Source of the DNA: Candidatus Latescibacterota bacterium
Lineage (GTDB): Bacteria > Latescibacterota > UBA2968 > UBA8231
DNA length: 64,000 nt
Direction: 5' to 3'
Assembly: GCA_964291625.2 (NCBI GenBank)
Contig: OZ220089.1
Location: forward strand, 3,776,001 to 3,840,000
Below, piece after piece: positions 1 through 64,000 of the stretch. Each line of letters begins with the position of its first letter. Position 1 is the stretch's first letter. The notes beneath the pieces are model-generated. The model had not been told where the DNA came from and did no database searches. It saw only the letters and a program-made list of their open reading frames with translations. The translations under genes and the position numbers were made by a program.

Positions 1-318
1 GGCCTTGCCGCGCAGGTCCCACAGGGCCAGATCGACGCCGCTGATCGCCATCAGGGCCAGGCCCTTGCGCCCGTAGGCCAGGGTCGACCGGTACATCGCC
101 TCCCACAGGCCCTCCACGTCGGAGGCGTCGGCGCCGAGGAGCAGGGTCCGCAGCTCCTCGTGGATCACATGGATGCCGGCGGCGCCCCCGGCCCCCATGC
201 CGTAGCCCACCATCCCGCCGGCCTCGACGGCCACCGAGAGCTGTCCCAGGCTGCCGCGCCAGTCCCGGGGGGCGCTGGCGGCCTCCGGTTGCGCGGCGCG
301 TACGTCGGTGATTTTCAT
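1..318 (-). CDS. Mandelate racemase/muconate lactonizing enzyme family sugar-acid dehydratase (rhamnonate dehydratase-like), N-terminal part; runs off the window
   Basis: Not in the ORF track. Manual translation from ATG at 318 gives MKITDVRAAQ...GLWEAMYRSTLAYGRKGLALMAISGVDLALWDLRGKA, which contains the enolase-superfamily AISxVDxALWD motif. SD-like GGAGGGAGG lies upstream. Confidence 0.85.
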   Translation of the reverse strand, partial: MKITDVRAAQPEAASAPRDWRGSLGQLSVAVEAGGMVGYGMGAGGAAGIHVIHEELRTLLLGADASDVEGLWEAMYRSTLAYGRKGLALMAISGVDLALWDLRGKA

Positions 319-331
319 GCCTCCCTCCGCC

Positions 332-1126
332 ATGACGATCGACGTCCTCCTCCTCGGCGGCCGGGGCCAGATCGGCTCCGGCCTGCGCATCTACCTGCCG
401 CGCCTCGACCCCGCCTACCGGTGCACCTCCGTCGACCTGCCCGGGTCCCCGGACAAGGCCGCGGGGGCGGCGGCCCGGCAGGAGTTCGTCGACCTCGACA
501 TCGCCGCCGAGCCGGCCCGCGTGCGCGAGCTGATGGCCGGCCGCGACCTGGTCGTCTACCTGGCGCGCCAGGGGTCCCTGCCCGAGATGAACGCCATGAC
601 CGACCGCGTCTTCGAGTCGGTCCTGGCCCAGGAACCGGTGCCCCTGGTCATCGGCGCCAGCTCCGTCCACGCCTGCGACGGCGCCTACAGCGTCAGCGAG
701 GGCCCCTGGTCAATATGGGCCGAGCGCCGCTTCGACGAGCTGGACCCGCCCCCGGAGCGCGTCTCGAGCCTCATCGACGCCTGCCCCACCAACGACTACG
801 GCCGCGAGAAGGCCCACGTCGAGGGCTGGTGCCGGCGGCTGGCCGCCCTCGGCCACGGCGCCGTGGCCGCCCGCTGGGGCGGCGTCAACACCGCCAACGC
901 CATGACCGCGGAGAAGGGCTACTTCGCCCTCTGGTGCCACCAGGAGGACGCGGCCCGGTTCGTCCACGCCTGCTACACCGCCTGGCGCGCCGGGACCCTG
1001 CGCAGCGGCGCCCACTACTTCGTGGTCTCGGACAACACCCGCAACATCTTCGACATCGACCTGCCCCGCCGCGAGATCGGCTACCGGCCGGTGCACGACG
1101 CCGAGGTATTCTACGGCGGGGGGTGA
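332..1126 (+). CDS. NAD-dependent epimerase/dehydratase (extended SDR, uronate dehydrogenase-like)
   Basis: N-terminal GGRGQIG Rossmann motif, ASS motif and YGREK (YxxxK). Start placed at MTIDVLLL. Confidence 0.8.
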   Translation: MTIDVLLLGGRGQIGSGLRIYLPRLDPAYRCTSVDLPGSPDKAAGAAARQEFVDLDIAAEPARVRELMAGRDLVVYLARQGSLPEMNAMTDRVFESVLAQEPVPLVIGASSVHACDGAYSVSEGPWSIWAERRFDELDPPPERVSSLIDACPTNDYGREKAHVEGWCRRLAALGHGAVAARWGGVNTANAMTAEKGYFALWCHQEDAARFVHACYTAWRAGTLRSGAHYFVVSDNTRNIFDIDLPRREIGYRPVHDAEVFYGGG

Positions 1127-1362
1127 GGGGCGAGTCAAAGCTCCGGCCGACGAGAAAGTGGTGTCCCGCCATGGTTGGACGATCTCCTGGCAATAGATTG
1201 GGAATCTGTGAAGCCGGTCAACTCCGGTGGCGGCCATAGACCGACATTTGTCCCGGTGTGGACCCGGTTGTACTCTCGTAGGGTTGGCTCGCCAACGGAA
1301 GGGGAACAACCCGGATCCTCGCCCCCTTTTTCGGTTCGCTAGCCAAGAAAGTGAGATTTGGC

Positions 1363-2304
1363 ATGGAGACACAACGCTACCAACTCCGCATCAGCGGCCT
1401 GAAGGAAGACGAAGGTCAGATCAAGATGACCACTCTTCAGCGGGTCTTGGAGGCCCTCCTCACAACAGCTGAAAGGACCACCCGCTTGCTTGCAACTGGC
1501 GCAGGTAGCGGGAGGGGGGCGAAACCTCGGTGGCTGGACGCCACCATTGATTTTACGGTAACAGGATTGAGGTCCGGATCGACCACTCTCGAGGTAGAGG
1601 CTCCCCAACTTGGTGAGACGGTCTACACGCAGTTCTCCCAAGAGGACTTCTGGAACAAGGTGCCCAGCTTGACGGAGACGGCGGTCGACCTGGCCGCTCA
1701 ATCGATCAACGAGACCCAGACCGATGATCCAGTTGGAGACTACTTTGATAGTTCGGTTCTGGAAGCGATCCTCAAGTTCCGGAAAGCGGCTGGGGTGGAC
1801 GGTGTCCGCTATGAGATGATCCCCCACGGGACAGCAGGGGGAAAATTCGCCTTGGACGACAGTTCTTCCGAATGCATCAAGGAGCGGTTGAGTGACATCC
1901 CGGCTCCAAGATCGTTCATAGTTAGTGGAAGACTCGACGAGATCAAACACGGGAACGGTCGCTTTCGCCTCTTGGTGAGTCCGAGGTCCGCACTCCATGG
2001 AAGGTTGGACACTGCATCATTGAGTGTAGAGGCTTTGCGTTCCCTGTGGGGGAAACAGACCAGCGTGGAGGGGATGGTGCACTTCAAGGCCAATGGCGAA
2101 CCCCGCTTCATCGAGGCTCGCCGGATCAGTAGTCAGCTGGAAGGGGATAGCGTCTTCGAGGAGATGCCATCAGTTCAGACTCAGAAGTCGGATGACCTGT
2201 TTCCGGTGGATGGAAGGCAGTTTGGGGCCTTCGACCCCATTGAGCTTGCGGGAGCATGGCCCGGCAAGGAACCCATCGAGGAGCTCCTGGACCAGCTCGA
2301 TTGA
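1363..2304 (+). CDS. Hypothetical protein upstream of a PIN toxin; possible large antitoxin or partner
   Basis: Long ORF with less GC-biased codon usage. Acidic C-terminal tail WPGKEPIEELLDQLD. Ends 11 nt before the PIN gene. Confidence 0.7.
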   Translation: METQRYQLRISGLKEDEGQIKMTTLQRVLEALLTTAERTTRLLATGAGSGRGAKPRWLDATIDFTVTGLRSGSTTLEVEAPQLGETVYTQFSQEDFWNKVPSLTETAVDLAAQSINETQTDDPVGDYFDSSVLEAILKFRKAAGVDGVRYEMIPHGTAGGKFALDDSSSECIKERLSDIPAPRSFIVSGRLDEIKHGNGRFRLLVSPRSALHGRLDTASLSVEALRSLWGKQTSVEGMVHFKANGEPRFIEARRISSQLEGDSVFEEMPSVQTQKSDDLFPVDGRQFGAFDPIELAGAWPGKEPIEELLDQLD

Positions 2305-2315
2305 GTCATCTGTTC

Positions 2316-2786
2316 ATGGCACGCTTCCTCCTCGACACCAACCTGCTGCTCGGCTTCACCCGGGAGGCACCATGGGCTATGCGGGCTCGCAGAGAGTTCA
2401 ATCTCGGAGACCGGGAAACGATGGTCTTTACCTCTGCTATCTGCCGAGGAGAGATCCTCGCCCTTGCAGAGAAGAATGGTTGGGGTAGCACCAGACGAGC
2501 CCGCCTTGAGCAAGCTCTCAACGGGATCCCCACCCTGGACATCAACAGACCGAGGATTCTGGACGCGTACGCTCGGATTGACGCTTGGACCCATGGTAAG
2601 CCTGTGACTTCTCCGCGAAGTGCGCCGCCGCCCAAGCCGGCTGTGTCGATGAACCAAAATGATCTCTGGCTTGCTGCGACGGCTCACGCAAGCGGGGCGA
2701 CACTCCTGTCCACAGATACAGACTTCGCACATCTGGACGGCATATGGCTGAGGTTCGTCTATGTAGATCAACAAGGGCTGAGTTGA
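2316..2786 (+). CDS. vapC: PIN-domain (VapC-like) ribonuclease toxin
   Basis: LLDTN at the N-terminus, GE, NDLWLAATA and LLSTDTDF: the acidic PIN active-site pattern. Confidence 0.85.
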   Translation: MARFLLDTNLLLGFTREAPWAMRARREFNLGDRETMVFTSAICRGEILALAEKNGWGSTRRARLEQALNGIPTLDINRPRILDAYARIDAWTHGKPVTSPRSAPPPKPAVSMNQNDLWLAATAHASGATLLSTDTDFAHLDGIWLRFVYVDQQGLS

Positions 2787-2848
2787 TCATCGAAGTCTCA
2801 GAAGACACGCTGCCGAACATGACGGCCGGGGGACTTGAAAGAGCCTGA

Positions 2849-2877
2849 TTGACGAAGTTCGGTCACCTCCTTACCCT
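2849..2877 (+). promoter_or_regulatory. Sigma70-like promoter for the aspS leader
   Basis: TTGACG (2849-2854), 17-nt spacer, TACCCT (2872-2877, TAnnnT). Confidence 0.55.
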
Positions 2878-2880
2878 CGA

Positions 2881-2973
2881 ATGACCATGACCACCCGTCA
2901 GAACGCCTTCACGCAGGACAATCCGACCAACTCGGGCGATAATAATCCGCCCGCCCCATCACGCGTGTTCTGA
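2881..2973 (+). CDS. Putative Asn/Asp-rich attenuator leader peptide ([30 protein letters not shown]); alternative start at 2887
   Basis: 30-codon ORF with 5 Asn and 2 Asp codons, including tandem GAT-AAT-AAT at 2938-2946. Its 3' end overlaps the antiterminator strand. Confidence 0.7.
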
Positions 2974-3006
2974 CGACCCGCTCCAACTCCGATCCAGGAG
3001 ATCCCG

Positions 3007-3040
3007 ACCCGTCGCGAACACGCATCGCGGCGGGTTTTTT
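3007..3040 (+). terminator. Intrinsic terminator (attenuator) in the aspS 5' leader
   Basis: 11-bp stem ACCCGTCGCGA / TCGCGGCGGGT (one G-U pair), 7-nt loop, then TTTTTT, ending 33 nt before the aspS ATG. Confidence 0.85.
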
Positions 3041-3073
3041 CGTGCCCATTCCGCAACCGGGAGACCGACTGAC

Positions 3074-4834
3074 ATGCATCCCTATCGCACGCACACATGC
3101 GGCGAGCTCCGCAGGCATCACGCGGGCCGGACCGTTCGCCTGAGCGGCTGGGTCCACCGCAGGAGGGACCACGGCGGCGTGCTCTTCCTGGACCTGCGCG
3201 ACCACTACGGCATCACCCAGCTCGTGGTCTCTCCGGAGAGCGACTTCGCCGCCAATGCGGCCAGGGTCCCCCGCGAGTCGGTGATCCGCGCCGAGGGCGA
3301 GGTGCGCGAACGGTCTCCCGAGGCGGTCAACAGGGCCATGGAGACCGGAGAGGTGGAGATCGCCGTGGGCGGGCTGGAGGTGCTGTCCGCGGCCGAGCCG
3401 CTCCCCTTCCCGGTGGCGGAGGAGACCGAGACAGGGGAGGGCCTGCGGCTGTCCTATCGATTTCTGGACTTGCGTCGCGCCGGGCTGCATCGGCGGATCC
3501 AGCTCCGCTCGGAGGTGATCGCCAGCATCCGGCGGCGCATGACGGCGATGGGCTTCGCCGAGTTCCAGACCCCGGTGCTCACCAGCAGCTCGCCCGAGGG
3601 AGCGCGCGACTACCTCGTGCCGAGCCGCCTCTACCCCGGCCGCTTCTACGCCCTGCCCCAGTCGCCGCAGCAGTTCAAGCAGCTGCTGATGGTCTCCGGC
3701 TTCGACCGCTACTTCCAGATCGCGCCCTGCTTCCGCGACGAGGATGCCCGGGCCGACCGCTCCCCCGGGGAGCACTACCAGTGCGACCTGGAGATGGCCT
3801 TCGTCGAGCAGGAGGACGTCTTGGCCGTGGTCGAGGAGCTGTTCTCCGGTCTGTTCCGGGAGTTCACCGACTGGCAGGTGACCGCCCAGCCCTTCCCCCG
3901 TTTCTCCCATGCCGAGGCGATGCTGCGCTTCGGCACGGACAAGCCGGACCTGCGCTTCGGGCTCGAGATCCAGGACCTGTCACACATTTTCGCGGAATCC
4001 TCATTCAGAATGTTCCGGGGAATGGTCGAGAAAGGTGGGGTCGTGCGCGCCCTGTGCGTTCCCGGACTCGAGGCCCGGCCGCGCTCGCTCTTCGACGGTC
4101 TCGAGGCGTTCGTGAAGGACTCGGGCGGTCAGGGGCTGGCCTGGCTCATCAGCGGGGCTGAGCCCACGGGGTCGATCGCCGCGGCCCTGGAAGAGAGCAC
4201 GATCCAACGCATCACCGAGGCGTGCTCGGCCGGCCCGGGGTCGGCGGTCTTCCTCATCGCGGGATCGCCGGAGGAGGCGCCGAACCTGGCGGGACGGCTG
4301 CGCCTGCATCTGGCGGACCGGCTCGACCTGCGCCGGGAGGGGTGCTACGAATTCTGCTGGATCGTCGACTTCCCGATGTACGAGTGGGACGAGGAACGGG
4401 ACTGCGCCGCCTTCTCGCACAACCCCTTCTCCATGCCCCAGGGCGGGATGGAGGCCCTGGAGACGCGGCCACCCCTGGAGATCAAGGCGTACCAGTACGA
4501 CATCGTCTGCAACGGCGTGGAGCTGTCGAGCGGCGCCATCCGCAACCACCGTCCGGACATCATGTACAAGGCCTTCGAGATCGCCGGGTACCCTCGCCAG
4601 GAGGTGGAGCGCCGGTTCGGGTGCATGATCCGCGCCCTGCACTACGGCGCTCCGCCCCACGGCGGCATCGCCCCGGGCATCGACCGCATCGTCATGCTCT
4701 TGGCGGACGAGCTGAACATCCGGGAGGTGATCGCCTTCCCCATGAACCAGCACGCCCAGGACCCGCTCATGGGGGCTCCGGGGGAGGTCTCCGCCGAGCA
4801 GCTCCGAGAGCTTCACCTGGCGGTGCGGGATTGA
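3074..4834 (+). CDS. aspS: Aspartate--tRNA ligase, probably non-discriminating (Asp/Asn)
   Basis: [57 protein letters not shown] and [14 protein letters not shown]. His in RRDHGG is the residue typical of non-discriminating AspRS. Confidence 0.97.
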
Positions 4835-4917
4835 CCGCCCCATCCCCCTTGCCACTGTTCCACACCCCCCTCGACCTTCGACCCCTCTCCCGCATGAACC
4901 GAGGAAGAAGGTGAGGG

Positions 4918-5450
4918 ATGACCGAAGCCCGAAAGACCGTCAGGCTGTACGAAGCCCTGGAGCTGCGGGCCGAGTACGACGGCCGCATCAAGACCCTGCG
5001 CGACTGCCTGCCCGAGTCGCGCCAGAACCGGGGGCTGTTCTCCCGGGACAACGACTCCTCGCGCCGGCCGGCTCCCGGCTTCAGCCTCTCCGGGGCGCGG
5101 GACCAGCTGCGCGCCCTCGAGTTCAAGCGCCGCAAGCTGAACGCGGCGATCCAGCGGGCCAACTTCGAGCACCGCCTGGAGCACGAGGGGGATGACCTGA
5201 GCCTCACCGAGGCCCTGGAGACGCGCAAGGCGCTCAACGAGCGCCTCGGGGAGCTGCACACGCAGGTCGTCGACTCCGCGTACGAGCGCGTCCTCCACAA
5301 GGAGGAGCGGGACATCGTCGAGGAGAGCGAGCTGCCCTACGCCGACTGCCTCACCCGGCTGGACGAGGCGCGCGTCGAGTTCCGGCGGCTCAACCGGCGG
5401 ATCCGGCGGCCTCCTTCGAAGTCGAGGTGGAGTTCGCCGACGAGCGGTAG
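4918..5450 (+). CDS. DIP1984/DUF6847-like helical protein; apparent 1-nt frameshift near 5405, true stop probably TAG at 5448-5450
   Basis: Internally duplicated motifs RLYEALELRAE / SLTEALETRKA and RKLNAAIQRANF / RRLNRRIR(AASF). Adding one G restores the ending AASFEVEVEFADER*. Confidence 0.7.
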
Positions 5451-5457
5451 CACCTCC

Positions 5458-5652
5458 GAACGGAAGAGACAGGGGAGCAAGCGCGACTGCGCCGGCGACG
5501 GCGCATAGCCCAGGAGCGGCGCGCACTGCGACGCGTGTCTCGGGGATGACAACCTACGGTCCGGCCAAGCCGCTCAACGACTCAGCGGCAGACCCCTGAG
5601 CACGGGCAGCCCCTCAGCGAAACAGCCACAGGGCTCCGCGTCTCTTCCGTTC
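5458..5652 (+). ncRNA. Candidate structured ncRNA (~195 nt) downstream of the DIP1984-like gene
   Basis: Perfect 13-bp closing stem GAACGGAAGAGAC (5458-5470) / GTCTCTTCCGTTC (5640-5652). Internal 7-bp hairpin TGCGCCG-GCGA-CGGCGCA with a GNRA loop (5488-5505). ~8-nt periodic tract at 5568-5631. Confidence 0.6.
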
Positions 5653-5864
5653 AAAGTCCGCACAGAAAGTCCCAACACCCGGCCCGCTCCGTCCGTCGTC
5701 ATGCAGGAGAGCCGGGGCCCGGATGGGGGGTCGCCGCGGCCCCGGCCGCACTCTTGCCATCGTTTGCAGGCCATCGCCCCGGGCCGCCTTGACACTGTTT
5801 CAGGGCTCCGGGCAGCTTCGATTCGTCCCGGCCAACAACCGTATCCTCAACCCGAAGGACGGCG

Positions 5865-8384
5865 ATGCACCGACTCATCGCGGTGCTGGCCGCCGCGCTC
5901 CTCTTCGCAGGGGCCGTGGGCGCCGGCGCCGACGAACAGCACTCTCACACGGACACCAGCGATGCCCGCATGGAGGGCTGGATGGCCCATCCCCAGCGCA
6001 CGGCCCGCGCCCTGCGGGCGGAGACGCCGCCGCGCCTCGACGGGGTCCTCGACGAGGAGGTCTGGCTGCGCGCCCCGGTTCACGAGGGGTTCACCCAGAG
6101 CGACCCGGACCAGGGCGAGCCGGCATCGCTGCGCACGACCTTCCAGGTGGCCTACGACGACGACGCCCTCTACATCGGCGGCATCTGCTACGACGATCCA
6201 GACAGCGTCACCGCCCGGCTGGCGCGGCGGGACGAGTGGCGCGAGCGCGACTTCTTCGAGGTCAGCCTCGACCCCCACCACGACCACCAGACGGGGGTCT
6301 GGTTCACCGTCGGGCCCTCGGGCTGGCTCGGGGACGGGATCCTCTACAACGACGAGGACTACGACGACGGCTGGGACAGCGTCGCCGAGGTGGCCACGGC
6401 GAGGCGCGCCGACGGCTGGAGCCTGGAGCTGAAGATCCCCTACCACGTCCTGCGCTTCGGCGAGCAGGAGACCTACACCTGGGGGATCAACGTCTTCCGC
6501 AAGGTCTCCCGCCGCGCCGAGTGGACGGCGTGGAGCTTCACGCCCCGGGGGGTCACCGGCTACGCCTCGCGCTTCGGACACCTGGAGGGGATCGAGGGCA
6601 TCCGGCCGCACCGCAGCCTCGAGGTCCTGCCTTTCGCCCTCGGCCGCGGCACCCTGTCGCAGGGAGCCGCCGGCGATAACGACCTGTTCTCCTCGGCCGG
6701 CGTCGACCTGCGCTACGGCCTGTCGTCCAACATCTCCCTCAACGCCACCGTCAACCCGGACTTCGGCCAGGTCGAGGGCGACCCGGCGGTGCTCAACCTG
6801 GGGGTATTCGAGACCTTCCTCCGCGAGCGCCGGCCCTTCTTTCTGGAGGGCATCCAGATCTTCGAGTCGCCCGGGCCGTTCATCGTCAGCATCAACAAGC
6901 CCTCCACCCTGTTCCACTCGCGGCGCATCGGCCGGGCGCCCTCCCGCTTCGACCTGCCCGACGACAGCGACGAGGTCGAGCGGCCGGAAAACACCACGAT
7001 CCTCGGCGCCGCCAAGATCTCGGGAAAGACCGCCGGGCGCACCGCCTTCGGCCTGCTCAACGCCGTCACCGGCCGCGAGCGGGCCCTCGTCGAACAGCGC
7101 CTCACCGTCGCCGAGACGGGCCTGGTCGACACGGTGCGCCGCCGCGTCGAGGTCGAGCCCCTCACCAACTACTTCATCGGCCGAGTGCAGCAGGATCTGC
7201 TCACCAGCTCCACCGCCGGGGCCCAGCTCACCGCGGTCAACGGCGCCGGCTTCGAGCCCGCCTACGTCGGGGCCGGGGACGTGCACCTCAGGTGGGGGGA
7301 CAACGCCTACCGGCTCTACAGCCGCTTCGCCGCCAGCCTCGCCGGGCAGGAGGAGGAGCGGGGCAGCGGCTGGGAGGGGGCCCTCTACTTCCAGAAGTCG
7401 GGGGGCGCCTTCGGCGGTCAGGCCTACATGGACGCCAACTCGCCCGGCTTCGAGGCCAACGACCTGGGCTACATGCGGCGCAACGACCGCATTCAGGCCG
7501 GCGTCCACGTCTACCACGACAGGCTCGACCCCTGGTGGCTGGCCCGCCGCTCCGGGTTCAACCTCAATGCCTGGACCCACTGGAACTTCGACGGCGAGCG
7601 CATCTGGCGGGGCGTCAACTTCAACACCTGGAACAACCTCCACAACTACTGGGGGTTCTGGATGGGCGTCAGCCGCAACCTCGCCGCCGTCGACGACCTG
7701 GTCACCCGCGGCGGCCCCCCGATGGTCTCACCGGCCAGCACCTGGATCGGCATGAACGTGTGGGCCGACGACCGCAAGCCGGTGAGCGGCCGGCTCTGGT
7801 CGAACCTCAGGTGGGGCCGGGGCGGCGACAACCTGGGCACGTGGGTGGGGTTCAACCTCGAGTTGCGCCCCATGTCGCGGCTGTCCCTGGAGGTCGGGCC
7901 GGGCTACGGCTACGACCGCAACTTCGCCCAGTGGGTGGAGAGCAGCGACGACGACGGCGACGGCGAGGACGACCGCTTCGTCTTCGGCGAGCTGGAGAGC
8001 CGCGTCCTCGAGGTCGGCCTGCGCGGCGACTGGGCCTTCACGCCGGCCCTGAGCCTGCAGCTCTACCTGCAGCCCTTCGTGACCACCGGCGACTACGGCG
8101 CCATCAAGGAGCTGGCGAGGCCGCGCTCGTACGAGTTTCTCCCCTACGACGGCCTCGAGGAGAACCCCGACTTCCACCGCCGCGCCCTGCGATCCAACCT
8201 GGTCCTGCGCTGGGAGTACCGGCCCGGCAGCACCCTCTTCGCCGTCTGGCAGCAGAGCCGGGACCGCGACTTCGACGGGGTCCGCGACCCCCGGTTCCGG
8301 CCCGCCGGCGACCTGACCCGCGCCTTCGCCGACGACGGCGACAGCATCTTCCTGATCAAGCTCAACCGCTGGTTCGGGCTGTAG
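5865..8384 (+). CDS. Secreted/outer-membrane protein with CBM9-like N-terminal domain and DUF5916 domain
   Basis: Signal peptide; P.LDGVLDE.VW; YDDDALYIG; W..ELKIP; TVNPDFGQVE.D; E.RPFFLEG; C-terminal NLVLRWEYRPGSTLF.VW. Confidence 0.85.
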   Translation: MHRLIAVLAAALLFAGAVGAGADEQHSHTDTSDARMEGWMAHPQRTARALRAETPPRLDGVLDEEVWLRAPVHEGFTQSDPDQGEPASLRTTFQVAYDDDALYIGGICYDDPDSVTARLARRDEWRERDFFEVSLDPHHDHQTGVWFTVGPSGWLGDGILYNDEDYDDGWDSVAEVATARRADGWSLELKIPYHVLRFGEQETYTWGINVFRKVSRRAEWTAWSFTPRGVTGYASRFGHLEGIEGIRPHRSLEVLPFALGRGTLSQGAAGDNDLFSSAGVDLRYGLSSNISLNATVNPDFGQVEGDPAVLNLGVFETFLRERRPFFLEGIQIFESPGPFIVSINKPSTLFHSRRIGRAPSRFDLPDDSDEVERPENTTILGAAKISGKTAGRTAFGLLNAVTGRERALVEQRLTVAETGLVDTVRRRVEVEPLTNYFIGRVQQDLLTSSTAGAQLTAVNGAGFEPAYVGAGDVHLRWGDNAYRLYSRFAASLAGQEEERGSGWEGALYFQKSGGAFGGQAYMDANSPGFEANDLGYMRRNDRIQAGVHVYHDRLDPWWLARRSGFNLNAWTHWNFDGERIWRGVNFNTWNNLHNYWGFWMGVSRNLAAVDDLVTRGGPPMVSPASTWIGMNVWADDRKPVSGRLWSNLRWGRGGDNLGTWVGFNLELRPMSRLSLEVGPGYGYDRNFAQWVESSDDDGDGEDDRFVFGELESRVLEVGLRGDWAFTPALSLQLYLQPFVTTGDYGAIKELARPRSYEFLPYDGLEENPDFHRRALRSNLVLRWEYRPGSTLFAVWQQSRDRDFDGVRDPRFRPAGDLTRAFADDGDSIFLIKLNRWFGL

Positions 8385-8400
8385 GCGGCTGACGAGAGCC

Positions 8401-8426
8401 GACTTAGCCATATCCTTGGCTAAGTC
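8401..8426. promoter_or_regulatory. Palindromic operator for toxin-antitoxin autoregulation
   Basis: Perfect 10-bp inverted repeat GACTTAGCCA-N6-TGGCTAAGTC, whose spacer TATCCT resembles a -10 box. Ends 20 nt before the antitoxin start. Confidence 0.7.
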
Positions 8427-8446
8427 ATGGCGAAAGGAGTCCAAGG

Positions 8447-8680
8447 ATGTCGGCCGTCAACGTCCATGAAGCCAAGACCCAGCTCTCCCGCCTCCTGGCC
8501 CGGGCCGAGGCGGGCGAAGAGGTCGTGATCGCCCGCAACGGAGTACCGGTCGCTCGGCTCGTTCCCTGCGAGAGTCTTCCGGGAGTGCGGCGGTTCGGCG
8601 CGATGAAGGGCAAGTTCGTCGTCGACGACGGTTTCTTCGACCCCCTCCCGGAAGCGGAGCTGGCCGCCTGGGGATCCTGA
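8447..8680 (+). CDS. Phd/YefM family antitoxin
   Basis: VNVHEAKTQLSRLL..AEAGEEVVIARNGVPVARLVP signature. Confidence 0.92.
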   Translation: MSAVNVHEAKTQLSRLLARAEAGEEVVIARNGVPVARLVPCESLPGVRRFGAMKGKFVVDDGFFDPLPEAELAAWGS

Positions 8681-8686
8681 GTCCCC

Positions 8687-9071
8687 GTGCGCGTTCTGCT
8701 CGACACCCATGCCTTCCTTTGGTGGCTGGCCGGCAGCGACAGCCTGTCCGGGGCCGCGCGCCGCGATCGGCGATCCGGAGAAGGACATCCTCGTGAGCGC
8801 CGCCTCCGCCTGGGAGATCGCCGTGAAGCATCGCCTGGGCAAGCTCCCCGGCGCCGAGGATGTGGCGCTCGACGTGGCCGGCTGCATCGCGGGCCAGGGG
8901 TTCCTGGAGCTGCCGATCACCGTACGAAACGGCGGGCGCGCCGGCCGCCTGCCGGGACCGCATCGCGACCCCTTCGACCGCATGCTGATCGCCCAGGCCC
9001 TCGCCCTCGACCTCCCCCTCGTGTCGCTGGAGACGCTCTTCGACCGGTATGGCGTGACCCGCATCTGGTAA
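8687..9071 (+). CDS. vapC: PIN/VapC toxin, frameshifted near 8760
   Basis: VLLDTHAFLWW in one frame; VSAASAWEIAVK and HRDPFDRMLIAQA in another. The break lies in a GCGCGC run. Confidence 0.85.
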
Positions 9072-9155
9072 GCCGACCGCGAGCAGGGTCGAATGGCGGA
9101 GGCTTCCGGGCTTCCTGCGCGAGCGACAGCCCGGAAGCTGAGCGATGCGTCGGCG

Positions 9156-10664
9156 TCAGTCCTCGAACCAGACGGGGCTGCTCCAGGCCATCTGGCCGTT
9201 GTCCTGGGTGACCCGCAGGTAGCAGCAGGACGGACCCTCGCCCGGGTCGATGAAGTAGCCATCCAAGGCGTAGAGCGCCGGGGGCAGGGCCCGGTGGGCG
9301 ACGATCCAGGTGGGCAGCCCGTCCACCCGCCAGCCGCGGCGGCCCCGCAGCAGCTCGCCGATGGTGAAGCTCGCTTCGGACCGGCCGAGCTTGCCGGTGA
9401 GGGTGAAGTCGGTGGCCGTGGCCAGCAGGCTCTTGCCGGTGCGGCAGTCGAAGTCGAGCCGGACCCGCGTCTCCTCCGTCCCCTCCACCTCCACGCAGAG
9501 AGCGTCGTTGGTCCGCGGCGCCGTGGAGCCGTTGCGGGTGGTGAAGACCGAGCCCCGCGAGGTGTGGGACTGCCAGGCGCAGCCCGCCTCGTCCCGCTCG
9601 AGGACGGCCTTGCGGCGGACCTCGTCGAAGGGGTCGGAGCTGAAGCAGGGCACGACCCGCGACAGCCGTCCGCCCTCGACCCGCAGCCGCCCCTGCCAGT
9701 CGTAGACCTGGTACCCCTTCATCGGCCCCCAGCCCCACTCGAAGCGCAGCCGCCAGGCCCGCGGCTGCGCCGTCCGGGGCGCGCCGTAGTCCGCCGTCTC
9801 CAGGTGGACGGGGATGTTGTCGCGCACCACCTCCACGCTCCGGAGGATGTCCCAGCCCTCGACCCGGTAGTCGAGGCGGCGCTCGGCGGAACCGCTAACG
9901 ACCTCGCCCATCCAGGCGTCGCCGGCGCGCAGGACCACCTCGATCCGGTCGCCGGTGACCGCCGTGGTCCGCCGCTTGCGCAGGGCCTCGAAGAGGGCGG
10001 CGCGGGTGTTCTCCTGCGCCCAGATCCCGGTCAGCCCCAGGCCGTAGCCCCCGGGATGGCCGTCGTGGTTGTCGGTGCCGGCGGTGAAGCCGAAGCGCCG
10101 GCCCAGGGCCAGTCCGTGCTGCACGGTGAACTCGTGGCCGGCGGGGCCGCCGCTGTGCCCCAGCATGGGATGGAGGCCGCCGTCGCGCTCGGAGGAGCCG
10201 TGCTCGGAGAAGATCTCCACCACCGGCGACAGGGATTCGTCGAAGCCCTCCCAGTCGACGCCGCGCTCGTAGGCGGTGTGGTGGGGCACCAGGATGGCCG
10301 GGCGGGTCCGGAAGTGGTCCTGCAGGTCGGCCAGGCTCCGAGCGCAGTACATGGACTCCATGTCGCCGGCACTGATCACGTGGAGGTGGCCCCAGGCCGA
10401 GGAGTGCCACTCGTAGGCGGGGAAGCAGGTGAACTCGCCCGGGCGGTCGTTGTCGCGGGCGGCCCGGCGGATGCGCTCCCAGTTGGCGACGACCACCGGG
10501 TAGCCGTTCGGGACTCCGCCGTCGGCGTGCAGCCCGTGGGGGGTGAAGGCGTAGAAGTCGAGGTGGGAACGGGCGATCTCGTAGCTGCGCTCGAGAGTGC
10601 CCTGGGCGTAGCCCAGCTCGTTGTGATTGTGCAGCTCACCCCAGTAGAGGTTCAGATCGGGCAT
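9156..10664 (-). CDS. PHP-like metallohydrolase (DUF3604 / CehA-McbA-like)
   Basis: LYWGELHNH, AYEWHS..GH, VPHH, VEIFSEHG, GF.AGTDNHDG.PG, and the C-terminal YLRVTQ.NG.MAWSSPVW. Confidence 0.8.
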   Translation of the reverse strand: MPDLNLYWGELHNHNELGYAQGTLERSYEIARSHLDFYAFTPHGLHADGGVPNGYPVVVANWERIRRAARDNDRPGEFTCFPAYEWHSSAWGHLHVISAGDMESMYCARSLADLQDHFRTRPAILVPHHTAYERGVDWEGFDESLSPVVEIFSEHGSSERDGGLHPMLGHSGGPAGHEFTVQHGLALGRRFGFTAGTDNHDGHPGGYGLGLTGIWAQENTRAALFEALRKRRTTAVTGDRIEVVLRAGDAWMGEVVSGSAERRLDYRVEGWDILRSVEVVRDNIPVHLETADYGAPRTAQPRAWRLRFEWGWGPMKGYQVYDWQGRLRVEGGRLSRVVPCFSSDPFDEVRRKAVLERDEAGCAWQSHTSRGSVFTTRNGSTAPRTNDALCVEVEGTEETRVRLDFDCRTGKSLLATATDFTLTGKLGRSEASFTIGELLRGRRGWRVDGLPTWIVAHRALPPALYALDGYFIDPGEGPSCCYLRVTQDNGQMAWSSPVWFED

Positions 10665-10731
10665 CTCCTTCTCCTCTTGCGGTTCCGTGCCCTCGGGGCG
10701 ACGTTCTGCGCCCCTCGACGTGGTGAATACA

Positions 10732-13677
10732 ATGGTCTTTCTCGCTGGCTGCCTGTTCTTCCTCTCCGGCGCCGCCGCCCTCGCGTACGAGGTCGTGTGG
10801 GTGAAGCTCCTCACCCTCCAGTTCGGCAGCGCCGCGTGGTCGATCTCGACGGTGGTGGCCAGCTTCATGGCGGGCCTGGGGGCCGGAGGCGCCTGGGCCG
10901 GCCGCCGCGCCGACCGCGTCCGCAGGCCCCTGCGGGCCTACGCCCTCCTGGAGCTGGGCATCGCCGTCTACGGCGTCGTCTCGGTGCCCCTCCTGCGCAA
11001 CATGGCGGGCATCCTCGATCCGCTCTACGGCCTCACCGACGGCTACTTCGCCCTCTACCTGCTGCTGCAGTTCCTCCTCTCCTTCGCCATGATGGCGGTG
11101 CCGACCTTCCTCATGGGCGCCTCCCTGCCCCTGCTCATCGTGGCGGTCACGGAGGAGGCGGCCTTCCGCCGCAGCGTGGCCCTCCTCTACGGAATCAACA
11201 CCGTCGGGGCCGCGGTCGGCACCCTCGTGGCGGGGATGATCCTGATGCCCGTCCTCGGGATCTCCGACACGGTCTGGGTCGCCGTCGCCGCCGGCGTCCT
11301 GGTGGCGGCCGGGGGCTACCTCCTCGATCTGCGCATGGGCCCCCGGGAGGCCGCCGGGGAGGGTCCCGGGCCGGTGGCCGGGGCGGCCGGGACCCCGCGC
11401 ATGCTGCTGGCCGCGGTGGCCATGGCCGGATGCCTGGGGCTGTTCTACCAGATCGCCTGGACGCGCCTGCTCATCCCGGTGGTGGGATCGTCGGTCTACG
11501 CCTTCACCATCATCCTCACGACGGTCCTCCTCGGCATCGGCGTCGGTTCCCTGCTGGCCGCCGTCCCCTCCTTCCGGGAGAGCTCCTGCTGGCGGGCGGT
11601 GGCCGTCACCGTGGGGGTGGGCTCGTGCTCGGCCCTGGCGGGGCTCTTCGCCGTGAACGAGCTGCCGGCGATGTTCACGGCCATGGCCCGGGGAACGGTC
11701 GACCGCACCTGGCTCCTCTTCCTCTCCCAGGGCGCCCTGGCGGCCTCCATCGTCCTCGTCCCCGCCTGCGCCATGGGGGCCGCCCTGCCCCTGGGCATCG
11801 CCGCCTGGCGGAACGAGGTCGGATCGAGAGGCTGGGCGGTGGGAGGCATGTACGCCGCCAACACCATCGGAGCGATCGCCGGCTCGGTGCTGGCGGGCTT
11901 CGTGCTGCTGCCGTGGCTCGGTGCGACGGAGGTGATCCGCCTCGGGGCCGTCCTCGGCATGGTGGTCACCGTCGTCCTCTTCCTGCTGGACCGCGCCGGC
12001 TCGCAACGGCAGCGGCTCGGCTGGGCGGGCGTCTTCGCCGCCATGGTCGCCGCCTTCGCCTTCACCCTGCCCCGGACCGACATCGTGAACCTCCAGCGCG
12101 GCGTCTTCCGCAGGCTCCAGGCGGACGAGGAGCGCGCGCCGACAGGGAGCTTCCTGCTCTACGCGCGGGAGGGGACCAACGCCACGGTCACCGTCTTCCG
12201 CTCGCGCAACTCCACGGTGCTCAAGGTCAACGGCAAGGCCGACGCCTCGACCGGTGAGGACATGGACTCCCAGTACCTGCTCGGGCATCTGCCCATGTTC
12301 CTCCATCCGCGGCCCGAGGAGGTCTGCATCATCGGCTACGGCAGCGGCGCCACGGTCTACGCCACGGCCGTGCACCCGCACGTGACGGGTGTCGACGTGG
12401 TCGAGATTGAGCAGGCGGTGCTCGATGCCTCCGGGTACTTCGACTCGGTCAACCACGACATCCTCGAAGACGACCGGGTGAGACTCTACACGGAGGACGG
12501 GCGCAACTTCCTCCGCCACCAACGGAAGACGTACGACGTCATCCTCTCCCAGCCTTCCAACCCCTGGATCGCGGGGATCAGCTCCCTCTTCACGACCGAG
12601 TACTACCGGGCCGCCTCGGAGCGCCTCGAGCCGGGCGGCTTCTTCTGCCAGTGGATGCAGGCCTACGAGACCTCCGCCGAGACGGTGGGCGTCGTGCTCC
12701 ACACCCTGGCGGCGGAGTTCCCCTACGTGGCGGTCTTCAAGGTGAACGACGACCTCATCTGCGTCGCCTCCCACTCGCCCATCGAAGGCTCGGTGCGGCG
12801 CTACGCGGAGCTCTTCTCCCTGCCCGAGGTGCGCAGCTCACTGCGGCGGATCCGCATCGAGACGCCCTTCGACCTCTTCGCCACCGCCTTCCTGCGGTTC
12901 CCGGAGAACGCGGAGGCCTTCCGTTCGCCGATCCGCAACACCGACGACAACCTCTGGCTGGAGTACCGGGCCCCCATCGAGATGTACCGGGGGACGCAGG
13001 AGAGCGTCGTGTCCACTACGGGCACCGACTACCTGCTCATGCTCCAGCACCTGTTCCCCGAGATGGATCTCCGGCAGATCCTCCTCGGAGTCGGCCGGAG
13101 CATCGCGACCCGGCACTCCGTCATCTGGTATGTCCTCCCGGCCTGGCGGGAGATGTTTGCGGAGGATGAGCCGTTGGTCTCGCGGCTCGGGGAGCTGGCC
13201 GCCGCGGCCGAGGGGAGAAAGCGCGCCCTCGACGGTATCGAGGAGCGGGAGAAGGCGGCCTTGCGCCTGATCAAGGAGAAGCGCTTCGACGAGGCGATCC
13301 CCATCTTCGAGGCCGTCCTCGCCGTCGAGCCCGGGAAGGTCTCCGCCCACCGCATGCTCGGCTGGGCCCTGTCGAACACCGGCGACAGAAAGAGGGCGTG
13401 GCGGCACTACGTAATCGCCGTCCAGCTCAATCCCGACGATTTCGAGGCGCTCACGAACATGGGGGCCATGGTCCTCTCCCGCGGTCTGGCGGAGGGGACG
13501 GAGATGCTCGACCGGGCGCTGAAGGCCAACCCCCACCACTTCACCGCCTGGCGGGTCTACGTCGAGTACCTGGTCGACCAGAAGCGCTACGAGAAGGCCC
13601 GGGAGATGCTGCGCCGGGCCGGGGAATCGATCGACGGGGACAAGCTCCAGGCCCTCCGGAGCAAGATCCCCGGCTGA
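10732..13677 (+). CDS. Fused MFS-like membrane domain / spermidine synthase-like SAM domain with C-terminal TPRs
   Basis: FFLSGAAALAYEVVW, LYGINTVGAAVG, IGYGSGAT, VVEIE, EDGRNFL, SQPSNPW and LFTTEYY; TPR-like C-terminus. Start approximate. Confidence 0.85.
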   Translation: MVFLAGCLFFLSGAAALAYEVVWVKLLTLQFGSAAWSISTVVASFMAGLGAGGAWAGRRADRVRRPLRAYALLELGIAVYGVVSVPLLRNMAGILDPLYGLTDGYFALYLLLQFLLSFAMMAVPTFLMGASLPLLIVAVTEEAAFRRSVALLYGINTVGAAVGTLVAGMILMPVLGISDTVWVAVAAGVLVAAGGYLLDLRMGPREAAGEGPGPVAGAAGTPRMLLAAVAMAGCLGLFYQIAWTRLLIPVVGSSVYAFTIILTTVLLGIGVGSLLAAVPSFRESSCWRAVAVTVGVGSCSALAGLFAVNELPAMFTAMARGTVDRTWLLFLSQGALAASIVLVPACAMGAALPLGIAAWRNEVGSRGWAVGGMYAANTIGAIAGSVLAGFVLLPWLGATEVIRLGAVLGMVVTVVLFLLDRAGSQRQRLGWAGVFAAMVAAFAFTLPRTDIVNLQRGVFRRLQADEERAPTGSFLLYAREGTNATVTVFRSRNSTVLKVNGKADASTGEDMDSQYLLGHLPMFLHPRPEEVCIIGYGSGATVYATAVHPHVTGVDVVEIEQAVLDASGYFDSVNHDILEDDRVRLYTEDGRNFLRHQRKTYDVILSQPSNPWIAGISSLFTTEYYRAASERLEPGGFFCQWMQAYETSAETVGVVLHTLAAEFPYVAVFKVNDDLICVASHSPIEGSVRRYAELFSLPEVRSSLRRIRIETPFDLFATAFLRFPENAEAFRSPIRNTDDNLWLEYRAPIEMYRGTQESVVSTTGTDYLLMLQHLFPEMDLRQILLGVGRSIATRHSVIWYVLPAWREMFAEDEPLVSRLGELAAAAEGRKRALDGIEEREKAALRLIKEKRFDEAIPIFEAVLAVEPGKVSAHRMLGWALSNTGDRKRAWRHYVIAVQLNPDDFEALTNMGAMVLSRGLAEGTEMLDRALKANPHHFTAWRVYVEYLVDQKRYEKAREMLRRAGESIDGDKLQALRSKIPG

Positions 13678-13720
13678 GGCTCCCGCGCGCCCCTCGATCC
13701 GCGGGCGATCCGGCCGAAGC

Positions 13721-14890
13721 TCAGTTGTCCTCCACCGAGCCGTCCTCGTAGCGCAGCTCCGGGCGCAGCAGCGGCACGTAGGGGTGGGCCCGGGCCACCT
13801 CCTCGTTCAGCTCAAGCCCGAGGCCGGGGGTGTCGGGCAGGGTCACGAAGCCGTCCTTCACCTGGAACCGGTGCCCGTAGAACAGGTCGTCCCTCCAGTC
13901 GGTCTTCTCCCTGGAGGAGTCGGCCTCGTAGCCCGACATCTCCTGGATGACGCTGTTCGGGCAGTTCAGGCCCACGTGGATCTCGGCGGCGATGCCGACC
14001 CGGCTGTAGGTGATGTGGGGGGAGACCTGGATGTACTGGGCCTCGGCCATGGCGGCGATCTTCTTGAACTCCGAGATGCCGCCGCAGTGGACGATGTCGG
14101 GGTTGAGGTAGCTCACCAGGCGTCTGGCGATGATGTCCTGGAAGCCCCACTTGGTGAAGTTGCGCTCGCCCATGCACAGGGGCACGGTGGTGCGCTCGCT
14201 CAGCCACTGGAGGGCGTCGTTCGATCCCTCCACCTGGATCGGCTCCTCCACCCAGAAGGGGCGGTAGGGCTCGATCGCCTTGCAGTACTCCAGGGCCATG
14301 GTCGGCGTCAGGCGGCCGTGGGCGTCGATGAGGATGTCGAAGTCGTCGCCGCCCTCGATCCGCATCTCCTCCATCAGGGCGGCGGCCCGCTTCAGGTCCC
14401 AGGGCATGGGCACGGTGAGGGGGTCGTCGACCTTGGTCACGGGCGGCCCCGTCTTGATGGCGTTGCAGCCCATGCTGCGGGCGCGCTGCACCCCCTTGCT
14501 GCCGCTGCCGCCGGCGTAGATGCGGACCTTCTCCCGCGCCGCGCCCCCGAGGAGCTTGTAGATCGGCAGGCCCGCCACCTTCCCGAGGATGTCCCACAGG
14601 GCGATGTCGATGGCGCTCAGGGCGGTGCTGAAGAGGACCCCCACGTGCCACCGGTTCCAGCGGTAGAGCCCCTGCCACAGGTACTCGATGTCGGTGGGGT
14701 TCTTGCCGATGAGGTGGCCCTCGAAGTCCCGGATGCACTGGGCGATGGTCCCCGCCTTGTTGTCGCTGATCGAGCCTTCGCCCAGGCCGGTGATCCCCTC
14801 GTTGGTGTGGATCTTCACGAAGCAGCCGTTGCCCTCCACGAGGAAGGTCTCCAGGCCGGTGATCCTCAGGGCCGGGTAGTCCGCGCTCAT
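13721..14890 (-). CDS. Galactonate dehydratase-like enolase-superfamily enzyme
   Basis: ALSAIDIALWDILGK, IDAHGRL, WVEEP, GER, NPD.VHCGGISE.KKIAAMAEA and PGLG. Confidence 0.88.
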   Translation of the reverse strand: MSADYPALRITGLETFLVEGNGCFVKIHTNEGITGLGEGSISDNKAGTIAQCIRDFEGHLIGKNPTDIEYLWQGLYRWNRWHVGVLFSTALSAIDIALWDILGKVAGLPIYKLLGGAAREKVRIYAGGSGSKGVQRARSMGCNAIKTGPPVTKVDDPLTVPMPWDLKRAAALMEEMRIEGGDDFDILIDAHGRLTPTMALEYCKAIEPYRPFWVEEPIQVEGSNDALQWLSERTTVPLCMGERNFTKWGFQDIIARRLVSYLNPDIVHCGGISEFKKIAAMAEAQYIQVSPHITYSRVGIAAEIHVGLNCPNSVIQEMSGYEADSSREKTDWRDDLFYGHRFQVKDGFVTLPDTPGLGLELNEEVARAHPYVPLLRPELRYEDGSVEDN

Positions 14891-15957
14891 CACACCTTCT
14901 CCTCCCGCCCGGACAGGGCGGAACGGTAGGCCGCGTCGAGGACCTCGACGCCGCGCATGGCCGCCTCCCCCGGGGCGTGGTTGATCTCCGTGCGGCCGGC
15001 GACCAGGTCGACGAAGTTGGCCGGCGGCCCCGAGCACTCGTAGGCCCCCGCGCCGGGATCGAGGTCGAGGGACTCGCCCGCGCCGTCCTGGCGCACCAGC
15101 TCCATGCGGGCCCGCTCGCAGTCGAGGAGCAGCATGCCCTCGTCGCCGAAGATCCGCAGGTCGACCTGGAAGCCGTGGCCCGCGGGCACGTTGCCGGCCC
15201 CCGAGAGGCTGCCCACGGCCCCGCCGTCGAAGCGCACGGTCATGGCGTCGTAGAGCTCGACCCGGGCGCCGGGCCCGGACATGACCGCGAAGACCGAGGC
15301 CGCCCGCAGGCCGGTGAGCCAGAACAGCAGACCGGACGAGTGGGAGATCTGGGCGTGGCCGTAGCCTCCCTCGGCGCGGGCGGGGTCGGCCCAGGTCGAC
15401 GGGTCCGGCCCGAAGAGGCCGGACTCGGAGCCGCCGCTCTCCTCGTCGAGGTCGGCCTCGTCCCCGGAGAGGAGGGGGCGGATCGGCGAGGCCATGTGGC
15501 AGAGGACGTACTCCACGGCGCCGACGCCGCCCCCTTCCATCAGCTCCCGGGCCCGCTGCACGAAGGGCTTGTAGTGCCATCCGTAGGGGACCAGGAGGTG
15601 GAGGCCCTTCTCCCCGGCGCGCTCGACCAGCTGGCGGGCGTGGGCGGCGCGGGTCGTCATCGGCTTCTCGCACATCACGTGCAGGCCGGCGTCGAGGGCG
15701 GCCAGGGCGTGCTCGTGGTGCAGGGGGTGGGGCGAGGCCACGACCACTCCGTCGAGCTCGCAGTTGGCCAGCAGGTCGCGGTAGTCCTCGGTAGCGTAGG
15801 CGAAGCCGAATCGCTCCTGCACCTGCCGCAACTCCCGGGCGCCGAGGCGGCAGACGCCGGCGAGGTCCACGTCGTCCCGGGCCGCCAGGATCGGCAGGTG
15901 GTTGCTGGTGGCCCACCAGCCGGCGCCGATGAAGCCGATTCTCACCTTCTGAGTCAT
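14890..15957 (-). CDS. Gfo/Idh/MocA family oxidoreductase
   Basis: IGFIGAG, VVASP..LH.EHA and HVMCEKPM. Stop overlaps the next start (TGATG). Confidence 0.9.
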   Translation of the reverse strand: MTQKVRIGFIGAGWWATSNHLPILAARDDVDLAGVCRLGARELRQVQERFGFAYATEDYRDLLANCELDGVVVASPHPLHHEHALAALDAGLHVMCEKPMTTRAAHARQLVERAGEKGLHLLVPYGWHYKPFVQRARELMEGGGVGAVEYVLCHMASPIRPLLSGDEADLDEESGGSESGLFGPDPSTWADPARAEGGYGHAQISHSSGLLFWLTGLRAASVFAVMSGPGARVELYDAMTVRFDGGAVGSLSGAGNVPAGHGFQVDLRIFGDEGMLLLDCERARMELVRQDGAGESLDLDPGAGAYECSGPPANFVDLVAGRTEINHAPGEAAMRGVEVLDAAYRSALSGREEKV

Positions 15958-16101
15958 GGGGTTCCTCCCGTTTCGGGCGACAATCTATCCCGGGCCGGGA
16001 GGCGGTCCAATGGGGAGCATCGGCGCTTGCCCCCGCCGGGCGGGGAGGACAGCTTTGCCCGCCCCTTGAGAGCCAGGTTCGTTCGACAAGGAGGTATCCC
16101 G

Positions 16102-17601
16102 GTGAGAGCCACGGTCAAGCTGGACACCGACCGCCGCATCGGCGAGATCGACCGCCGCCTCTTCGGCGGATTCCTGGAACATCTCGGCCGCGCCGTCTAC
16201 GGCGGCGTCTACGATCCCGGGAACCCCTTGAGCGACGCTCACGGCTTCCGCACCGACGTGGCCGAGTCGATGCGGGGGCTGGACATGCCCTGCGTCCGCT
16301 ATCCCGGCGGCAACTTCGTGAGCAACTACGACTGGCGCGACGGCGTGGGGCCGCCGGAGAAGCGACCCTCGAGGCCCGACTTCGCGTGGAAGAGCATCGA
16401 GCCCAACACCTTCGGGGTGGACGAGTTCGTCCGCTGGTGCCGGGAGATCGGCACCGAGCCGATGATGGCCGTCAACCTCGGGACCCTGGGACCTCGCGAG
16501 GCGGCCGACCTCGTGGAGTACTGCAACCTTCCGGGCGGCACCCACTGGTCCGACGCGAGGCGGGCCAACGGCGGCGCTGATCCGCACGGGGTGAAGCTCT
16601 GGTGCCTGGGCAACGAGATGGACGGCCCCTGGCAGGCGGGCCACTGCCCGGCGCCCGAGTACGGCCGCAAGGCGAGGCAGGCGGCCCGGCTCATGCGCGG
16701 GATCGACCCCTCGATCGAGCTGGTCCTGTGCGGATCGTCAGGGCGCGGCATGGCCACCTACATGGAGTGGGACCGCACGGTGCTGGAGCACTGCTGGGAC
16801 GAGGTGGAGTACATCTCCGCCCACCGATACAGCGGCAACCGCGAGGACGACACGGCCTGGTTCCTGGCCGAGGGTGTGGAGATCGACCGCATCCTGGACG
16901 ACTACGCCGGGCTGCTGGCCTACGTGCGCGGAGTGAAGAAGAGCGACAGGCGGGTCCATGTCGCCTTCGACGAGTGGAACGTCTGGTACAAGAACCACCA
17001 GACCGACGGCGGCTGGACCGTGGGGCCCGGCCTGCTGGAGGAGGTCTACAACCTCGAGGACGCCCTGGTCTGCGCCCAGTACCTCAACAGCTTCCTGCGC
17101 CACGCCGATGTCGTCCGCATCGCCTGCCTCGCCCAGATCGTCAACGTCATCGCCCCCGTGCTGACGCGGCCCGACGGGCTCCTCGTGCAGAGCATCTACC
17201 ATCCGCTGCGGATGTTCTCCCGCCACGCGAAGGGCGTCTCCCTGGCGCCCGTCGTCGACGGACCCACGTACGAGGCTGGATCCCGGGGCGAGGTCCCCGT
17301 CCTGGACGTCTCCGCCAGCCACGACGAGGAGACCGGCGCCGTCAGCCTCTTCCTGGTGAACCGGGGGACCTCGGGGAACCTGGAGGTGGAGGTCTCCTTC
17401 GGCGGGCGCAGGGCGGGGACCGCCGTCGAGGTGGAGGTCCTCAGCGGCGACGACCCGAAAGCGCACAACTCCTGGGAGAGGCCGGACGCGGTCGCGCCCG
17501 TCGGGGGAAGCGCCGCCCGGGGCGACGACGGGAAGCTGCGGGTGCGGGCGCCGGCCCTCGGGCTCACGGTGGTCCGGGCGCGGCTGGAGCGGCAGCCCTA
17601 G
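16102..17601 (+). CDS. abfA: Alpha-L-arabinofuranosidase (GH51)
   Basis: FGGFLEHLGRAVYGG, RYPGGNFVSNYDWRDGVGP, WCLGNEMDGPWQ and AFDEWNVWY. SD AAGGAGG precedes GTG at 16102. Confidence 0.92.
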   Translation: MRATVKLDTDRRIGEIDRRLFGGFLEHLGRAVYGGVYDPGNPLSDAHGFRTDVAESMRGLDMPCVRYPGGNFVSNYDWRDGVGPPEKRPSRPDFAWKSIEPNTFGVDEFVRWCREIGTEPMMAVNLGTLGPREAADLVEYCNLPGGTHWSDARRANGGADPHGVKLWCLGNEMDGPWQAGHCPAPEYGRKARQAARLMRGIDPSIELVLCGSSGRGMATYMEWDRTVLEHCWDEVEYISAHRYSGNREDDTAWFLAEGVEIDRILDDYAGLLAYVRGVKKSDRRVHVAFDEWNVWYKNHQTDGGWTVGPGLLEEVYNLEDALVCAQYLNSFLRHADVVRIACLAQIVNVIAPVLTRPDGLLVQSIYHPLRMFSRHAKGVSLAPVVDGPTYEAGSRGEVPVLDVSASHDEETGAVSLFLVNRGTSGNLEVEVSFGGRRAGTAVEVEVLSGDDPKAHNSWERPDAVAPVGGSAARGDDGKLRVRAPALGLTVVRARLERQP

Positions 17602-17608
17602 ACACCGT

Positions 17609-18259
17609 ATGCTGAAAGCCATTCTTTGGGACAACGACGGCGTTCTGGTCGACACCGAAGGCCTGTACTTCCAGGCCTGCCGCGAGACCTTGGAACGCCT
17701 CGGACTCCGCCTCAGCGAAGCCCGCTTCATCGATCTCTTCCTCAAGGCCAGCGAAGGCCTTGCCACGATCGCCGCCGAACACGGCATGGACGAGCAGGCG
17801 CTGGAGCCCGCCCGCATCTGGCGCAACGCCCGCTACACCGAACTCCTGCGCGCCGGCGTACCCGTCATCGACGGCGCCCGCGAGGTCCTGCGGCAGCTCC
17901 ACGGCACGGTGCGCATGGGCATTGTCACCAGTTCGCGGCGGGAGCACTTTGAGATCATCCACGCCGCCACCGGCCTGCTGGCCTGCATCGATTTCACGCT
18001 CGTGCGCGAAGACTACCGGCATTCCAAGCCCGACCCCGAGCCCTACCTCACGGCCATGCGGCAGAACGGCCTTGGCGCCAGCGAATGTGTCGCTATCGAA
18101 GACTCTGACCGGGGGCTGCGCGCCGCACTGGCGGCCGGGCTGCGCTGCATCGTCATTCCGCAGGGCCTGACGCGCGGCCTGGACTTCACCGGCGCGCTGC
18201 GGCAACTGACCGATATCCGTGAGGTCCCACCGCTGATCCATGAACTGATGTCAAGCTAG
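17609..18259 (+). CDS. HAD family phosphatase (beta-phosphoglucomutase-like)
   Basis: WDNDGVLVDTE, VTSS, KPDPEPY and IEDS..G. Confidence 0.9.
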   Translation: MLKAILWDNDGVLVDTEGLYFQACRETLERLGLRLSEARFIDLFLKASEGLATIAAEHGMDEQALEPARIWRNARYTELLRAGVPVIDGAREVLRQLHGTVRMGIVTSSRREHFEIIHAATGLLACIDFTLVREDYRHSKPDPEPYLTAMRQNGLGASECVAIEDSDRGLRAALAAGLRCIVIPQGLTRGLDFTGALRQLTDIREVPPLIHELMSS

Positions 18260-18313
18260 TACAGTTTCTCTGGGTGCAGTCCAGGTCAGGTAGCTGAACT
18301 CATCTCTCCTCGG

Positions 18314-18331
18314 CCAGGCGGCGCCGCCTGG
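18314..18331. terminator. GC-rich palindrome between convergent genes; possible bidirectional terminator
   Basis: Perfect 18-nt palindrome CCAGGCGGCGCCGCCTGG; no clear U-tract. Confidence 0.35.
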
Positions 18332-18380
18332 TCGCCACCGACATCCTCCAGGCTCGCCGGTAGTCTCATCGTGCGCGGCG

Positions 18381-20757
18381 TCAGAACAGCAGACTCACCC
18401 CCAGCCGCACATTGCGGGGATTTCCCGGGGTGAAGTGGATCTCCGAAGCAGGTTCCTCTTCGTCCCGCAGGCGCGATTCCGTGTCGAACTGGGCCTCGTT
18501 CCACACCGTGTCAAGCACGTTCTCAACGGCCAGGTTGAGCCGCCAGGCCCCTCGCTGAAAGGCACCGCCGAGATCGACGACAGTATAGCCCTCGGCCGTG
18601 ACGCTGCCGTCCTCGTTGGCGGGCCGGTCGCCGATATGGCGGTAGCGCAAGCTGCCTGCCAGGCCATCGGGGTGACGCCAGGTCAGGCCACCCGTAGAGT
18701 TCCTGTTGGGGGCCAGCGGAATCTTGTCGTCACCATCGGGTTCGTCCACCGCCTGACCTCGTGAGAGATTGAGGTCGGTATCAGCCCACAGCCAGGAGTA
18801 GAGTTGGAGACGGGCCTCCAGATCCAGCCCCGTCCGCCGGGTCTTGCCGCTGGCTTCGGTGGTGCCGGCATCGCCGACAAAGACGAACTCGCTCTCCAGG
18901 TCCATCCACCACAGGGCCGCCCCCAGACTCAACCGGTCGAACAAGCGGGTCCGCAGACCGGTTTCCGCCCCTACGGCCCGGGGTAGAGTCCCTTCCTCGA
19001 GGTGTCCCGGATCGATGTTCCGCTCGGCCAGCTCGGAGGCCACATCGGCCTCGGTGCGCCCATCGCGCCGCATGGCCCCGACGGATCTGCGAGGCCCGGG
19101 CGTCGATGACGTTGTTGCGGGCGTCGTTGGAGTGGAAACCAGTGCCGAAATTGGTGAAGAGGTCCAAGGCGTGGACGGGGCTGTACACCAGGGACGCCTT
19201 CGGGCTGAGTATGGAGGCCTGGGCAAAGCCCGAGGCGTGAGGCAAGTCGGTGGAGTGCCCTTCGAGACGGTCGTCGACATTGAAGGTGAAGTAATCGCCG
19301 CGCAGCCCCAGCACCAGTTGCAGGCGCGGGGTGAGAGCGATCTCCTCCTGGGCCCACAGGAACAGGTTGCGCTCCACCACATCGGCCTCGACCAGGGGTG
19401 CGAGGCGTTGGCGGTCGGGGCTTCTCCACAGACCCACGGATGCATTGTCGGCACGCAGGCCGCCCCCCATCGTGGTTTGGGCCAGGTGTGAGCCCCAGTA
19501 GTGGTGGAAGGTATAGGCGCTGTTGATTCCAGCGACTCGGCGGACATCGGTCTGCTCTATGGTGTCGCCGCGGTCGGGATCCTCGAGGAAGAAGGTGAAA
19601 TTGGAGAACAGTTTGAACTCGTAGTTGGCCAGGTAGGCCTGCAGGTCGAAGACGTCGGCGTCCTTTCCCTGGGCGTGGAAGTTGACCTGGACATCCTGGC
19701 GGCCCGTGGTGCCGCCCTCCAGATCGTCAATCGCCCCCCAGCGGTCGATGAGGCCCTGCTCGATGGCCCGCTGGGGGATCTGCCCGGAGGCGTCCCAGGC
19801 CGAACTGAAACCGCTGGTGGTCAGGGTGAAGGTGGATCGGTCGGAGAGACGAGTGTGGTACTTGCCGAAGAGATTGAGTCGCTCCAGGCCCTGAGGCTGC
19901 CTGACCGGGCCGTCGGTGCGGTAGTACTTGCCAGCGAAATAGGCGCTCTGCTCGGGACCGGCCAGCGGGATCTGGTAGAGCATGGTGTACTGGGCCGTGT
20001 TGAAACCACCCCCTTCGAGGTGGATGGCATTGTTGTCGAGACGGTCGCGGGTGTGATAGGCGATGGCCCCGGCGGTGGCCAGATTGCCGAACTCGGCGAA
20101 GTACGGCCCCTTCTTGACGTCCAGGCTCTCGACCACTTCGGGAATGAGGAAGTGCATGTCGGCGTAGCCTTGCCCATGGCCGTGGGAGACCATGTTCACG
20201 GGTACCCCATCCACCGAGATGGCCACATCGGTGCCGTGGTCGGCGTCAAAGCCGCGCAGGAAGATCTGTTCGGCCTTGCCGCCGCCGGCGTGCTGGGCAA
20301 TGATGAGGCCCGGCATCAGCTGCAGCATCTGGTGGGCCGTGCGATTGGGGCGGATGTGCAGATCGAACTGACGCACGGCCCGGGAGGAGGCCGCCGACAA
20401 GGCCCGTTCGCCGTGGATCAGCATTTCGCCCATGTGCAAGGGGCTGGGGGTCAGGGCGACGACCAGGCGAGCCTTCCCTTCAGGGGCCACCCGCACGGTA
20501 TCGGTGAAAGCAGAGTAGCCGATCTGACTGATTTCCACCTGGTAGGCCCCCGGTGGCACTATGGGCAACAGGAACTGACCGTTCATGTCCGTGGAGGCCC
20601 CCAGCAGGGTACCCACGAGACGAATAGTGGCTCCGATCAAGGGCTCGCCGGTAGCCTCGTCGGTTACCTCCCCACTGAGGCTGGCCTCCGGCTGGGCGGT
20701 GAGAGGACGGGCGACCGCCAGGGCCGCCAGAATCGACACACAGACCACCTTGCGCAT
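18381..20757 (-). CDS. TonB-dependent receptor with N-terminal carboxypeptidase-regulatory-like domain; frameshift near 19083
   Basis: Plug motif QHAGGGKAEQIFLRGFDADHGTD, SHGHGQGYAD and KGPYFAE.GN. C-terminus in the second ORF (IHFTPGNPRNVRLGVSLLF). Confidence 0.88.
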
Positions 20758-20866
20758 GTATCATCGCTCCTTGTGGGTTCAGGCCGGGTGATGTTCAGGG
20801 GCCGATCCTCGGACGACAAATGTAGGCCGGCGGCAACCCTTCGGGGCGAAGGAGACCGCCGGTCCT

Positions 20867-23086
20867 TCAGAAGAACACCTTGTGCAGCAGGCGCAGGTTG
20901 CGGCCCGGCTCGGGCAGGATCTCCTTGACGCGGTTGAGGTGGTTGCGGTAGACCGCGTCGGTGGCGTTCTCCAGGGTCAGGGTGAGGGTGTGCAGGCGCC
21001 CTCCCCAGTGCACGTGGTGCTCGCCGGAGAGGTCGAGGACCGCGTAGCCCTCGGTGGGCCCCTCGAACTCCCCGGGCCGGTCCTGGTCGGCGGCCAGGCG
21101 CAGGGCGGCCGCCGCCTTCAGGGCTTCGGACGGCTCCCAGCTGAGGGTGACCCGGCCCTGCAGGGGGGGCAGGCGCGGCAGGGGCTCGTCGTCGAGGTCG
21201 GTGAGGCGGCCCTGCACGTAGCCGAGGGTTCCGGCCGCCTTCCAGGCGCGTGCCAGGTACCAGTCGAAGGCCGCCTCGACGCCGTGCATGAGGACCGACT
21301 CCCCCACCATTCGGTAGAGGAAGAGATCCGCCCGGCGCAGGCTGCGCTCGCCCGTGTTCTTGGGGAAGATGTAGCCGTCGATGGCGTTGCGGAAGAAGGC
21401 CAGGTGGATCTGGCCGCCCTGGCGCCGGTACTCGGCGAAGACCTCCACCCCCCGGCCGCGCTCGCTGTCCAGAGATGCGTTGCCCACCTCGTAGGAATAG
21501 GCGGCCAGGTGGGGCCCCTCGGAGAACAGCTCCTCGATGCCGGGGGCCCGGAAGGTGCGCATCAGGGTCGAGCCCAGGGTCAGGCTCGGGGTGGCCCGGT
21601 AATGGCTGGACAGGCCGGCGGAGAAGCCGGCGAAGTCGCGGCTCCGGATGGGGCCCACCGTGCGGGAGACGCGCTCTTCCCGGGGCTCGACGCGGCGGGC
21701 GTCGAAGCGCAGGGCGGCGTTGGCGGACCAGGGACCGGCCTCCGTCTCCTGGTAGGTGTAGAGGGCCCCGGCGTACTCCTCGGAGGCGGGGGTGAAGTTG
21801 AGTCCGGCCGCCGCGTAGTTCCGGTACTCGTACCACACGCCGGCGGCGCCGTCGGTCACGGGCCCCATGGGCTCGAGGTGGGCCAGGGCTCCGACGTGGT
21901 GGGACAGAAGCCCGAACTCTATGCCGAGGGAACCGTCGGCCTCGAACTCCCCGTGCTGGTAGCGCGAGAAGGAGTGGTGCAGCTCCAGGCGCTGGAGCCA
22001 GTCCGGCCCGGTGAGGATCTCGCCGCGCCCTTCGAGGTGCTGGCGCTGCAGCTCGATGGAGATGCCATGAGGGTGGCCGCCCTCGGGGTCCGGGGGGATG
22101 CCGTAGTCGGAGTCGTAGAGGCTGCCGGAGACGCCCGCGTGCCCCCAGGGCCCCACCAGCCCCACGCCGACCGAGGTGTTGCCCGTGCGGATCTCGGTGT
22201 TGGGCAGCTCCCCGCGCGGGGTGCCGATGGCTTCGACGTCGCGCAGACTGCCGTCGGCCCGCACCGCCAGGGGCCCGAGAGCATGCTCCAGGGCCAGGCC
22301 GCCGGCCAGGCCCCGGTTGACGCTCTCCCCCTGCCAGGTGAAGGAACCTCTCAGGCCGGCGGGCAGCTCGGAGGGCACGTAGCCCCGGACCACGTTGACC
22401 ACCCCGGCCAGGGCATTGGAGCCGTGGAGCAGGGTCCGGGGTCCGCGCACGACCTCGATGCGCTCGGTGGTCATCGGCTCGATGGCCACCGCGTGGTCCG
22501 AGCAGGTGGCCGAGAGATCGCCGGTGCGCTCCCCGTCCTCGAGCACCAGCAGGCGGTCGCCTCCCAGGCCGCGCAGCACCGGCCGCGCCGGCGCCGGCCC
22601 CATGGAGCGATGGGCGATGCCCGGCTCGTAGTCGATGGTCTCGGCGATGGTGCGGCTCAGGTTCTGGCGCAGCTTGCTGCTGCTGAAGACCACCTCCGGT
22701 TCCTGGAGCGGGGAGAGTTGGACCCGTTCGCCCTCGATGACCACGGCTCTCACGGCGATCGTCTCGTGGCCGATCTGCAGATCGACGTGGGTCGTGTCGC
22801 TGGCGCTCACCTCGACCTCGAAGCGGGCCTCGTGGTAGCCCATGCGCAGGCTGCGCAGGACATGGACGCCGGGGGGTACGTTGGCGAAGAAGAAGTAGCC
22901 GGCGGCGTCGCTGGTCTGCGCCCGGTCGAGGCCCTCGAGGACCACGGTGGTCCAGCCCACGGCCTGGCCGCTCTCGTTGTCGACCACGTGGCCGGCCAGG
23001 GCGCCGGTCTGGCCGTGGACGGGTGCCGCGGCCAGACCCAGGAGAAGGAAGAGGAGGGCGGTACTGGGGGTGACTTTTCCGAGCAT
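20867..23086 (-). CDS. TonB-dependent receptor, ZnuD-like (probable Zn/metal uptake)
   Basis: RPVLRGLGGDR, DHAV.IEP, IEVVRGP.TLL.G, ELFSEGPHLA..YEVGN and PGRN..L...F. Confidence 0.88.
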   Translation of the reverse strand: MLGKVTPSTALLFLLLGLAAAPVHGQTGALAGHVVDNESGQAVGWTTVVLEGLDRAQTSDAAGYFFFANVPPGVHVLRSLRMGYHEARFEVEVSASDTTHVDLQIGHETIAVRAVVIEGERVQLSPLQEPEVVFSSSKLRQNLSRTIAETIDYEPGIAHRSMGPAPARPVLRGLGGDRLLVLEDGERTGDLSATCSDHAVAIEPMTTERIEVVRGPRTLLHGSNALAGVVNVVRGYVPSELPAGLRGSFTWQGESVNRGLAGGLALEHALGPLAVRADGSLRDVEAIGTPRGELPNTEIRTGNTSVGVGLVGPWGHAGVSGSLYDSDYGIPPDPEGGHPHGISIELQRQHLEGRGEILTGPDWLQRLELHHSFSRYQHGEFEADGSLGIEFGLLSHHVGALAHLEPMGPVTDGAAGVWYEYRNYAAAGLNFTPASEEYAGALYTYQETEAGPWSANAALRFDARRVEPREERVSRTVGPIRSRDFAGFSAGLSSHYRATPSLTLGSTLMRTFRAPGIEELFSEGPHLAAYSYEVGNASLDSERGRGVEVFAEYRRQGGQIHLAFFRNAIDGYIFPKNTGERSLRRADLFLYRMVGESVLMHGVEAAFDWYLARAWKAAGTLGYVQGRLTDLDDEPLPRLPPLQGRVTLSWEPSEALKAAAALRLAADQDRPGEFEGPTEGYAVLDLSGEHHVHWGGRLHTLTLTLENATDAVYRNHLNRVKEILPEPGRNLRLLHKVFF

Positions 23087-23230
23087 TCCTGTGTTCTCCG
23101 TTGAGTTGAGGAAAGGGGATACCGGCCCGCCCCGCTGGACGGTCTGATCCCCGAGGTACGGCAGGAGAACGCATCCGCACCCGGCCGGCGCACGGCCGGA
23201 GAGGGACTTCAGTCGATCAGGTGCGGATGC

Positions 23231-23542
23231 TCAGGAAGGGGGTGGCGCGCGGCTGCGCCGGGTGGTCAGGCGGACGGTGCAGGGCTGGACGGCCCTGGGA
23301 CGCGGGAGCGGGGGGTCGCGGTGGGCCGGCGTCAGGAGCACCAGGCCGGGCACGACCAGGACGGCGAGGGAGAGGGCGGAGACGACGGCCGATATGGGGC
23401 AATCCTCGGCCTCCAGTGGCCCGCAGTCGTCCAGGTGGTGCAGCAGGGGCAGCAACAGGGACAGGGCGAGCACGAGGGCGGCGAAGGCCATGATGCCGCC
23501 GCTCCAGCCGTACCGGCGGTACTCGAGAAGTCTCCCTGCCAT
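23231..23542 (-). CDS. DUF2946-like small membrane protein / RAPP-type regulatory uORF
   Basis: 103 aa: TM helix, HH..DC.....DCP, second hydrophobic stretch, Pro-rich linker and C-terminal RAPPPS*. Directly upstream of the TonB receptors. Confidence 0.7.
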   Translation of the reverse strand: MAGRLLEYRRYGWSGGIMAFAALVLALSLLLPLLHHLDDCGPLEAEDCPISAVVSALSLAVLVVPGLVLLTPAHRDPPLPRPRAVQPCTVRLTTRRSRAPPPS

Positions 23543-23552
23543 CGTCGATCCG

Positions 23553-23569
23553 TTGCGCATCGACATCAA
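23553..23569. promoter_or_regulatory. Possible Fur/Zur-family box
   Basis: Imperfect palindrome TTGCGCATCGACATCAA just upstream of the metal-uptake operon; weak match. Confidence 0.3.
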
Positions 23570-23691
23570 TCTAGGCATACAGGTCCAGGAGCGCCCACGA
23601 GCCGGCCGCCCGCGGGACCCGCCGGCCGGCCGGCCCGGCATCCGGCCTGGGCGGCACGATGCGCTCGCGGGCCGGTCCGGGGCGCTGTCCG

Positions 23692-25779
23692 TCATCGATC
23701 GGGGGCGAGCGCCCCCCAGAGAAACCGGAACGCCAGCGTCCACATGTAGGCCCGCTGGGCGTTGTCCGCCGCCCCCGCGTGTCCGCCTTCCACGTTCTCG
23801 TAGTAGAGGACGCCGTGGCCCATCTCCCGCATCCTGGCAACCATCTTGCGGGCATGTCCCGGGTGGACGCGGTCGTCCCGGGTGGAGGTCGTGACGAGGA
23901 GCCTGGGGTAGTCCACCTCCCTGGAGAGGTTGTGGTAGGGCGAGAAGCCCTCGATGAAGGCCCACTCGTCGGGATCGTCGGGGTCGCCGTACTCCGCCAT
24001 CCAGCTGGCCCCGGCCAGCAGTTCGTGGTAGCGGCGCATGTCGAACAACGGTACCTGCGCGACGATGGCGCCGAACAGGTCGGGGCGCATGGTGAGCATG
24101 TTGCCCACCAGGAGCCCGCCGTTGCTGCCGCCCATGGCTCCGAGTTGCTCCGGCGTGGTGACGCCTCGGCGAACCAGGTCCTCGGCAACCGCGATGAAGT
24201 CCTCACAGGCCCGCGGACGGTCCGCCTTGAGGGCGGCCTGGTGCCACTCGGGTCCGAACTCGCCGCCGCCCCGGATGTTCGCCACCACGTAGACCCCGCC
24301 CTCCTCCAGCCACGCTGCGCCGATCCCTGCCGAATACCCGGGAAGCAGGGGAATCCGGAAACCGCCGTAGCCGTAGAGCAGTGTCGGCCGCGGTTCGTTG
24401 GTGCCGTCTCGGGAGACCTGGAAATAGGGAATCCGGGTCCCGTCGGCGGACGCGGTCCAATGCTGCGCCACGGACAGGCCGTCGGCGTCGAACTTGCCCG
24501 GTGCGCGCTTCAGCACGACGGGGTCCTCACCCACCGACGCGAGGGACAGGATGGACGGGGTCAGGTAGTCGGTGGTCTTGAGGAAGAATCGGTCGTCCCC
24601 GTCGGGGTCCACGGCGTCGGCGTCGAGGGTCTGGAAGCCGGCGGGATCGATGCCCTGAAGGGGGGTGGTGGTCCAGCCTTCGGGACCGGGTGTGGCGACT
24701 TCGATGCGGTTGCGGACGTTGTCCAGGATGTTGATCAGAACGTGGTTGCGGGTCAGGGAGTAGCCGGCGAGGGCGGTGCCTTCACCCGGTTCGAAGAGGA
24801 CCGAGAAGCCCCGTTCGCCGGCGAGGAAGCGATCCAGCTCGAGGGCGATCAGGCTCCCCGTGGCAAAGGTGGACCCTTCGGTAGCCCAGTCGCTGCGCGT
24901 CGTCACGTAGAGCCAGCCGCGGTGCACCGCGTAGCCCGCGTCGGAAGGGATCTCGAGCGGTACGAGCTCCTCGCCGCGGCGAATGAAGTGGTCGCTGTTG
25001 TAGAAGTCGCGCCCCCGGTACACGAACTGCATCTCGAAACCCGGGGACAGCTCGGCGTAGGCGCCCACCGATACATCCGCCGATTCCCCTTCGAAGACGG
25101 TGGCGGCCTCCTCGAGGGCCTGACCGCGCCGCCACAGTTTGACGATCCGGGGATAGCCGGAGTCGGTCATGGTGCCGGGGCCGAAATCGGTGGCGACGAA
25201 GATCTCGTCGGGGCCGGCCCAGGCGACGGTGCCCTTGGACTCGGGCAGCGAGAAGCCGTCTTCCACGAACGCCCTGGCCACGAGGTCGAACTCCCGGACC
25301 ACGACGGCGTCGGCGCCGCCCCGGGACAGACGCAGCAGGCAGCGGTCGTAGGTCGGAACCAGGATGGAAACACCCCCGTAGACCCAGTTCTCGCCCTCGT
25401 CGCGTCCCAGGGCGTCGATGTCGAGGACGACCTCCCAGTCGGGGCTCGGCTTCCTGTACTCCTCGAGCGTCGTGCGCCGCCACAGGCCGCGGGGGTTGGC
25501 CTCATCCTGCCAGAAGTTGTAGCACCAGTCGCCGGCCTTGTACACGTAGGGGATGCGATCGTCGGCATCGAAGATCCCCAGGAGACGCCGCTGCAGCGGA
25601 TCGAAGGCCGGGTCTTCGGCAAAGGCGTCCCGGACCTCATCGTTCCATTCCCCGACCCACGCCAGCGCCTCGTCGCCGCCGACATCTTCCAGCCAGAGGT
25701 AGGGATCCTCTTCAGTCGACCAGCCCGGCAGCGCCACGGCCACTCCCATGCTCGCCAGTAGTCTCAACATGCTCTGCAT
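23692..25779 (-). CDS. Prolyl oligopeptidase (S9A)
   Basis: DPYLWLED, LLYGYGGF, ANIRGGGEFG, GGSNGGLL, DDRVHPGH and GGHAG. Confidence 0.95.
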   Translation of the reverse strand: MQSMLRLLASMGVAVALPGWSTEEDPYLWLEDVGGDEALAWVGEWNDEVRDAFAEDPAFDPLQRRLLGIFDADDRIPYVYKAGDWCYNFWQDEANPRGLWRRTTLEEYRKPSPDWEVVLDIDALGRDEGENWVYGGVSILVPTYDRCLLRLSRGGADAVVVREFDLVARAFVEDGFSLPESKGTVAWAGPDEIFVATDFGPGTMTDSGYPRIVKLWRRGQALEEAATVFEGESADVSVGAYAELSPGFEMQFVYRGRDFYNSDHFIRRGEELVPLEIPSDAGYAVHRGWLYVTTRSDWATEGSTFATGSLIALELDRFLAGERGFSVLFEPGEGTALAGYSLTRNHVLINILDNVRNRIEVATPGPEGWTTTPLQGIDPAGFQTLDADAVDPDGDDRFFLKTTDYLTPSILSLASVGEDPVVLKRAPGKFDADGLSVAQHWTASADGTRIPYFQVSRDGTNEPRPTLLYGYGGFRIPLLPGYSAGIGAAWLEEGGVYVVANIRGGGEFGPEWHQAALKADRPRACEDFIAVAEDLVRRGVTTPEQLGAMGGSNGGLLVGNMLTMRPDLFGAIVAQVPLFDMRRYHELLAGASWMAEYGDPDDPDEWAFIEGFSPYHNLSREVDYPRLLVTTSTRDDRVHPGHARKMVARMREMGHGVLYYENVEGGHAGAADNAQRAYMWTLAFRFLWGALAPDR

Positions 25780-25805
25780 CTGAGATCCCCGTCGCAGGGT
25801 CCAGG

Positions 25806-26696
25806 CTATACACACCCAGGGTACTCCCGTCCCCGGATCAGGGGCCAACCGTTGACAGGCTCCGGTCCGACAAGGCAACCGCGCTGTTTCAGGCTCTCGG
25901 TCTCTTCGGGTGTGCCGATGTAACGCGTGTCCGAGGAGACGTAGTGAATCGACCAGCCTCGCCGCCGGTAGGGTGTTGTATTCGGGCCGCTGCAATGGAG
26001 CGCCAGGCTATGGTGGAAGGTCGCATCTCCCGCCTTCAGTGGCACAGCGACCTCCTGGGCGAGCACATCCTCTGTCAGCATGTAGGGGAGGTGATCCCAG
26101 TTGACGAGGCCGAAGTTGTGGCTGCCCGGGATGAAGCGCACGCAACCGTTCTCGGCCGTCGCATCGTCGAGCAGAATCTGGCATGTGACCTGGAAGTTGC
26201 TCGCGAAGAAAGCCCAGAACACGGAATCCTGATGATAGCGATTCGCTGGCGCGTACGGCGGCTTCGCAAAGACCTGGTCGTAGTAGAGCTTGATATCGGG
26301 CCCCATGAGGGACTCGATGATGTCGACGATTCCGGGACTCCGGACAACCGCCTCAAAAGCTGAATCGTAGTACGAAGGCAGGTTGAGATGGCGTATCGTA
26401 TCCAAGGGGTCCTCAACCGGTGTGCGTCTCTCGTCGCCGGTCACTTCCCCCCTTGGATAGACCTGGGTGCCCCGTCGGTCATGTCGACTCCCGTGAGGTG
26501 TAGGCGGCTCGGCCGCTTGAGCGGCTCCGGGAGTGTGGTGAGAGATGTTGCCTTCCGGATAGTCGGGGACGCGGCCGAGGGCGAGGTCGGCGTAGTGGTT
26601 GTGCAGCGTCTCGAGTTCATGCGGGGTGAGAAGCTCCTTGACGGCGATGTAGCCGTCCTCGAAGAAGCGGGTCTTCTGTTCCTGAGTCAGGGCCAT
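25806..26696 (-). CDS. Phytanoyl-CoA dioxygenase (PhyH) family Fe/2OG enzyme
   Basis: FFEDGY, HQD, ENGC.RFIPGSH and LKAGDATFHH..LHCSGPN. Confidence 0.9.
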   Translation of the reverse strand: MALTQEQKTRFFEDGYIAVKELLTPHELETLHNHYADLALGRVPDYPEGNISHHTPGAAQAAEPPTPHGSRHDRRGTQVYPRGEVTGDERRTPVEDPLDTIRHLNLPSYYDSAFEAVVRSPGIVDIIESLMGPDIKLYYDQVFAKPPYAPANRYHQDSVFWAFFASNFQVTCQILLDDATAENGCVRFIPGSHNFGLVNWDHLPYMLTEDVLAQEVAVPLKAGDATFHHSLALHCSGPNTTPYRRRGWSIHYVSSDTRYIGTPEETESLKQRGCLVGPEPVNGWPLIRGREYPGCV

Positions 26697-26814
26697 GGAT
26701 ACCTCCGAATCACCTGGGGCTCGGCAACCGGCTTGGCTGGTCCCATCCGACCACGTGTCGATGCGGATACCGTCGTCGAACCAGTCGTCAGCCCAACCAT
26801 CCCGCCGAGGGGGA

Positions 26815-27405
26815 TCAGGTCCAGTTCACGAAGACAAGGTTTTCCAGGTCGTCGACGACGATTTCGACGGTGGAGGAGTCCACAGGTTCGAATCCTTCAA
26901 AGTCGTAGTCGGGAATCTCCACCCCCCTCCCTGCGCTGTATCCCGGTTCGAACTCCTCGGCCCATGGGATGCCGTTGACATTATCCCCGGTGGAGAAGAT
27001 CACGCAGTGCCGGGTCGCCCCTCCGAGGATGTCCCCGTAGTCGTAGTCTTCGGGAAGGATTCCCGGCTCTTCCATCCCGGTCGCCGAGGGTTTGACAATC
27101 AGGAGTACGGCGACCCCCAAGTCACCGTTCAGCGCCTCGGGGGGCGGGTCTTCGGAGAGGACCAGCTCGAAGGTCAGGTCCTCGGTGTTGACGGTTCCTT
27201 CACCGAAGAAATAGTTGTAGTCCTCGCCCGTAACCACGCCCCACCAGGCCACGACTCTCGCCCCGGTCAGATCGGCTCCGGTTTCATTCCGGACAATTCC
27301 CGAGACCACGAACCCTTCCGGGGTTCTGCTTTTGACCGGGCTGCTGTCGTCCGAGCAGGAAACCAGCAACACTCCGGCAAAGAGGCCCCACAGTCCTCTA
27401 TTCAT
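26815..27405 (-). CDS. Hypothetical lipoprotein
   Basis: MNRGLWGLFAGVLLVSC lipobox-like signal, SD AGGAGG and acidic mature domain. Confidence 0.7.
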   Translation of the reverse strand: MNRGLWGLFAGVLLVSCSDDSSPVKSRTPEGFVVSGIVRNETGADLTGARVVAWWGVVTGEDYNYFFGEGTVNTEDLTFELVLSEDPPPEALNGDLGVAVLLIVKPSATGMEEPGILPEDYDYGDILGGATRHCVIFSTGDNVNGIPWAEEFEPGYSAGRGVEIPDYDFEGFEPVDSSTVEIVVDDLENLVFVNWT

Positions 27406-27512
27406 GGTGGTCCTCCTTTCTGGGAAGGCGTGGGCGATATCCGGCAGGCGGGCGGCCTTCGCCCGCATCCAGCCGCCTCTGGCTTCAGGCGCGGGCATTG
27501 GGCGCCAGGCGT

Positions 27513-29144
27513 TCACACTCTGTTCGAGGGCCATGCAAAAGGGCGTCGGCCGTCGTGGCCGTACGTGAAGAGCGCTGTCCGCCTCGGTGACTCGGCCTCC
27601 CAGCGGTACGCCCCGTGACAGACCGTCCCCCCCAGGAAGAAGAGAACAGACCCGCGCGGCATTGGGATGTGGCGGATCGGGGCGCGCTCGTTGCAGGTCC
27701 GCACCGAATGCGGCAGGGGGTAGCACGACTTGTGACTGCCCGGCACCACCACAAAGCCGCCATCGCCGGGACCGACGTCGCTGAACTGCCAGGCGACGTT
27801 GATGCCCGACCTCGTGTGCACGCGCCCGTTGGCCATCTCGTAGTGCTTGCCGATGCAGGTCGGGTTGGCGTTCCCCGAGTGCAGCATCTGCCCGCTCGAA
27901 CCTTTGACGTGGCACAGGGCCGTGCTCTGAGTCACCTTGTACCCTGGTCCGATCATCCAGTTCAGGCGGTGGATGACGGCCGGATGCGCCAGCATCTTGA
28001 GGAAAGGCGCGTCGTGCGGCGCCGGCAGTTGAAACAAGCCCTTCAGGTCCGGCCGGCCCGTGCCCGAGATCGTCGGCGCCCCGGGGATGTCGGCAAGCGT
28101 CACGTCCCCGCCCTTGTCGCCTGCGCCCCGGTACACCAGGCGGTCGAGGTTGGCGTCGATGCCCGCCAGGGCCGCATCGACCCAATCGTCGTCCATGACG
28201 CCCTCGACAACCAGGAAGCCCTGGGTGTCGAACGCCCAGCGCTCGGCATGGTCGTCTCGGCACTCGAACTCGAGGGCCGAGGAGGCCCTCTGCGCCGCGT
28301 CGCCATCGTCGGCGGAGGTGAGCCAGGTGGTGGCGCCGTCCGACAGGAGCAGGCGCCGCGAGTCGCCGCCCGTGAGCACGGTCTGCTCGGCCTCGCCCAG
28401 TTCTTCCGCCCATTCGGGCAGGGGCTGCTCGTCCTGCTGGTCAGATGGGCCCTGCGGCCGGGCCGCGCGCGAGATGAAATCCATCACGAGCAGCTCGCCG
28501 CCATCTCCCTGCGGGCAGACCCCGTGGAGCGTGCTGGCGGCGCACAGCAGCACGTCCCCCGCCGCCAGCGCCGGGCGCTCGGCGAAGCGGCTCGAGGATG
28601 GAAGCGGTGGGGCCGGCAGCCCGCTCTTGTGGGAGGAGGGCACGACCACCAGCGGGCACTCGCCTTCTGCGGAGTCCGTGAGGGCGATGGCCACCACAAG
28701 CCCCTGGCACTGCCGGATGCGGACCTCTTCCCAGGCGCCCCCGGCCCGTGAGAGCTGAGAACCGTCGGCGTTGCGGCCGTTCCACCCCGTCAGGTTGACG
28801 TACGCCCGGTCCAGCGTGTGAGCCCCGCCTGTCAGCGGCAGCGAGGCTTCGTCGTACCCTCCCGCGGCGGCGGCAGGGACGTGCCTCGCAGGGCCGTCCT
28901 GGCGAAAGCCGTCGCCGCACAGCTCGCGCACGTAGCGTCCGACGGGGCCGGCCTCGCTGCACAGATCGCCCGGCCCATCGCCGCTGTCGCGGCACGCGGC
29001 CAGCTCGGCCTGGCCGAGGAGCTGCGGCAGCACGAGGAACCCGAGGGCGTCGAAGGTGAAGTTCTGCTCTATGGTGAGGATCGACGGTTCGTGCGCGTGC
29101 GTCGCCTCGTTCCAGTGGTTCACGGTGTAGGTGTCGATGCCCAT
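27513..29144 (-). CDS. Tandem PhyH-family domain protein
   Basis: Two repeats of FD..GFLV ... V(V)P.SHKS ... HG. The second domain has LHSG in place of HxD. Confidence 0.8.
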   Translation of the reverse strand: MGIDTYTVNHWNEATHAHEPSILTIEQNFTFDALGFLVLPQLLGQAELAACRDSGDGPGDLCSEAGPVGRYVRELCGDGFRQDGPARHVPAAAAGGYDEASLPLTGGAHTLDRAYVNLTGWNGRNADGSQLSRAGGAWEEVRIRQCQGLVVAIALTDSAEGECPLVVVPSSHKSGLPAPPLPSSSRFAERPALAAGDVLLCAASTLHGVCPQGDGGELLVMDFISRAARPQGPSDQQDEQPLPEWAEELGEAEQTVLTGGDSRRLLLSDGATTWLTSADDGDAAQRASSALEFECRDDHAERWAFDTQGFLVVEGVMDDDWVDAALAGIDANLDRLVYRGAGDKGGDVTLADIPGAPTISGTGRPDLKGLFQLPAPHDAPFLKMLAHPAVIHRLNWMIGPGYKVTQSTALCHVKGSSGQMLHSGNANPTCIGKHYEMANGRVHTRSGINVAWQFSDVGPGDGGFVVVPGSHKSCYPLPHSVRTCNERAPIRHIPMPRGSVLFFLGGTVCHGAYRWEAESPRRTALFTYGHDGRRPFAWPSNRV

Positions 29145-29250
29145 GGTCAGACCTCGCTGGATTCAGGGGTGGATGGTGTTCGTGCCGCTACGGCGGCAAA
29201 CTAAGGCGCGTTGCCGTATCGGCCAATGGGCCGGCCTGTCCGGTCCCTCG

Positions 29251-30615
29251 CTATCGGCCCAGACGGTCCAGGACATTGCGCGTGATCCGTGCTACCGGCC
29301 CGCCGTTCCGGTAGAGGCCGTGGGCCCACTCGATCGTTGCCGCCGTGAAGACGGTCCCCTTGAACTCCGATTCGTTGACCGCGACGGTGGCATGGAACCG
29401 GTCCTGGTGGACCCCCAGGTCGGCGTTGAGGCCATGGTCCTCGGCGTCCCCGATGGCGATGATCTGGTAGTGGGGGCTGATTCCGTCACGGCCCGTGAAC
29501 CGCGGTTTCCCATCCCTGAACTCGATGTCGCCGCCGTCGCATTCGACGCCGACGATCGAGTCCTCCCGGCCGAACTCATCCCCTTCTCCCAGCCCGGTCC
29601 CTGCGAACGCCCAGTGGTCGGGCCGGGTCACGCGGAAGAACCCGTACTCCCCGGACGTGGGGGCGATGATCTCGCCGGGAGTCTTGCTCTTGGCGTTGAC
29701 AGCAGCCGTATAGGAAACGCCGATCGTGCGCTGACGGAGATTGTCGATTGCGCGGAGAAAGGAAGTCCCGGGGTCCTCCGGCGTGCCGAGGGGGTGCTTG
29801 TTGTACCGGGACTTGGCACAGTAGAGCTGGCGCCCCCCGGCCCGGGTCTCCACCCGGTGCGAGAAGGAGTTGCCGGCAAAGACCATCAGGTTGCCGCCCC
29901 GTGCCACGAACCGCTGAAGCTGCTCGCACTCTTCGCGGCTGGTGTACTCGCCATGGCAGATCCTGAGATGCGCAGGGTAGTCATCGAGGAGATTCGGCTG
30001 CCGATCGTGGTCGGCGTTGACGCAGTAGTCCACCCGGTACCCCTCGGCGTCGAGCCACGATGTGAAGAACTGGTCCCATGAGTAGAACCCGCCCATGATG
30101 TCCGGCTGCAAGGGCCGCTCAAAGGTCAGCAGGTTGCTGTGAGATCGGTCGGTGGACAGATAGGGGAAGAGGCACTTGCCGCCCACGCAGTTGTAGGCGG
30201 CATAGGTATTGGTCTCGATCGTCAGGAGGATCGGCGCGCTGGGTACGCGTGGGCGAACGACGAACAGGATCTCCCGGGTCCCCTGTGCGGTGGGGAAGCT
30301 GGCGATGTAGACGCCGCTCTTCCAGTCGCGGGGCACCCGGAAGGAGACCGTCGCGGGCCAGCCGAATCCGTCCCGATAGCCGAACTCGGGGATCGGGGGG
30401 AGCCCGCCGCGCAGGTCGTTGATCTCCTTCACCAGGCGTCGTCTGGCCCCTTCGTGGAAGACGAGTACATCGTAGTACGATCGAGAATTCGATATGTGGA
30501 ACGTCACCTCGTCTCCCTGGCACACACTCAGCGGCGTGGCATAGCCGCCTTCTCTCAGCTTCCAGTGCCGGGTGGCGTCCTGCTCGTAATGGGCAAAGAT
30601 GTGTTCGCGTTTCAT
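29251..30615 (-). CDS. N,N-dimethylformamidase beta-subunit-like (DUF6605) protein
   Basis: W.SGVY.A, FVVRP, TNTY.AYN..GG, FERP, WLD.EGY, H.EY and GGNL..FAGN. Confidence 0.8.
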   Translation of the reverse strand: MKREHIFAHYEQDATRHWKLREGGYATPLSVCQGDEVTFHISNSRSYYDVLVFHEGARRRLVKEINDLRGGLPPIPEFGYRDGFGWPATVSFRVPRDWKSGVYIASFPTAQGTREILFVVRPRVPSAPILLTIETNTYAAYNCVGGKCLFPYLSTDRSHSNLLTFERPLQPDIMGGFYSWDQFFTSWLDAEGYRVDYCVNADHDRQPNLLDDYPAHLRICHGEYTSREECEQLQRFVARGGNLMVFAGNSFSHRVETRAGGRQLYCAKSRYNKHPLGTPEDPGTSFLRAIDNLRQRTIGVSYTAAVNAKSKTPGEIIAPTSGEYGFFRVTRPDHWAFAGTGLGEGDEFGREDSIVGVECDGGDIEFRDGKPRFTGRDGISPHYQIIAIGDAEDHGLNADLGVHQDRFHATVAVNESEFKGTVFTAATIEWAHGLYRNGGPVARITRNVLDRLGR

Positions 30616-30622
30616 CTCAGGA

Positions 30623-32999
30623 TCACTCCGTGTCCTGCCCAGGTTCCCGGCCTTTCGGCATGCGGTAGCCGACCCGGGGTTCGGAGAACAGCCAGGTGGG
30701 CCGGTTGGCGTCGTCGCCGAGCTTGCGGCGCAGTCTGCGGACGAGGGTCCGGATCAGCCGCACATCGCCCGAATGCCCCGGCCCCAGATCCTCCGCAGCA
30801 GCTGGTCGTGGGTCACCACCCGCCCGGCGTTGACGGAGAGCTCGTAGAGCAGGTCGTACTCGGCCGCCGTCAGCCGCACCGGACGCCCGCCCAGGGTCAC
30901 GAGGCGTTCGGCGTAGTCGACGGTCAGCGCCCCCTGTACATAGGGCTCGGTCGGCTCGGTCCAGGCCGCCTCCCGCCGGCGCAGGGCGCCCCGGATCCTG
31001 GCCACCAGCTCCGTCGGTGAGAAGGGCTTGACGATGTAGTCGGCGGCCCCCGCCTCGAAGGCCCGGGCGATGATCTCGTCGCGGCCGTAGCCGGACAGGA
31101 AGATGACCGGCACGTCGGCCAGGCTTCGGAGGTCCCCCATCAGCTCGATCCCGTCGGCTCCGGGCAGCACGAGATCGAGCAGGACCAGGTGGGGCTTCTT
31201 CTCCCGCATCAGCTGCAGCGCCTGCTCCGGGTCGGCGCTCATGAGGGGCTGGAAGTCGGCCCGGGTCAGGCCGTCCCGGACGAACTTGAGCGTCTGCGGG
31301 TCGTCGTCCACCACGAGGATGCGCGCCCCCTGCGCCTGCTCCCTGGCGGCCTTCCGGGAGATCCGGGGGAAGGGGGTGCGGCCTCCTCGACCACGGGGAG
31401 GGTGAAGGTGAACCGGGCCCCCGTGCCGGGGCCGTCGCTCTCGGCCCGGATGCGACCCCCCTGGGCTTCCACGATCCCCTTGCAGATGGCCAGGCCCAGG
31501 CCCGGACCGCCGATCCGCGGCCCTTCGTCCTCGCCGGCGCCGCGGGAGAGCCGGCCGAACAGGAGCGGCAGCCGCTCGGCGGAGATGCCCCGGCCGTGGT
31601 CGGCGACGGCGACGGCCACGTGGAGTCCCTCCCGCTCGGCCGTCACCCGGATGACGGCCGCCTCCGGCGAGTGCCGGGCCGCGTTGGCCAGCAGGTTGCC
31701 CAGGACCTGAACGATGCGCCGCCGGTCGGCTCGCACCGGCGGCAGGTCCGGCTCCAGATCGATCTCGAGGGGGTTCCGGCCTCCACCGCTGAGGAAGCTG
31801 TTCCGGGCCCGGTCCACCAGGCCGGCGATCTCGGCCGGTTCGGGCGTGACCGCCAGCGTGCCGGACCGGATGCGGGCCACATCGAGGAAGTCGCCGATCA
31901 TCTCGCGCATGGTGTCGGCCTCATCGACGATGATCCGGCAGAACTGGCGCATCTCCTCCGGATCCAGGTCGGGGGCGGCCTCCAGCAGCGTCGAGCCCGA
32001 GCCCCGGATGGAGGTCAGAGGCCGGCGCAGCTCGTGGCTCACCATGCCCAGGAACTCGGCCCGGAGCCGCTCCAGGTTCTCCAGCGGCGTCAGGTCCTGC
32101 AGGGTCACGACGAAGGACTCGACCTCGTCTTCCCCGGAGCGGATCGGGGTGGCATTCAGCAGCACGCTCACGGGGCGCCCGCCGGGTACCTGGAGGACGA
32201 TCTCCTCGACCCGCACCGTCTCCCCGGCGCTCAGCGCCCGGGGCAGGAGGAGCTCGCGCACGGGAATCTCCCGGCCGTCGGCCCGGCGGGCGGTGATCTC
32301 GCCCAGGAGTTCCTCCACCGGCCGGCCCGGCTCGTGGAGGATGCGGGCAATCCTCGCGGTCTCCCGGTTGTGGGAGACCAGGCTTCCGGTCTCCGCGTCG
32401 AAGACCAGCACGCCCACCGGCGAGGTGTCGATCAGGGCTTCCAGGTTCGCCCGGGCCCGCTGCTCGTCCCGGTGCCGGCGGGCGTTGGCGATGGCCGCAG
32501 CCGCCTGGGAGGCGAACATGACCAGCGTCTCCTCATCCTCTTCGGTGAACGGCCCGCCCCCCCGCTTGGCGCCCAGATAGAAGTTGCCCAGGAGAACGCC
32601 CCGGTGACGGATCGGCGCGCCCAGAAAGGTGCCCATGGACAGCAGGTCGCCGGTCACGCCCAGGCTCCGGGCGTGAGCCGAAGTGTCGGACAGCCGCACC
32701 GGTCCGGGGTGGGTGATGAAGAACTTGTGCAGCACCTCGCCTTCCGGCAGGTCCATCAGCATTCGGCGCTGCTCGGCCGTCACCCCGGAGGTGATGAAGT
32801 CCCGGAACTGCCCCCCGGGGTCGACGACGACGATGGCGCCGTAGCGGGCGCCAGTCAGCACCCGTGCACTGTCGACGACCTGGTTCAGGACGATGTCGAG
32901 ATCCAGGCTCTCGCTGACACGCAGGCTGGCCTCGCACAGGCGGGAGAGGCGCTCCCGCAGAGCGGCGATCTCCCGATCGCGGGGGTCGGCTTGGGTCAA
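30623..32999 (-). CDS. Hybrid GAF-PAS-HisKA-HATPase-REC-winged-helix (KdpE/OmpR-type) regulator, split by frameshifts near 31375 and 30780
   Basis: SHELR.PLTSI, QVLGNLL.NA and GLGLAICK, followed out of frame by ILVVDDDP, LLDLVLPG, DYIVKPF and, after a second shift, LRRKLGDD...EPRVGYRM. Both breaks lie in G/C homopolymers. Confidence 0.8.
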
Positions 33000-33113
33000 C
33001 TGCTCACCTCCCTCTCAAGCGGTTCGATCCCCTTCCGGGCGGCCGTCCGGTCCAGCCGGATGCGGAAGCCGGGGGCTCCGAAAATGATCACCGAAATATA
33101 GCCTGAAGAAGGC

Positions 33114-33133
33114 GACAATATCACGCTATTGTC
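33114..33133. promoter_or_regulatory. Inverted repeat in a divergent intergenic region; candidate operator
   Basis: GACAATA-N6-TATTGTC in an AT-rich patch. Confidence 0.45.
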
Positions 33134-33282
33134 ATGCAGTGCTCGCTATGTTTCTTGAACCTGGTTGCCGGGGAGAGAGCTCCGCGCACGGTTCGGAGGG
33201 AGAGCCCCTCCTCGCCCTGCGGACTTACCGTGAGACCTGCATCCCGAACCGCCTTTCCCCTCTTCCAGAGGAGAGTGTAATC

Positions 33283-34039
33283 ATGCGCGGATGGAGAATT
33301 GCCCTCTTGGCCGTGCTCCTGGCGGCGTGTTCCGACGAGCCACGTCGCGCCCCTTCCTCGCCCATCGAGCCAGCACACAGCGACTACGCGGCTCTCGTGA
33401 ACTGGTTCGCCGAGCGCGGCATCACCCTGCCCGACGCCCCTCCGTCCCCGGACGGCCCGGCCGCCAAGGCCGCGCAAGACGGGCGCCTGCTCGGCGATGC
33501 CTCCGGCAACGGCTCGGTCTCCTTCTACGATCTGTGGGTCCTGTTCCAGTACCTGAGCGGCGAGGTGTATTTCGCCCAGCACTTCGACATGGACGCACTG
33601 GATATCGACCGCGATGGAGACAACGACTGGATCGACCTGGCCCTGCTTGGGGACTTTCTCTTCGGCTCCGGGGAGAATCCCCACGGCATCGGGCAGGCCA
33701 TGGAGGCGCGCCTCCCTGACCCCGCACTCGGACACGGTGTCCTTCGTCGCCGACGGAGCCTGGAAGAGGTTCACAGTTCAGGTCGCCGAGGGAGACTCCT
33801 CCGTAGTGGTGGCGGTGAACGGCCTCAGCCTGGACACCGTCTCCCTTGAGATCTCGGCGAGAGCCGAGGCGCCCGGCAACTACTGCCCAGCCGAGCGCAA
33901 CGACGGCGTGACCGCCAGCGACGGCGATGTCATCTGGATCGCCGGCTGCTCGGAAGGCAACAGCAGCATCTTCATTCTGGCACAAGACGGCACGATTCTC
34001 TGGGCGGACGTGTCCGTTCCGGTCGGACCGAGCCAGTAA
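33283..34039 (+). CDS. Lipoprotein with dockerin-like double EF-hand (copy 1); frameshift near 33710
   Basis: LLAAC lipobox and GDASGNGSVSFYDL...DIDRDGDNDWIDL. C-terminal half in a second frame matches copy 2. Confidence 0.75.
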
Positions 34040-34244
34040 CGTGTCGCAAGACTGGACTCAGCTGGGGCCGTCAAGCGGTCAGGCGGCCCCAGCCGGGATC
34101 CAGCGGTCCGAATCCACCGCACCGCAGTCGATGCTCTTGCCCTCGGCCTCGTCGTCGCCGATGCGCTCGTGGCCGAGCCACTCGGGGCTGTACCGGGGGT
34201 GGGGGCCACCTGCCCGGTCTGGGGCTGCATCGGCCGACGCGGCC

Positions 34245-35285
34245 TCACGGCCCCTCCGAGCCGCCTCCTTTCGCGCCGCAGGACTCCCGCACGATCAGAC
34301 GGGGCTCCACGACGACATGGCGGGGGGGCCGCTGCTTCGGGAGTTCCGCCATCAGCTCCAGGGCCGCCTCGGCCACGGCCCTGAAGGGAATCGCCAGACT
34401 CGTCAGGGCCGGCGTCGAGAGCGCTCCCGTCCCCGAATTGCCGCGCCCGACCACGGCCATGTCCTCGGGCACTCGCAGACCCGCCTCTCCCAAGCCTCGA
34501 CAAACGCCCATCGCCGTCGGGTCGCACCGGCAAAGGAGGGCCGTGGACTCTGCAGCAAGCTCTTGGGACAGGCCTTGCGACGGCTTGGCCGGAAAGGACT
34601 TCCGCGGTATGCGCCGGGGGTGCAGGCCATGTGTACGCATCGCCCGCAGGTATCCACGGCCCTTGCTCGAGCCCGTGATCGACCGGCTCCAGTCCGTTCC
34701 GATGAACCCGATTCGCCGGTGCCCAAGCCGGATCAGGTGTTCGGTGGCCTTGAAGAAGCCGGCGCCCTCATCCACGGCGACCCCACTCAGACCCTGAAGA
34801 GGATGGCCGAACGTCACCACCGGCGCCCGGCCTCCCACCGCGTCACGAATGTGCTCGGCCTCTCCTTCCCAACCACTCGCTTCGATCAACAGTCCGTCGA
34901 TTCCCCGAGAAAGGAGCTGGCTGATCTGCATGGCATGTTCGTGCAGGGAAGACATACTCCGCCTCCGCCTGGAGAGACCGATCAGGGCCTGGTATCCGCG
35001 CCTCTCCACGGTCCGCAGGATCTGCTCGACCTGACGCCAGGGCGCTTCCCAGTGATTTCTGTAGGTCAGCACACCAATGGTCCCCGTTCTACCCGTAGCC
35101 ATTCCCTGGGCCAGGACATTGGGACGATAGCGCATCTCCTCGGCCTTGTGGCGTACACGCCTCCGGGTCTTCTCGGCCACCCGCCGCGAGGCCTCTGGAT
35201 CCGAAGAGAGGGCCCGGGACACGGTTGAGTAGCAGAGTCCCAACTCCCCGGCGATGTCTCTGATGGTAGCTGGCCGATCTCTCAT
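34245..35285 (-). CDS. LacI family transcriptional regulator
   Basis: TIRDIAGELGL..STVSRAL, YRPN.LA, HLIRLGHRRIGFI, GLRVPEDMAVVG and LIVRESCG. Confidence 0.92.
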   Translation of the reverse strand: MRDRPATIRDIAGELGLCYSTVSRALSSDPEASRRVAEKTRRRVRHKAEEMRYRPNVLAQGMATGRTGTIGVLTYRNHWEAPWRQVEQILRTVERRGYQALIGLSRRRRSMSSLHEHAMQISQLLSRGIDGLLIEASGWEGEAEHIRDAVGGRAPVVTFGHPLQGLSGVAVDEGAGFFKATEHLIRLGHRRIGFIGTDWSRSITGSSKGRGYLRAMRTHGLHPRRIPRKSFPAKPSQGLSQELAAESTALLCRCDPTAMGVCRGLGEAGLRVPEDMAVVGRGNSGTGALSTPALTSLAIPFRAVAEAALELMAELPKQRPPRHVVVEPRLIVRESCGAKGGGSEGP

Positions 35286-35395
35286 GGACGAAGCTCTCGT
35301 CTGCACCTCCATCCTTGAGGGTAAGATCCCGAAGGTCACGAGTCCAAACCACAACCAGGGATCCAACAGCCCCATCGTTGGGGATCATCCCAACA

Positions 35396-35427
35396 ACAAC
35401 CGGTTGGCACTTCTGCCAACCGGTTGT
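35396..35427. promoter_or_regulatory. Twin LacI-type operators
   Basis: Palindrome CAACCGGTTG at 35397-35406 and 35417-35426; together they form the perfect 14-bp inverted repeat ACAACCGGTTGGCA-CTTC-TGCCAACCGGTTGT. Confidence 0.7.
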
Positions 35428-35720
35428 CTCTGGAGATTCCCTCTTGTAGTGCCCGACAGCGTCTCCGTAGAGTGGGAGTGTGCCTACGCGCACGTGGCAC
35501 AGTCCTGTCTCGACCCAGGCCGAGGATCGCCTCGTCACCAGCCATCACGTCAGCACGGAGACCCAAGCAGTGCCGGGTCTTCTGCTTGCCACCCAACACA
35601 CGGAGGAGCGGATGGGGGAGAACGAGTCCACCTACGCTGCCCTCTTGGGTGGCCTACAAGATCATCCGTGCCTGCTACGAGACTCACGCAAATCAGCTTC
35701 CAGGGAAGGGAGATACCCCC

Positions 35721-36503
35721 ATGCAGGAGTCGCTTCGTCTATCACCCCTGAAGGCCCTTGTCGGGGCCTTTCTCATCGCGGCGTGCAGCGGCACGACGGA
35801 CCGTCCTGCTCCAACGGCCGCGCTGGTCGACAGAGATTACGAGGACTTCGTGTCGTGGTTCGAGGGTCGCGGGATCACCCTGCCCGACCGGCCTCCCGCC
35901 CCGGAACCGGCGGGCAAGGCCGCCCAGGAGATCGCCATCCTGGGAGACGGGACCGGCAACGGGTCCGTCAGCTTCTGGGATCTGTGGCACCTGTGGAACC
36001 ACCTCACTCAGGGCATGGGCATCGTGTCTTTCACGCTGAACATGAACGCCTACGACATCGACCGAGACGGGGATGTGGACTGGATCGACCTGGGGTTTCT
36101 TGGAGACTACCTGTACGGCGGCTCCGGGGACAACCCTCACGACATCGGACAGCCCATCAAGGAGGACCTGGAGGCCTCCTTGTCTCCGCATCCTGACACC
36201 CTGAACTTCGTCGCCGACGGTGCCTGGAAGAGGTTCGTGGTTCACGTATCCGAGCCAGACTCTTCCGTGTTCGTGATGGTGAACGGTCTGAACGTGGACA
36301 CCGTCTCCCTTGAGATCTCGGCGAGGGACGCAGCTCCCGGCAACTACTGTCCTGCGGAGCGCGCCGACAGGGTGGGAGCCAGCGACGGTGATGTCCTGTG
36401 GATTGCCGGCTGCTCGGAAGGAGACAGCAGCATCATGATCCTGTCGCAGGACGAGACGATTCTCTGGATCGACATCTCCGTGCCGGTCGGCCCGAGCCAG
36501 TAA
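35721..36503 (+). CDS. Lipoprotein with dockerin-like double EF-hand (copy 2)
   Basis: LIAAC lipobox and GDGTGNGSVSFWDL...DIDRDGDVDWIDL. Ends SVPVGPSQ like copy 1. Confidence 0.8.
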   Translation: MQESLRLSPLKALVGAFLIAACSGTTDRPAPTAALVDRDYEDFVSWFEGRGITLPDRPPAPEPAGKAAQEIAILGDGTGNGSVSFWDLWHLWNHLTQGMGIVSFTLNMNAYDIDRDGDVDWIDLGFLGDYLYGGSGDNPHDIGQPIKEDLEASLSPHPDTLNFVADGAWKRFVVHVSEPDSSVFVMVNGLNVDTVSLEISARDAAPGNYCPAERADRVGASDGDVLWIAGCSEGDSSIMILSQDETILWIDISVPVGPSQ

Positions 36504-36662
36504 GGAGAAGAGTGCGTCACCTGCCAGAAGCAGGTCTGGAGGGCATGAAGGCGAACAGCGTCATGGGGTGGATACGCTTCGCTCGGTGGTACGTACGTCG
36601 TTCGCACCAGTGAGTTGGGAGTGACCGGCCGCACAGGGGGGACTGGCCCGAAGAAGGGCACC

Positions 36663-37571
36663 ATGCAGCGCTGGTGGGTCTATCAGGCGGAGCGGTTCCC
36701 CCTGTTGAGGCACGGGCCGCTGATCTTCGCCTTCAGTTTCAGCGCCGTCGCCTTCTCCTGGATGCTGCGCTCGCCCGGAGGATGGCCCGACCCCTTGTCG
36801 GTGGTGGTCGCCTTCGCCTCGTGTCTGGTCTTCTTCCTGCAACTGCGCATCGCCGACGAGTTCAAGGACTTCGAAGAGGATGCGCGCTATCGCCCCTACC
36901 GCCCGGTACCGCGGGGTCTCGTAACCCTCCGGGAGCTGGCCGGCCTCTTCGTCATCGCGGGGGCCCTGCAGCTGGGCCTGGCCCTCTGGCTGGACGCGCG
37001 GCTTCTCGTCCTGCTGCTGGTCACCTGGATCTACTTCACCCTCATGAGCAAGGAGTTCTTTGTCGCAAGGTGGCTGCGCGGCAGGCACCTGCTCTACATG
37101 GTCACCCACATGGCCATCATGCCCCTCATCGACCTCTACGCCACCAGCACGGACTGGCTGGTCTTCCAGGGCCATCCTCCATCCGGACTGTTCTGGTTCC
37201 TGCTGGCCAGCCTCTTCAACGGCATGGTGATCGAGATCGGCCGCAAGATTCGCAGTCCCCGGGATGAGGAGGAGGGGGTGGCCACCTATTCCGCGGTGTG
37301 GGGCCGGCGGCGGGCGGTGGGCGCGTGGTGGCTGGTGCTGGTGCTGGCGCTCGGTTGCGCCTGCCTGGCGGCGCGGGGCATCGACTTCCTGATGCCTCTC
37401 GCCATGGCCCTCGGGATGTCCTTGGGCGGTGCGGTGCTCGTCGGAGTTCGCTTTCTGCGGCGCCAGACTCCCGGAGCGGGGACCTGGATCGAGGCTTGGT
37501 CCGGGGTCTGGACGCTGGTGTTCTATCTCGGTCTGGGTCCGGCACCGCTACTGTGGCGGGAACTCGGATGA
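36663..37571 (+). CDS. UbiA prenyltransferase-family membrane protein
   Basis: Multiple TM segments; Asp-rich LRIADEFKDFEEDARYRPYRPVPRG; EIGRKIR....E..G..TYS. Confidence 0.8.
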   Translation: MQRWWVYQAERFPLLRHGPLIFAFSFSAVAFSWMLRSPGGWPDPLSVVVAFASCLVFFLQLRIADEFKDFEEDARYRPYRPVPRGLVTLRELAGLFVIAGALQLGLALWLDARLLVLLLVTWIYFTLMSKEFFVARWLRGRHLLYMVTHMAIMPLIDLYATSTDWLVFQGHPPSGLFWFLLASLFNGMVIEIGRKIRSPRDEEEGVATYSAVWGRRRAVGAWWLVLVLALGCACLAARGIDFLMPLAMALGMSLGGAVLVGVRFLRRQTPGAGTWIEAWSGVWTLVFYLGLGPAPLLWRELG

Positions 37572-40273
37572 CCTTCGTTCTCTCGTCTGCGGACGGTGTC
37601 GATCCCGGCCGCATGGGAGGCAAGGCGGCGGCCCTCTCCCAGCTGGCCGGCACGGGGGTGAGGATCCCCGCCTGGTTCGTGATCACGCCGGGCGCTTTCG
37701 AAGCCAGTCTCTCGACGGCCCAGCGCCGCGCCCTGCTCCGGGCGGAAGGACAGGCAGATCTCGAGGGGTTCTTCGACCGGGTCTCGCCGGCCCCCCAGGT
37801 CCTGAAGGAAGTAGAGGAAGGCTTCGCAACGCTGGGCGATACCCGCCTGGTCGCGGTGCGCTCGTCCGGTGTACAGGAGGATGGAGTCGAGCACTCCTTT
37901 GCCGGCCAGTTCGAGAGCTATCTGTCGGTAACCCGCAAACGCCTGCCGGCCCGGATCACCGACGTATGGCGATCCGGTTTCAGCGAACGCCTCCTCGCCT
38001 ACCGCCGGGAGAACGACCTCGAAGGGCTGCCCCAGGCTCCGGCCGTGCTGGTGCAGGTGATGGTCGACAGCGAGACCGCCGGAGTCGCCTTCAGCGCCGA
38101 CCCGGTGACGGGCCGCCGCTCGGTGGCGGTGGTGTCGACACTCTACGGTCTGGGAACGGCGCTGGTCGGCGGGGACGCCGACGCCGACACCTATCGCGTC
38201 CATTTCGATGGAACGATCCTCGAGCGGGAGATTGCAGCGAAGAGCCTGGCGCACCGGCCGGCCCCGGACAGTCCCGAAGGGTTCGCGGCGCAGGAGATCG
38301 CGGAACCCGCTGCCTCCCAGCCGGCGCTTACCGACGGGGAGGCCGCGCGCATCGCCGGGCTCGCCCGCCGCTCCGAGCGCCACTTCGGGCGGCCCCAGGA
38401 CATCGAATGGGCGATGCGCGGCGGCGAGATCTTCCTCCTCCAGTCGCGGCCGATCACCGCCCTGGCCGCGAGGCCCGACCCCGACGGGGTCCGCACCATC
38501 TGGGACAACTCGAACATCGTCGAGAGCTACAGCGGGATCACCACCCCCCTGACCTTCAGCTTCGCCCTTCACGCCTACGATGGGGTCTACCGCGAGTTCT
38601 GCCGCCTCCTGGGCGTGACCGGGGGCAGGATCGCGGCCAACGATCTCACCTTCCGCCGCATGCTCGGACTGGTGCGCGGCCGCGTCTACTACAACCTCCT
38701 CAACTGGTACCGCGTCATCGCCCTGCTCCCCGGTTACAGCTTCAACCGCCGCTTCATGGAACAGATGATGGGGGTGCGCGAGAGTCTTCCCGACGAGATC
38801 ACCGCTTCCGCATCCGGCGCTTCCCGGCCGGAGCGTGTTCTCGATCTGCTCAGGCTGGGCCGCACCGTGGCGGGCCTGGTCGTCAACCACGTGCGCCTGC
38901 CCGCCATGACCGCCAGGTTCGAAGAGCGGCTGGATCGGGCGCTCGCTCCTCGGGATCCACCCCTGGAGGCGATGCGGCTCGACCAGCTGGCCGCCGACTA
39001 TCGTGCCCTCGAGTCGAATCTTCTGACGCGCTGGGACGCGCCGTTGATCAACGACTTCTTCGCCATGGTCTTCTTCGGCGTTCTGGGCCGCCTCACGGCG
39101 AGGTGGTGCGGCGGCGGGAAGGATGAGCCGGGCTCTCTGCACAACGATCTGGTGTGCGGCCAGGGGGGCATGATCAGTGCCGAGCCCGCCAGGCGCATCG
39201 TCGAGATGGCCGCCGTCGCAGCGCCCCATGCCGACCTGACCGAGGTCCTCCGCCAGGGGGCGGCCGCGGCGGCCGAGCAGGACTTGCGGCGGCACGAGGA
39301 GCTGGCACGACTCTACGACGACTATCTCGCCACCTTCGGCGATCGCTGCCTCGAAGAGCTCAAGCTCGAGTCGACCACTCTCCTCGACGATCCCGAGCCG
39401 CTGCTGCGCTCGATCGGGCACGCCGCGGCCCGACTCGCGCGCGGTCAGACCTTCGATACCGGTCATCAGTCGGCCGTGCGGCAGGCGGCGGAAGAGAGGG
39501 TGGGGCGGGCCCTTGCGCGGCGCCCCTTGCGGCGCGCCGTCTTTGCGTGGGTATTGGGCAACGCCCGCCAGCGGGTGCGGGACCGGGAGAATCTGCGGTT
39601 CGAGCGCACCCGCATCTTCGGCCGCGCGCGCAGGATCTTCCTCGAGGTCGGGCGCAGACTGTTTGCCGAGGGGGTCCTCGACGATCCCCGTGACGTCTTC
39701 TACCTCGAGCGCGAGGAAATCCTGGCGTACGTCGAAGGGGCCTCGCCGTGTGACGATCTGCGTGGTCTCGCCAGCGTGCGCCGCCGCGCCTTCGAGCGCT
39801 ACGCGGAGCACGAGGCTCCGGCCAACCGCTTCGAGACCTTCGGCGCCCCCTACATCGCCAACAGCTGCGCCGGCAGCGACCCGGGGACGGGAGAGCAGGG
39901 TGAAGCCGGGGGAGAAGACGTGCTCCTCGGCCTCGGTTGTTGCCCGGGTCTCGTGCGGGGCCGGGCGCGGGTGATCCGCGACCCCCGCGGGGCGGAACTA
40001 CAGCAAGGGGAGATCCTGGTGGCGGAGCGCACCGACCCGGGATGGATCATGCTCTTCCCGGCCGCCGCCGGCATTCTGGTCGAGCGCGGCAGCCTGCTCT
40101 CCCACTCGGCGATCGTGTCCAGAGAGATGGGCATTCCCGCCATCGTCGCCATCGCCGGCCTCACCACCCGAGTCAGGAGCGGTTGCTGGATCGAGATGGA
40201 CGGCGCGCGCGGCAGGGTGAGCCTGAACCCGCCGCAACCCGAAGCCGCCCCGGAGCAGGGAACCTGCCCATGA
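37568..40273 (+). CDS. PEP-utilising / rifampin-phosphotransferase-like dikinase (ATP-grasp, central domain, C-terminal phospho-His)
   Basis: GGKA..L, VAVRSSG..ED...SFAGQ, QDIEWA, LQSRPIT and TDPGW...ERGSLLSHSAIVSRE.GIP. Confidence 0.9.
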   Translation: MTFVLSSADGVDPGRMGGKAAALSQLAGTGVRIPAWFVITPGAFEASLSTAQRRALLRAEGQADLEGFFDRVSPAPQVLKEVEEGFATLGDTRLVAVRSSGVQEDGVEHSFAGQFESYLSVTRKRLPARITDVWRSGFSERLLAYRRENDLEGLPQAPAVLVQVMVDSETAGVAFSADPVTGRRSVAVVSTLYGLGTALVGGDADADTYRVHFDGTILEREIAAKSLAHRPAPDSPEGFAAQEIAEPAASQPALTDGEAARIAGLARRSERHFGRPQDIEWAMRGGEIFLLQSRPITALAARPDPDGVRTIWDNSNIVESYSGITTPLTFSFALHAYDGVYREFCRLLGVTGGRIAANDLTFRRMLGLVRGRVYYNLLNWYRVIALLPGYSFNRRFMEQMMGVRESLPDEITASASGASRPERVLDLLRLGRTVAGLVVNHVRLPAMTARFEERLDRALAPRDPPLEAMRLDQLAADYRALESNLLTRWDAPLINDFFAMVFFGVLGRLTARWCGGGKDEPGSLHNDLVCGQGGMISAEPARRIVEMAAVAAPHADLTEVLRQGAAAAAEQDLRRHEELARLYDDYLATFGDRCLEELKLESTTLLDDPEPLLRSIGHAAARLARGQTFDTGHQSAVRQAAEERVGRALARRPLRRAVFAWVLGNARQRVRDRENLRFERTRIFGRARRIFLEVGRRLFAEGVLDDPRDVFYLEREEILAYVEGASPCDDLRGLASVRRRAFERYAEHEAPANRFETFGAPYIANSCAGSDPGTGEQGEAGGEDVLLGLGCCPGLVRGRARVIRDPRGAELQQGEILVAERTDPGWIMLFPAAAGILVERGSLLSHSAIVSREMGIPAIVAIAGLTTRVRSGCWIEMDGARGRVSLNPPQPEAAPEQGTCP

Positions 40274-41385
40274 GCACGGAAGCGGCGGCGCAAGCCGACT
40301 TCTCGTTCATCCGCTACGCGCAGTGCTGGGAGGACGCCGACGTTCTCCTCGAGGCGCTCGAGGTCGGCGAAAGCGACGTCTGCCTGTCGATCGCTTCGGC
40401 GGGGGACAACTCCCTCTCACTCCTGTCGAGGGGCCCGGCGCGTGTGATCGCCGTCGACATGAACCCGGCCCAACTCGCCTGTCTCGCGTTGCGCGTCGCC
40501 GCCTACCGCGTGCTCGAGCACGGCGAGCTCCTGCAACTCGTCGGCTCGCGGGAGTGCGCCGACCGGGAGGCCCTCTACAGACGCTGCCGCGGCGCCCTCG
40601 AAACCAGGGCTCGCGGCTTCTGGGATGCCCGCCCGGAGCTCATCCGGGCCGGCATCGGCGGCGCCGGCAAGTTCGAGCGTTACTTCGCCGCATTCCGCAC
40701 GAAGGTATTGCCGTGGATCCATCCCCGGCGTCGAGTCGATCGGCTCCTGGCCGGCGGCACCCTGCAGGAACGCCGCCGTTTCTACGCCGGGAGCTGGGAC
40801 AACCGGCGTTGGGGTCTCCTCTTTCGACTCTTCTTCTCCCGTTTCGCAATGGGCAGGATGGGCCGCGATCCGGCTTTCTTCCGCTACGTGGAGGGCTCGG
40901 TGGCGCAGCGCATCCTGTCGCGCGCCAGGCACGCCGCCACCGAGCTGGACCCGGCGGCCAACCCCTACCTCCAGTGGATTCTCACAGGCCGCCACACGAC
41001 CGCCCTGCCCCACGCCTTGCGCCAGGAGAACTTCGACGCCATCAGGGAGAATCTGCACCGGCTCGAATGGCACCGCATGTCGATCGAGGAACTCCTCGCG
41101 TCCGAGCCCGGGCTTCGCTTCGATCGCTGCAACCTGAGCGACATCTTCGAATACATGTCCGACGAGAGCTTCCACCGGCTGCTCTCCACCCTGGCCGGAC
41201 GCGCCCGCAAGGGGGCCCGATTCGCCTACTGGAACATGCTGGTGCCCCGCAGCCGGCCGCCGCAACTGGCGCACGCTCTCACTCCGCGCCGCGAGCTTGC
41301 CGAGCGGCTTCACCTTCAGGACAAGGCCTTCTTCTACAGCCGGTTCGTCGTCGAGACGGTAGCGGAGGGAGGAGGGCCGCGATGA
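40270..41385 (+). CDS. DUF3419 / BtaA-like SAM-dependent 3-amino-3-carboxypropyl transferase family protein
   Basis: IRYAQCWED, LSIASAGDN, AVDMNPAQ, GKFERYF, NPYL and LSDIFEYM. Confidence 0.85.
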   Translation: MSTEAAAQADFSFIRYAQCWEDADVLLEALEVGESDVCLSIASAGDNSLSLLSRGPARVIAVDMNPAQLACLALRVAAYRVLEHGELLQLVGSRECADREALYRRCRGALETRARGFWDARPELIRAGIGGAGKFERYFAAFRTKVLPWIHPRRRVDRLLAGGTLQERRRFYAGSWDNRRWGLLFRLFFSRFAMGRMGRDPAFFRYVEGSVAQRILSRARHAATELDPAANPYLQWILTGRHTTALPHALRQENFDAIRENLHRLEWHRMSIEELLASEPGLRFDRCNLSDIFEYMSDESFHRLLSTLAGRARKGARFAYWNMLVPRSRPPQLAHALTPRRELAERLHLQDKAFFYSRFVVETVAEGGGPR

Positions 41386-42752
41386 CACTCACCGCCACCC
41401 TTCTCGCCATGGCGGCCCTCCTCGCCGCGTTTGCGGTTCTCCTGGCTGGTCTCAAGGCGATCGAGAAGAGAAGCCGTCTCCATCCCGAGCTCCTGCGCAA
41501 GGGCCTGCACGTCGTCATGGGGCTGGTCCTCCTTCCGTTGCCCTGGGTCTTCGATCGCGCCTGGCCGATGATCGCGCTGGCAGTCCTCGCCTGCGGCGCC
41601 ATGGTGGCGGCGCGCGCGAGTCGCCGCCTGCGCAGCGGCCTCGGCACGGTGATGGGCGGAGTGGGCCGGGACAGCCTCGGTGAGATCTACTTCCCCATCG
41701 CCGTCAGCCTCCTCTTCCTCCTCAGCCGCGGCGACTGGCTGCTCTACGTCGTTCCTATCCTCATGCTGGCGCTGGCGGACGCCGTCGCCGCCCTGGTGGG
41801 CATTCGCTACGGGCTGTCGCAGTACCGGACTTCGGACGGCCACAAGAGCCTCGAGGGCTCTCTCGCATTCTTCCTGGTGGCCTTCTTCAGCGCCCACCTT
41901 CCTCTCCTGCTCCTGACCGGCACGGGACGGGCCGAGGCCGTTCTGATCGCCGCGATCCTCGCCCTCCTCGTCATGATGCTGGAGTGCGTGGCGTGGCGCG
42001 GGCTGGACAACCTCTTCATCCCCCTGGGTGCCCACGCATTCCTTCGCCTCTACCTGGGTGCGGAGACCGGGCTTCTCCTCTTCCACCTGACGGTTGCCGT
42101 GGTCCTGACGGTCTTCTCACTGGCCTGGAGGCCGCGCAGGAAGCTCGACGACAGCGCCCTCATCGGATGCGCGCTCTTCGGCTACGCCGCCTTCGCGCTG
42201 GGCGGTTGGCTGTGGCTTCTCGGACCGGTGGTCTACTTCCTCGCCCTGATCCTGGTCTGGCCGCGCTCCCCCGCGGATCGTCCGCACACCGTGTATGCCA
42301 TGCTCGCGTCTTCCGCCGCGGGCCTGTGCTGGCTGTTCGCCCACTCCATCACCGGGAAGGGGTGGCTCCTGATCCCCTTCGCCGGCTCCTTCGCCGCACA
42401 GCTCACCCTGTATGGTGTCGCGAGGTTCGGCCACCTGCCCGACCGTGGACCGCGTTCGCTGCGCCTGGCCGGCGACATAGGTCTCGGCTGGCTCCTCATT
42501 CAATGCCCGACCCTGCTCATCGCATTCGCATACGGTCTCGCCGACCTGGCGTCCGACGCCCCCGTACTGGATGTCCCCGGTCTGTTGAGCGACCTCGGTC
42601 TCGGTCTGGCGGCCACCAGTCTGGTTGCCGTGGTCTTCTACCTGCTGGTGCCGCGAATCTACGGTCCACCCATGCGGGAGGCCGCGATCAACCCCACCTT
42701 CGCCACCCTCGGCGCGGGGGCGTCGGTCGTGGCGGGGCTGCGTTGGCTTTGA
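41382..42752 (+). CDS. CTP-dependent polyprenol (phytol/dolichol) or diacylglycerol kinase-like membrane protein
   Basis: ELLRKGLH, LADAVAALVG, KSLEGS and GLDNLFIP; many TM segments. Confidence 0.8.
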   Translation: MTLTATLLAMAALLAAFAVLLAGLKAIEKRSRLHPELLRKGLHVVMGLVLLPLPWVFDRAWPMIALAVLACGAMVAARASRRLRSGLGTVMGGVGRDSLGEIYFPIAVSLLFLLSRGDWLLYVVPILMLALADAVAALVGIRYGLSQYRTSDGHKSLEGSLAFFLVAFFSAHLPLLLLTGTGRAEAVLIAAILALLVMMLECVAWRGLDNLFIPLGAHAFLRLYLGAETGLLLFHLTVAVVLTVFSLAWRPRRKLDDSALIGCALFGYAAFALGGWLWLLGPVVYFLALILVWPRSPADRPHTVYAMLASSAAGLCWLFAHSITGKGWLLIPFAGSFAAQLTLYGVARFGHLPDRGPRSLRLAGDIGLGWLLIQCPTLLIAFAYGLADLASDAPVLDVPGLLSDLGLGLAATSLVAVVFYLLVPRIYGPPMREAAINPTFATLGAGASVVAGLRWL

Positions 42753-42904
42753 CCCTGGCCCGATTTGTCCGGCTGTCGGTGGCCGGGAGCCTCGTCCTCG
42801 CGGTGTACGCCCACTATGAGGTGGCGGACGAGGACTGGAGGGAGGTCGTCGAAGGCGCCCAACGGGACATCCGGGCAGGACTGGACGCGCTGGCCGGCCG
42901 ATGA
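42749..42904 (+). CDS. Small (51 aa) hypothetical protein or gene remnant within the operon
   Basis: TTG start overlaps the upstream stop (TTGA) and its stop overlaps the downstream ATG (ATGA), filling the gap exactly. Confidence 0.4.
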   Translation: MTLARFVRLSVAGSLVLAVYAHYEVADEDWREVVEGAQRDIRAGLDALAGR

Positions 42905-43899
42905 GCCCCTTTTCCACTATCGACCGGGTCGAGGATCTGGCGGCGCTGCGGGCCGGTCCGGTGGAGCCGTTGCAGGCCGAGGACTTCCTGCTCACCGGGC
43001 CCTCCCGCCATCTCGCATTGCAGGACGCGACGGGCGGGTTGCTGGCCCGGTGCTCGCTGTGGAGGGCCCGCGACGCCCATGGCGAGCCGACCCCCGCCGG
43101 CCTGATCGGACACTATGCCGCTCTCGATGCCGATGCCGGCCGGGCGCTGCTGGAACACGCCTCGGACTGGCACCGGTCCGAAGGGTGTGAACGGGTCATC
43201 GGTCCCATGGACGGCTCCACCTGGCACCGCTACAGGCTGCTGACCGAGCGCGGAACGGAACCGACCTTCTTCCTGGAGCCCGACAATCCCGACGACTGGC
43301 CCCGGCACTTCGCCGCCGCCGGATTCGTGCCGCTGGCCACCTACACCTCGGCGCTCAACTCCGACCTCCACCAGTTCGACCCGCGCTCGGACCGGCGGCG
43401 GTCCGAACTCGAACGGAAGGGCATCACCATTCGCACGATCGACGTCGAGCGCTTCGACGTCGACCTCGCCGCCATTCACGAGCTGTCGCTGGCGGCGTTC
43501 GCGGACAACTTCCTCTTCAGCCCCATCTCGCTCGAGGCCTTCGTCGCCTCCTACACTCCGATCCGTCCCTTTCTCGTCCCCGAGCTCGTCCTGCTCGCGG
43601 AGCAGCGCGGGCAACTCGTCGGTTTCGTCTTCGGCATCCCGGATCTCATGGAACCGGCGCGAGGCGATCCCCGACGCACGGTGGTCGTCAAGTCGCTGGC
43701 CGTGCATCCGTCGTCCGCTGGGAACGGCCTCGGCGGTCTGTTGGTGGACGACTGTCAGCAGGCGGCAAGGAAGCTCGGGTTCGAGCGCGCCATTCACGCG
43801 CTGATGCACGAGAGCAACCTGTCCCGGAGGATCTCGGCTCGCTACGGCACCGTGATCCGCCGCTACACTCTCTACGAGAAACCGTTGGTCCGGGAATGA
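42901..43899 (+). CDS. GNAT family N-acyltransferase (tandem GNAT)
   Basis: GPMDGSTWHRYR, FFLEP.NP, KSLAVHP...G.GLG and AIHALMHESN. Confidence 0.8.
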   Translation: MSPFSTIDRVEDLAALRAGPVEPLQAEDFLLTGPSRHLALQDATGGLLARCSLWRARDAHGEPTPAGLIGHYAALDADAGRALLEHASDWHRSEGCERVIGPMDGSTWHRYRLLTERGTEPTFFLEPDNPDDWPRHFAAAGFVPLATYTSALNSDLHQFDPRSDRRRSELERKGITIRTIDVERFDVDLAAIHELSLAAFADNFLFSPISLEAFVASYTPIRPFLVPELVLLAEQRGQLVGFVFGIPDLMEPARGDPRRTVVVKSLAVHPSSAGNGLGGLLVDDCQQAARKLGFERAIHALMHESNLSRRISARYGTVIRRYTLYEKPLVRE

Positions 43900-45484
43900 A
43901 CATCAGCCAGGTCCTGATCGATCAGGCCGCCGAGCGGCCCGAGGAGCCCGCCATCATCGAGGCGACGAAAGGGGGGGCGCGCTCCCTCACCTTTGGTCAG
44001 ATGGTGGAACGCTCGGCGAGGGCCGCCGCACTGCTGCACTCGGCCAGGCTCCACGAGGGGGATCGAATCCTCGTACTCCAGCCCATGTCCATGGAGCTCT
44101 ATGTCGTCCTCCTGGCGGTCTTCCGTCTCGGCCTGGTCGCCACCGTCCTGGATCCCTCGGCCGGACGCCGGCACATCGAGCAGTGCTGCGGCATCGCCCG
44201 GCCCAGGGCGTTCGTCGGCCCGGCCCGGGCCCACATCCTGCGGTTCGCCTGTGGAGGTCTGCGTCGAATCGAACGGCACTTCGTGACCGCGGGCTGGGCT
44301 CCTGGTGCGACCCGGTGGTCCCGGCTCGAACGCCTCGAGCCCCTGACACGGGTCACCGCCTGCGGTTCTCCGCACGACGCCCTTCTCACCTTTACCAGCG
44401 GCAGCACCGGAGTCCCGAAAGCGGTGGTCCGCAGCCACGGTTTCCTGTTGGCGCAGCACGAGGTCCTGGCCGACTCCATCGAACTCGAGCCCGGCGAAGT
44501 CGACCTCGCCACGCTGCCGATCTTCGTGCTCGCCAATCTGGCCTCGGGCGTGACGACGGTCATACCAGGGTGCGACCTCCGGCGTCCCGGCTTCGTGGAG
44601 CCGGCCCCGATTCTCGAGCAACTCAAGCGTCATCGCGTCACCCGGACCGCCGGATCCCCGGCGCTGTACGCCAGGCTGCTTCAGGGAGCTGGGAGCGGTG
44701 AGACGGGCCTCAGCACCCTCGAGAAGCTCTACACCGGCGGCGCTCCTGTCTTTCCTCCCCTCCTGCAGAAGCTCCGTTCGGCGATGCCGCGGGGCCGGGT
44801 GATCGTCGTCTACGGCTCGACCGAGGCAGAGCCCATCGCCCACCTCGATTGGGACGAAGCGGATCCCGCCGACCTGGAGGCCATGTATGCCGGGAAGGGG
44901 CTGCTGGTCGGAAGGCCGGTGCACCGGATCGAGTTGCGCATTCTGGACAACCGCTGGGGCGAAACCCTTCCGGAAATGAAGGCATGGGAATTCGCCGAAC
45001 GTGCGTTGCCCGCGGAGCGGGGCGGCGAGATCGTGGTGAATGGTCCCCATGTGCTGGGCGGCTACCTGAACGGCATCGGCGACGAGCAGACCAAGTTCCG
45101 GGTCGAAGGTGAGTGTGGCACCGCACCGGCGACGCCGGCTGTCTCGACGACTCAGGCCGGCTGTGGCTCCTGGGACGCGCCGGGGCGGTCATCCGGGACG
45201 AACGCGGCACGATCTATCCCTTCGCCGCCGAGTGCGCAGCAAGCCGGCTGGCCTGGATCGAAAGGAGCGCTCTCGCCGGGCACAATGGCGAGCGCCTCCT
45301 GGCGGTGCAGCTGGGGGCACGGGCGCCGGCGGACGCGGAGCTGCGCGTGAAGAAGATGCTATGCTGGGCACAACTCGACCGGGTCGTGCGGTTGGCACGA
45401 ATACCGGTCGATCGTCGCCACAACGCGAAAGTCGACTACCCCGCGCTGAAAGAGGCACTCGAGCGCCATGGCAACTCAGGATGA
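43896..45484 (+). CDS. AMP-binding acyl-CoA synthetase-like enzyme (OleC-like); frameshift near 45113
   Basis: TFTSGSTGVPK and YGSTEAEP; WHRTGDAG...LLGR and PVDRRHNAKVDY continue in the next frame. Confidence 0.85.
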
Positions 45485-45521
45485 CAGCTGGACAACACCA
45501 CCTCCGAACAGAAGGACTCCA

Positions 45522-48239
45522 ATGAGATTTCCCAGGAACGCTGTCCTGCTCTCGCTGGCCCTCGCTCTCTTGGTCCGGGCGGAGGCCGCTCCTCAGGAGG
45601 AATCACATGGGGAAGAGTCCCCTCCCCCGGGGTGGCGGATCCACCGCTCCATTCCTCCGGAGGGGGCCGCGACCCACCTGGTGGTTCCGGGGGAGAGGTT
45701 CGGGGCCGGAACGCTCAAACGCTGGCTCTACGGCAGCGACTACCGGGACCTCTGGACCACCCCCATCGAGGTTCAGGTCCTCGACCTCGACCGCGTCGGC
45801 GGCGGCCTGACGCCCCTGCGCACCGGCGGGTTCGGGCAGTCGATCTCGCTCCACTTCACGGGAGAGGACGGCCGCCGGTACACGGTGCGGTCCCTGGACA
45901 AGGACCCCACCAAGCGAATCTGGGACGAGCTCAAGGGCACGGTCGCCGACGGCCTGCTCCAGGACCTGATCGCCTCGCTCCTGCCCACCGGGGCGCTGGT
46001 CACCGATCCGCTGATGGAAGCCACGGGCATCCTCCATTCCAGACACACCCTCGTCGTCATCCCGGACCATCCCGGTCTGGGGGAGTACCGCGAGGAGTTC
46101 GCCGGCCTCATCGGAACGCTGCAGGAACACCCTTCCGAGGGCCCGGACGATACCCCCGGCTTTGCCGGGTCGCGCAAGATCAGCGGCACGGAGAGGCTGT
46201 GGGAGCGCATGGAGAAGACCCCCTGCAACCGGGTCGATGCCCGCGCCTACCTGAAGGCGAAGCTGATGGACTTCCTCATCGGCGACAAGGACCGCCACTT
46301 CGGCCAGTGGAGGTGGGCGCGGTTCCCGGACGGGGACTGCCACACCTGGGTCGTGATACCGGAGGACCGCGACCAGGCGTTCATCGACCTCGACGGGTTC
46401 GCCATGGCCGTGGCGCGCAGAGGCCTGCCGAGGCAGATCGAGTTCGGTGAGTCCTATCCGAGCCTGGTGGGCCTGACGACCACGGGCTGGGAGATGGACC
46501 GCGAGTACCTGGTCGAGCTGGACAGGGCCGCATGGGAGTCGGTGGTGGCGGAGTTCCGCGGCGACCTGCCGGACGCCGTCATCGAGGAGGCGGTCCGGAG
46601 GCTGCCGGCACCCTACTACGCGATGATCGGGGACGAGCTCGCCGGGGCGCTGAAGTCGAGGCGGGACGCCCTGCCCGACTTCGCCGGCCGCTACTACGAG
46701 CTGATCACCCGGGAGGCGGAGATCCAGGCGACCGACAAGGACGAGTACGCCCTGTGTGAGCATATGCCCGACGGCGAGCTCGCGGTCCGGATCGGCTTGC
46801 TGGAGGGGTCCGGAGGAAGCAGGGAAGCCCCCTACTTCCGGAGGACGTTCAGTCCCCGGGAGACCCGCGAGGTCCGCATATACCTGCGCGGGGGAGACGA
46901 CAGCGCGGAGATAACCGGGGGCTCGGGGCGCATCACCCTTCGCATCGATGGCGGAGGCGGGGACGACAGCTTCACGAACTCATCCCGGGCCGGTGCATCG
47001 AAGACCCGCTTCTACGACCATCGGGGGAAGAACCGCTTCGTCAAGGGTGAGGGAGCCAGGGTCGACGAGAGCCCCTACAAGCGGCCGCCCGCGACTCTCC
47101 TGCGGGCCCGCTACGCGCTCGACTGGGGCCAGCAGACCATGGCCTTTCCCATCTTCATGGCCACCCCGGACCTGGGCGTGTTCGCGGGAGGCGTGGCCAG
47201 CAGGCAGTACTTCGGCTATCGCAAGGACCCCTTCGCCTCCAGTCATTCGATCAACGCCGGGCTGGCCGTCAATCGGCTCGAGCCCTTCGTCGCCTATACG
47301 GGGACCTTCCGCCGAGTACTGCTCGGCCTGGACGCGAAGGTCAGGCTCAAGTACTCCGGGATCCAGGTGATCCGCTTCAACGGCCTCGGCAACGAAACCG
47401 AGATCCCCGGTCCTTCCTCCTTCTACGAGGTGGAGCAGAATCACTTCGCTTTCGCACCCTCTCTCGAATTCGGCGGGGGAGGGCGCCAGGGGGGCGGGTC
47501 CCACGGTGTCCCGCAGGCGCCGCGTCCGGAGTGGACCATCGGCTTCGGTCCGGCCATCAAGTACTCGGACACGCCCCTGAGCTCGAACGAGGGGAAGTTC
47601 ATCGCTTCCCGGGATGACCCGTGGTACGGCACCGGTTCCTTCGGCCAGGCGGGGGCCCAGGGCGAGATCACTTACGACGCGCGGGACAACTCGGGGTACG
47701 CCACTCGCGGTGTTCTGGTCAAGGTGGCCGGCGCCCTCTACCCGGGGGTCTGGGACGTGGAGTCGGCCTTCGGCAGCATGGACGGGGAGACGCGCGCCTA
47801 CCTGACGGCCCCCGTTCCCACCAGGCCGACCCTGGCCTTGCGGGCCGGCGGCAGGAAGGTGTGGGGAACCTTCCCCTTCCACGAGAGCGCCTTTCTGGGA
47901 GGACCCGGCCTGATCGCCGGGGATGCATCCAACGGCAGCTTGCGCGGCTTCCGCAAGAACCGGTTCGCCGGAGAGGCCGCGTTGTACGGGAATGCCGAGC
48001 TGCGCCTGTCGCTGGCCAGGATCCGGCTCCTGTTTCCGGGTGAGGTGGGCGTCTTCGGTGCGGCCGACGCCGGCCGGGTGTTCCACTCCGGGGATCCGGA
48101 CGATGCCGACAGCTGGCACACCAGTACCGGAGGCGGATTGTGGCTGTCCTTCCTCCAACGCCTGCAGACCTTGAGCGTGGCCGCCGTCAACGGCGATGAC
48201 CTGACGGGGGTGTACGTGCGCGCCGGTCTCACGTTCTAG
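45522..48239 (+). CDS. Omp85/BamA-TamA-like barrel fused to an N-terminal atypical kinase-like domain
   Basis: Signal peptide, GGFGQS loop, DFLIGDKDRHFGQWRW, IPEDRDQAF, barrel motif LRGFRKNRFAG and terminal Phe. Confidence 0.75.
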   Translation: MRFPRNAVLLSLALALLVRAEAAPQEESHGEESPPPGWRIHRSIPPEGAATHLVVPGERFGAGTLKRWLYGSDYRDLWTTPIEVQVLDLDRVGGGLTPLRTGGFGQSISLHFTGEDGRRYTVRSLDKDPTKRIWDELKGTVADGLLQDLIASLLPTGALVTDPLMEATGILHSRHTLVVIPDHPGLGEYREEFAGLIGTLQEHPSEGPDDTPGFAGSRKISGTERLWERMEKTPCNRVDARAYLKAKLMDFLIGDKDRHFGQWRWARFPDGDCHTWVVIPEDRDQAFIDLDGFAMAVARRGLPRQIEFGESYPSLVGLTTTGWEMDREYLVELDRAAWESVVAEFRGDLPDAVIEEAVRRLPAPYYAMIGDELAGALKSRRDALPDFAGRYYELITREAEIQATDKDEYALCEHMPDGELAVRIGLLEGSGGSREAPYFRRTFSPRETREVRIYLRGGDDSAEITGGSGRITLRIDGGGGDDSFTNSSRAGASKTRFYDHRGKNRFVKGEGARVDESPYKRPPATLLRARYALDWGQQTMAFPIFMATPDLGVFAGGVASRQYFGYRKDPFASSHSINAGLAVNRLEPFVAYTGTFRRVLLGLDAKVRLKYSGIQVIRFNGLGNETEIPGPSSFYEVEQNHFAFAPSLEFGGGGRQGGGSHGVPQAPRPEWTIGFGPAIKYSDTPLSSNEGKFIASRDDPWYGTGSFGQAGAQGEITYDARDNSGYATRGVLVKVAGALYPGVWDVESAFGSMDGETRAYLTAPVPTRPTLALRAGGRKVWGTFPFHESAFLGGPGLIAGDASNGSLRGFRKNRFAGEAALYGNAELRLSLARIRLLFPGEVGVFGAADAGRVFHSGDPDDADSWHTSTGGGLWLSFLQRLQTLSVAAVNGDDLTGVYVRAGLTF

Positions 48240-48259
48240 CAGAAACAGGGAGAACTCAG

Positions 48260-49207
48260 ATGCTCAAGAACATCATCGTACGGCTCGTGATCTACTACGC
48301 CGCCTGGCTTCTGGCGCTCAGCGGGATCTTTCACCTCTTCCCGGAGATTCTCCACTACGTCGCCCTGGAGCGCGAACGCATCTTCGTCGCCAAGGGCCTG
48401 GTCCCCGGGGCCGACACCGTTCCCTATCCCCTCGGGTACATCCAGAAAGGGGTGGCCCGGCTCGTCGATCCCGCACACACCATTCCGGTCGTGGTCGCCA
48501 TGGTGCTGGCTTTCGCCGTCACCCTCCCCATTTCCTGGGTATACTGCTGGACGAGGCCGCGCAAGAAATACAATCAGGCTTTTGCACAGACCTTGCTCGT
48601 GGTGCCAGTCTCCATTGCCCTCGTTGTTTTTCTCGTCAAGGGCAGTCTGGCCCTCGCCTTCAGCCTGGCCGGCATCGTGGCCGCGGTCCGCTTCCGGACC
48701 TCCCTCGACGAGCCGATAGATGCCGTGTACATGTTCATGGCCATCGGCATTGGGCTGGCCGCCGGCACCCAGCTCACCACGGTCGCTTATCTCGCATCCC
48801 TGACGTTCGTCGCCATATCTCTCGCTTTGTGGAAGATCGACTTCGGAGCGAAGCCGCCTGCTCTGTCCGGATGGAGAATCGTCACCCCCCGGGAGCCGAC
48901 GCAGCCGTCCCGGGCGGAGGTCAGGGAGACCGCCTGGAATTCGCGGATCGAGGTGCATGCTTCCAGGGTCGATGCCGCCAGGAAAGCCGCAACTCCGGCA
49001 TTGAACGCCAGCGCCAGGCACTGGCAGGTCGCGGAGGTTCGGAGAAAGGCCGACGGAAGCGCCCTCATCGCGATCGATGCCAGGCTGAGGAAAGCGGTCA
49101 AGCCCACCTCCCTGGCCAAGGAGATCAAGAAGGCAGGGAAGGACAACATCCACAGCGTCGAGGTCAGGGACAGGTCGCTTCACGGCGAGATCCGCCAGGA
49201 AGGATGA
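48260..49207 (+). CDS. DUF4956 family membrane protein
   Basis: VKGSLALAFSLAGIVAAVRFRT.L.E..D..Y.F.AI.IGLAAG. Confidence 0.85.
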   Translation: MLKNIIVRLVIYYAAWLLALSGIFHLFPEILHYVALERERIFVAKGLVPGADTVPYPLGYIQKGVARLVDPAHTIPVVVAMVLAFAVTLPISWVYCWTRPRKKYNQAFAQTLLVVPVSIALVVFLVKGSLALAFSLAGIVAAVRFRTSLDEPIDAVYMFMAIGIGLAAGTQLTTVAYLASLTFVAISLALWKIDFGAKPPALSGWRIVTPREPTQPSRAEVRETAWNSRIEVHASRVDAARKAATPALNASARHWQVAEVRRKADGSALIAIDARLRKAVKPTSLAKEIKKAGKDNIHSVEVRDRSLHGEIRQEG

Positions 49208-49313
49208 ACCGCCACTGGACGCGTGCTCAGCGCGCGGGGGGTCTCCGCTTCCTGCTACAGATTGCCGACCCCGCCACCAACGCCCAGGCACGAGGTCCAG
49301 GACCGTGCGGCTG

Positions 49314-50744
49314 TCACCAGCGGAATTCTGAAGGGTTGCTTACCAGCTCGGACAGGAACTGCCATGTTTGAGGCGCGAGCAGGTATCCGGAGTTTTTCGC
49401 CTGCCATGCGAGCAGTTCCGAGCTCACACCGAACCGCGAACGGAGTGACCGAGCGGCGTACCCTTCGTTGCCTTCATGTTCCGAGACCACCTGTCCGGCG
49501 ATCTGGCGGGGCAACAGCAACTCGGCAGCGAAGGCGCGAGCCCGCTGCTCGACGTGCCTGGCGGTCCTGCCGCCGAGCACGTCAACGAGCGGCAATGAAC
49601 TCGAGCGATCGACCAGGAGGTGACAGATCTCGTGCGCCAGCGTCGCTCTCCTTCGGGCTGAGCTCGCGTGTCGGGCGTCCGAGTTCAGCAGCACGGCTGG
49701 ACCGTGACTCGGTCCCCAGCATCCGATAGCGTCGATGTCCCCAAGCCCGAGGCCTGCGTCCATGAGCGGCACACTCCACGGCGCAAGGATCTGCTCTGGA
49801 TCGACGCGTCCACCGGGGTGAACGATCTCCGGCTGTCCCCGCAGCCAACCGGCCAGCGTGTATCCCTGCATGAACGGCCGCTCGTCATGCGTGTCAGCAA
49901 GCACCGTCAGCGCGTCTTGGGAGGCTCGGTCCAGCTCTGACTTGTCGGACAACGGTACGCGCCTCAGGGCCTCAAGGATCGGTTTCAGAGTAGTCCGCGG
50001 CTGCGGTCCGACCAGTCGCGCCGCGGCCAGTAGTTCATCGGAGCGGGGAGTGGTCCAGTCACGCTCATCCTCGGAGTAGAAGATCGACTCGACCTCGGCC
50101 ACAAGCTCCGGGGTATACCCGGTGGCAGCCTCGATGACCTTCAGCCGGCTGTGGCTGTCTCGTGCATGCCACGACCGGACCGCCTCGCGCGACCGGGCGT
50201 CGGACACGCCATTCAACCTCGACGCAATGCAGTCCCCTACTTTGCGCAAGACATCGAGTAGCTCGTGGAACGGGGCCTTCGCCGTCGCTGTCGTCGAGGC
50301 CGCCCAACCGGTGTTGCCGTCTCGCACGATCCACAGCGGCGGCATTGCTGCTCCCTGCACGGCTTCTGCCAGATCATGGGTCATGCGGTATGCCTCAAGC
50401 TGCTCACCCTCACGCCCGAGGTCAGACCCCAGAGGTGAACCCGACTCGACTGCCATCTCGGAGGCTGCGACCATCCGCGGGACGGTGTCCAGGGCGACGC
50501 CGAGGGGAGCCCCGTCTTCGATGGCCAGGTACAGCCAGGACTCTGCCAGAAACTCCAGAAGCTCGATCCACGTCCACTCGAAGCCCGAGGCCGCGTCCGG
50601 ACCGTGCCAGATCGCCTTGCCTCGCAGGCTCACCCTGAGGCTTCCTCTGGTCGCGTTGGTCGCTGAAGTCCTCGGGCCTCCGGCCAGCCAGTCCAGCGAG
50701 ATCTCGATGTCGCCATCGGATGACCGTGCTACCAGTTCATCCAT
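49314..50744 (-). CDS. ImmA/IrrE family metallopeptidase with a large uncharacterised N-terminal region
   Basis: RRRATLAHEICHLL, EQRARAFAAELLLP and FGVS. SD GGAGG precedes ATG at 50744. Confidence 0.85.
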   Translation of the reverse strand: MDELVARSSDGDIEISLDWLAGGPRTSATNATRGSLRVSLRGKAIWHGPDAASGFEWTWIELLEFLAESWLYLAIEDGAPLGVALDTVPRMVAASEMAVESGSPLGSDLGREGEQLEAYRMTHDLAEAVQGAAMPPLWIVRDGNTGWAASTTATAKAPFHELLDVLRKVGDCIASRLNGVSDARSREAVRSWHARDSHSRLKVIEAATGYTPELVAEVESIFYSEDERDWTTPRSDELLAAARLVGPQPRTTLKPILEALRRVPLSDKSELDRASQDALTVLADTHDERPFMQGYTLAGWLRGQPEIVHPGGRVDPEQILAPWSVPLMDAGLGLGDIDAIGCWGPSHGPAVLLNSDARHASSARRRATLAHEICHLLVDRSSSLPLVDVLGGRTARHVEQRARAFAAELLLPRQIAGQVVSEHEGNEGYAARSLRSRFGVSSELLAWQAKNSGYLLAPQTWQFLSELVSNPSEFRW

Positions 50745-51118
50745 CGCCGCACCTCCCTCTCGCATCCCTGCTGAATGGCCCGTTGCAGCAGCTCCTGCTT
50801 GATCGCCCTCGCGTTACGAGTGCGCGGGAATCCCGCAGGGTGCTCGGGGAAACCATGGTACGAGGCTCCTGGGTTGGTCGGCGCAGCACGATAGACGACA
50901 CCGTCTCGGACCGCGTACAGCCGCTGAGGGTATGGCCGGCTCCAGCGGGGAGGATAGTAGGGAACCGCATCGTCAAGAAGCGCCTGCGCGTCGGACAGGT
51001 TCAACGTCGCGGGACACTTGCCGACAAGGCTCGGCCCGACTTCGACGAACCCGGCATGGTCCTTGTTCCAGTGGTGCTTGCGCTTGGGTTTCTCATCCGG
51101 TTCGTAGAGCCACGGCAT
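50729..51118 (-). CDS. Small basic hypothetical protein, putative RNase-like toxin
   Basis: 129 aa with KRKHHW, GKCP, RLYAV.DG.VY.A and SYHGFP. SD GGGGAG. Overlaps the ImmA gene by 16 nt. Confidence 0.65.
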   Translation of the reverse strand: MPWLYEPDEKPKRKHHWNKDHAGFVEVGPSLVGKCPATLNLSDAQALLDDAVPYYPPRWSRPYPQRLYAVRDGVVYRAAPTNPGASYHGFPEHPAGFPRTRNARAIKQELLQRAIQQGCEREVRRWMNW

Positions 51119-51647
51119 GTCAGTCTCCCCATCCGCCATCAGGGCCAATGCCGTTCTGCCCCCACGGCACGCAGCCGACCGGCTTGGTGAACAACTATAC
51201 GATCTGCCGAGGAATGGTGCGTCGGCTCGCACCGGGTGGACTGGACGGCCGGGCTCGGCTGGGTGAGTACAACCTCGCCGGCCGCGGGCTCGCCGCGCTC
51301 GAGGAAGGGGTCCTCCACCGCCAGGTCGAGGCCGGCCCGGAGCCCTGGTCCTGCCTTCGGAGTTCTCGAGCCGAAGGTCGACCAGGTGCTGTCCGGACGG
51401 CAGGGGCGGCTCGGCTGCCTCCGCGCCGACCGTCGCCTCACCCCGGGCCGCTGGTCCGGCATGGACGCGAAGCAGGTTTGGTGGGTGGCGCCCACGACGA
51501 AAGGGCTTCTCAGTGTGGAAAGAGCATGCGGCTCCCGCCGCCGAGCACGGCCGTTCCCCGGGAACTCCGCTTTCATCGGTGCCATGGGGGGTATACCTTC
51601 GACGCCGGTTCGCCGCAGCGCCCCATCTTCTCGGGAAAGGGAAGCAA

Positions 51648-52817
51648 ATGACCGCCGACTCGCCATCCACCTACCGCGCCCCCGCCTTCGCCGACTCCCT
51701 GCCCGAGCTCGCCGGTCCCGGCGCCACGCCGGAGAGGCTGGCCCACCTGCGGGAGCACGGCTTCGTCATCATCACCGACTTCGTCGACAACCCGTGGATC
51801 CCCGTCCTCCGCGAGGCCGGCCGCCGGATCACCGAGGCGTGCGCTCCGGAGAACGGGTACGACCGCATCGACTGCTCCCGGGGCTACGTCCACCGCGCCG
51901 CCGAGGACGAGCCGTGGGCGATCCGCGGCCTCGTCCACCCCGCCTTCGGGGAGCCGGACTTCGCCGCCTTCCACGGCTCCGACGACTTCCTGGGCTTCAT
52001 CGAGTCCTGGTGCGGCGGGCTGCAGCGGGAGGACCTGGCGTTCTCGGGTCTGCTGCTGTGGTGCAACCCCCGCAAGCGCGAGAACAAGCTCGGCTGGCAC
52101 CGGGACACGACCTGGTGGGGCACCGGCCGGCCCTACCGGGCCCAGGGCGGCGAGGAGCCCGAGGGCCCCGAAGCGTACTCCGAGGAGGTGGAGCGCAAGC
52201 GCTGGAAGGAGATCCAGGAGAGCAACGCCAAGTCGATCACCGAGCGCAACGGCGTGAGCATGTTCCTGGCCCTGACCGACGACGAGTGCCACGAGCTGAT
52301 CCCGGGATCCCACGACCGCTGGCGCACCCCCCTGGAGCACGACGTGCTGCTGCCCAAGGCGATGAAGGAGAAGGGGGTCCCCCACACCCCGAGCTGGAAC
52401 GGCGAGGACCCCCTGCCCGGCCAGACCGCCATCCGCCTCAAGGCCGGGGAGGCCCTCATCCGCAACGGCGCCACGATCCACACCGGCCACTGCGTCCCCG
52501 ACCGCGAGCGCAACACCCTCTCCATCGGCTGGTCGAAGTGGGGCGGCCCCCCCACCGGCGAGCCGACCGTGGCCGACGCCCGCAGTGCCTGGCAGCTCGA
52601 CCCGGCGGTGCGCGAGGCCCTGCCCCACGACTGGATGAAGACCGCCTGGGACCGCTGGGCCGAGACCCAGAAGCTCGGCGACACCCTCGAGGACCGCTAT
52701 GCCGGCTACGACATCAAGCGCATCAAGTCCGGCGAGGTCGTCGGCTGGCGCAGCGAGCTGGAGCGCCAGGCCGCGGCGGCGGGGGAGGACTGGAAGCCGT
52801 TCCAGACGGCGGCGTGA
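51648..52817 (+). CDS. Phytanoyl-CoA dioxygenase (PhyH) family Fe/2OG enzyme
   Basis: L.EHGFVII, GWHRD, LIPGSH and LKAGEAL......IHTG. Confidence 0.85.
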   Translation: MTADSPSTYRAPAFADSLPELAGPGATPERLAHLREHGFVIITDFVDNPWIPVLREAGRRITEACAPENGYDRIDCSRGYVHRAAEDEPWAIRGLVHPAFGEPDFAAFHGSDDFLGFIESWCGGLQREDLAFSGLLLWCNPRKRENKLGWHRDTTWWGTGRPYRAQGGEEPEGPEAYSEEVERKRWKEIQESNAKSITERNGVSMFLALTDDECHELIPGSHDRWRTPLEHDVLLPKAMKEKGVPHTPSWNGEDPLPGQTAIRLKAGEALIRNGATIHTGHCVPDRERNTLSIGWSKWGGPPTGEPTVADARSAWQLDPAVREALPHDWMKTAWDRWAETQKLGDTLEDRYAGYDIKRIKSGEVVGWRSELERQAAAAGEDWKPFQTAA

Positions 52818-53815
52818 GGGTCCCGCGGGCAGAGGTGAACGGCCCCGGGGCAAGCCGCGCCATCGTCGGGGTGGAGCCCTTCGACACCGGTTTCGGCGGC
52901 GGCTTCCAGGCCCGCGTCGACGCCCCCGAGGCGCTGGCCTGCGAGCTGGTCGAGGATGACGGGGCCTTCCGCGTCCATTCGCCTGCGGCGGCGCAGCGCC
53001 CCCGGCGCCTGGCCTTCGTCGACGGGACGATGCGCGTCGAGGCGGGACTCACCCTCACCGGCGAGCAGGGGACGGTGGCCGGCCTCGCGGGGAGCTGGGG
53101 AGCGGGCGCGGTGGTGGTCGATGGCCGGCAGCCGCTGAGCTTCGACCGGGTCGCGGTGGGGCGGTCGGCGATCTTCACCGCGGGGCAGCGCGTCGAGCTT
53201 CCTCCGCAGCCCGGCGGATGGTCCTGGGAGGCGGACTCCATCACCGGCACCGAGCTGGAGGCCGCCCGCGACCGCCTGCGCCGGCGGATGCGGGACACGG
53301 AGGCCGATATCGCCGAGGGGCTTTCCGAGAAGGGGTGGCTGACGGTGATCGACGGGCCCCTGCACAACATCCGCCGCACCCGCACCCTGCCGATCATCGG
53401 CTACGTCAAGACCCATCACCGGCCGATGCTGGCGCCCGAGGCCTGGAACCAGGTGCCGCAACTGCCGTCCGGGGAGCGCTCCGGACTGTTCGCCATGGGC
53501 GACGATCTCTACGGCTGTTACCTGCGCGTCGGGCAGCCGGGGCCCTGGGCCGGGCCGTGGGCCGGCATCGTGCGGCTCGAGGTGCCGGCCGGCGTCGGCC
53601 TCGGGCTGGCCGTGGAGACCGCGGAGGCCGCGGCGAGCTGGCTGCCGGACTTCGCCTCCGCCCCCCACCGGGACGTGCGCGCCCCGGTGAACATGGCGCC
53701 CGTGGCCGGACTGGAGCGCCATCTGCACCACCTCCAGGGAGACCCGCGCCTGGCGCTGCGCGCCGTGAGGGCCGCGGTCCTGCAACTCAACCGCGGGGCC
53801 GGGGAAGAGGCATGA
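52814..53815 (+). CDS. nurA: NurA-like nuclease
   Basis: AFVDG..R, VIDGPL, GYVKTH, GIVRLEV and RAPVN..P...LER. Coupled to herA. Start is 52814 or 52835. Confidence 0.75.
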   Translation: MRVPRAEVNGPGASRAIVGVEPFDTGFGGGFQARVDAPEALACELVEDDGAFRVHSPAAAQRPRRLAFVDGTMRVEAGLTLTGEQGTVAGLAGSWGAGAVVVDGRQPLSFDRVAVGRSAIFTAGQRVELPPQPGGWSWEADSITGTELEAARDRLRRRMRDTEADIAEGLSEKGWLTVIDGPLHNIRRTRTLPIIGYVKTHHRPMLAPEAWNQVPQLPSGERSGLFAMGDDLYGCYLRVGQPGPWAGPWAGIVRLEVPAGVGLGLAVETAEAAASWLPDFASAPHRDVRAPVNMAPVAGLERHLHHLQGDPRLALRAVRAAVLQLNRGAGEEA

Positions 53816-55632
53816 GCGACCCGACGCGCATCGGCCTGGTGGACGGCTCGGTGGACAGCGACTCCCGGACCTTCCACGTGGTGCTCGACCCCGAGACGGT
53901 GATCCAGCTCGATGAGCTGGTGACGGTGACCACCGACCTGCCCGACGGCCGCGAGGTCATCCACTACGGGATCGTCACCGAGCTGCTCTCCCGCTTCGAG
54001 GGGGCGGATCTGCCCTCCGACACGGGCCGCGTCATCGACCGGACCCTGCCGGCCGAGCTGGTCCGCCGCGCCCAGGTGCGGGTGCTGCGGGTGCGGCCGG
54101 AGCTGTTCCTCGCGCCCCACGCCGGGGCGGCGGCCACCCGCGCCGAGGGCGACCACCGGAGCTTCGCCCTCTTCGAGGACGAGATGACCCGCGGCAAGCT
54201 GCCCCTGGGGCTGGACATGGGCGGCTCCCCGGTCTACGCCGACATGCGCTTCGTCGACGGCCGCTCGGGCGGCCACGTGTCGATCTCGGGGATCTCGGGC
54301 GTGGCCACCAAGACCTCCTATGCGCTCTTCCTGCTCTACCAGATGCTGGAGACGGAACCGGGCATGGAGCTGCTCGGCGGGCGCGCCCAGCGGGACGGGG
54401 TGCGGGCCCTGGTCTTCAACACCAAGGGCGAGGACCTGCTGCACCTGGACCGCGCCAACAGCGAGTTCGCCGGCAAGCCGGACCAGCACCAGCTGTGGCA
54501 GGCGCTGGGGGTGGACGACCCCGGCCCCTTCCGCTCGGTGCGGCTCTATGCCCCGCGCGGCTCCGCCAGAGGGGACCATCTCACGCCGGAGGTCCACTCC
54601 CGCGCCACGGGCGACGTGGAGGCCTACGGCTGGACGCCGGAGCGGTTCATCCGCGATCAGCTGTTGCAGTTCTGCTTCACCTCCGAGGACGAGCGGGCGA
54701 CGCAGGTCGGCTTCGTGGAGCAGCAGGTGCGGATCCAGCTCCTGCGCCGGCTGCGCCGGCTGGCGGGCGATTCCACGGGCGCCGTGGTGATCGCCCAGCG
54801 GATCCCCGCCGACACCGGCTACAACCCCGACCGCCTGGCCGAGCGCGAGCCGGAGGAGGTCCCCGCCGGGGACGGACACGTGATCCGCCAGTTCGGGGAC
54901 CTGATCGACCTGCTGGACCAGGCCGCCGCCGAGGAGGACGAGGCCTCGGTGGACACCTGGTTCGGCCGCACCCAGAGCGGCACCCGGCAGGCCTTCCTGC
55001 GGCGGCTGCTGCGCCTGCGCCGCCACCTCGGGCCCCTCGTCGGCTGCGGCCTGGAGCCCCTGTCGCTGGAGAACGCCCGTCTCCACGTGGTCGACATCTC
55101 CCGCCTCCACGACGACGCCCAGCGCTTCGTCGTGGGAGCCCTGCTCGACGGCATCTGGCGCGCCAAGCAGGGGACCGGCCGCCTGCCCCTGCGCTTCGTC
55201 GTCCTCGACGAGCTGAACAAGTACGCCCCGGCCCAGGGGTTCTCGCCGCTGAGGGACCTGCTGGTCGATATCGCCGAACGGGGCCGCTCCCTCGGGGTGC
55301 TGCTCATCGGCGCCCAGCAGGCGGCCTCCGCCGTAGCCCAGCCGCTGCCGCGCAACGCCTCGTTGAAGGTGGCCGGCCGCCTCGACGCCAGCGAGTCGGA
55401 GACCTACCGCTTCCTCACCCCGGCCCTGCGCGAGCGCGCCACCCGCTTCATGCCGGGGACCATGGTGGCCTCCCAGCCGATCGTGCCCGAGCCGATTCCC
55501 ATCCGCTTCCCCTTCCCGCCCTTCGCCACCAATCCCGACGAGGCGGCCGCGGACGAGGCCGCGGACCGGCAGCGGACCGACGCGATCCGGAGCAACCTGA
55601 ACGCCATGGCAGGCCCGGACCCGGACCTGTGA
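53812..55632 (+). CDS. herA: HerA-like ATPase / DNA translocase
   Basis: N-terminal HAS-barrel-like region, variant Walker A SGISGVATKTSY, FNTKGEDL, Walker B VVLDELNKYAP and ERGRSLGV.LIGAQQ. Confidence 0.88.
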   Translation: MSDPTRIGLVDGSVDSDSRTFHVVLDPETVIQLDELVTVTTDLPDGREVIHYGIVTELLSRFEGADLPSDTGRVIDRTLPAELVRRAQVRVLRVRPELFLAPHAGAAATRAEGDHRSFALFEDEMTRGKLPLGLDMGGSPVYADMRFVDGRSGGHVSISGISGVATKTSYALFLLYQMLETEPGMELLGGRAQRDGVRALVFNTKGEDLLHLDRANSEFAGKPDQHQLWQALGVDDPGPFRSVRLYAPRGSARGDHLTPEVHSRATGDVEAYGWTPERFIRDQLLQFCFTSEDERATQVGFVEQQVRIQLLRRLRRLAGDSTGAVVIAQRIPADTGYNPDRLAEREPEEVPAGDGHVIRQFGDLIDLLDQAAAEEDEASVDTWFGRTQSGTRQAFLRRLLRLRRHLGPLVGCGLEPLSLENARLHVVDISRLHDDAQRFVVGALLDGIWRAKQGTGRLPLRFVVLDELNKYAPAQGFSPLRDLLVDIAERGRSLGVLLIGAQQAASAVAQPLPRNASLKVAGRLDASESETYRFLTPALRERATRFMPGTMVASQPIVPEPIPIRFPFPPFATNPDEAAADEAADRQRTDAIRSNLNAMAGPDPDL

Positions 55633-56885
55633 AGCTGCTCCACACCTCCGACTGGCACCTGGGGGCGAAGCTCGGCCGGCACGACCGCACGCCGGATCAC
55701 CTGGCGGCGCTCCGGGGGTTGCTGGAGGTGGCCGAGTCCGCGGCGCCCGACCTCATCCTGCACACGGGCGACCTCTTCGACTCCTCCCGGCCGCCCCACG
55801 AGTCACTGAGGCTCGGCGTCACCGCCTTGGGGCGTCTGGCCAAGGTGGCGCCCACCGTGGTGATCGCCGGCAACCACGACTCGCCCATGCTCCTGCACGT
55901 CATCGACGATCTGGCCGCCGCCGCGGACCCCCGCCGGCTGTGGCTGGTGACGAGCCCGGAGGTCCTCTCCTTCCCCGGCCTGGCGGAGCTTCCGGTCAGC
56001 GTGGCCTGCGTGCCCTTCATCCCGCCCGGCGCCATCGCCGACTTCGCGTCGGGCGATCCAGCCCGGTTCGAGGGCGACTACGCCGACGGCATCCAGGCCC
56101 TCAACCGGGGCCTTCTCGACGAGGCGCACCAGGAGGCCGGCTCCGGGGGCATCGTCCTCTACGCCGCGCACCTGCACCTGCAGGGCGCCCGGCCGGGGAA
56201 GTCGGAACGGCGGATCACCGTGGGAGAGGACTACGCCGCTCACGTGGAGGGCTTGCACCGGGCCTCGTACTGCGCCTTCGGCCATATCCACGACCCCCAG
56301 CTGCTGCCGGGCGGGACCGCCCAGGGACGGTACGCCGGCTCCCTGATCCCTCTCGACTTCGGCGAGCGCGAGCGCACCAGGCAGGCGGTGCTGGTGACCG
56401 TGGAGGAGGATGTCCGGGTCGAGACCCGCGACCTGCCGGCCGGCCGGCCCCTCACCGAGTTCGCCGGTACGCTGGCCGACCTGCAGGCCCGCGCCGAGGG
56501 TGGGGGGCTCGACGGCTGCCTCCTGAAAGGGCGGGTCATCTCCGACGATCCGATCCTGGATCTGGCCGACCGGCTGGCCGAGTGGTCGCCCGACTGCGCC
56601 GTCTTCGAGCTGATCAACACCATCACGAGGCAGCCGGTGAAGCCGATCGACCCGGACCGCGAGGGGGATGAGGAGCCGCAGCTCGACGAGCTGTTTCTCG
56701 AGTGGCGGGGGACCGCGGCCCGGGGCATCAAGGCGGCCGACGACGATGTCTGCACCCTGTTCGCACAGGCCCTGGGCGGCGTGGGCCAGGAAGCGAGCCC
56801 CGACTTCGGGCTGACGCCGCTGCTCTCGGATGCGCAGGACGTCCTGGGCCGACTCGCCGCGAGCCGGGACCCCGACGGGGGCTGA
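55629..56885 (+). CDS. sbcD: SbcD/Mre11 nuclease
   Basis: LLHTSDWHLG, HTGDLFD, IAGNHD, FGHIH and YAGSL...DFGE. Confidence 0.93.
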   Translation: MKLLHTSDWHLGAKLGRHDRTPDHLAALRGLLEVAESAAPDLILHTGDLFDSSRPPHESLRLGVTALGRLAKVAPTVVIAGNHDSPMLLHVIDDLAAAADPRRLWLVTSPEVLSFPGLAELPVSVACVPFIPPGAIADFASGDPARFEGDYADGIQALNRGLLDEAHQEAGSGGIVLYAAHLHLQGARPGKSERRITVGEDYAAHVEGLHRASYCAFGHIHDPQLLPGGTAQGRYAGSLIPLDFGERERTRQAVLVTVEEDVRVETRDLPAGRPLTEFAGTLADLQARAEGGGLDGCLLKGRVISDDPILDLADRLAEWSPDCAVFELINTITRQPVKPIDPDREGDEEPQLDELFLEWRGTAARGIKAADDDVCTLFAQALGGVGQEASPDFGLTPLLSDAQDVLGRLAASRDPDGG

Positions 56886-56886
56886 C

Positions 56887-59800
56887 TTGCGGCCCCTGCA
56901 TATCACCATCGAAGGCCTGCGGTCGTTTCGCCCGGCCGTCTCCATCGACTTCACCGGCCGCGACCACCTCGCCATCGTGGGCGACACGGGGGCGGGGAAG
57001 TCGTCCATCCTGGAGGCGATGACCTACGCCCTCTACGGCCAGACGACGTTCACCGCCCACGCCAACCAGGAGCTGGTGAACGACACCTCGACCCACCTGC
57101 GGGTCGTGCTTCGGTTCGAGGTCACCGGCCAGACGTGGGAGGTGGCGCGCACCTTGCGCCGCGCCGGGGACGGCACGGTGGGGCAGCCCCAGGCCCGGCT
57201 CCGCAGGCTCGGCCGCGCCGGCGAGACGGTGGAGCAGGTCGAGCAGGTCCGCCGCGTCAACGACCGCGTCAAGACGCTGATCGGGCTCGACAGCGATGCC
57301 TTTCTGCGCACCGTCATCCTGCCCCAGGGCCGCTTCGCCCGCCTGCTGGTGGAGGACGAGCCGCGCGACCGCGGCCGGATCCTGAGGCAGGTCTGGCGCA
57401 CCGACGAGCTGGAGGCGGCCGGAGCGCTGGCCGGCGAGGCCCGACAGGAGGCGGCGACCCTGCGGGCCCGACTGGGGCAGGCGGCCTCCGCCTACCCCGA
57501 GGATCCCCCGGCGCACCTGGCCCGGCTGATGGCCGCCCAGGCGGAAGCGGTCCTGCGGGCCGAAGCGGCTTCCGAGGACGAACGGGCGGCCAACGAGGCT
57601 CGCGAGGCGATCCTCGCCGCCGAGGGGGAAGGGGAGGCGGCGTCCCGGGTCGCCAGGCGGCTGCGATCGCTGGACACGGGCGCGTTGGCGGACCGGCTCG
57701 ACCCGATCGCCGCCCTCGACCGCCAGCTGCAGGGGGAAGGGGCGGACCTGGAGCAGCGCCAGGCGCGGGCCGAGGAGGAGCTGGCCCGCATCCCGGCGGA
57801 CGACGGCCCCACGAGCGAGGTGGTGGCGGGGGCCCTGGCCACGTTGCGGAGTATCGGCGGCCTGATCGCCGACGGCGAGAGCGCCGCCCGGGAGCTGCGC
57901 GCCCGGGTCGAGGACGCTTCCGGCAAGCGAGTCGAGGCGGAGCGCCTGGCGAAGGAGGCGGCCAGGGCCCGTGAGACGGCGGCGGAGCACGCCGCCGGAC
58001 GGGCCCCCCTCGCCGAAGCCGTCGAGTCCGCCCGGGCCCGCAGGACGGAGGTCGACCGGGGGTACTCCAGGTGCGAGGAACTCGCCGGAGAACTGGATCG
58101 AACACGGACCCGCCTCTCCGAGCTCGGTCGGGAGTCGACCGGGCTCGGCGGCCGCCTGGACGCTGCTCGCGAGCGGGAACGGTGCGCGTCCAGGGCCGCG
58201 GCGCAGGCCGATGAGCACCTGGCCGCGGCGCGGCGGTCGGAGTCGGCGGCGGCGGCGGCCCACGCCCTGCACCCGGGTGACGAGTGCCCCATCTGCCGCC
58301 GCGGTCTTCCCGCCGGCTGGGAAGCCCCGGCCGGCGCCGGGATGGGCGCGGCCCAGGCGGCCGCCGAGGAGGTCCGCCGGGGCGCCAGGGAGGCGGAGAG
58401 AGAGGTGTCGGGCCTCGACGCGGAGGCCCGGGCCCTCGACCGCCAGACCGCCGACGCCGGAGACCGGCTCGCCGCGGTGGAGGAGAGACTCGGAGAGGCG
58501 CGCCGGGAGTTGGCCGGTCATGTCGATCTCGATGCGGAGGCTCACCTTCCCCGGAGAGAGATCCTGCTCGCCCCCCTGGAGGAGGCCGGCAGGAGGGCGG
58601 CGGACCTGCTGACCGAGCACGACCGTGTCCAGGACGAACTGCGCGAGACCTCGTCGGGGCGGGGCCAGGAGGCGAGCGCCGCCCGCGCCGAGGCGGACGG
58701 CGCCGACACGCTCGCCGACCATGCCCGAACGGCGGCGGACCAGGCCCTGCAGCGGCTGGGAGCGGCGGTGCGGTCGGTTCCGCCGCCGTACCGGCCGCAG
58801 CTGGATCTGTTCGGCGACCCTTCGGACCTGCACGAGGTGGATGCCACCCCGGTCAGCGAGCGGACCCAGTCGGCGGAGGCCCGGGAGAAGGTCTTGGCGG
58901 AGAGGGTGGACCAACGACGGCGCCTGGGCCGCGAGCTGGACGAAGTCGAGGCCGCCCGGTCGGACCTGGAGAGGCGGAGGGCCGACGAGGTGGCGGCGGC
59001 GATCGGCGAAATCGTCGACGATCTGAACGGGCACCGCGATGTCCTGGTCGATTCGGTCAGCCGCCTGGGGCTCGGCACGGACATCCCTCCGGCCTCTCCA
59101 CGAGGGAGACAGATGCCATGGCGTCGCGGATCGAGGAGCTGGAGGCGGTGACGGCGGATGTCTCACGTGGGGCGGGGGAGCAGGCGAGGGCCGCTGCTAT
59201 CCGGGTGGATGGTGCGCGAGCGGAACTGACGGCCATCGGCAAGCGACTCGGCGCGGGGATCGACGCCAGCGACCCTGATGCGATTCTGGACGGAGCTCGC
59301 GAGATCGCGGAGATCGCGCGCTCCAGAGAGCGGCAGTCCCGCGAATGCGCGGAGGAGTTCGCCGGGAAGGTTGACGATGTGCGCCGCCTGCGGGCCCTGC
59401 TGGAGGAAGTCGAGGCCAGGGAACGGGCCCTCGGCGACCTCGAGGACGCCCTGAAGCCGGGCGCCTTCCTGAAGTGGCTCACCCTCCGGCGGTCCCGCCG
59501 TCTGCTGGTCCACGCCTCGCGGATGCTCGGCGAGATGAGCGGCGGCAAGTACGCCTTCGTGGACCCCGGGGACAACGAGGAGCAGTGGCTCGTCCTCGAC
59601 CAGGAGTCCGGCCAGCCGCGCTCCCCGGCCAGCCTCTCCGGCGGCGAGCAGTTCGTCGCCTCCCTCTCCCTCGCCCTGGGCATGGTGGAGATGATGGCGC
59701 GCAGCGGCGGCCGGCTGGAGTCCCTCTTCCTCGACGAGGGCTTCGGCGCCCTCGACCGCAACAACCTCGACTCGGCGGTGCAGGCTCTGGCGACGGTCGC

Positions 59801-59993
59801 CGCCAGCGGCCGCATGGTGGGGGTGATCTCCCATGTCCGCGCCGTGGCCGAGCAGATCGACCACGTCCTCGCCGTGACCCGCGACGCCGCGGGAAGCCGG
59901 GCCCGGTGGCTCACGCGCGCGCAGCGGCAGCAACTCGTAGAATCGGATACGGGCTGGGAAGCGGCGTCGGCCCTGGGGGGGTTGCTGGAGTAG
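56887..59993 (+). CDS. sbcC: SbcC/Rad50 SMC-like ATPase; frameshift near 59092
   Basis: GDTGAGKSS, LPQGRF, coiled coil with CPIC hook (~58285), LSGGEQF and LFLDEGFGALD. Confidence 0.9.
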
Positions 59994-60044
59994 GGGGACA
60001 GTAACGTGGAGCCGCGGATCCCCCAGAACCTGGAGAGCCGCCCC

Positions 60045-60940
60045 ATGGATGACACACCGCACGGAGCACAGACATCGGAGGAGACACCGGCCAGCGCCTG
60101 GGACCGCGATGCGGCCAAGCGTGCTCTGGATGACCTCTTCAGTATCGCCAGCAAGTACAGGGCAACTGAGGCATACAGGGAATTGGTGTATTTCGTGGCC
60201 AGATTCCGGTTCTACTCACCGTTCAACGCCCTGCTGATCCACGTTCAGAGACCGGGATCGACCTTCGTTGCTCCGGCCCATCGGTGGCGTGGCAAGTACA
60301 AGAGAGAGATATGTGGCCTACGTGCATGGGGCCGGGAGTTGAGGCGTCCTGCCCCTCCCTTCACCAATCCGTTCCGGACGAGCGGTGAAACCATCGGCTG
60401 TGGACTCCCTCGGGTTATCGAGAATGGAAAGCGGGACGGCGTCCGCGTAAGGAGTGCCTCTCTTGGATCTCAAGGGGCCGGTTCCATCAGGATCAGGGTC
60501 TCGGGGGGTGCAATCTCACAGAAGTTCCAGGACGGATGGGACAGAGATCGAAGGCCGACCTATGTCGATGTTCCGGTCGGATACGATCTCCTGGTCAACT
60601 CGGAGCACACCCCGGAGGAACGGTATGCCACCGTCGCTCACGAGCTCGCTCACCTGTACTGTGGCCACCTTGGCTCTCCAGATCCCAAGTGGTGGCCAGA
60701 CCGACGGGGCTTGCAGAAGGACGCGATAGAGTTCGAGGCCGAGTCCATCTCCTACATCGTCTGCGCCAGGCGCGGGATCAGGACCTCGTCGGCGCGGTAT
60801 CTGGCGTCTATGTCGACCGCAATGCCGAAGTTCCCCCCATCAGTCTTGAGCTCGTCATGAAGACCGCCGGACTCATCGAGTCCATGACCAACCGGCGGCT
60901 GAGGCCTCGTGAGACAAGTCCTCGCAGGGGGCGTAGGTGA
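60045..60940 (+). pseudogene. ArdC-like ssDNA-binding domain + HExxH metallopeptidase, apparently disrupted
   Basis: YSPFNALLI.VQRP..TFVA....W, VAHELAHLYCGHLG and EFEAES.SY.VC. Frameshift near 60805 and a poorly family-like segment near 60310-60360. Confidence 0.65.
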
Positions 60941-61326
60941 TGAGGTGCCGGCGAGCGATTGCGCGACCCATCGGTTGGCAGCTCGACCAACTGCGGCTGT
61001 TGAAGGACGGTTGGCTTGAAGGGGATGGCCTATCGCCACCCAGGTCAGGTCTCGATTGGCTGCAAGACGCCTTCGACCGGCACTTCCCCGACGAGGCTCC
61101 GTTGCCGCACCTCTACCCGACGGAGGCGGGAGGCGTCCAGGCCGAGTGGGCCATCGGCTCGATTGAGGTCAGCCTCGACCTGAACCTTGGTACCCATTCG
61201 GGTGAGTGGCACGCGCTCGGCACGGAAACCGGGGAGGTAGAGGAGCGGATACTCAACGGTGACGACAGCAGTGACTGGAAGTGGCTGTCGAGCCGGATCG
61301 AGGCCATGGTTGCGGGCGCAGGATGA
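60937..61326 (+). CDS. Hypothetical protein
   Basis: L..LKDGWL.GDG..P and PHLYPTEAGGVQAEW; overlaps the upstream stop. Confidence 0.6.
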   Translation: MMRCRRAIARPIGWQLDQLRLLKDGWLEGDGLSPPRSGLDWLQDAFDRHFPDEAPLPHLYPTEAGGVQAEWAIGSIEVSLDLNLGTHSGEWHALGTETGEVEERILNGDDSSDWKWLSSRIEAMVAGAG

Positions 61327-61356
61327 GACCGTGGTACCTCCCCAAGAAACACAGAA

Positions 61357-61388
61357 AGGGCCGGCACCCCTCGCGGGGCGCCGGCCCT
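61357..61388 (-). terminator. Intrinsic terminator of hsp20 (possibly bidirectional)
   Basis: Hairpin AGGGCCGGC-ACCCC-TCGC-GGGGC-GCCGGCCCT followed by a T-rich tail on the minus strand. Confidence 0.7.
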
Positions 61389-61431
61389 CCTCTTGCCGCC
61401 TGCCTTCGGCGGCCGTTCAGCCCTCAGCCGG

Positions 61432-61875
61432 TCAGGCGCTGACCTTGACCTCGATCTGCTTCGGGCGGGCCTCCTCGGCCTTGGGCACGGTCACCTCCAG
61501 GACGCCGTCCTTGTAGGTGGCCGCCACCGCCTCGGTGTCGACCGCGGCGGGCAGGTCGAAGGTGCGGGTGAAGGTCCCGTAGGCGCGCTCCACCCGGTGC
61601 ACGTTCCCTTCCTTCGACTCGCTCTCGCGGTGGCGCCGGCCCTTGATCGTCAGGCGGTCGTCGGCCAGGGTGATGTCGAGATCCTCCCTGGCGATGCCGG
61701 GCAGGTCGGCGGTGAGGACGAAGTCGCGGTCCGTCTCGGCGATGTCCACCGAGGGACGCCAGACGGCCTCCCGGGGGGCCGCGCCGTGGTCGTTGCTCCA
61801 CAGACCGTCGAAGAGCCGGTCCATGTCCCGGCCGAAGCCGAAGAGCTCGCGGGGCTGCCAGCGAACGAGTGCCAT
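61432..61875 (-). CDS. Hsp20/alpha-crystallin small heat shock protein
   Basis: WRPSVDIAET, ADLPG, ERAYGTF.RTF.LP, YKDGVLEV.VPK and C-terminal IEV. Confidence 0.95.
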   Translation of the reverse strand: MALVRWQPRELFGFGRDMDRLFDGLWSNDHGAAPREAVWRPSVDIAETDRDFVLTADLPGIAREDLDITLADDRLTIKGRRHRESESKEGNVHRVERAYGTFTRTFDLPAAVDTEAVAATYKDGVLEVTVPKAEEARPKQIEVKVSA

Positions 61876-61945
61876 TCTCTTTTCCTCCTGTCTTGGATCG
61901 GGCTTCCGTCCGATCTCGGTGTGTGTGGCTGTCGCCCGACCAGAT

Positions 61946-61961
61946 TGCAAAGGCCGTGCCA
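61946..61961 (-). promoter_or_regulatory. Sigma54 (-24/-12) promoter of hsp20
   Basis: Minus strand TGGCACGGCCTTTGCA matches TGGCACG-N4-TTGCW with correct GG-N10-GC spacing. Confidence 0.8.
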
Positions 61962-62085
61962 CCACGGCTCCTGGGGAGGCTTCGCCGCAACAGAAGCGAG
62001 AAACGCGCCGAAATGGCAGACAGGAGGGCGGGAGGCCAAAGATCGGCAGGCCCAAGACTGCCGATAAGACAGGATTCGCCGAGAG

Positions 62086-63156
62086 TCAGCCCGATGGTCC
62101 GGGATCCCCGAGGGACTGCCTCCGCCGCTGGTGGGCCAGCTCGCGCATGTCCACGGCGGTGTCGAACTCGTCGACGATCTCGGTGCCGAGGATCTCCTCG
62201 AGCACATCCTCAAGGGTGACCAGGCCGCCCAGGCTGCCGAACTCGTCGATCACCATGACCAGGTGCTGTCGCGACTCCAGCAGGCGGCGCAGCAGACGGC
62301 CGGCGGTCAGGCTGTCGGCGACGAAGTCCACGGGACGCATCAGCTCCTCCAGCGTGCGGTCCCATTCTCCCTCGGCCATGGCCGCGAGCAGGTCCTGCCG
62401 GTGCACGGTGCCCACCACGTCGTCGGCGCCGGCGTCGTACACGGGCACGCGCGTGTGGTTGAGGGACTGGGTCGAGTCCCGCACCTGACGCAGGGTCGAG
62501 GAGACGGCCAGCGAGGATACCACGGTCCGGGGGGTCATGATGTCCCGCACCGTCTTCTCCTTGAGGCCGAGGATGTTCTCGATGACGGCGGCCTCGTCGG
62601 CGTCGATGGCGCCCTCCTTGTGGCCGAGGCGGGCCATGACCAGCAGCTCCTCCTCCGAGACGCCGGGGGAGCCCTGGCCCCGGGCGATGAGCCGCGTGAC
62701 CTGCCCGGTGAGCCAGATCAGGGGCCGGAAGACCCACACCATGGCCAGCAGGGGGCGGGCGACCGGGCCCGCCAAGCCGCGGCAGTAGACGACGCCCGCC
62801 GTCTTTGGGATCACCTCGGAGAACAGGAGGATCGCCAGGGTGAAGGCGGCGGAGAACAGCCACAGGCGCTCCTGCGCGAGAGCGACGTCACCCAGCTTCT
62901 CGCCGAAGACGACTAGGTAGGCGGCGCCCGCCCAGGCCGCGCCCGCCGTGTTGGCGATCGTGTTCAGGGACAGGATGGCGGAGATGGGGCGGTCCACCCG
63001 CTCGCGCAGCGAGCGCAGGATGCGCCCGGTCCGCTGGCCGGACTCGGCCATGGCCTCCACGTGCCCGACGGGCACGGAGTAGAGGACCGCTTCGAAGAGC
63101 GAGCACATGGCCGAGAAGCCGACGGCCAGGGCCACGGCCAGAACCAGCTCCGTCAT
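62086..63156 (-). CDS. CNNM/DUF21-CBS (hemolysin-family, CorC-like) protein, copy 1
   Basis: SAMCSLFEA, AILSLNTIAN, FSEVIPKT, DIMTPR and VIDEFG...GLVTLEDVLEEILG.EIVDEFD. Confidence 0.92.
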   Translation of the reverse strand: MTELVLAVALAVGFSAMCSLFEAVLYSVPVGHVEAMAESGQRTGRILRSLRERVDRPISAILSLNTIANTAGAAWAGAAYLVVFGEKLGDVALAQERLWLFSAAFTLAILLFSEVIPKTAGVVYCRGLAGPVARPLLAMVWVFRPLIWLTGQVTRLIARGQGSPGVSEEELLVMARLGHKEGAIDADEAAVIENILGLKEKTVRDIMTPRTVVSSLAVSSTLRQVRDSTQSLNHTRVPVYDAGADDVVGTVHRQDLLAAMAEGEWDRTLEELMRPVDFVADSLTAGRLLRRLLESRQHLVMVIDEFGSLGGLVTLEDVLEEILGTEIVDEFDTAVDMRELAHQRRRQSLGDPGPSG

Positions 63157-63239
63157 GGAGAGCCTCCGGAAGGGGGATCCGCGGCGGCGGGATGGCCGGG
63201 CGCGGGGGTGCGGCTAGGATAGTCCAGGGGGAGGAGCGG

Positions 63240-64000
63240 TCACAATCGATCCGGCCCGAGGGACTGCCGCCGCCGCCGATGGGCCAGCTCGCGCATGTCC
63301 ACGGCGGGATCGAACTCGTCGACGATCTCGGTCCCGAGGATCTCCTCGAAGACGTCCTCGAGGGTGGCCAGACCCGCCAGGCTGCCGAACTCGTCGATCA
63401 CCATGACCAGGTGCTGGCGCGACTCCAGCAGGCGGCGCAGCAGCCGGTCGGCGGTCAAGGCGTCGGCGACGAAGTCCACGGGGCGCATCATCTCCTCGAG
63501 GGTGCGGTCCCACTGCCCCTCGGCCATGGCCGCGAGCAGGTCCTGGCGGTGCACGGTGCCCACCACGTCGTCGGCGTCGGCGTCGTACACGGGCACTCGC
63601 GCGTGGCCCAGGGACTGGGCCGAGTCGCGCACCTGCCCAAGGGTCGAGGACATGGCCAGGGAGAAGACCACCGTGCGCGGGGTCATGATGTCCCGCACCG
63701 CCTTCTCCTTGAGACCGAGGATATTCTCGATGAAGGCGGCCTCGTCGGCGTCGATGGCGCCCTCCTTGCGGCCGAGGCGGGCCAAGACCAGCAGCTCCTC
63801 CTCCGAGACGCCGGGGAAGCCCTGGTCCCGGGAGATGAGGCGCGTCACCTGCCCGGTGAGCCAGATCAGGGGCCGGAAGACCCACACCATCGCCAGCAGG
63901 GGGCGCGCCACGGGGCCCGCCAGTCCCCGGCAGTAGACGACGCCCGCGGTCTTGGGGATCACCTCGGAGAACAGCAGGATGGCCAGGGTGAAGAGGGTCG
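63240..64000 (-). CDS. CNNM/DUF21-CBS protein, copy 2 (5' end outside the window)
   Basis: Nearly identical to copy 1 over the visible length. Confidence 0.9.
   Translation of the reverse strand, partial: TLFTLAILLFSEVIPKTAGVVYCRGLAGPVARPLLAMVWVFRPLIWLTGQVTRLISRDQGFPGVSEEELLVLARLGRKEGAIDADEAAFIENILGLKEKAVRDIMTPRTVVFSLAMSSTLGQVRDSAQSLGHARVPVYDADADDVVGTVHRQDLLAAMAEGQWDRTLEEMMRPVDFVADALTADRLLRRLLESRQHLVMVIDEFGSLAGLATLEDVFEEILGTEIVDEFDPAVDMRELAHRRRRQSLGPDRL

Follow-up and report, generated by a model that had tools for sequence, protein, structure and literature searches.

A probable attenuator with asparagine codons upstream of a second aspartyl-tRNA synthetase gene in a family of Latescibacterota

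The aspS2 locus and its leader

Near the beginning of the 64,000-nucleotide stretch of DNA analysed here (the window), which comes from the genome of an uncultured Candidatus Latescibacterota bacterium, the forward strand carries aspS2 (3074..4834), a gene for a bacterial-type aspartyl-tRNA synthetase (AspRS) of 586 amino acids with a GAD domain. Its Shine-Dalgarno sequence, GGAG (3060..3063), lies 10 nt before the ATG, and orthologs have GGAGG at the same place. An earlier note on this DNA had described the gene as a non-discriminating aspS. It is not the cell's only aspS but the second of the genome, a paralog carried by 33 of 168 genomes of the phylum, all of them in one family. The neighbouring genes encode PIN, DUF6847 and DUF5916 proteins, with no biosynthetic cluster adjoining; on the upstream side the PIN-domain gene stops at 2786, which leaves 220 nt to the terminator described below.

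The promoter proposed in the earlier note, with a -35 box TTGACG (2849..2854) and a -10 box TACCCT (2872..2877) separated by a 17-nt spacer, is present. A consensus promoter scan did not list this pair, because the -10 box matches at only 3 of 6 positions, and returned another weak site (2915-2943) instead. We nevertheless retain the pair since it is conserved in relatives: among the type-A units (one of several leader designs, see below), 23 of 25 have TTGAC at -36 to -39 relative to the conserved leader ATG, and the orthologous -10 boxes read TATCTT, TACACT or TATTTT and end 8-10 nt before that ATG.

Behind the promoter lies a short open reading frame on the same strand, originally read as 30 codons (2881-2973) with five Asn and two Asp codons and the order D-N-N at 2938-2946. 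The frame and its codon content stand, but the start does not: ATG 2881 is absent in one relative (G002) while ATG 2887 is conserved across orthologs, so the leader is more likely to comprise 28 codons (2887..2973), ending with TGA at 2971-2973. As ATG 2887 is only 9 nt past the -10 box and no Shine-Dalgarno sequence precedes it, the leader transcript is probably leaderless. A pair of Asn codons, AAT AAT (2941..2946), directly follows an Asp codon, GAT (2938-2940); further Asn codons are found at 2902-2904, 2920-2922 and 2929-2931, and a second Asp codon at 2917-2919. In the type-A alignment, the AAT AAT AAY columns rank among the most conserved of the leader.

Between leader and gene is an intrinsic terminator (3006..3040, forward strand), consisting of a 12-pair hairpin (3006-3036, -20.9 kcal/mol) and a T6 run (3035-3040). 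It is the only terminator-like site within 2000-5500 and agrees with the one first placed at 3007-3040; aspS, starting at 3074, is downstream of it as claimed. Three forward-strand segments of the leader RNA can form competing helices. Segment 1 (2896..2906), identified from the fold, contains the Asn codon 2902-2904 and would be the 5' strand of an anti-antiterminator. Segment 2 (2963..2975), supported by fold and duplex energy, holds the leader stop codon and can pair with either segment 1 or segment 3. Segment 3 (3010..3023), supported by duplex energy and alignment, is either the terminator 5' arm and loop or the 3' strand of an antiterminator. At the sequence level, GCGTGTTC (2963-2970) is complementary to GAACACGC (3016-3023), and GACG (2972-2975) to CGTC (3010-3013), so that both pairings of the proposed antiterminator, mutually exclusive with the terminator, are found. 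The duplex between the leader 3' end and the terminator 5' arm and loop has an energy of -21.2 kcal/mol against a shuffle mean of -9.8, a value reached by 1 of 500 mononucleotide shuffles. Folding, which the earlier note had suggested, adds a pairing of 2896-2906 with 2965-2975 in the minimum-free-energy structure; this predicted anti-antiterminator would give the leader a four-segment layout like that of trp.

The arrangement of codons relative to these segments also fits the geometry originally put forward for stalling and termination, given the usual size of a ribosome footprint: the last Asn codon (2944) lies some 17-19 nt ahead of segment 2, and the stop codon (2971-2973) is inside it. 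In the long variant of the leader that the window carries, however, segment 1 would lie uncovered 35 nt behind a ribosome halted at 2941-2946 and might still pair with segment 2. An Rfam scan of 2600-3300 (E <= 10) yielded no T-box and no leader family. Two matches, a partial, terminator-like one to CrfA (E 0.87) and one to a CRISPR repeat (E 7.5), were dismissed as chance.

Conservation and replacement of the leader among relatives

The earlier note had proposed to look for a conserved N/D-rich upstream frame before aspS in related genomes. An Asn-rich short frame followed by a T-run is indeed found upstream of aspS2 at all 32 loci for which 300 nt or more of upstream sequence is available, two more loci being truncated by a contig end. 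These frames amount to 47 units that encode 44 different peptides. The same filter applied to 92 control loci, comprising Latescibacterota aspS1 and aspS homologs of other phyla, returned none. No fitting Asn-rich leader was found before the closest aspS homologs outside the clade (48-62% identical), which are mostly from Alphaproteobacteria, Planctomycetota, Fibrobacterota and Bacillota. Comparison with relatives thus strongly supports the central claim of the earlier note, a ribosome-mediated attenuator with Asn codons before aspS.

Closer inspection of the units reveals at least four unrelated leader designs. Types A, B and C and the variants of the genomes G117 and G167 have Asn clusters in common, but not the remaining peptide sequence or the RNA segments. 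The type-A alignment is conserved at all codon positions in segments 1-4 and the Asn codons, and variable in the spacer and the middle part of the peptide. In type B, the leader ATG has an AGGAG of its own in front. Many genomes have a tandem of two differing units, and the upstream gene itself ends, in frame, with the Asn tail in two genomes. A functional small protein or RiPP precursor was considered and rejected, the peptide not being conserved between types, where only the Asn clusters and RNA segments are retained.

The units are also closely tied to the gene. A covariance-model search of 76 family genomes gave 28 matches at E <= 5e-18, of which 27 are directly upstream of aspS2 or its pseudogene; the remaining match, in G139, is on another contig than that genome's aspS2. 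Broken aspS2 copies in three genomes (G007, G021 and G013) keep Asn-rich short frames upstream. A scan of the 5.9-Mb genome for the pattern (a frame of 10-50 amino acids with at least three Asn including a pair, and a stable hairpin with T5 within 110 nt) identified the aspS2 site alone.

These data bear on the possibility that the terminator merely ends the upstream gene, or is a constitutive roadblock, and that the short frame arose by chance. The end of the PIN-domain gene at 2786 and an RNA-library contig that starts upstream of the promoter are compatible with this. However, the unit accompanies aspS2 despite differing upstream genes: PIN in the window, DUF5916 in genus g14, and lysS-like or asd-like genes in g13 (the last two labels being a reading of translated C-terminal ends, not a family search). 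Given in addition the promoter conserved in 23 of 25 units, the empty control set and the uniqueness of the site in the genome, the proposal is already contradicted by the comparative data, and we consider it extremely improbable.

The RNA-library contigs mentioned come from a metatranscriptome run that held 34% of sampled words. They derive from a relative about 96% identical and cover 2767-3623; a contig of 299 nt (2920-3218) spans the terminator, and a second one starts ahead of the promoter. Because such contigs do not reveal where transcripts end and may stem from DNA carry-over, they say nothing about termination. A second RNA run (X22) had almost no coverage of the locus. By run label, the genomes appear in sponge and marine metagenomes, with only one run holding at least half of sampled words.

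A further possibility is that the leader is a ribosome-free RNA switch (a T-box-like tRNA sensor, a metabolite riboswitch or a protein-binding leader) in which the short frame is incidental. Nucleotide conservation of the structural segments extends to third codon positions, which shows that the RNA, and not the peptide, is under constraint. Against such a switch, Rfam offers no T-box and no family match beyond the terminator-like one, there is no large conserved structured domain besides the three helices, and type B has an AGGAG in front of its ATG. Moreover, at least four unrelated designs retain an open frame that contains an Asn cluster and stops in or just after segment 2. An RNA switch independent of translation is on this basis very unlikely.

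As to the helices themselves, the expectation of covarying stems was borne out only in part. The type-A antiterminator has 98% of cells paired and two compensatory UA-to-CG pairs, a result equalled by 4 of 500 shuffles, whereas compensatory changes are absent both from the terminator hairpin (99.7% of cells paired in 25 sequences) and from the 1:2 helix (86.9% in 25 sequences). Covariation is thin in types A and B since the helices hardly vary within them (type B is 93% identical overall), and the two antiterminator pairs, the only compensatory ones within these types, are too few to prove the helices. Across designs, 8 of 11 representative units have a leader end significantly complementary to their terminator arm (p <= 0.022); in the other three (L043, L142 and L143), the simple shuffle test detected no significant antiterminator complementarity.

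Leader codons, the AspRS2 enzyme and asparagine supply

Among leader residues 19.2% are Asn, compared with about 1.7% of those in the genome's long frames; this fraction is partly circular, the frames having been chosen for at least three Asn, a circularity that the 0/92 control addresses. AAT accounts for 56% of leader Asn codons and 10.6% of those in long frames. For Asp the picture is less clear. The earlier note suggested dual sensing, by which stalls at either Asn or Asp codons open the attenuator and aspS2 answers a shortage of either charged tRNA. Asp does cluster within Asn runs, where it provides 23 of 53 non-Asn residues (43%) compared with 3.8% outside, and it is found beside or inside the run in independent designs (GDNN, NNDDNN, DNNGDNNN and HDDNN); it is also the substrate of the regulated enzyme. 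However, Asp is not enriched overall (5.0% of leader residues vs 6.2% in long frames), and for the leader in the window the probability of at least two Asp in 28 codons is 0.53. Asp and Asn codons are moreover one transition apart, and one position of the type-A alignment is variously D, N or V, a pattern that drifting Asn codons would produce. A Fisher test on Asp in clusters overstates the signal because the sequences are related. The clustering of Asp thus survives from the original proposal without overall enrichment, and we regard dual sensing as possible, though less likely than not.

What can be said of the enzyme? The domains of aspS2 are tRNA-synt_2, an OB-fold anticodon domain and GAD, with 606 bits to aspS_bact; the archaeal-type model aspS_nondisc gives 208 bits, under its cut-off of 368, and both AspRS of the genome are bacterial-type with GAD. 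The aspS2 product shares 45% identity with that of the housekeeping aspS1; it clusters separately from this native enzyme, among those of alphaproteobacterial type. The earlier note was right that the regulated gene is an aspS, but its designation as non-discriminating does not follow from the His in RRDHGG, since aspS1 has the same His and this residue therefore does not single out aspS2. We take this His to occupy the position of Pseudomonas aeruginosa H31, reportedly identified as an AspRS determinant by Bernard et al. in 2006, and the second determinant of non-discrimination in P. aeruginosa to be a Gly (G82/83). The RRDHGG motif of aspS2 aligns with 4wj3, and the discriminating Thermus enzyme has Leu at the His position. 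At the second determinant, aspS2 has Glu while aspS1 and 4wj3 have Gly. The motif test for discrimination consequently does not tell the two enzymes apart; aspS1, which has His as well as Gly, looks, by motif, at least as non-discriminating as aspS2.

A role of AspRS2 for tRNA-Asn is therefore suggested by its regulation and by gene content, not by its own sequence. Of the gatCAB genes that the earlier note proposed to look for, gatB (538 bits) and gatA (610 bits) are present, and so is glnS (694 bits). The absence of asnS that it also anticipated was not confirmed: asnS is present with 479 bits, above the cut-off. No asnA was found in any of five genomes, and in the window's genome (G000) no asnB scored above cut-off, the best match (E 1.5e-17) covering the amidotransferase domain only; as this genome is 95% complete, an absent gene may be unassembled. 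Across the family, asnB is missing from 25 of 33 genomes with aspS2 but from only 14 of 43 without it; thus eight aspS2 genomes have an asnB-family gene, and 14 genomes have neither gene. The tRNA-Asn carries U1-A72 and the tRNA-Asp G1-C72, a distinction stated as a rule in PMC1635274.

Second aminoacyl-tRNA synthetase copies of foreign origin are often resistance genes. Accordingly, aspS2 could provide self-protection as a spare AspRS that resists a drug against AspRS and is induced once the housekeeping enzyme is inhibited. Its grouping away from aspS1 would agree with this, and a block of aspS1, should that enzyme be non-discriminating, would reduce Asn-tRNA(Asn) and so open the attenuator. 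Nevertheless, Asp codons, on which a leader that monitors AspRS inhibition should rely, are not enriched. The inverse distribution of aspS2 and asnB speaks for asparagine supply, and the neighbours of aspS2 (PIN, DUF6847 and DUF5916 genes) include no biosynthetic cluster. A self-protection role is accordingly highly improbable.

Leaders of comparable type occur elsewhere. The same genome has a leader with seven consecutive Cys codons and a terminator before a cysH-like gene, and Gln-rich leaders precede glnS in 9 of 30 relatives; upstream of this genome's own glnS, asnS, aspS1, gatA and gatB no leaders were seen. A broader scenario, which we consider unlikely, would be that the family runs attenuators on aminoacyl-tRNA synthetase genes with codons naming the tRNA served (Gln for glnS, Asn for aspS2), AspRS2 being specialised for tRNA-Asn and the Asp codons providing a second, precursor input. 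If true, AspRS2 would be a bacterial-type enzyme dedicated to asparagine biosynthesis, beyond merely non-discriminating.

A model for attenuation and its relation to known systems

From comparison of the sequences, we conclude that aspS2, encoding an alphaproteobacterial-type second AspRS, is very probably controlled by a trp-type ribosome-mediated transcription attenuator with Asn regulatory codons. Transcription would start about 7 nt past the -10 box, at or beside ATG 2887, and the leader would be translated from a leaderless 5' end. With ample Asn-tRNA(Asn), the ribosome is expected to reach the stop at 2971-2973 and mask segment 2 (2963-2975), allowing the terminator (3006-3040) to form and transcription to stop before aspS2. 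When Asn-tRNA(Asn) is scarce, the ribosome would stall at Asn codons, mainly AAT AAT (2941-2946), rare codons here; segment 2, left free, would pair with 3010-3023, preventing the terminator so that aspS2 is transcribed. Without translation, pairing of segment 1 (2896-2906) with segment 2 would make termination the default. Judging from gene content, AspRS2 would then charge tRNA-Asn with Asp, which GatCAB would convert to Asn-tRNA(Asn), and the attenuator would govern the cell's only route for making asparagine.

Leader-peptide attenuation is well established, but has been described for only a handful of amino acids. The aspS2 leader resembles the classical attenuators of Escherichia coli (trp, his, leu, thr, ilv and pheA) in several respects: regulatory codons are clustered in a short frame whose stop codon falls in or close to segment 2, the predicted 1:2, 2:3 and 3:4 helices exclude one another, and an intrinsic terminator precedes the gene; as in E. 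coli pheST, an aminoacyl-tRNA synthetase gene is under leader control. It differs in that the regulatory codons are Asn, naming the end product of the pathway and not Asp, the amino acid of the enzyme, in that it is probably leaderless, and in the tandem differing units of many relatives and the fusion of the Asn tail to an upstream gene in two genomes. The earlier note knew of no such attenuator, and a full-text literature search likewise found none with Asn regulatory codons.

The same regulatory logic reportedly exists in Clostridium (J Biol Chem, 2012), where a T-box induces the genes for indirect Asn-tRNA(Asn) formation at low tRNA-Asn charging, with AsnRS also present. There, the T-box RNA reads uncharged tRNA directly, while here a translating ribosome would be the sensor and there is no T-box match. 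We know of no leader-peptide regulation in the two-AspRS systems of Deinococcus and Thermus. According to PMC4206432, a second AspRS and GatCAB make Asn on tRNA-Asn in Deinococcus radiodurans and Thermus thermophilus, which, like the genome studied here, combine AsnRS, GlnRS, GatCAB and two AspRS with no asparagine synthetase. The second AspRS of those bacteria is reportedly archaeal-type, whereas here both are bacterial-type with GAD. By analogy, the gene set is that of Deinococcus and Thermus, with GatCAB presumably serving only tRNA-dependent Asn synthesis.

Because the leader codons (Asn) differ from the amino acid that the enzyme activates (Asp), it can be argued that the extra AspRS serves tRNA-Asn. 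Design replacement with the same logic, tandem units, a probably leaderless frame and fusion of the sensing tail to an upstream gene are rarely combined in one gene family. The Asn leader would offer a way to spot, from sequence alone, AspRS genes dedicated to this pathway in uncultured bacteria. The regulatory argument would mean that asparagine is made on tRNA and on demand: the cell probably turns on tRNA-bound asparagine synthesis only when asparagine is short.

The aspS2 leader and its predicted operation

By sequence reading, the forward strand of the window carries a promoter (-35 TTGACG at 2849-2854, a 17-nt spacer and -10 TACCCT at 2872-2877) followed by a leader ORF, first read as 2881-2973 with 30 residues that include five Asn and two Asp. 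A terminator scan places a 12-pair hairpin at 3006-3036, followed by six T, as the sole terminator-like site between 2000 and 5500, and the gene call starts aspS2, the second aspartyl-tRNA synthetase (AspRS) paralog of this genome, at 3074 (+). The leader end (GCGTGTTC, 2963-2970) is complementary to GAACACGC in the terminator (3016-3023), and the pairing is extended by GACG (2972-2975) with CGTC (3010-3013). Such complementarity is unlikely to arise by chance, because the best duplex between the last 36 nt of the leader plus 8 and the 5' arm and loop of the terminator reaches -21.2 kcal/mol; 500 mononucleotide shuffles averaged -9.8, and one of them was as low. Promoter, ORF, terminator, complementarity and gene all lie where the earlier note had put them. 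The alternative folds that it asked for comprise terminator, antiterminator and an extra helix, since the minimum-free-energy structure of 2884-3073 (z = -2.6) pairs 2896-2906 with 2965-2975; the layout is therefore four-segment, as in the trp attenuator. No Rfam family was found for the region.

With Asn plentiful, a ribosome would reach the stop codon (2971-2973) within segment 2 (2963-2975), and the terminator would form. With Asn-tRNA(Asn) scarce, it would stall at 2941-2946 or at an earlier Asn codon (2902-2904 lies in segment 1, 2896-2906), and segment 2, 17-19 nt ahead, would pair with segment 3 (3010-3023), so that RNA polymerase reads into aspS2. Where no translation occurs, pairing of segments 1 and 2 would lead to termination. 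In the long variant found in the window a ribosome at 2941-2946 leaves segment 1 uncovered; in short variants of 20-23 codons segment 1 is partly covered. Metatranscriptomic contigs from one sponge run derive from a relative about 96% identical and lie over 2767-3623, one of them (2920-3218) spanning the terminator. Assembled contigs do not mark where transcripts end, and the library may include DNA, so this coverage speaks neither for nor against attenuation.

Sequence reading and comparison with relatives establish the promoter, the leader ORF with its Asn cluster, three helices that can form alternatively, the terminator, and the linkage of these elements to aspS2. The core idea of the earlier note, a leader-peptide attenuator with Asn codons before aspS, proved right, with corrections to the aspS copy concerned, the leader start, the asnS prediction and the RRDHGG argument, and we regard an Asn-responsive attenuator at this locus as highly probable.

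Conservation and diversity of the unit

Upstream regions of up to 460 nt were taken for all 34 distinct aspS2 loci identified and surveyed for units, each a short ORF with at least three Asn, including an Asn pair, and a T-run no more than 110 nt beyond it. Contig ends truncate two loci, of which one still shows the 3' part of a unit; the remaining 32 all carry at least one, giving 47 units with 44 different peptides. No unit passes the same filter at 92 control loci with 300 nt or more of upstream sequence, drawn from Latescibacterota aspS1 (the housekeeping gene) and from aspS homologs in other phyla (48-62% identity). The conserved upstream ORF anticipated earlier is thus present in relatives, as an Asn-rich ORF. 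A stricter scan of both strands of the genome containing the window returned the window site as sole match. Across 76 family genomes, a covariance model of the window's design (type A) gave 28 matches at E <= 5e-18, of which 27 are directly upstream of aspS2 or its presumed pseudogene in G007; the other, in G139, is on a contig other than that of the G139 aspS2.

The units are of several unrelated sequence designs: type A, whose peptide ends in ...NNP.AP.RVF, type B, ending in ...NNDDNNPAIRARWRWP, type C, from genus g13, and further variants in G117 and G167. Two units stand in series in many genomes of genus g14 and in G011, G123 and G167; where units stand in tandem, the type-B ATG is preceded by an AGGAG of its own. 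In one run (X1), a DNA contig continues past the type-A terminator (window 3040) into the start of a type-B leader, not into window sequence, and one-unit and two-unit strains apparently coexist in that sample. At two g13 loci (L140 in G165, L141 in G163) the Asn tail is the in-frame C-terminal end of an upstream ORF, about 180-86 nt upstream of aspS2; the end of this ORF resembles class II lysyl-tRNA synthetase, and the sensing leader appears to be fused to the preceding gene. Across designs, all that is kept is the cluster of Asn codons, the placement of a terminator 20-33 nt ahead of aspS2 and the complementarity between leader end and terminator arm, the last with p <= 0.022 in eight of 11 representative units (L043, L142 and L143 are not significant).

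Aligned, the 25 type-A units show hardly any change, whatever the codon position, in the three structural segments and the AAT AAT AAY codons, and differ in the sequence and length of the spacer and mid-peptide. The covarying stems proposed as a check were found in the antiterminator, where standard pairs fill 98% of cells, two pairs show a UA-to-CG change on both sides (G017, G155) and four of 500 shuffles reach this pairing and compensation. They were not found in the helix of segments 1 and 2 (86.9% paired, no compensatory change), and the terminator is almost invariant (99.7% paired). Covariation within each type is thin because the helices are near-invariant and type B is 93% identical overall; the argument therefore depends on the recurrence of one logic in independent designs.

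The comparison upholds the leader ORF and not its first-read start, as ATG 2881 is missing in the related genome G002 and the starts of the type-A leaders all align at ATG 2887. An equivalent TTGAC lies 36-39 nt before this ATG in 23 of 25 type-A units. In these units the -10 box ends 8-10 nt before the leader ATG with no Shine-Dalgarno sequence between; aspS2 itself has one, GGAG or GGAGG. On the simplest reading, transcription would start at or next to the leader ATG and the message would be leaderless.

The predicted signal and its known parallels

Asn makes up 19.2% of the 1109 leader residues and 1.7% in long ORFs of the window's genome (n=1611), a contrast that is partly circular since the leader ORFs were selected for Asn, the fair test being the zero among controls. 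AAT accounts for 56% of Asn codons in leaders and 10.6% in the long ORFs. The earlier proposal of dual sensing, with Asp codons as a second input beside Asn, draws on the concentration of Asp inside the Asn clusters, where it forms 23 of 53 non-Asn residues compared with 3.8% outside. However, Asp is not enriched in the leaders as a whole (5.0%, versus 6.2% in long ORFs), and its presence in clusters could be drift, Asn and Asp codons being one transition apart and one type-A alignment column reading D, N or V. We hold a second input to be possible but less likely than not.

The mechanism is that of classical attenuators. The novelty, as read from sequence, lies in which amino acid is sensed, in the kind of gene under control, in leader codons that do not match the amino acid of the enzyme itself, and in the diversity of forms, among them tandem units, a putative leaderless start and a leader fused to an upstream ORF. 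Functionally, the closest parallel is a tRNA-Asn T-box that reportedly regulates the indirect pathway of Clostridium acetobutylicum. No asparagine-codon leader attenuator was found in the full-text literature searched, with precedent possible, for example, in Russian comparative-genomics work on attenuation of aminoacyl-tRNA synthetase operons; one Shewanella paper, in the excerpt consulted, lists an aspS 5' motif as 'tRNA synthetase leader' and describes no leader peptide.

Other leaders were also observed. In G136, a Gln-rich leader ORF (QQQRQQQ), a hairpin and a T-run (L148 1313-1450, G136:C149) precede glnS (TIGR00440, 693 bits); such an ORF with a T-run precedes glnS at nine of 30 family loci examined (including among L149-L158), and the glnS of the window's genome has no Gln-rich leader. 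Outside the window (G000:C1:4278821, +), seven consecutive Cys codons in a short ORF, followed by a hairpin of -26.8 kcal/mol and a T-run, make up a probable Cys leader attenuator; the gene directly downstream is cysH-like (PAPS reductase) by N-terminal sequence.

A second AspRS and the asparagine pathway

The genome containing the window (G000, Candidatus Latescibacterota; 5.9 Mb, two contigs, 95% complete) carries aspS1, the copy common to all 40 relatives searched, on its second contig, 45% identical to aspS2. Among 168 genomes of the phylum, 33 have aspS2, and these belong to a single family. In a tree of 106 AspRS sequences, omitting two aspS2 rows with incomplete cover or an internal stop, aspS2 forms one clade (SH-aLRT 99), set off by a long branch from the native aspS1 clade and grouping with mainly alphaproteobacterial enzymes, the root being arbitrary and the non-Latescibacterota rows chosen as best aspS2 matches. 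aspS2 is likely of foreign origin.

Copies truncated or broken in frame (L145 in G007, L010 in G021, L146 in G013, L147 in G009) may be pseudogenes or assembly errors. G007 lacks residues 1-179, an Asn-rich remnant leader abutting the remainder, and G021 and G013 have frame breaks; Asn-rich short ORFs still lie upstream in all three. Directly upstream of the attenuator is a PIN-domain protein (2316-2786, +; PF01850, E 1e-12), likely a VapC-type toxin, near a 317-aa ORF (1351-2304), reported as overlapping, with no Pfam match. Downstream of aspS2 are a DUF6847 protein (4918-5508, +) and a DUF5916/CBM9 protein (5865-8384, +). In g14 the DUF5916 gene, with the same C-terminal end, is upstream of the attenuator, not downstream, and the neighbourhood has therefore been rearranged around the unit.

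Contrary to the expectation that asnS would be absent, it is present (479 bits, over cut-off), as are glnS (694 bits) and, as anticipated for gatCAB, gatA (610 bits) and gatB (538 bits). No asnA was found in five aspS2 genomes, and the window's genome has no asnB-family match beyond the shared amidotransferase domain. AsnRS, GlnRS, GatCAB and a second AspRS without asparagine synthetase are the set described for Deinococcus and Thermus, in which GatCAB and the additional AspRS produce asparagine on the tRNA (PMC4206432). Only one tRNA-Asn is present and it carries U1-A72, the pair that enables amidation of tRNA-bound Asp by bacterial GatCAB on tRNA-Asn (PMC1635274); tRNA-Asp has G1-C72. Within the family, asnB is missing in 25 of 33 genomes with aspS2 versus 14 of 43 without it (14 thus having neither), counts from related genomes with a model that also matches paralogs of other roles; aspS2 presence goes with asnB absence as a tendency, not a rule.

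The RRDHGG His from which aspS2 had been called non-discriminating does align with that of the Pseudomonas aeruginosa Asp/Asn ligase, the discriminating Thermus enzyme having Leu, but it does not single out aspS2: aspS1 has the same His, plus Gly at the second of what we take to be the two P. aeruginosa determinants of discrimination, where aspS2 has Glu. Sequence motifs therefore do not decide whether aspS2 is non-discriminating. Alphaproteobacterial-type AspRS are generally described as non-discriminating, and the case that aspS2 would serve tRNA-Asn rests on this kinship, the Asn-codon leader and gene content. We consider it reasonably likely, with less assurance than for the attenuator itself, that aspS2 serves tRNA-dependent asparagine synthesis.
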